This document shows positions 1 through 9,029 of a stretch of 9,029 nt of DNA, piece after piece; within the stretch, counting starts at the first letter, position 1, and each line of letters begins with the position of its first letter. Source of the DNA: a virus. Its lineage: Duplodnaviria; Heunggongvirae; Uroviricota; Caudoviricetes. The stretch lies in the IMG/VR virus record IMGVR_UViG_2802429240_000001. One strand, written 5' to 3'. The notes below the pieces were generated by a model. That model saw nothing but the letters and a program-made list of their open reading frames with translations, ran no database searches and was not told the DNA's origin. Both the position numbers and the translations under genes were made by a program.

Positions 1-226
1 GGGTAGCACTACCCTTACCGTTCAGTTCAAATCCCGTCCCCTGAATAGGGTATACCTGATACTGCCGCCCCTGCCAGGTGACCGGCTCACCTTTTTCGTT
101 CTGCTCATTACAGAAAAAATAACGTTCTCCACCGACCTCTGTCAGATCGATTTCCCAGAGCACCACGCTGGCCGACTGCTCCGCACGGGTGCATTCATTC
201 AGTGTTTCCTGCCGGATATCCTGCAT
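1..226 (-). CDS. L: Minor tail protein L (tail tip assembly), N-terminal 75 codons only; the gene continues past the left edge of the window
   Basis: Hand translation of the minus strand from ATG at 226..224 gives MQDIRQETLNECTRAEQSASVVLWEIDLTEVGGERYFFCNEQNEKGEPVTWQGRQYQ... with no stop to position 2. This matches the lambda gpL N-terminus as I recall it. The start overlaps the M stop by 1 nt (TGATG), as in lambda. Not in the ORF track because it has no in-window stop. Confidence 0.85.
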   Translation of the reverse strand, partial: MQDIRQETLNECTRAEQSASVVLWEIDLTEVGGERYFFCNEQNEKGEPVTWQGRQYQVYPIQGTGFELNGKGSAT

Positions 227-555
227 CAGTTCACCACCTGTTCAAACTCTGCGCTGAACTCAACACGCAGCATACTGACCCGCGACGACCATTTTGCGCA
301 GGTCACCTTTATCTGCCGCCACTCATAAGGCGGCGTCCACAGAAAGGCTTTCCAGCCCCCGTGCTCTTCCAGAAACGACTCCAGTACCGTGGCCTCCTCA
401 CGGGGGACAGAAAGCGTCACGCTGTACGTTTTCAGGTTGGCATTCAGCCCGGCAGGCGCTCGCTGGGAATAGCCATCACCAAAGCGCACCTTTCTTACAG
501 AAGGGGCCGAAGCCACATCCATACCGGGTTTCACTTTCCAGCGGAAGGTTTTCAT
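226..555 (-). CDS. M: Minor tail protein M (tail tip complex)
   Basis: 109-aa ORF MKTFRWKVKPGMDV...SAEFEQVVN, near-identical to lambda gpM as I recall it and the same length. ATGA start/stop overlap with the H stop. Confidence 0.95.
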   Translation of the reverse strand: MKTFRWKVKPGMDVASAPSVRKVRFGDGYSQRAPAGLNANLKTYSVTLSVPREEATVLESFLEEHGGWKAFLWTPPYEWRQIKVTCAKWSSRVSMLRVEFSAEFEQVVN

Positions 556-3113
556 CGTCCACCTCCGGAGAACAGACCACCATCACGCATCTGCCCGGTC
601 ACAACATCCATTGCCGCCTTACGGGCTACGTCATAAACCGCCTTCAGCGCCTGTGGCCCTATCTGACCGTTCGTGCCGTCGTTGTTAATCACCACATGGT
701 TATTCTGCTCAAACTTCCCGGACGCCTGCGACCGACTGTCCGCCATGCTGCCCGGTGTACCGACATAACCGCCGGTGGCATAGCCGCGCATCAGCCGGTA
801 AAGATTCCCCACGCCAATCCGGCTGGTTGCCTCCTTCGTAAAGACAAATTCACCACGGTGAACAATCCCCGCTGGCTCATATTTGCCGCCGGTTCCCGTA
901 AATCCTCCGGTTGCAAAATGGAGTTTCGCCGCAGCTGCCTGAATGGCTGCACCACCTGACGCTGATGAGCCGCCACCGGTAGCACCTCCAATGGCGCTGC
1001 CGATACTCCCGACAATCCCCACCATTGCCTGCTTAAGCAGAATTTCTGTCATCATGGACAGCACGGAACGGGTGAAGCTGCGCCAGTTCTGCTCACTGCC
1101 GGTCAGCATCGCCGCCATATTCTGTGCAATACCATCAAAGGTCTGCGTGGCTGCACTTTTTACCTGCGACATACTGTCCGTGGCGCTCTCTTCCCACTCA
1201 CTCCAGCCGGACTTCAGGCCTGCCATCCAGCTCCCGCGAAGCTGGTCTTCAGCCGCCCAGGTCTTTTTCTGCTCTGACATGACGTTATTCAGCGCCAGCG
1301 GATTATCGCCATACTGTTCCTTCAGGCGCTGTTCCGTGGCTTCCCGTTCTGCCTGCCGGTCAGTCAGCCCCCGGCTTTTCGCATCAATGGCGGCCCGTTT
1401 TGCCCGTTGCTGCTGTGCGAATTTATCCGCCTGCTGCGCCAGCGCGTTCAGGCGCTCCTGATACGTAACCTTGTCGCCAAGTGCAGCCAGCTGGCGTTTG
1501 TACTCCAGCGTCTCATCTTTATGCGCCAGCAGGGATTTCTCCTGTGCAGACAGCTGGCGACGTTGCGCCGCCTCCTCCAGTACCGCGAACTGACTCTCTG
1601 CCTTCCACAAATCCCGGCGCTGCTGGCTGATTTTCTCATTCGCTCCGGCATGCTTCTCCAGCGTCCGGAGTTCTGCCTGAAGCGTCAGCAGGGCAGCATG
1701 AGCACTGTCTTCCTGACGATCGCCCGCAGACACCTTCACGCCGGACTGTTTCGGCTTTTTCAGCGTCGCTTCATAATCCTTTTTCGCCGCCGCCATCAGC
1801 GTGTTGTAATCCGCCTGCAGGATTTTCCCGTCTTTCAGTGCCTTGTTCAGTTCTTCCTGACGGGCGGTATATTTCTCCAGCGGCGTCTGCAGCCGTTCGT
1901 AAGCCTTCTGCGCCTCTTCGGTATATTTCAGCCGTGACGCTTCGGTATCGCTCTGCTGCTGCGCATTTTTGTCCTGTTGACTCTGCTGTTCAGCCTTCTT
2001 TCTGGCGGCTTCAAGCGCAAGACGGGCCTTTTCACGATCATCCCAGTAACGCGCCCGCGCTTCATCGTTAACAAAATAATCATCCTTGCGCAGATTCCAG
2101 ATGTCGTCCGCTTTCTTAAACGCAGCCTCTGCCTTAATCAGCATCTCCTGAGCGGTATCAGGACGACCAATATCCAGCACCGCATCCCACATGGATTTGA
2201 ATGCCCGTGCTGTCCTGTCTGCCCAGGTCTCCAGCGTGCCCATGTTCTCTTTCAGGCGGCGGGTCTGGTCATCAAACCCTTTCGTTGCGGCCTCGTTCGC
2301 TGCCTGCAATGCCCCGGCTTCATCGCCGGAACGCTGCAACTGAGCAACATACGCAATCTGCTCCGCCGTCACGTTATGGAACTGACGCGCCATCGCTGTC
2401 AGCCCCGACGTCGGGTCTGTGGTCAGCTTCCCGAAGGCTTCAGCGACCTTGTCCACCTCCACGCCGGATGCAGAGGAGAAACGCGCCACACTCTGGCTGA
2501 TGGATGCAATCTGAGCCTCACCGCTTACTCCCGCCTTAACCAGTGCGCTGAGTGACTCGCTGGTCTGGTTAAACGTCAGCCCTGCCGCCTGCCCGGCTCT
2601 GGACAGGACCAGCATACGATCTGCCGTCAGACCCGACTGATTGCCGGAAAGGACCAGCGTTTTGTTGAAATCGGACAGGGTTGAGTTGCCCTGATACCAG
2701 GCATACGCCAGCGCACCGGTCGCCACCGCCAGCGAGGTGGTCCCGACCATCGGCAGGGTGATCGCACCGGCAAGCCCCCTGAACATGGGGATCATCCCGC
2801 CGAAGGAGTCCTTCACCTGACCACCCTGTTGCAGCAGGATCAGCCACGGACTTTGCCCGCCTGCAAGCTGCGTGGCCACGTCGGTGAACTGCGCAGGCAG
2901 CATACGCATGGCGGCTTTATACTGCCCGACGGAAATCCCCGCTTTCTGTGCAGCCAGCGCCTGTCGGCTCAGCGACTGTTCAACGACTGCCGCTGTTTTT
3001 TTCGCATCAGTTTCCGTACCGGAAAAATGACGCCTGACTCTGGCCATCTGCTCGTCAAATCTGGCCGCATCCAGACTTAAATCAACGACCAGATCGCCTA
3101 CCGGTTCAGCCAT
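552..3113 (-). CDS. H: Tail tape measure protein H
   Basis: 853-aa ORF, the same length as lambda gpH, with an N-terminus (MAEPVGDLVVDLSLDAARFDEQMARVRRHF...) and overall sequence I recognise as gpH. It has a long Ala/Gln/Glu/Lys/Arg-rich helical central region and a Gly-rich C-terminal part. GAGGAG RBS upstream of ATG at 3113; start overlaps the T-frame stop (3106..3108). Confidence 0.97.
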   Translation of the reverse strand: MAEPVGDLVVDLSLDAARFDEQMARVRRHFSGTETDAKKTAAVVEQSLSRQALAAQKAGISVGQYKAAMRMLPAQFTDVATQLAGGQSPWLILLQQGGQVKDSFGGMIPMFRGLAGAITLPMVGTTSLAVATGALAYAWYQGNSTLSDFNKTLVLSGNQSGLTADRMLVLSRAGQAAGLTFNQTSESLSALVKAGVSGEAQIASISQSVARFSSASGVEVDKVAEAFGKLTTDPTSGLTAMARQFHNVTAEQIAYVAQLQRSGDEAGALQAANEAATKGFDDQTRRLKENMGTLETWADRTARAFKSMWDAVLDIGRPDTAQEMLIKAEAAFKKADDIWNLRKDDYFVNDEARARYWDDREKARLALEAARKKAEQQSQQDKNAQQQSDTEASRLKYTEEAQKAYERLQTPLEKYTARQEELNKALKDGKILQADYNTLMAAAKKDYEATLKKPKQSGVKVSAGDRQEDSAHAALLTLQAELRTLEKHAGANEKISQQRRDLWKAESQFAVLEEAAQRRQLSAQEKSLLAHKDETLEYKRQLAALGDKVTYQERLNALAQQADKFAQQQRAKRAAIDAKSRGLTDRQAEREATEQRLKEQYGDNPLALNNVMSEQKKTWAAEDQLRGSWMAGLKSGWSEWEESATDSMSQVKSAATQTFDGIAQNMAAMLTGSEQNWRSFTRSVLSMMTEILLKQAMVGIVGSIGSAIGGATGGGSSASGGAAIQAAAAKLHFATGGFTGTGGKYEPAGIVHRGEFVFTKEATSRIGVGNLYRLMRGYATGGYVGTPGSMADSRSQASGKFEQNNHVVINNDGTNGQIGPQALKAVYDVARKAAMDVVTGQMRDGGLFSGGGR

Positions 3114-3944
3114 ACCGGACTCCTCCTGCGATCCCTTCTGATACTGTCATCAGCATTACGTCATCCTCCGTCATGTCCGCCACATCCGGGGAAGCGGGGA
3201 TAACTTCATTCCCGTCCGGGCCAAAACGAACGCCTCCGGCAAGCCCTGCCGCTTTCTGCATCAGCACATCATCTTCAGGCTCTTCGTCAGCCTCGCGCCG
3301 GTTCAGCAGACTGAAATCCAGCGGATGCATATCCGGATCGCTGAAAAACAGGCTGAGCACGGTGTACGTCAGCCCGGAAAAGTGCATATCCAGCAGAACA
3401 TCATGAAAATAATGGGTACTGTAAAAGCGGTGCCAGTCGGCATACTCCGTGGATGACATCCCGGCAAGCATGGCGCGCCAGTCGGGTCGCCCCATTTCAC
3501 GCGCCAGTTTCAGGGCAAAACTCAGCTCACCGTCGAACACTTTCCCGCAGAAACAGGCTCTGCAGGCCCGGCGTCATCTGCCTGTTCAGGGGCATTATTC
3601 ACAACAAACTCAGACATTCCGGACAGACGTAACACCACGTTTTCAGCCTGAGCAATTGCCTCCGTGGGCCAGGTGGTAAGCACTTCCTGCTCAATCTGCG
3701 TAATGGCTTCATTCATGGACGGCAGCTTTGTCTTCTGCGGATGGTTATGCCACAGAGACATCGCCACCAGAAACGCCCCGCCTCTGATAAGATCCTCTAC
3801 AGACACCTGCAGGTTGCCACTGGATTCAGCCTTTTTTTCCTGCTCTATCAACCAGGCAAGATGCTCAATACGCTGCAGGGCTGACAGTTCAGAAAGCGTG
3901 ACGGTCACACCGTTATGTTCAAATGATTCGGTTTTCAGGAACAT
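3106..3944 (-). CDS. T: Tail assembly chaperone G-T fusion, made by a programmed -1 ribosomal frameshift from G into the T frame
   Basis: The T-frame ORF (3106..3540, VFDGELSFALKLAREMGRPDW...) overlaps the 3' end of G in the -1 frame and has no independent RBS-preceded ATG. The slippery heptamer G GGA AAG sits in the G frame at 3546..3540 (plus-strand text ctttccc), and slipping back one base gives GTG TTC GAC GGT GAG = VFDGE. Same arrangement as lambda G/GT. Confidence 0.9.
3522..3944 (-). CDS. G: Tail assembly chaperone G
   Basis: 140-aa ORF MFLKTESFEHNGVTVTLSELSALQRIEHLAWL..., lambda gpG-like and the same length. It ends just after the slippery heptamer (...SAGKCSTVS*). Confidence 0.95.
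   Translation of the reverse strand: MFLKTESFEHNGVTVTLSELSALQRIEHLAWLIEQEKKAESSGNLQVSVEDLIRGGAFLVAMSLWHNHPQKTKLPSMNEAITQIEQEVLTTWPTEAIAQAENVVLRLSGMSEFVVNNAPEQADDAGPAEPVSAGKCSTVS
3540..3546 (-). promoter_or_regulatory. -1 programmed ribosomal frameshift slippery site GGGAAAG (G to G-T)
   Basis: Minus-strand heptamer G GGA AAG in the G reading frame (codons GCG GGA AAG verified by hand), six codons before the G stop. Identical to the lambda heptamer. Confidence 0.9.
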
Positions 3945-3959
3945 CGCTGACTCTCCGGA

Positions 3960-4700
3960 TTAACTGGCGGTGACGTTGATTTCTGCAACCGCAGCAAGTT
4001 CACCATTACCGGATACAACCGGAATGTTGACCTTACCTGCAGCGACGCCTTTCACAGTGATGGTCATACCACTGACCGACACGGTGGCTTTTGTTTTATC
4101 CGCTGACACCGCACGGAAGCTCTTGTCGGTTGCGCCCTCCGGCTGGAAGGCCACGGTCAGCGTGGTGCTCTGCCCTTTCACCACCGAGGTGCTGGCAGGC
4201 GTCACGGTCATGCCGGTTGCCGCTGTGACCGTGCTGCGATCTTCTGCCATCGACGGGCGTCCCACATTGGTGACCTTCACCGTGCGGGTGATCACTTCCT
4301 TCGCCGTCACCGCTTTACCGATACTGCTGACCCAGCCACGGAACACATCGACCGTGCCGTTCGGGAAGCGGATTTTATAGGCACGGGTATCACCTTCATT
4401 AAACCACGCCAGCAGCGCCTGCTGCCCCTGCTCTCCGGGCATCCACGCCAGCGTGAAGCTGGTATCTCCGGCTGATTTCTGCCCCTGCCCGGTCGCAGTC
4501 CAGTCCGCATCTTCATCATCGAGATAGCTGTCGTCATAGGACTCAGCGGTCAGTTCGCCGGGCGTCAGGTCTTTAACTTTTGCCAGACGCGACCAGTCCA
4601 CGTCTGAAAGCGGGTTCGCATAAGGGTCACCGTTCCCCTTATAAACCCACAGTGTGGTCCCGGCACCTTTCACCGGCATTGTAGGATTTGGTACAGGCAT
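3960..4700 (-). CDS. V: Major tail tube protein V
   Basis: Translation from ATG at 4700 gives [31 protein letters not shown]... (246 aa), with a C-terminal Ig-like region. GAGGA RBS about 8 nt upstream. The track ORF starts 10 codons earlier at 4730, but that extension lies inside U and is not used in lambda. Confidence 0.95.
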
Positions 4701-4707
4701 AGCGTCC

Positions 4708-5103
4708 TCACATTTCATAGGTAATGACATAAGTCAGATCGGCTGAACTCCACAGGCCCGCATCATCGTCGCGCCGGTAGTCATAGCCGCTGGCCACCAT
4801 ACTGGTGATCAAATCTGACAGTGCCGGGATATCGCTCATCACCGGATAAATCCGGGACTCCATCCACGCATCCAGCTCTGAATCCGGCACCTGAGCAGGC
4901 AGGAAAACTTCGATATGCAGCTCCGCCTGCCAGGTATCGCTGTCCAGCTCTTCGCCCGTGTATTCAGCGCCGGTGAGATAAACGGCAACTGCCGGAAAAT
5001 CCGCCTCATCAAAAACAGCGGGGCGACCATCAAAAAACGTCGCCCCGGTGTCATGCTTCTCCAGTGCATCCAGTACGGCTGCACGGAGTTCAGTATGTTT
5101 CAT
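4708..5103 (-). CDS. U: Tail tube terminator protein U
   Basis: 131-aa [56 protein letters not shown]..., lambda gpU-like and the same length. ATGA overlap with the Z stop. Confidence 0.95.
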
Positions 5104-5678
5104 CGCTTTATTACCATCCTCAGTTGATGCTGCAGCGCATAGCCCAGCTCTTTCGGAAGACGTTCACGCCGTATCCGCTCAATATTTTGTTTAAACGCCG
5201 TGGTCAGCGGCACCGCCATCGGGATTTTCACCACATCAATGGGGTAACGGTTTTTCCCGGCCACACGCTGCATGACATGCCACCGGCCATTTTTCAGTTG
5301 CTGAATAAACGCGCCGGGAATACGACGGTTACCCACCACAAGCACGCTGCCGCCACCTTTCAGGGATGAACGCTGCCCCTTTTTACGACGCCTGCGGCGC
5401 GAAAGGACAACCCGCGCGTTACCCAGCCTGATTACGGGCAAATCCCCCCGGTTAACCTTGATTCTGGCCTGCGGATTTTTGACCGTGGCCCTTTTCAGCC
5501 TGGCCCTTTCCTTTACCAGTTTCCGGCGTACCTTTGTCTCACGGGCAACCTGTGACGCCGACTGCGATATCGCGGATGAAGCAACGCGGTTAATGGCCAT
5601 TGCGGCGGCACCAGGCACCGCCGTTCTGCTGATACGGCTGAGGTTTTCAATGGCCTGCTCAAGACCTTTTATGGCCAT
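5100..5678 (-). CDS. Z: Tail completion protein Z
   Basis: 192-aa ORF MAIKGLEQAIENLSRISRTAVPGAAAMAINRV..., lambda gpZ-like and the same length. Confidence 0.95.
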   Translation of the reverse strand: MAIKGLEQAIENLSRISRTAVPGAAAMAINRVASSAISQSASQVARETKVRRKLVKERARLKRATVKNPQARIKVNRGDLPVIRLGNARVVLSRRRRRKKGQRSSLKGGGSVLVVGNRRIPGAFIQQLKNGRWHVMQRVAGKNRYPIDVVKIPMAVPLTTAFKQNIERIRRERLPKELGYALQHQLRMVIKR

Positions 5679-5689
5679 ACATCCCCCCT

Positions 5690-6043
5690 TCAGCGGCGAC
5701 GGTTAACGGCAGGCGGTACGCCCCGCCCAAGCCAGAGATGACAGCTTCCACCATCATCCGGCGAAACCCGGTCTATCCAGAAGTTTTCCTCACCGATGGT
5801 CAGCGTGTCTCCACGCCGCAGCTGCCGCACATCATCAGTCCGGACAAACAGGGACGGGCTGGAGCCTTCAACGCGCACGCCCTGTCCGGCATAGCTGATA
5901 TTTTCAGGGTCATCAAAAACACCACGTATTACTGCGCCGGACTGCTCACCGGATGTCATGGTGGCTGACGTTCCCATGTACCCGCGTATCGTTTCATCGG
6001 CGCGAACAATGGCAGCATCGAACAGGTTATCGAAATCAGCCAC
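5690..6043 (-). CDS. FII: Head-tail joining (head completion) protein FII
   Basis: 117-aa ORF MADFDNLFDAAIVRADETIRGYMGTSATMTSGEQ..., lambda gpFII-like and the same length. Confidence 0.95.
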   Translation of the reverse strand: MADFDNLFDAAIVRADETIRGYMGTSATMTSGEQSGAVIRGVFDDPENISYAGQGVRVEGSSPSLFVRTDDVRQLRRGDTLTIGEENFWIDRVSPDDGGSCHLWLGRGVPPAVNRRR

Positions 6044-6054
6044 AACGCCTCCCG

Positions 6055-6450
6055 TTATTGCATTCTGGCCAGGCCGCGCTCTGTCATTTCGGCTGCCACA
6101 CCGGCAGAGACACGAAACGCCGTTCCCGGCAGCACAAATGCCACAGGTTCATCCCGCGTGGCGTGAAGTGCATCAGTATGCAGCGTCACCAGTGCCACGA
6201 CCGTGACCAGAGCAGCCGTATCAGTCACGGTATCCGGCTGCGCTGATACCACCTCATTTTCATGTCCGGTCAGCGCATTTTCCGGGTTGACAGATGTGTC
6301 CTGACCGGCAGCGTCATCCGTGTCATCAAGCTCCTCTTCCAGCTCTGCCACACGGAGTGCCAGTTCTTCTTTCGTCCCCGTCAGGCTGACATCACGGTTC
6401 AGTTGCTCACCCAGCGAGCGGAGACGGGCAATCAGCTCATCTTTCGTCAT
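6055..6450 (-). CDS. FI: DNA-packaging / head assembly accessory protein FI
   Basis: Translation from ATG at 6450 gives MTKDELIARLRSLGEQLNRDVSLTGTKEELALRVAELEEELDD...RGLARMQ (131 aa), with GGAGGAG RBS immediately upstream. The 13-codon N-terminal extension in the track ORF (to 6489) is rejected. Confidence 0.92.
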   Translation of the reverse strand: MTKDELIARLRSLGEQLNRDVSLTGTKEELALRVAELEEELDDTDDAAGQDTSVNPENALTGHENEVVSAQPDTVTDTAALVTVVALVTLHTDALHATRDEPVAFVLPGTAFRVSAGVAAEMTERGLARMQ

Positions 6451-6491
6451 GGACTCCTCCACAGAGAAACAATGGCCCCGAAGGGCCATGA

Positions 6492-7517
6492 TTACGCCAG
6501 TTGTACGGACACGAACTCATCAGGGTCAGCCAGCAGCATCAGCGGTGCTGACTGAATCATGGTGAACTCACGCGCCGGATCGCCGGTGGTCACCCAGTTT
6601 TTCGGGTAGCGGGCAGAGGCGTTAATGCCTTCGCGCTGTGCGTCCGCATCCTGAATGCAGCCATAGGTGCGCAGACCGCGTGCCTGAGTGTTCCCCAGCA
6701 CCATCGTGTTGTCCGGCAGGAAGTTCTTTTTGACGCCGTTTTCCACGTACTGTCCGGAATACACGACGATGGCCACATCGCCATACATTCCCTTATAGGA
6801 CACCGCTTTGCCCAGGTCTTTTACCGCTGTCTCCAGCTCGGAATGAGAGCCGCGACGGGTATCCAGCTTCTCCCTGACGGCTTTGAAGGAACGGAACAGC
6901 GCCCAGCCTTTCGGATCAAACACGATGATATTCACCACACCGCTGGCGTTCAGCGCGTAGGCTTCGATATCGTCTGTCGGGTCATACGTGGACTTGTCAC
7001 GCTTGCTCCACTCCGTGCCGCCGGACTGCGTGATGTTATTCGCCTCACTGCGGCCCATATCCACCTCAACCGGATCGAAGGCTTCACCGGTCATGGTGTA
7101 TTTGCCCTTAAGCACGGCAGAAACTGCCTGCATCTCTTCGACCTGAGCAATGGCCAGCTCTTCGTCACGCATGTTCTGCATGATGATGCGACGGCGGCGG
7201 TAAGTCGGGTCCGCCAGATTCTGCGGATCTTCATCCGGCAGGCGACGCAGGGTCATCTGCGGATTCACTTCATGCTTCGGCTTGACATATCCCGGCGTAA
7301 ATTCAGAGGTGGAGCCGCCACGGGAACGGATAACCTCACCGGAAACAATCGGCGAAACGTACAGCGCCATGTTTACCAGTCCCGGAATTTGTGAGAGATA
7401 GACTTTCTCCGTAGTGAAGGGATAGCTCTCACGGAAAAAGAGACGCAGAAACAGCGGATCAAACTTAAATTTCTGCTCATTTGCCGCCAGCAGCTGGGCG
7501 GTTGTGTACATCGACAT
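6492..7517 (-). CDS. E: Major capsid protein E (HK97-fold)
   Basis: Translation from ATG at 7517 gives MSMYTTAQLLAANEQKFKFDPLFLRLFFRESYPFTTEKVYLSQIPGLVNMALYVSPIVSGEV... (341 aa), near-identical to lambda gpE as I recall it. The track ORF starts 9 codons upstream inside the D-E intergenic hairpin. Confidence 0.97.
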   Translation of the reverse strand: MSMYTTAQLLAANEQKFKFDPLFLRLFFRESYPFTTEKVYLSQIPGLVNMALYVSPIVSGEVIRSRGGSTSEFTPGYVKPKHEVNPQMTLRRLPDEDPQNLADPTYRRRRIIMQNMRDEELAIAQVEEMQAVSAVLKGKYTMTGEAFDPVEVDMGRSEANNITQSGGTEWSKRDKSTYDPTDDIEAYALNASGVVNIIVFDPKGWALFRSFKAVREKLDTRRGSHSELETAVKDLGKAVSYKGMYGDVAIVVYSGQYVENGVKKNFLPDNTMVLGNTQARGLRTYGCIQDADAQREGINASARYPKNWVTTGDPAREFTMIQSAPLMLLADPDEFVSVQLA

Positions 7518-7572
7518 AAAAAAATCCCGTAAAAAAAGCCGCACAGGCGGCCTTTAGTGATGAAGGGTCAGG
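7518..7572 (-). terminator. D-E intergenic stem-loop followed by a U-tract (terminator-like hairpin inside the late operon)
   Basis: Minus-strand RNA reads ...AAAG GCCGC CUGU GCGGC UUUUUUUACGGGAUUUUUUU AUG(E): a 5-bp GC stem (plus 7538..7551) with a 4-nt loop, extendable by G-U and A-U pairs, followed by a U7 run. The 55-nt gap it occupies is the same size as the lambda D-E gap. Confidence 0.5.
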
Positions 7573-7905
7573 TTAAACGATGCTGATTGCCGTTCCGGCA
7601 AACGCGGTCCGTTTTTTCGTCTCGTCGCTGGCAGCCTCCGGCCAGAGCACATCCTCATAACGGAACGTGCCGGACTTGTAGAACGTCAGTGTGGTGCTGG
7701 TCTGGTCAGCAGCAACCGCCAGAATGCCAACGGCAGCACCGTCGGTGGTGCCATCCCAAGCAACCAGCTTACGGGTGGAGGTGTCCAGCATCAGCGGGGT
7801 CATTGCAGGCGCTTTCGCACTCAATCCGCCGGGCGCGGTTGCGGTATGAGCCGGGTCACTGTTGCCCAGCGGCTGGTAATGGGTAAAGGTTTCTTTGCTC
7901 GTCAT
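7573..7905 (-). CDS. D: Head decoration protein D
   Basis: Translation from ATG at 7905 gives [43 protein letters not shown]...AISIV (110 aa), lambda gpD-like. 9-nt gap to the C stop, as in lambda. Confidence 0.95.
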
Positions 7906-7914
7906 AAACATCCC

Positions 7915-8277
7915 TTACACTGGTGTGTTCAGCAAATCGTTAACGGCATCAGATGCCGGGTTACCTGCCGCCAGCGGTGTCGGTGCCCCCTGCATCAGAC
8001 GATCCAGCGCAGTGTCACTGCGCGCCTGTGCACTCTGTGGTGCTGCGGCCAGAATGCGGCGGGCCGTTTCCACGGTCATACCGGGGGTTTCTGCCAGCAC
8101 GCGGGCCTGTTCTTCGCGTCCGTGAGCCTCCTCACAATTGAGGATCCCCATAATGCGGCTGTTTTCTGCCGCAACCGCTGCGGTGATCTGTGCGTTCACG
8201 TCCGGCTGCGCCGCGCTGGCGTTCTCGCCCTCTGTCGCTGACACCACGTCAGTAACGTCAGCCTGCAAAGCAGTGGC
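7915..8277 (-). pseudogene. C: 3' remnant of capsid assembly protease / scaffold gene C (with nested Nu3), truncated upstream by the IS66-family insertion
   Basis: An open frame ending ...GNPASDAVNDLLNTPV* sits exactly where the lambda C/Nu3 C-terminus would be, 9 nt upstream of D. Only about 120 codons remain before the frame runs into the IS terminus at about 8278; lambda C is about 439 aa (from memory). The track ORF 7915..8268 begins at a TTG, not a credible native start. Confidence 0.8.
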
Positions 8278-9029
8278 GTAAGCGGCTCGCCAGAACCGTA
8301 TTGATATTTACTGAGAGCTCAGATCAACTTTCCAGGGCAACAGATCGCGTACCCGGTTTGCCGGCCAGTCCTGGATATGCTCAATGACGTAACGCAGCCA
8401 TTTTTCTGGATCCACATTGTTCAGACGGCATGTGCCGATCAGCGAGTACAACACCGCCGCATGTTCGCCACCGCTGTCGGAACCCGCGAACAGCCAGTTT
8501 TTCCGGCCTACGGCCACTCCCCGTAAGGCGTTCTCTGCGATGTTGTTGTCGATTTCCACCCAGCCATTACTGCAGTACACGTTCAGGCCATCCCACTGTT
8601 TCAGCAGGTATGCGAACGCTTTTGCCGTATCTGAGTGACGCGACAGTGTTTTCATCTGTTGCTGTATCCAGTCATACAGTGACTGCATCAGTGGCGCGGC
8701 TCTGGCTTTTCTTGCCACCAGACGCTGTTCTGCTGAACAGCCCCGGACCTCTGCCTCGATGGCATACAGTTCACCGATACGCTGCAGGGCTTCCGTGGTG
8801 ATGTCGGTTGGCACTCTTGCATGCACATCGTGGATTTTTCTCCGGGCATGAGCCATACACGCGGCTTCCGTTATTCTGCCGGATTCGTATAACGCCCGGT
8901 AGCCACCGTAAGCATCGGCCTGAAGCACACCGCTGTAACCGGCCAGGTGATTTTGTGGATGGATACCTTTCCGGTCCGGACTGTACGCGAACCAGACCGC
9001 CGGGGGCATCTGTGAACCGGCGTTACGGT
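8278..9029 (-). mobile_element. IS66-family insertion sequence, partial: right end plus the 3' part of the transposase gene; the rest lies beyond the window
   Basis: The phage C frame is interrupted at about 8277/8278, where the plus strand reads GTAAGCGGCTCGCCAGAACCG; GTAAGCG is the terminus I associate with IS66-family inverted repeats. About 30 bp inward is the stop of an ORF carrying IS66 TnpC motifs. The exact boundary is uncertain by a few bp. Confidence 0.8.
8308..9029 (-). CDS. tnpC: IS66-family transposase (ORF3/TnpC-type), C-terminal ~240 aa; the 5' end lies beyond the window
   Basis: ORF ...[63 protein letters not shown]...; the DNNxAEN and GRKNWLF motifs are characteristic of IS66-family transposase C-termini. 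The frame stays open upstream of the first in-window Met (9009) to the window edge. Stop TAA at 8308..8310. Confidence 0.85.

Follow-up and report, generated by a model that had tools for sequence, protein, structure and literature searches.

An ISCro1-like IS66-family insertion in gene C of a lambda-like Escherichia coli prophage and its probable effect on the late operon

What becomes of the head and tail genes of a lambda-like prophage when an insertion sequence (IS) lies in front of them? The DNA considered here, called the window below, is the whole of a 9029-bp draft contig (PTSL01000045.1, assembly GCA_002965885.1), which ends 752 nt into an IS. The long reading frames of the whole window are all on the minus strand, and the gene calls run, in order, through an IS66 transposase fragment, a 110-aa ORF, HDPD, Phage_cap_E, FI, FII, Z, U, V, G, T, H, M and the start of L. 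An earlier interpretation, referred to here as the sequence-only reading, had placed the IS upstream of D through L and in the orientation of the head and tail operon, and the gene calls agree with this. It then asked whether a terminator in the IS could silence these genes, with antitermination or an outward promoter at the IS end as possible escape routes. The answer that we consider probable is that an ISCro1-like element of the IS66 family entered gene C of a lambda-like prophage of E. coli by transposition at codon 320 (Nu3 codon 82), in the orientation of the late operon, with truncation of C/Nu3, read-through of the element under Q and no outward promoter.

The element occupies positions 8278-9029 of the minus strand and is the right-hand 752 bp of an ISCro1-like member of the IS66 family, as identified by DNA identity and Pfam matches; it runs off the end of the contig. 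It contains the 3' part of the transposase gene tnpC (8308-9027, minus strand), consisting of 239 codons followed by a TAA stop at 8310-8308. The translation of 8311-9027 on the minus strand is free of stop codons and matches the families DDE_Tnp_IS66 (PF03050, E = 5.8e-65) and IS66_C (PF13817, E = 9.2e-17). The copies of the ISCro1 family found in complete E. coli genomes have at most 98.7% identity to the IS DNA of the window, and the nearest E. coli copies carry the RefSeq label of an IS66-like ISCro1-family transposase. Related full copies elsewhere are about 2.7 kb long and contain tnpA, tnpB and tnpC as three tightly packed, co-oriented genes. A search of the whole window against Rfam produced no match.

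The right terminus of the element (8278-8307, minus strand) is a terminal inverted repeat ending in ...GAGCCGCTTAC. Read on the plus strand, this end is GTAAGCG (8278-8284), which conforms to the terminal-repeat pattern 5'-GTAA(G/C)CG. The IS ends at 8278, which is 30 nt past the tnpC stop codon. This terminus was aligned with that of an independent ISCro1 insertion in strain HCP5S3_I2, where the left and right repeats of a full copy were also compared; its ends are GTAACCGGCTC... and GTAAGCGACTC... From position 8277 downward the window is collinear with uninterrupted lambda-like prophages, and the first 778 nt are 100% identical in many genomes. The terminus had been placed near 8290-8300 before; the GTAAGCG repeat and the prophage homology starting at 8277 move the boundary to 8278/8277.

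The window shows one of the two IS junctions, and the second copy of any target duplication lies beyond the end of the contig. The sequence of the empty site is preserved in E. coli strain 20, in which the segments ...CTGTTTCA, GCCACTGC (14001-14008 of the strain 20 locus) and TTTGCAGG... follow each other directly. It follows that GCCACTGC is the expected 8-bp target-site duplication, and its phage-side copy is located at 8270-8277 of the window (minus-strand reading). The full ISCro1 copy of strain HCP5S3_I2, with its tnpA-tnpB-tnpC genes, is inserted 18 bp upstream of the present site and is bordered by a clean 8-bp duplication, CAATCAAC.

The exact junction was found in only two draft contigs, which are 100% identical to each other, and in 0 complete E. 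coli genomes. The second contig (JABWNV020000064.1) is 100% identical over 7841 nt and begins 96 nt inside the same IS; assembly GCA_013368865.2 represents an identical lineage. An exact search for the junction 28-mer in a one-genome-per-species collection gave 0 matches, a result that the composition of that collection makes uninformative. The rarity of the exact junction, together with the intact state of all the downstream reading frames, suggests that the insertion is recent.

Gene D, which encodes the head decoration protein, is intact at 7573-7905 (Pfam HDPD, E = 4e-22) and has its own ribosome-binding site, TAAGGGATGTTTATG. Gene E for the major capsid protein is likewise intact at 6492-7517 (Pfam Phage_cap_E, E = 4e-71). 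According to the list of ORFs and their Pfam families, the remaining section (1-6450) contains FI, FII, Z, U, V, G, T, H (the tape-measure gene), M and the 5' part of L, with ORFs of the lengths known from lambda.

The damage is found on the other side of gene D. The section 7915-8277 (minus strand) aligns with lambda gpC at 97% identity and represents residues 320-439 of gpC (residues 82-201 of Nu3) together with the stop codon. In the lambda genome (NC_001416), C extends from 4418 to 5737 and nu3 is nested in frame at 5132-5737, so that the Nu3 start corresponds to codon 239 of C. The insertion point is therefore at codon 320 of C and codon 82 of Nu3. The final 120 residues are missing from both proteins, and the start codon of each is beyond the IS; the window contains no intact frame that would include the C start and the internal Nu3 start at codon 239. 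Because the IS parts the last 120 codons from the start codons, neither full-length gpC nor full-length gpNu3 can be made by this prophage. In lambda head assembly, Nu3 is the scaffold protein and gpC is the head protease. Head assembly should be defective for the prophage on its own. It is important to note that the dominant consequence of the insertion is this knock-out of C/Nu3 rather than polarity, a point that was absent from the sequence-only reading.

A truncated Nu3-like C-terminal product had been proposed for the remnant. This proposal is unsupported: the start codon and ribosome-binding site of Nu3 are on the other side of the IS, and a Shine-Dalgarno sequence is absent in front of every in-frame ATG, GTG or TTG codon of the remnant. 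A Pfam scan of the remnant detected no domain. The gene tnpC and the remnant happen to share a reading frame, and a TnpC-'C fusion protein was considered for this reason; it is ruled out by the intervening TAA, and a match of frames is expected by chance in one case of three.

The N-terminal part of C deserves separate attention. Precomputed Pfam matches to the S49 peptidase and PF25145 domains are present already in N-terminal fragments of 305 aa, and both domains consequently belong to the N-terminal part of C. In the case of a simple insertion, the upstream reading frame would run ...GCC ACT GC/G TAA (the slash marks the junction) and would yield a product of gpC residues 1-322, stopped by the TAA of the left repeat. 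Such a product would retain the S49 peptidase domain. With gpC 1-322 as the query, a search for homologues gave no cluster representative of 322 aa. The exact look-up of the predicted product, built from the strain 20 sequence, found no copy in a collection of 15 billion proteins, a search that is defeated by a difference of one residue. The same product built from the lambda sequence had a single exact match, on a 991-bp contig labelled Listeria, and this was set aside as an unrelated contig-end fragment.

All of this leaves the far side of the IS to be considered. Multi-copy IS elements are routine break points of short-read assemblies. Since the contig stops inside the IS, the presence of Q, the late promoter and C', and the continuity of the prophage beyond the IS, are an assumption for the source strain. 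Going by complete prophages that are related, one would expect Q, the lysis genes, terminase, W, portal and C to follow one another on the upstream side, and where a complete genome carries a comparable insertion, the IS separates Q/terminase/portal/C' from 'C-D-E.

The IS might instead mark an IS-mediated inversion or deletion, by which 'C-D-...-L would be physically detached from the late promoter. The stop of the contig inside the IS fits such an event, as does the absence of the predicted gpC 1-322 of the present allele from the protein collection. In strain CFSAN018748 an inverted fragment of gene C lies immediately upstream of 'C-D-E with an ISCro1 copy on either side, which shows that such an IS may have something other than the remaining operon on its far side. 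However, a short-read break at an IS is uninformative either way, and the protein look-up is a weak negative for the reason given above. Where complete genomes offer a comparable case, the insertion is in most instances a simple one that leaves the two halves of C where they were. We therefore consider a rearrangement unlikely, though of the alternatives discussed here it deserves the most attention, and a simple insertion is the preferred reading in what follows. The break inside the IS, which the sequence-only reading had not taken into account, is nevertheless a warning against inferring operon continuity from a draft assembly.

Simple insertions of ISCro1 were identified in HCP5S3_I2, 94_0962 and E2865, the last in the opposite orientation, and the 8-bp duplication was verified in HCP5S3_I2. 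The element is in gene C in both HCP5S3_I2 and 94_0962, in the latter 132 nt before the C stop codon, while in ETEC H10407, NCTC86 and many other strains it interrupts gene E at about codon 17. HCP5S3_I2, 94_0962, E2865 and ETEC H10407 resemble the present case in the type of IS, in the block of head genes affected and in their near-identical prophages. In these related cases the disrupted gene is annotated as two pseudogene halves. They differ in the points of insertion; the present allele alone is at C codon 320.

An apparent bias of the insertions in C toward the orientation of the operon was also considered and rejected. The search joins collinear pieces only, and when the IS was reversed in an artificial query, an ISCro1 of the opposite orientation was found in C, about 500 bp upstream of the present site, in 112 complete genomes, O26/O103-type strains among them. 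There are at least six distinct sites of ISCro1-type insertion in the C-E block, in both orientations, and there is no orientation rule for ISCro1 in this block. It is conceivable, though in our opinion improbable, that the C-E block is a preferred or selected target of ISCro1 and that transcription from the transposase promoter of co-oriented copies leaks into 'C-D, by which D would be expressed in lysogens at a low level and without Q. The support for the target preference and for the leak is anecdotal.

The next question is whether the end of the IS could itself drive the downstream genes. The proposed outward promoter consists of the hexamers TTGATC (minus strand, 8327-8322) and TATCAA (8306-8301) with a spacer of 15 nt, and these positions were found to be exact. 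With the IS boundary at 8278/8277, the whole candidate (8301-8327, minus strand) is inside the IS. The same sequence is present in the aligned ISCro1 copy of HCP5S3_I2, and it is therefore a property of the IS and not of the present junction. The candidate has 8 of 12 matches to the consensus, a sub-optimal spacer and a -10 hexamer that ends in A where a T is conserved. It thus lacks the near-consensus hexamers and the 16-18 nt spacer of a sigma70 promoter and does not rise above chance. When sites of equal quality were counted on the minus strand of the window (at least 4/6 matches per hexamer, spacer 15-19), 30 were found, compared with 29.8±5.7 in shuffled sequences.

The consensus promoter scan of 7400-9029 gave 0 sites, with 0.6±0.8 expected, and the scan of a full IS copy with its flanks also gave 0 sites. 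These scans are insensitive; they also miss the transposase promoter of the IS itself, which must exist, and a weak promoter may escape them as well. Outward or hybrid promoters have been described for other IS families (PMC3281130; PMC8764528). The promoter-trap study in Paracoccus reports terminal outward promoters in the IS5, IS3 and IS21 families, and IS66 is not among the families named in the available part of that paper (PMC3281130). In the literature found, such promoters concern IS1 and members of IS3/IS407, IS5/IS903 and IS21; none was found for ISCro1 or for the IS66 family.

The hexamers might start transcripts near 8294 and so express 'C, D, E and the genes beyond without Q. The hexamers are indeed present as described and the other IS families provide a precedent. 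However, the candidate is below the threshold of the scan, equally good sites occur at the rate of shuffled sequences, and the precedent comes from families other than IS66. In addition, a transcript not modified by Q would run into the D-E hairpin and its U7 after about 750 nt. Such a role for the hexamers is very improbable, and a meaningful outward promoter appears to be absent from the IS end. In the lysogen, Q-independent transcription into 'C-D would more plausibly come from read-through of the transposase promoter of the IS, and it should largely end at the native D-E hairpin and U7.

The D-E hairpin is an important control for the search for terminators. It is located in the intergenic space at 7531-7555 (minus strand), where folding gives a stem-loop GCCGCCTGTGCGGC of about -12 kcal/mol followed by U7, and it is terminator-like. 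The sequence is identical in lambda (NC_001416). Wild-type lambda late transcription must for this reason already pass a better terminator than any present in the IS. The consensus terminator scan reported no sense-strand site in the IS part of the window or in a full IS copy. This tool also missed the D-E hairpin, probably because its greedy stem extension consumes part of the U-run, and a custom scan was written on account of that failure. At a permissive setting the custom scan is noisy, with 63 sense-strand candidates, and only a G+C-rich stem directly adjoining a long U-run was counted. With this rule the D-E control was recovered as the only canonical sense-strand site, its stem directly adjoined by seven U, and the IS, in the window part and in the full copies, contained no G+C-rich stem with a U-run. 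The IS thus has no canonical intrinsic terminator in the direction of the operon. Around the IS/C junction, the folding of the RNA is no better than that of shuffled sequences (z = -0.63), and a U-run is absent. The worry that a terminator in the IS could silence the downstream genes was a legitimate one; its answer, in principle, comes from Q and from a published IS66-family case, as set out below.

Termination dependent on Rho has to be considered as well. Between the tnpC stop and the D start there are 399 nt that are probably untranslated. The C/G ratio of this section varies from 0.7 to 1.26 with no strongly C-rich, G-poor tract; the highest value, 1.26, occurs at about 8130-8010 and is around the 95th percentile for the minus strand. 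The composition of this stretch is not clearly rut-like, and Rho could in principle load there.

IS insertions are classically polar. A polar block would mean that transcription terminates in the IS or just after it, either because Rho acts on RNA that is not translated or because a cryptic terminator is present, and that D through L are silent even after induction. The classical behavior of such insertions, the long section without a credible translation start and the C/G maximum within it are in favor of this possibility. However, the full IS copies are free of a canonical intrinsic terminator in the sense direction, and the lambda late operon already contains the stronger terminator-like site between D and E. 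The lambda Q protein is described as a proven polarity suppressor that renders RNA polymerase resistant to pausing and termination, at terminators of both types (PMC12360218, in the part of the text available, which cites Forbes & Herskowitz 1982 for polarity suppression by Q).

A natural case points in the same direction. In the O157 strain 9000, ISEc8, also of the IS66 family, is inserted in stx2A, the first late gene of the Stx2a phage. According to the available text of that study (PMC6776261), comparison with the precisely repaired strain 9000R showed that the Stx2a toxin is lost with ISEc8, while stx2B, which is downstream of the IS, is induced in both strains, and the rapid lysis dependent on Phage-stx2a has the same start and end times in both. 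The deposited genome of Stx2 phage 1717 has a further ISEc8, co-oriented in the pR operon, with the replication genes on one side and the nin/Q region on the other. ISEc8 and the present IS have only about 71% DNA identity. In our estimation a polar block is improbable.

The preferred reading is read-through under antitermination, which is the default expectation by analogy with polarity suppression by Q and with the ISEc8 cases, a related IS in other phages. This was already one of the two escape routes suggested by the sequence-only reading, and of the two it is the one with good support (PMC12360218; PMC6776261). Since the IS has no canonical sense terminator and carries three closely spaced genes in the direction of the operon, Q-modified RNA polymerase starting from the late promoter would be expected to read through the 2.7-kb element. 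In a simple insertion, D through L would then still be transcribed after induction.

These results have a practical meaning for annotation: the prophage should be recorded as defective (C/Nu3 null) and not as intact. It is a known kind of prophage-decay event and opens no new question. Whether an IS within a Q-dependent late operon silences the genes behind it has in principle been answered already, genetically by polarity suppression through Q and in nature by the published stx2A::ISEc8 case.

It is useful to compare the present locus with the known systems more closely. The IS elements with outward promoters, IS1 and the members of IS3/IS407, IS5/IS903 and IS21, embody the same concept of an IS end driving the neighboring genes, but a comparable element is not detectable at the present IS end. 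Classical polar insertions and the suppression of their polarity by Q fit the scenario of the sequence-only reading, in which an IS has entered an operon read by antiterminated polymerase; the present one differs in being a natural insertion of an IS66-family element. The likeness to stx2A::ISEc8 is closer. In both, an IS66-family element is found in a Q-dependent lambdoid late operon, and there the target gene is lost and the downstream late functions are kept. The differences are that ISEc8 is another member of the IS66 family, in another phage with another type of Q and another late promoter, and that its target is just after the late promoter, while the present target is among the head genes. 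The orientation of ISEc8 in stx2A is not stated in the available text of PMC6776261.

For the fate of the prophage itself, the closest comparison is with the lambdoid prophages of O157 Sakai. Those with IS-disrupted or otherwise defective head and packaging genes are still packaged, which the authors credit to complementation by the co-resident lambdoid prophages (PMC2669165). Sakai Sp4, with an IS in nu1, is similar to the present prophage in that a lambda-like prophage has an IS in a gene for packaging or morphogenesis, although the gene and the IS are different. By analogy, other lambdoid prophages of the same cell could compensate in trans for the head defect described here.

The window (1-9029) is a complete draft contig, and each of its ends falls within a gene or element. 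At one end the sequence breaks off 752 nt into a multi-copy element, the ISCro1-like IS of the IS66 family on the minus strand (8278-9029), while the opposite end is located inside the tail gene L. A second assembly contains a contig of 7841 nt which is 100% identical to the window and begins 96 nt into the IS. Among the ISCro1 copies of 5,426 complete E. coli genomes, none is more than 98.7% identical to the IS portion. This copy could be a minor variant, or several copies could have been collapsed into a consensus at the contig end.

The stop codon of the transposase gene tnpC (8308-8310, minus strand) is in frame with the remnant of head gene C (7915-8277, minus strand). In the second draft contig carrying the same junction, JABWNV020000064.1, an ORF of 130 amino acids starting inside the IS terminus (positions 67-459) was called by one pipeline. 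Nothing indicates that this agreement of frames goes beyond a coincidence with odds of 1 in 3.

Downstream of this junction, the intergenic region between D and E contains a canonical terminator-like structure on the minus strand, the hairpin GCCGCCTGTGCGGC followed by a U7 run (7531-7555), and the sequence of lambda is identical here. This hairpin was not detected by the consensus scan for terminators, probably due to a greedy extension of the stem through G-U pairs, which consumes part of the U-run. The noisy permissive scan also gave two strong candidate hairpins on the minus strand, each followed by a U-rich stretch and each within tail-gene coding sequence: one of -18.5 kcal/mol near 5017 in U, and one of -15.4 kcal/mol near 3348 in T.

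ISCro1 is also found in the head genes of other E. coli prophages. In ETEC H10407 (9705-12531 of the compared locus), gene E, which encodes the major capsid, is broken at about codon 17 by a co-oriented ISCro1, and the interrupted gene is annotated as a shortened "major capsid protein" of 320 amino acids. The same insertion occurs in NCTC86 and about 20 others, the prophage being widespread and near-identical. In E. coli E2865 (1093-5119), gene C carries an anti-oriented ISCro1, whose position is some 500 bp upstream from the insertion site in the window. The anti-oriented insertion in C is present in 112 complete genomes and is common to many STEC of the O26/O103 type; it is probably one ancestral event. 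At the locus of E. coli CFSAN018748 (1-4955), an internal piece of gene C is inverted and lies between two oppositely oriented ISCro1 copies, an arrangement that looks like an IS-mediated inversion within a lambda-like prophage. Finally, the last 105 nt of the IS (8278-8382) have a counterpart in some records of Stx-converting phages, for example phage 2851. In FM180578.1 (approximately 55375-55479) and AP012539.1 only this fragment is present, with 98% identity, and it looks like a solo remnant of the IS end.

Follow-up and report, generated by a model that had tools for sequence, protein, structure and literature searches.

Probable interruption of gene C/Nu3 of a lambda-like prophage by an ISCro1-like, IS66-family insertion sequence

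Introduction

In phage lambda, the initiator of head assembly consists of C, Nu3 and the portal protein (PMC3224144), and C and Nu3 are each essential, with the efficiency of plating falling below 2e-7 on knock-down (PMC10695390, Table 1). The two genes overlap; in the lambda RefSeq record, nu3 is annotated over the final 201 codons of C (201 aa). For the insertion sequence (IS) ISCro1, a length of 2,824 bp has been published from strain EC958 (PMC8764528); the element has expanded to 24 copies in Citrobacter rodentium (PMC3072379).

The stretch of DNA analyzed here (9,029 nt, hereafter the window) carries the late genes of a lambda-like prophage up to a point within C, where they meet DNA related to ISCro1. 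An earlier sequence-only reading proposed that an IS66-family element had interrupted the C/Nu3 gene at this point. The comparisons described below support that view, and we estimate its probability at about 0.9.

Results

Source contig and gene order

Read as its reverse complement, the draft contig PTSL01000045.1 (assembly GCA_002965885.1; 9029 bp) corresponds to the window over its entire length, and all genes of the window lie on the minus strand. Both ends are assembly breaks within repeated mobile DNA, on the left in the lambdoid tail gene L and on the right in a multi-copy IS. Because the contig stops within this second repeat, only one end of the IS is visible, a circumstance that had been pointed out without its cause. 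Gene calls with Pfam families, together with the translations, give the order L'-M-H-T-G-V-U-Z-FII-FI-E-D, followed by the C fragment and then the IS, so that the late genes L' to D are colinear with those of lambda, as the sequence-only reading had them. The phage part (1-8277) shares 99.1% nucleotide identity with an intact chromosomal prophage of E. coli F1053, and the gene-by-gene annotation of that prophage places the portal gene, W and the terminase genes after C. The tail genes are untouched by the IS. At the overlap of G and T (3546-3540, minus strand), the lambda-type heptamer GGGAAAG for the programmed -1 frameshift of G/GT is conserved. The coordinates of the features discussed below are collected in Table 1.

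Table 1. Features of the window and of related insertions. Positions are those of the window unless a locus of a complete E. coli genome (L-number) is given.
Feature	Position	Strand	Basis
Late genes in lambda order, L' (truncated at the contig edge) to D	1..7911	-	Pfam gene calls, translations, comparison with intact prophage
3' remnant of C/Nu3, codons 320-439 and stop (7915-7917)	7915..8277	-	116/120 aa identity to lambda gpC 320-439
GCAGTGGC, predicted 8-bp duplication, expected to recur past the left IS end in a simple insertion	8270..8277	.	8-bp duplications of full relatives
Right-hand 752 bp of ISCro1-like IS66-family IS, cut by the contig end	8278..9029	-	98.5-98.7% identity to annotated copies
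Right terminal inverted repeat GTAAGCGGCTCGCCAGAACCGT	8278..8299	.	Start of homology in five contexts; pairs with left repeat GTAACCGGCTCATTTAAACCGT of full copies
tnpC, 3' part; encodes residues 285-523 of the DDE transposase, stop 8308-8310	8308..9029	-	NF033517, PF03050, PF13817
ISCro1-like insertion in lambdoid gene C	L002 9397-12095		Complete E. coli genome
ISCro1-like insertion in lambdoid gene C	L004 6142-8840		Complete E. coli genome
Two ISCro1-like copies in lambdoid gene C	L003 6685-9383 and about 9958-12656		Complete E. coli genome

The C/Nu3 remnant

The phage frame next to the IS had been taken for a lambda-type C/Nu3 gene, and its close match to the end of lambda gpC (Table 1) confirms this assignment. 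Up to position 8277 the remnant is 100% identical in nucleotide sequence to intact C alleles of many E. coli genomes (e.g., CP102244), and D begins 9 bp after the C stop codon, as it does in intact prophages. The remnant comprises 120 codons, and has neither a start codon of its own nor the S49 protease domain (Pfam PF01343, Peptidase_S49), which corresponds to residues 150-297 of the intact, 439-aa C protein and so lies upstream of the break.

Two starts can be considered for Nu3 in the intact gene. Besides the annotated nu3 of lambda, there is an in-frame methionine codon (Met309) preceded by GGAGG, from which a 131-aa product of calculated mass 13,394 Da would be made; gpNu3 is reportedly 13.4 kDa, in agreement with this product. 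Met309 precedes the break by 11 codons, and the start of the annotated nu3 precedes it by 81, so that the break is inside Nu3 under either start. Because it is downstream of both possible starts, both C and Nu3 are cut, and the scaffold gene is separated from its own start, which goes beyond a mere truncation within C. With the S49 domain and the internal Nu3 start missing from the window, what is present is a gene fragment and not a functional member of the family.

Codon 323 (TTG, 8267-8269), close to the junction, carries an S323L polymorphism. This is common to uninterrupted alleles, such as that of E. coli ST70 (CP102244), and is therefore unrelated to the insertion.

Identity of the insertion sequence

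The region 8278-9029 matches 4318 records of complete E. coli genomes, chromosomes as well as plasmids; the best matches share 98.5-98.7% identity across the full 752 bases and carry the NCBI annotation "IS66-like element ISCro1 family transposase". On the minus strand, an open reading frame containing GRKNWLF continues to the contig end and stops 30 bp inside the IS terminus, just where an ORF with IS66 TnpC motifs had been described. Its 239-aa translation matches the NCBIfam profile NF033517 (IS66 family transposase) with 263.6 bits, against a cut-off of 180 bits, over profile positions 179-386 of 387, as well as Pfam families PF03050 (DDE_Tnp_IS66; E 5.8e-65) and PF13817 (IS66 C-terminal element; E 9.2e-17), these matches covering the C-terminal 239 of 523 TnpC residues. 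The proposal that this ORF encodes an IS66-family transposase is thereby upheld. The visible terminus starts with 5'-GTAA, and inverted repeats that begin in this way are a hallmark of the IS66 family. The IS genes run in the direction of the late operon.

From its similarity to copies so labeled by NCBI (at least 98% identical), the element appears to be an ISCro1-like member of the IS66 family. The form "ISCro1-like" follows the NCBI annotation and is used because the published length of ISCro1 (2,824 bp; PMC8764528) is unlike the 2699 bp of the full relatives described below. No ISCro1 copy for comparison was present on the C. rodentium plasmids pCROD1 and pCROD2.

As just 752 of about 2699 bp are visible, the element could be a truncated remnant, consisting of a lone right end and part of tnpC, and not a complete, potentially active IS. 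Such remnants are common, accounting for 34 of the 113 IS copies in C. rodentium (PMC3072379). However, the visible tnpC frame is undisrupted and shows six conservative amino acid differences from full, 523-aa reference copies, and a contig that ends inside the repeat is the expected short-read outcome for a complete, multi-copy IS; a second assembly (see below) also stops within the element. We consider a remnant improbable.

None of the copies in 5,426 complete E. coli genomes is identical to the IS of the window; each differs from it at 10-15 of 752 positions. The right inverted repeat of the window copy is the variant GTAAGCGGCTCGCC, while other insertions in C have ...GACTCGTC. As the host is labeled an unclassified Escherichia, this may be a lineage-specific variant of the IS.

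The junction at 8277/8278

The last eight phage bases (8270-8277) read gcagtggc, as first noted, and the IS begins at 8278 with GTAAGCGG..., the start of the inverted repeat GTAAGCGGCTCGCCAGAACCGT. Matches to uninterrupted lambda-type C genes stop exactly at 8277, both in nucleotide searches with window positions 7900-8600 (query positions 1-378) and in a match over window positions 1-8277, and an alignment shows the same limit. From the other side, the sequence common to five independent genomic contexts (the window and four others) begins precisely at GTAAGCG. The position of the IS terminus at 8278 is fixed by these five contexts, because their homology starts there while every flank differs. 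The C frame thus runs straight into the IS end, and both the end point and the abutment proposed for it were correct. The tnpC stop codon (TAA, 8310-8308) shares its frame with the C remnant, and is followed by ten IS-derived codons (ISIRFWRAAY) and then by C codon 320.

Another draft contig, JABWNV020000064.1 (GCA_013368865.2), is 100% identical to window positions 533-8373, including the junction, and stops 96 bp into the IS. Proteins of this assembly are labeled by NCBI as Escherichia sp. 12.2612, an unclassified Escherichia. In it, a 130-aa "hypothetical protein" (MBB2431112.1) is annotated as starting directly after the tnpC stop; it is probably a gene-calling artefact, since there is no ATG, GTG or TTG at its start position.

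The second contig bears on whether the junction exists in the cell at all. A chimera, in which the assembler fused a contig of the prophage with a read path of the IS, would be in keeping with a draft, short-read assembly and with a join at a repeat boundary. Against this, the break is base-exact at the IS terminus, and the identical junction recurs in an assembly with another accession, though possibly from the same or a clonal strain. Because the second contig is identical across the junction, a chimera is extremely unlikely.

An exact 30-mer spanning the right junction had no match in the genome and metagenome contig collections searched. Likewise, searches of complete E. coli genomes gave no instance of the exact junction; the query was spanned by three records only, each with the IS at another position.

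Full-length relatives and insertions in gene C

Full relatives of the element in complete genomes are 2699 bp long, carry tnpA-tnpB-tnpC, and are at least 98% identical to the window over the shared part. Imperfect repeats of about 22 bp form their two ends, GTAAGCGGCTC...AACCGT and GTAACCGGCTC...AACCGT, the left repeat being seen in full relatives as GTAACCGGCTC...AAACCGT. Three of them are flanked by 8-bp target-site duplications (CTGTCATG, GTTGATTG and CTCTGTGG). ISCro1-like elements are multi-copy, occupying a median of 2 and a maximum of 34 places per E. coli genome.

Gene C has been struck independently by ISCro1-like elements at least three times in complete E. coli genomes, as found with a query (7900-8600) able to detect one orientation only. 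Two of these events are simple insertions and one is an IS-IS inversion. In E. coli HCP5S3_I2 (and the near-duplicate LCP30S3_I5), a simple insertion in C lies 18 bp from the site in the window, with the duplication GTTGATTG, and in E. coli 94_0962 a simple insertion in C has the duplication CTCTGTGG. E. coli CFSAN018748 carries two copies in C, and the segment between them is inverted with the flanking 8-mers swapped (AAATCAGC/CTTGAACC versus GCTGATTT/GGTTCAAG). Outside of C, an ISCro1-like copy in E. coli E203449 (L001 6893-8752) sits beside the gsp (type II secretion) operon and is directly followed by a different IS66-family element of the ISEc47 family; this site is a cluster of IS66-family elements.

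The inversion in CFSAN018748, one of three comparable C events in complete genomes, is a precedent for reading the junction in the window as real but as the end point of a rearrangement, in which an IS-IS inversion or an IS-mediated adjacent deletion displaced or removed the 5' part of C. Unrelated DNA would then lie beyond the IS, with no matching 8-bp repeat. That one IS end is visible and that the elements occur at up to 34 places in a genome would both suit such a history. On the other hand, three of four comparable events (at gspM/yghD, and in C of HCP5S3_I2 and of 94_0962) are simple, with intact duplications, and a 322-aa fragment of C of the matching allele, discussed in the next section, hints in the same direction. 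A rearrangement is a real but less likely alternative. The behavior of these close relatives suggests instead that the insertion in the window is probably simple and complete, with a duplication of GCAGTGGC.

A hot spot for insertion in gene C, or a bias in orientation, was considered and rejected; the counts are near chance, and the shared orientation is an ascertainment effect of the one-orientation query. With ISCro1-like copies numbering in the thousands, and gene C amounting to about 0.08% of a genome that has three lambdoid prophages, a handful of hits in C is to be expected. By a rough estimate, about 0.3 pairs of sites within 18 bp of each other would arise by chance among five sites. 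Given this figure, and numbers of C hits near the uniform expectation, it is highly improbable that the start of Nu3 is a preferred ISCro1 target, or that head knock-outs sparing the tail genes have been selected in the course of domestication into head-less, tail-only producers.

Predicted upstream junction and product

If the insertion is simple, an ISCro1-like element would have transposed into the prophage gene C of an Escherichia strain, leaving its right inverted repeat against codon 320 and duplicating GCAGTGGC. The left junction would then read ...GAGCCGGTTAC-GCAGTGGC-TGAAACAGTTG, and the left end of the IS would be followed by GCAGTGGCTGAAACAGTTG. In the coding direction, the upstream junction is predicted to be ...GTT TCA GCC ACT GC/G TAA CC... 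(the slash marking the IS boundary), in which the left repeat (GTAAcc) supplies an immediate TAA codon, so that the upstream product would be exactly C 1-322. Such a protein would keep the whole S49 domain (150-297) but lose the C-terminal, scaffold-like part shared with Nu3.

Of eight allele variants of this 322-aa product that were looked up as exact sequences, two are present in public assemblies: P0121, on 5 contigs, and P0122, on 3 contigs, the longest of 177 kb. P0121 represents the allele that matches the window exactly in its 3' part, and it points weakly to a simple insertion. Both proteins were given less weight because the protein cluster of C is rich in contig-end partial fragments of assorted lengths, and because the polymorphism at codon 323 could break contigs; this S/L polymorphism may explain 322-aa partial C proteins at contig ends in other drafts. 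Neighboring protein accessions tied no two C fragments to one assembly, and the accessions of P0121 belong to other E. coli assemblies. The predicted left junction (GAGCCGGTTAC-GCAGTGGC-TGAAACAG) had no match in the genome and metagenome contig collections searched.

Discussion

With a simple insertion, the prophage would have neither the Nu3 scaffold nor a full-length protease. Since C and Nu3 are essential in lambda, it is reasonable to expect that the prophage on its own would be unable to build proheads, as the sequence-only reading predicted. Complementation of the head defect in trans by other lambdoid prophages of the same cell is possible, since the median number of lambdoid regions in an E. 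coli genome is 3.

The prophage can accordingly be marked as probably defective for head assembly, a result of little importance beyond annotation. This is an ordinary case of prophage disabling by a catalogued and widespread IS66-family element, already known in kind, and a further instance of the accumulation of IS elements in prophages. For genome scans, the lesson is that an apparent break in colinearity can be a routine IS junction at the edge of a draft contig; here, the IS junction also explains where the contig stops.

Three known systems are close enough for direct comparison. The remnant resembles lambda C/Nu3 in sequence (116 of 120 residues identical) and in its position directly upstream of D in a colinear late operon, but the lambda gene is complete, whereas the window has the last 120 codons only, with the protease domain and both starts upstream of the break. 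IS-mediated prophage decay in E. coli CFSAN018748 likewise involves this type of IS in the head gene C of a lambdoid prophage, with a double insertion and an inversion on record, while one junction is visible in the window. The closest parallel is the copy in E. coli HCP5S3_I2 (NZ_CM149870.1), which is like the IS of the window in sequence (98% nucleotide identity over 752 bp), in the terminus GTAAGCG, in its orientation to C and in its target gene. That copy is seen complete, as a 2699-bp element with tnpA-tnpB-tnpC and an 8-bp duplication, where the window shows 752 bp, and its insertion site, 18 bp away, marks it as an independent event.
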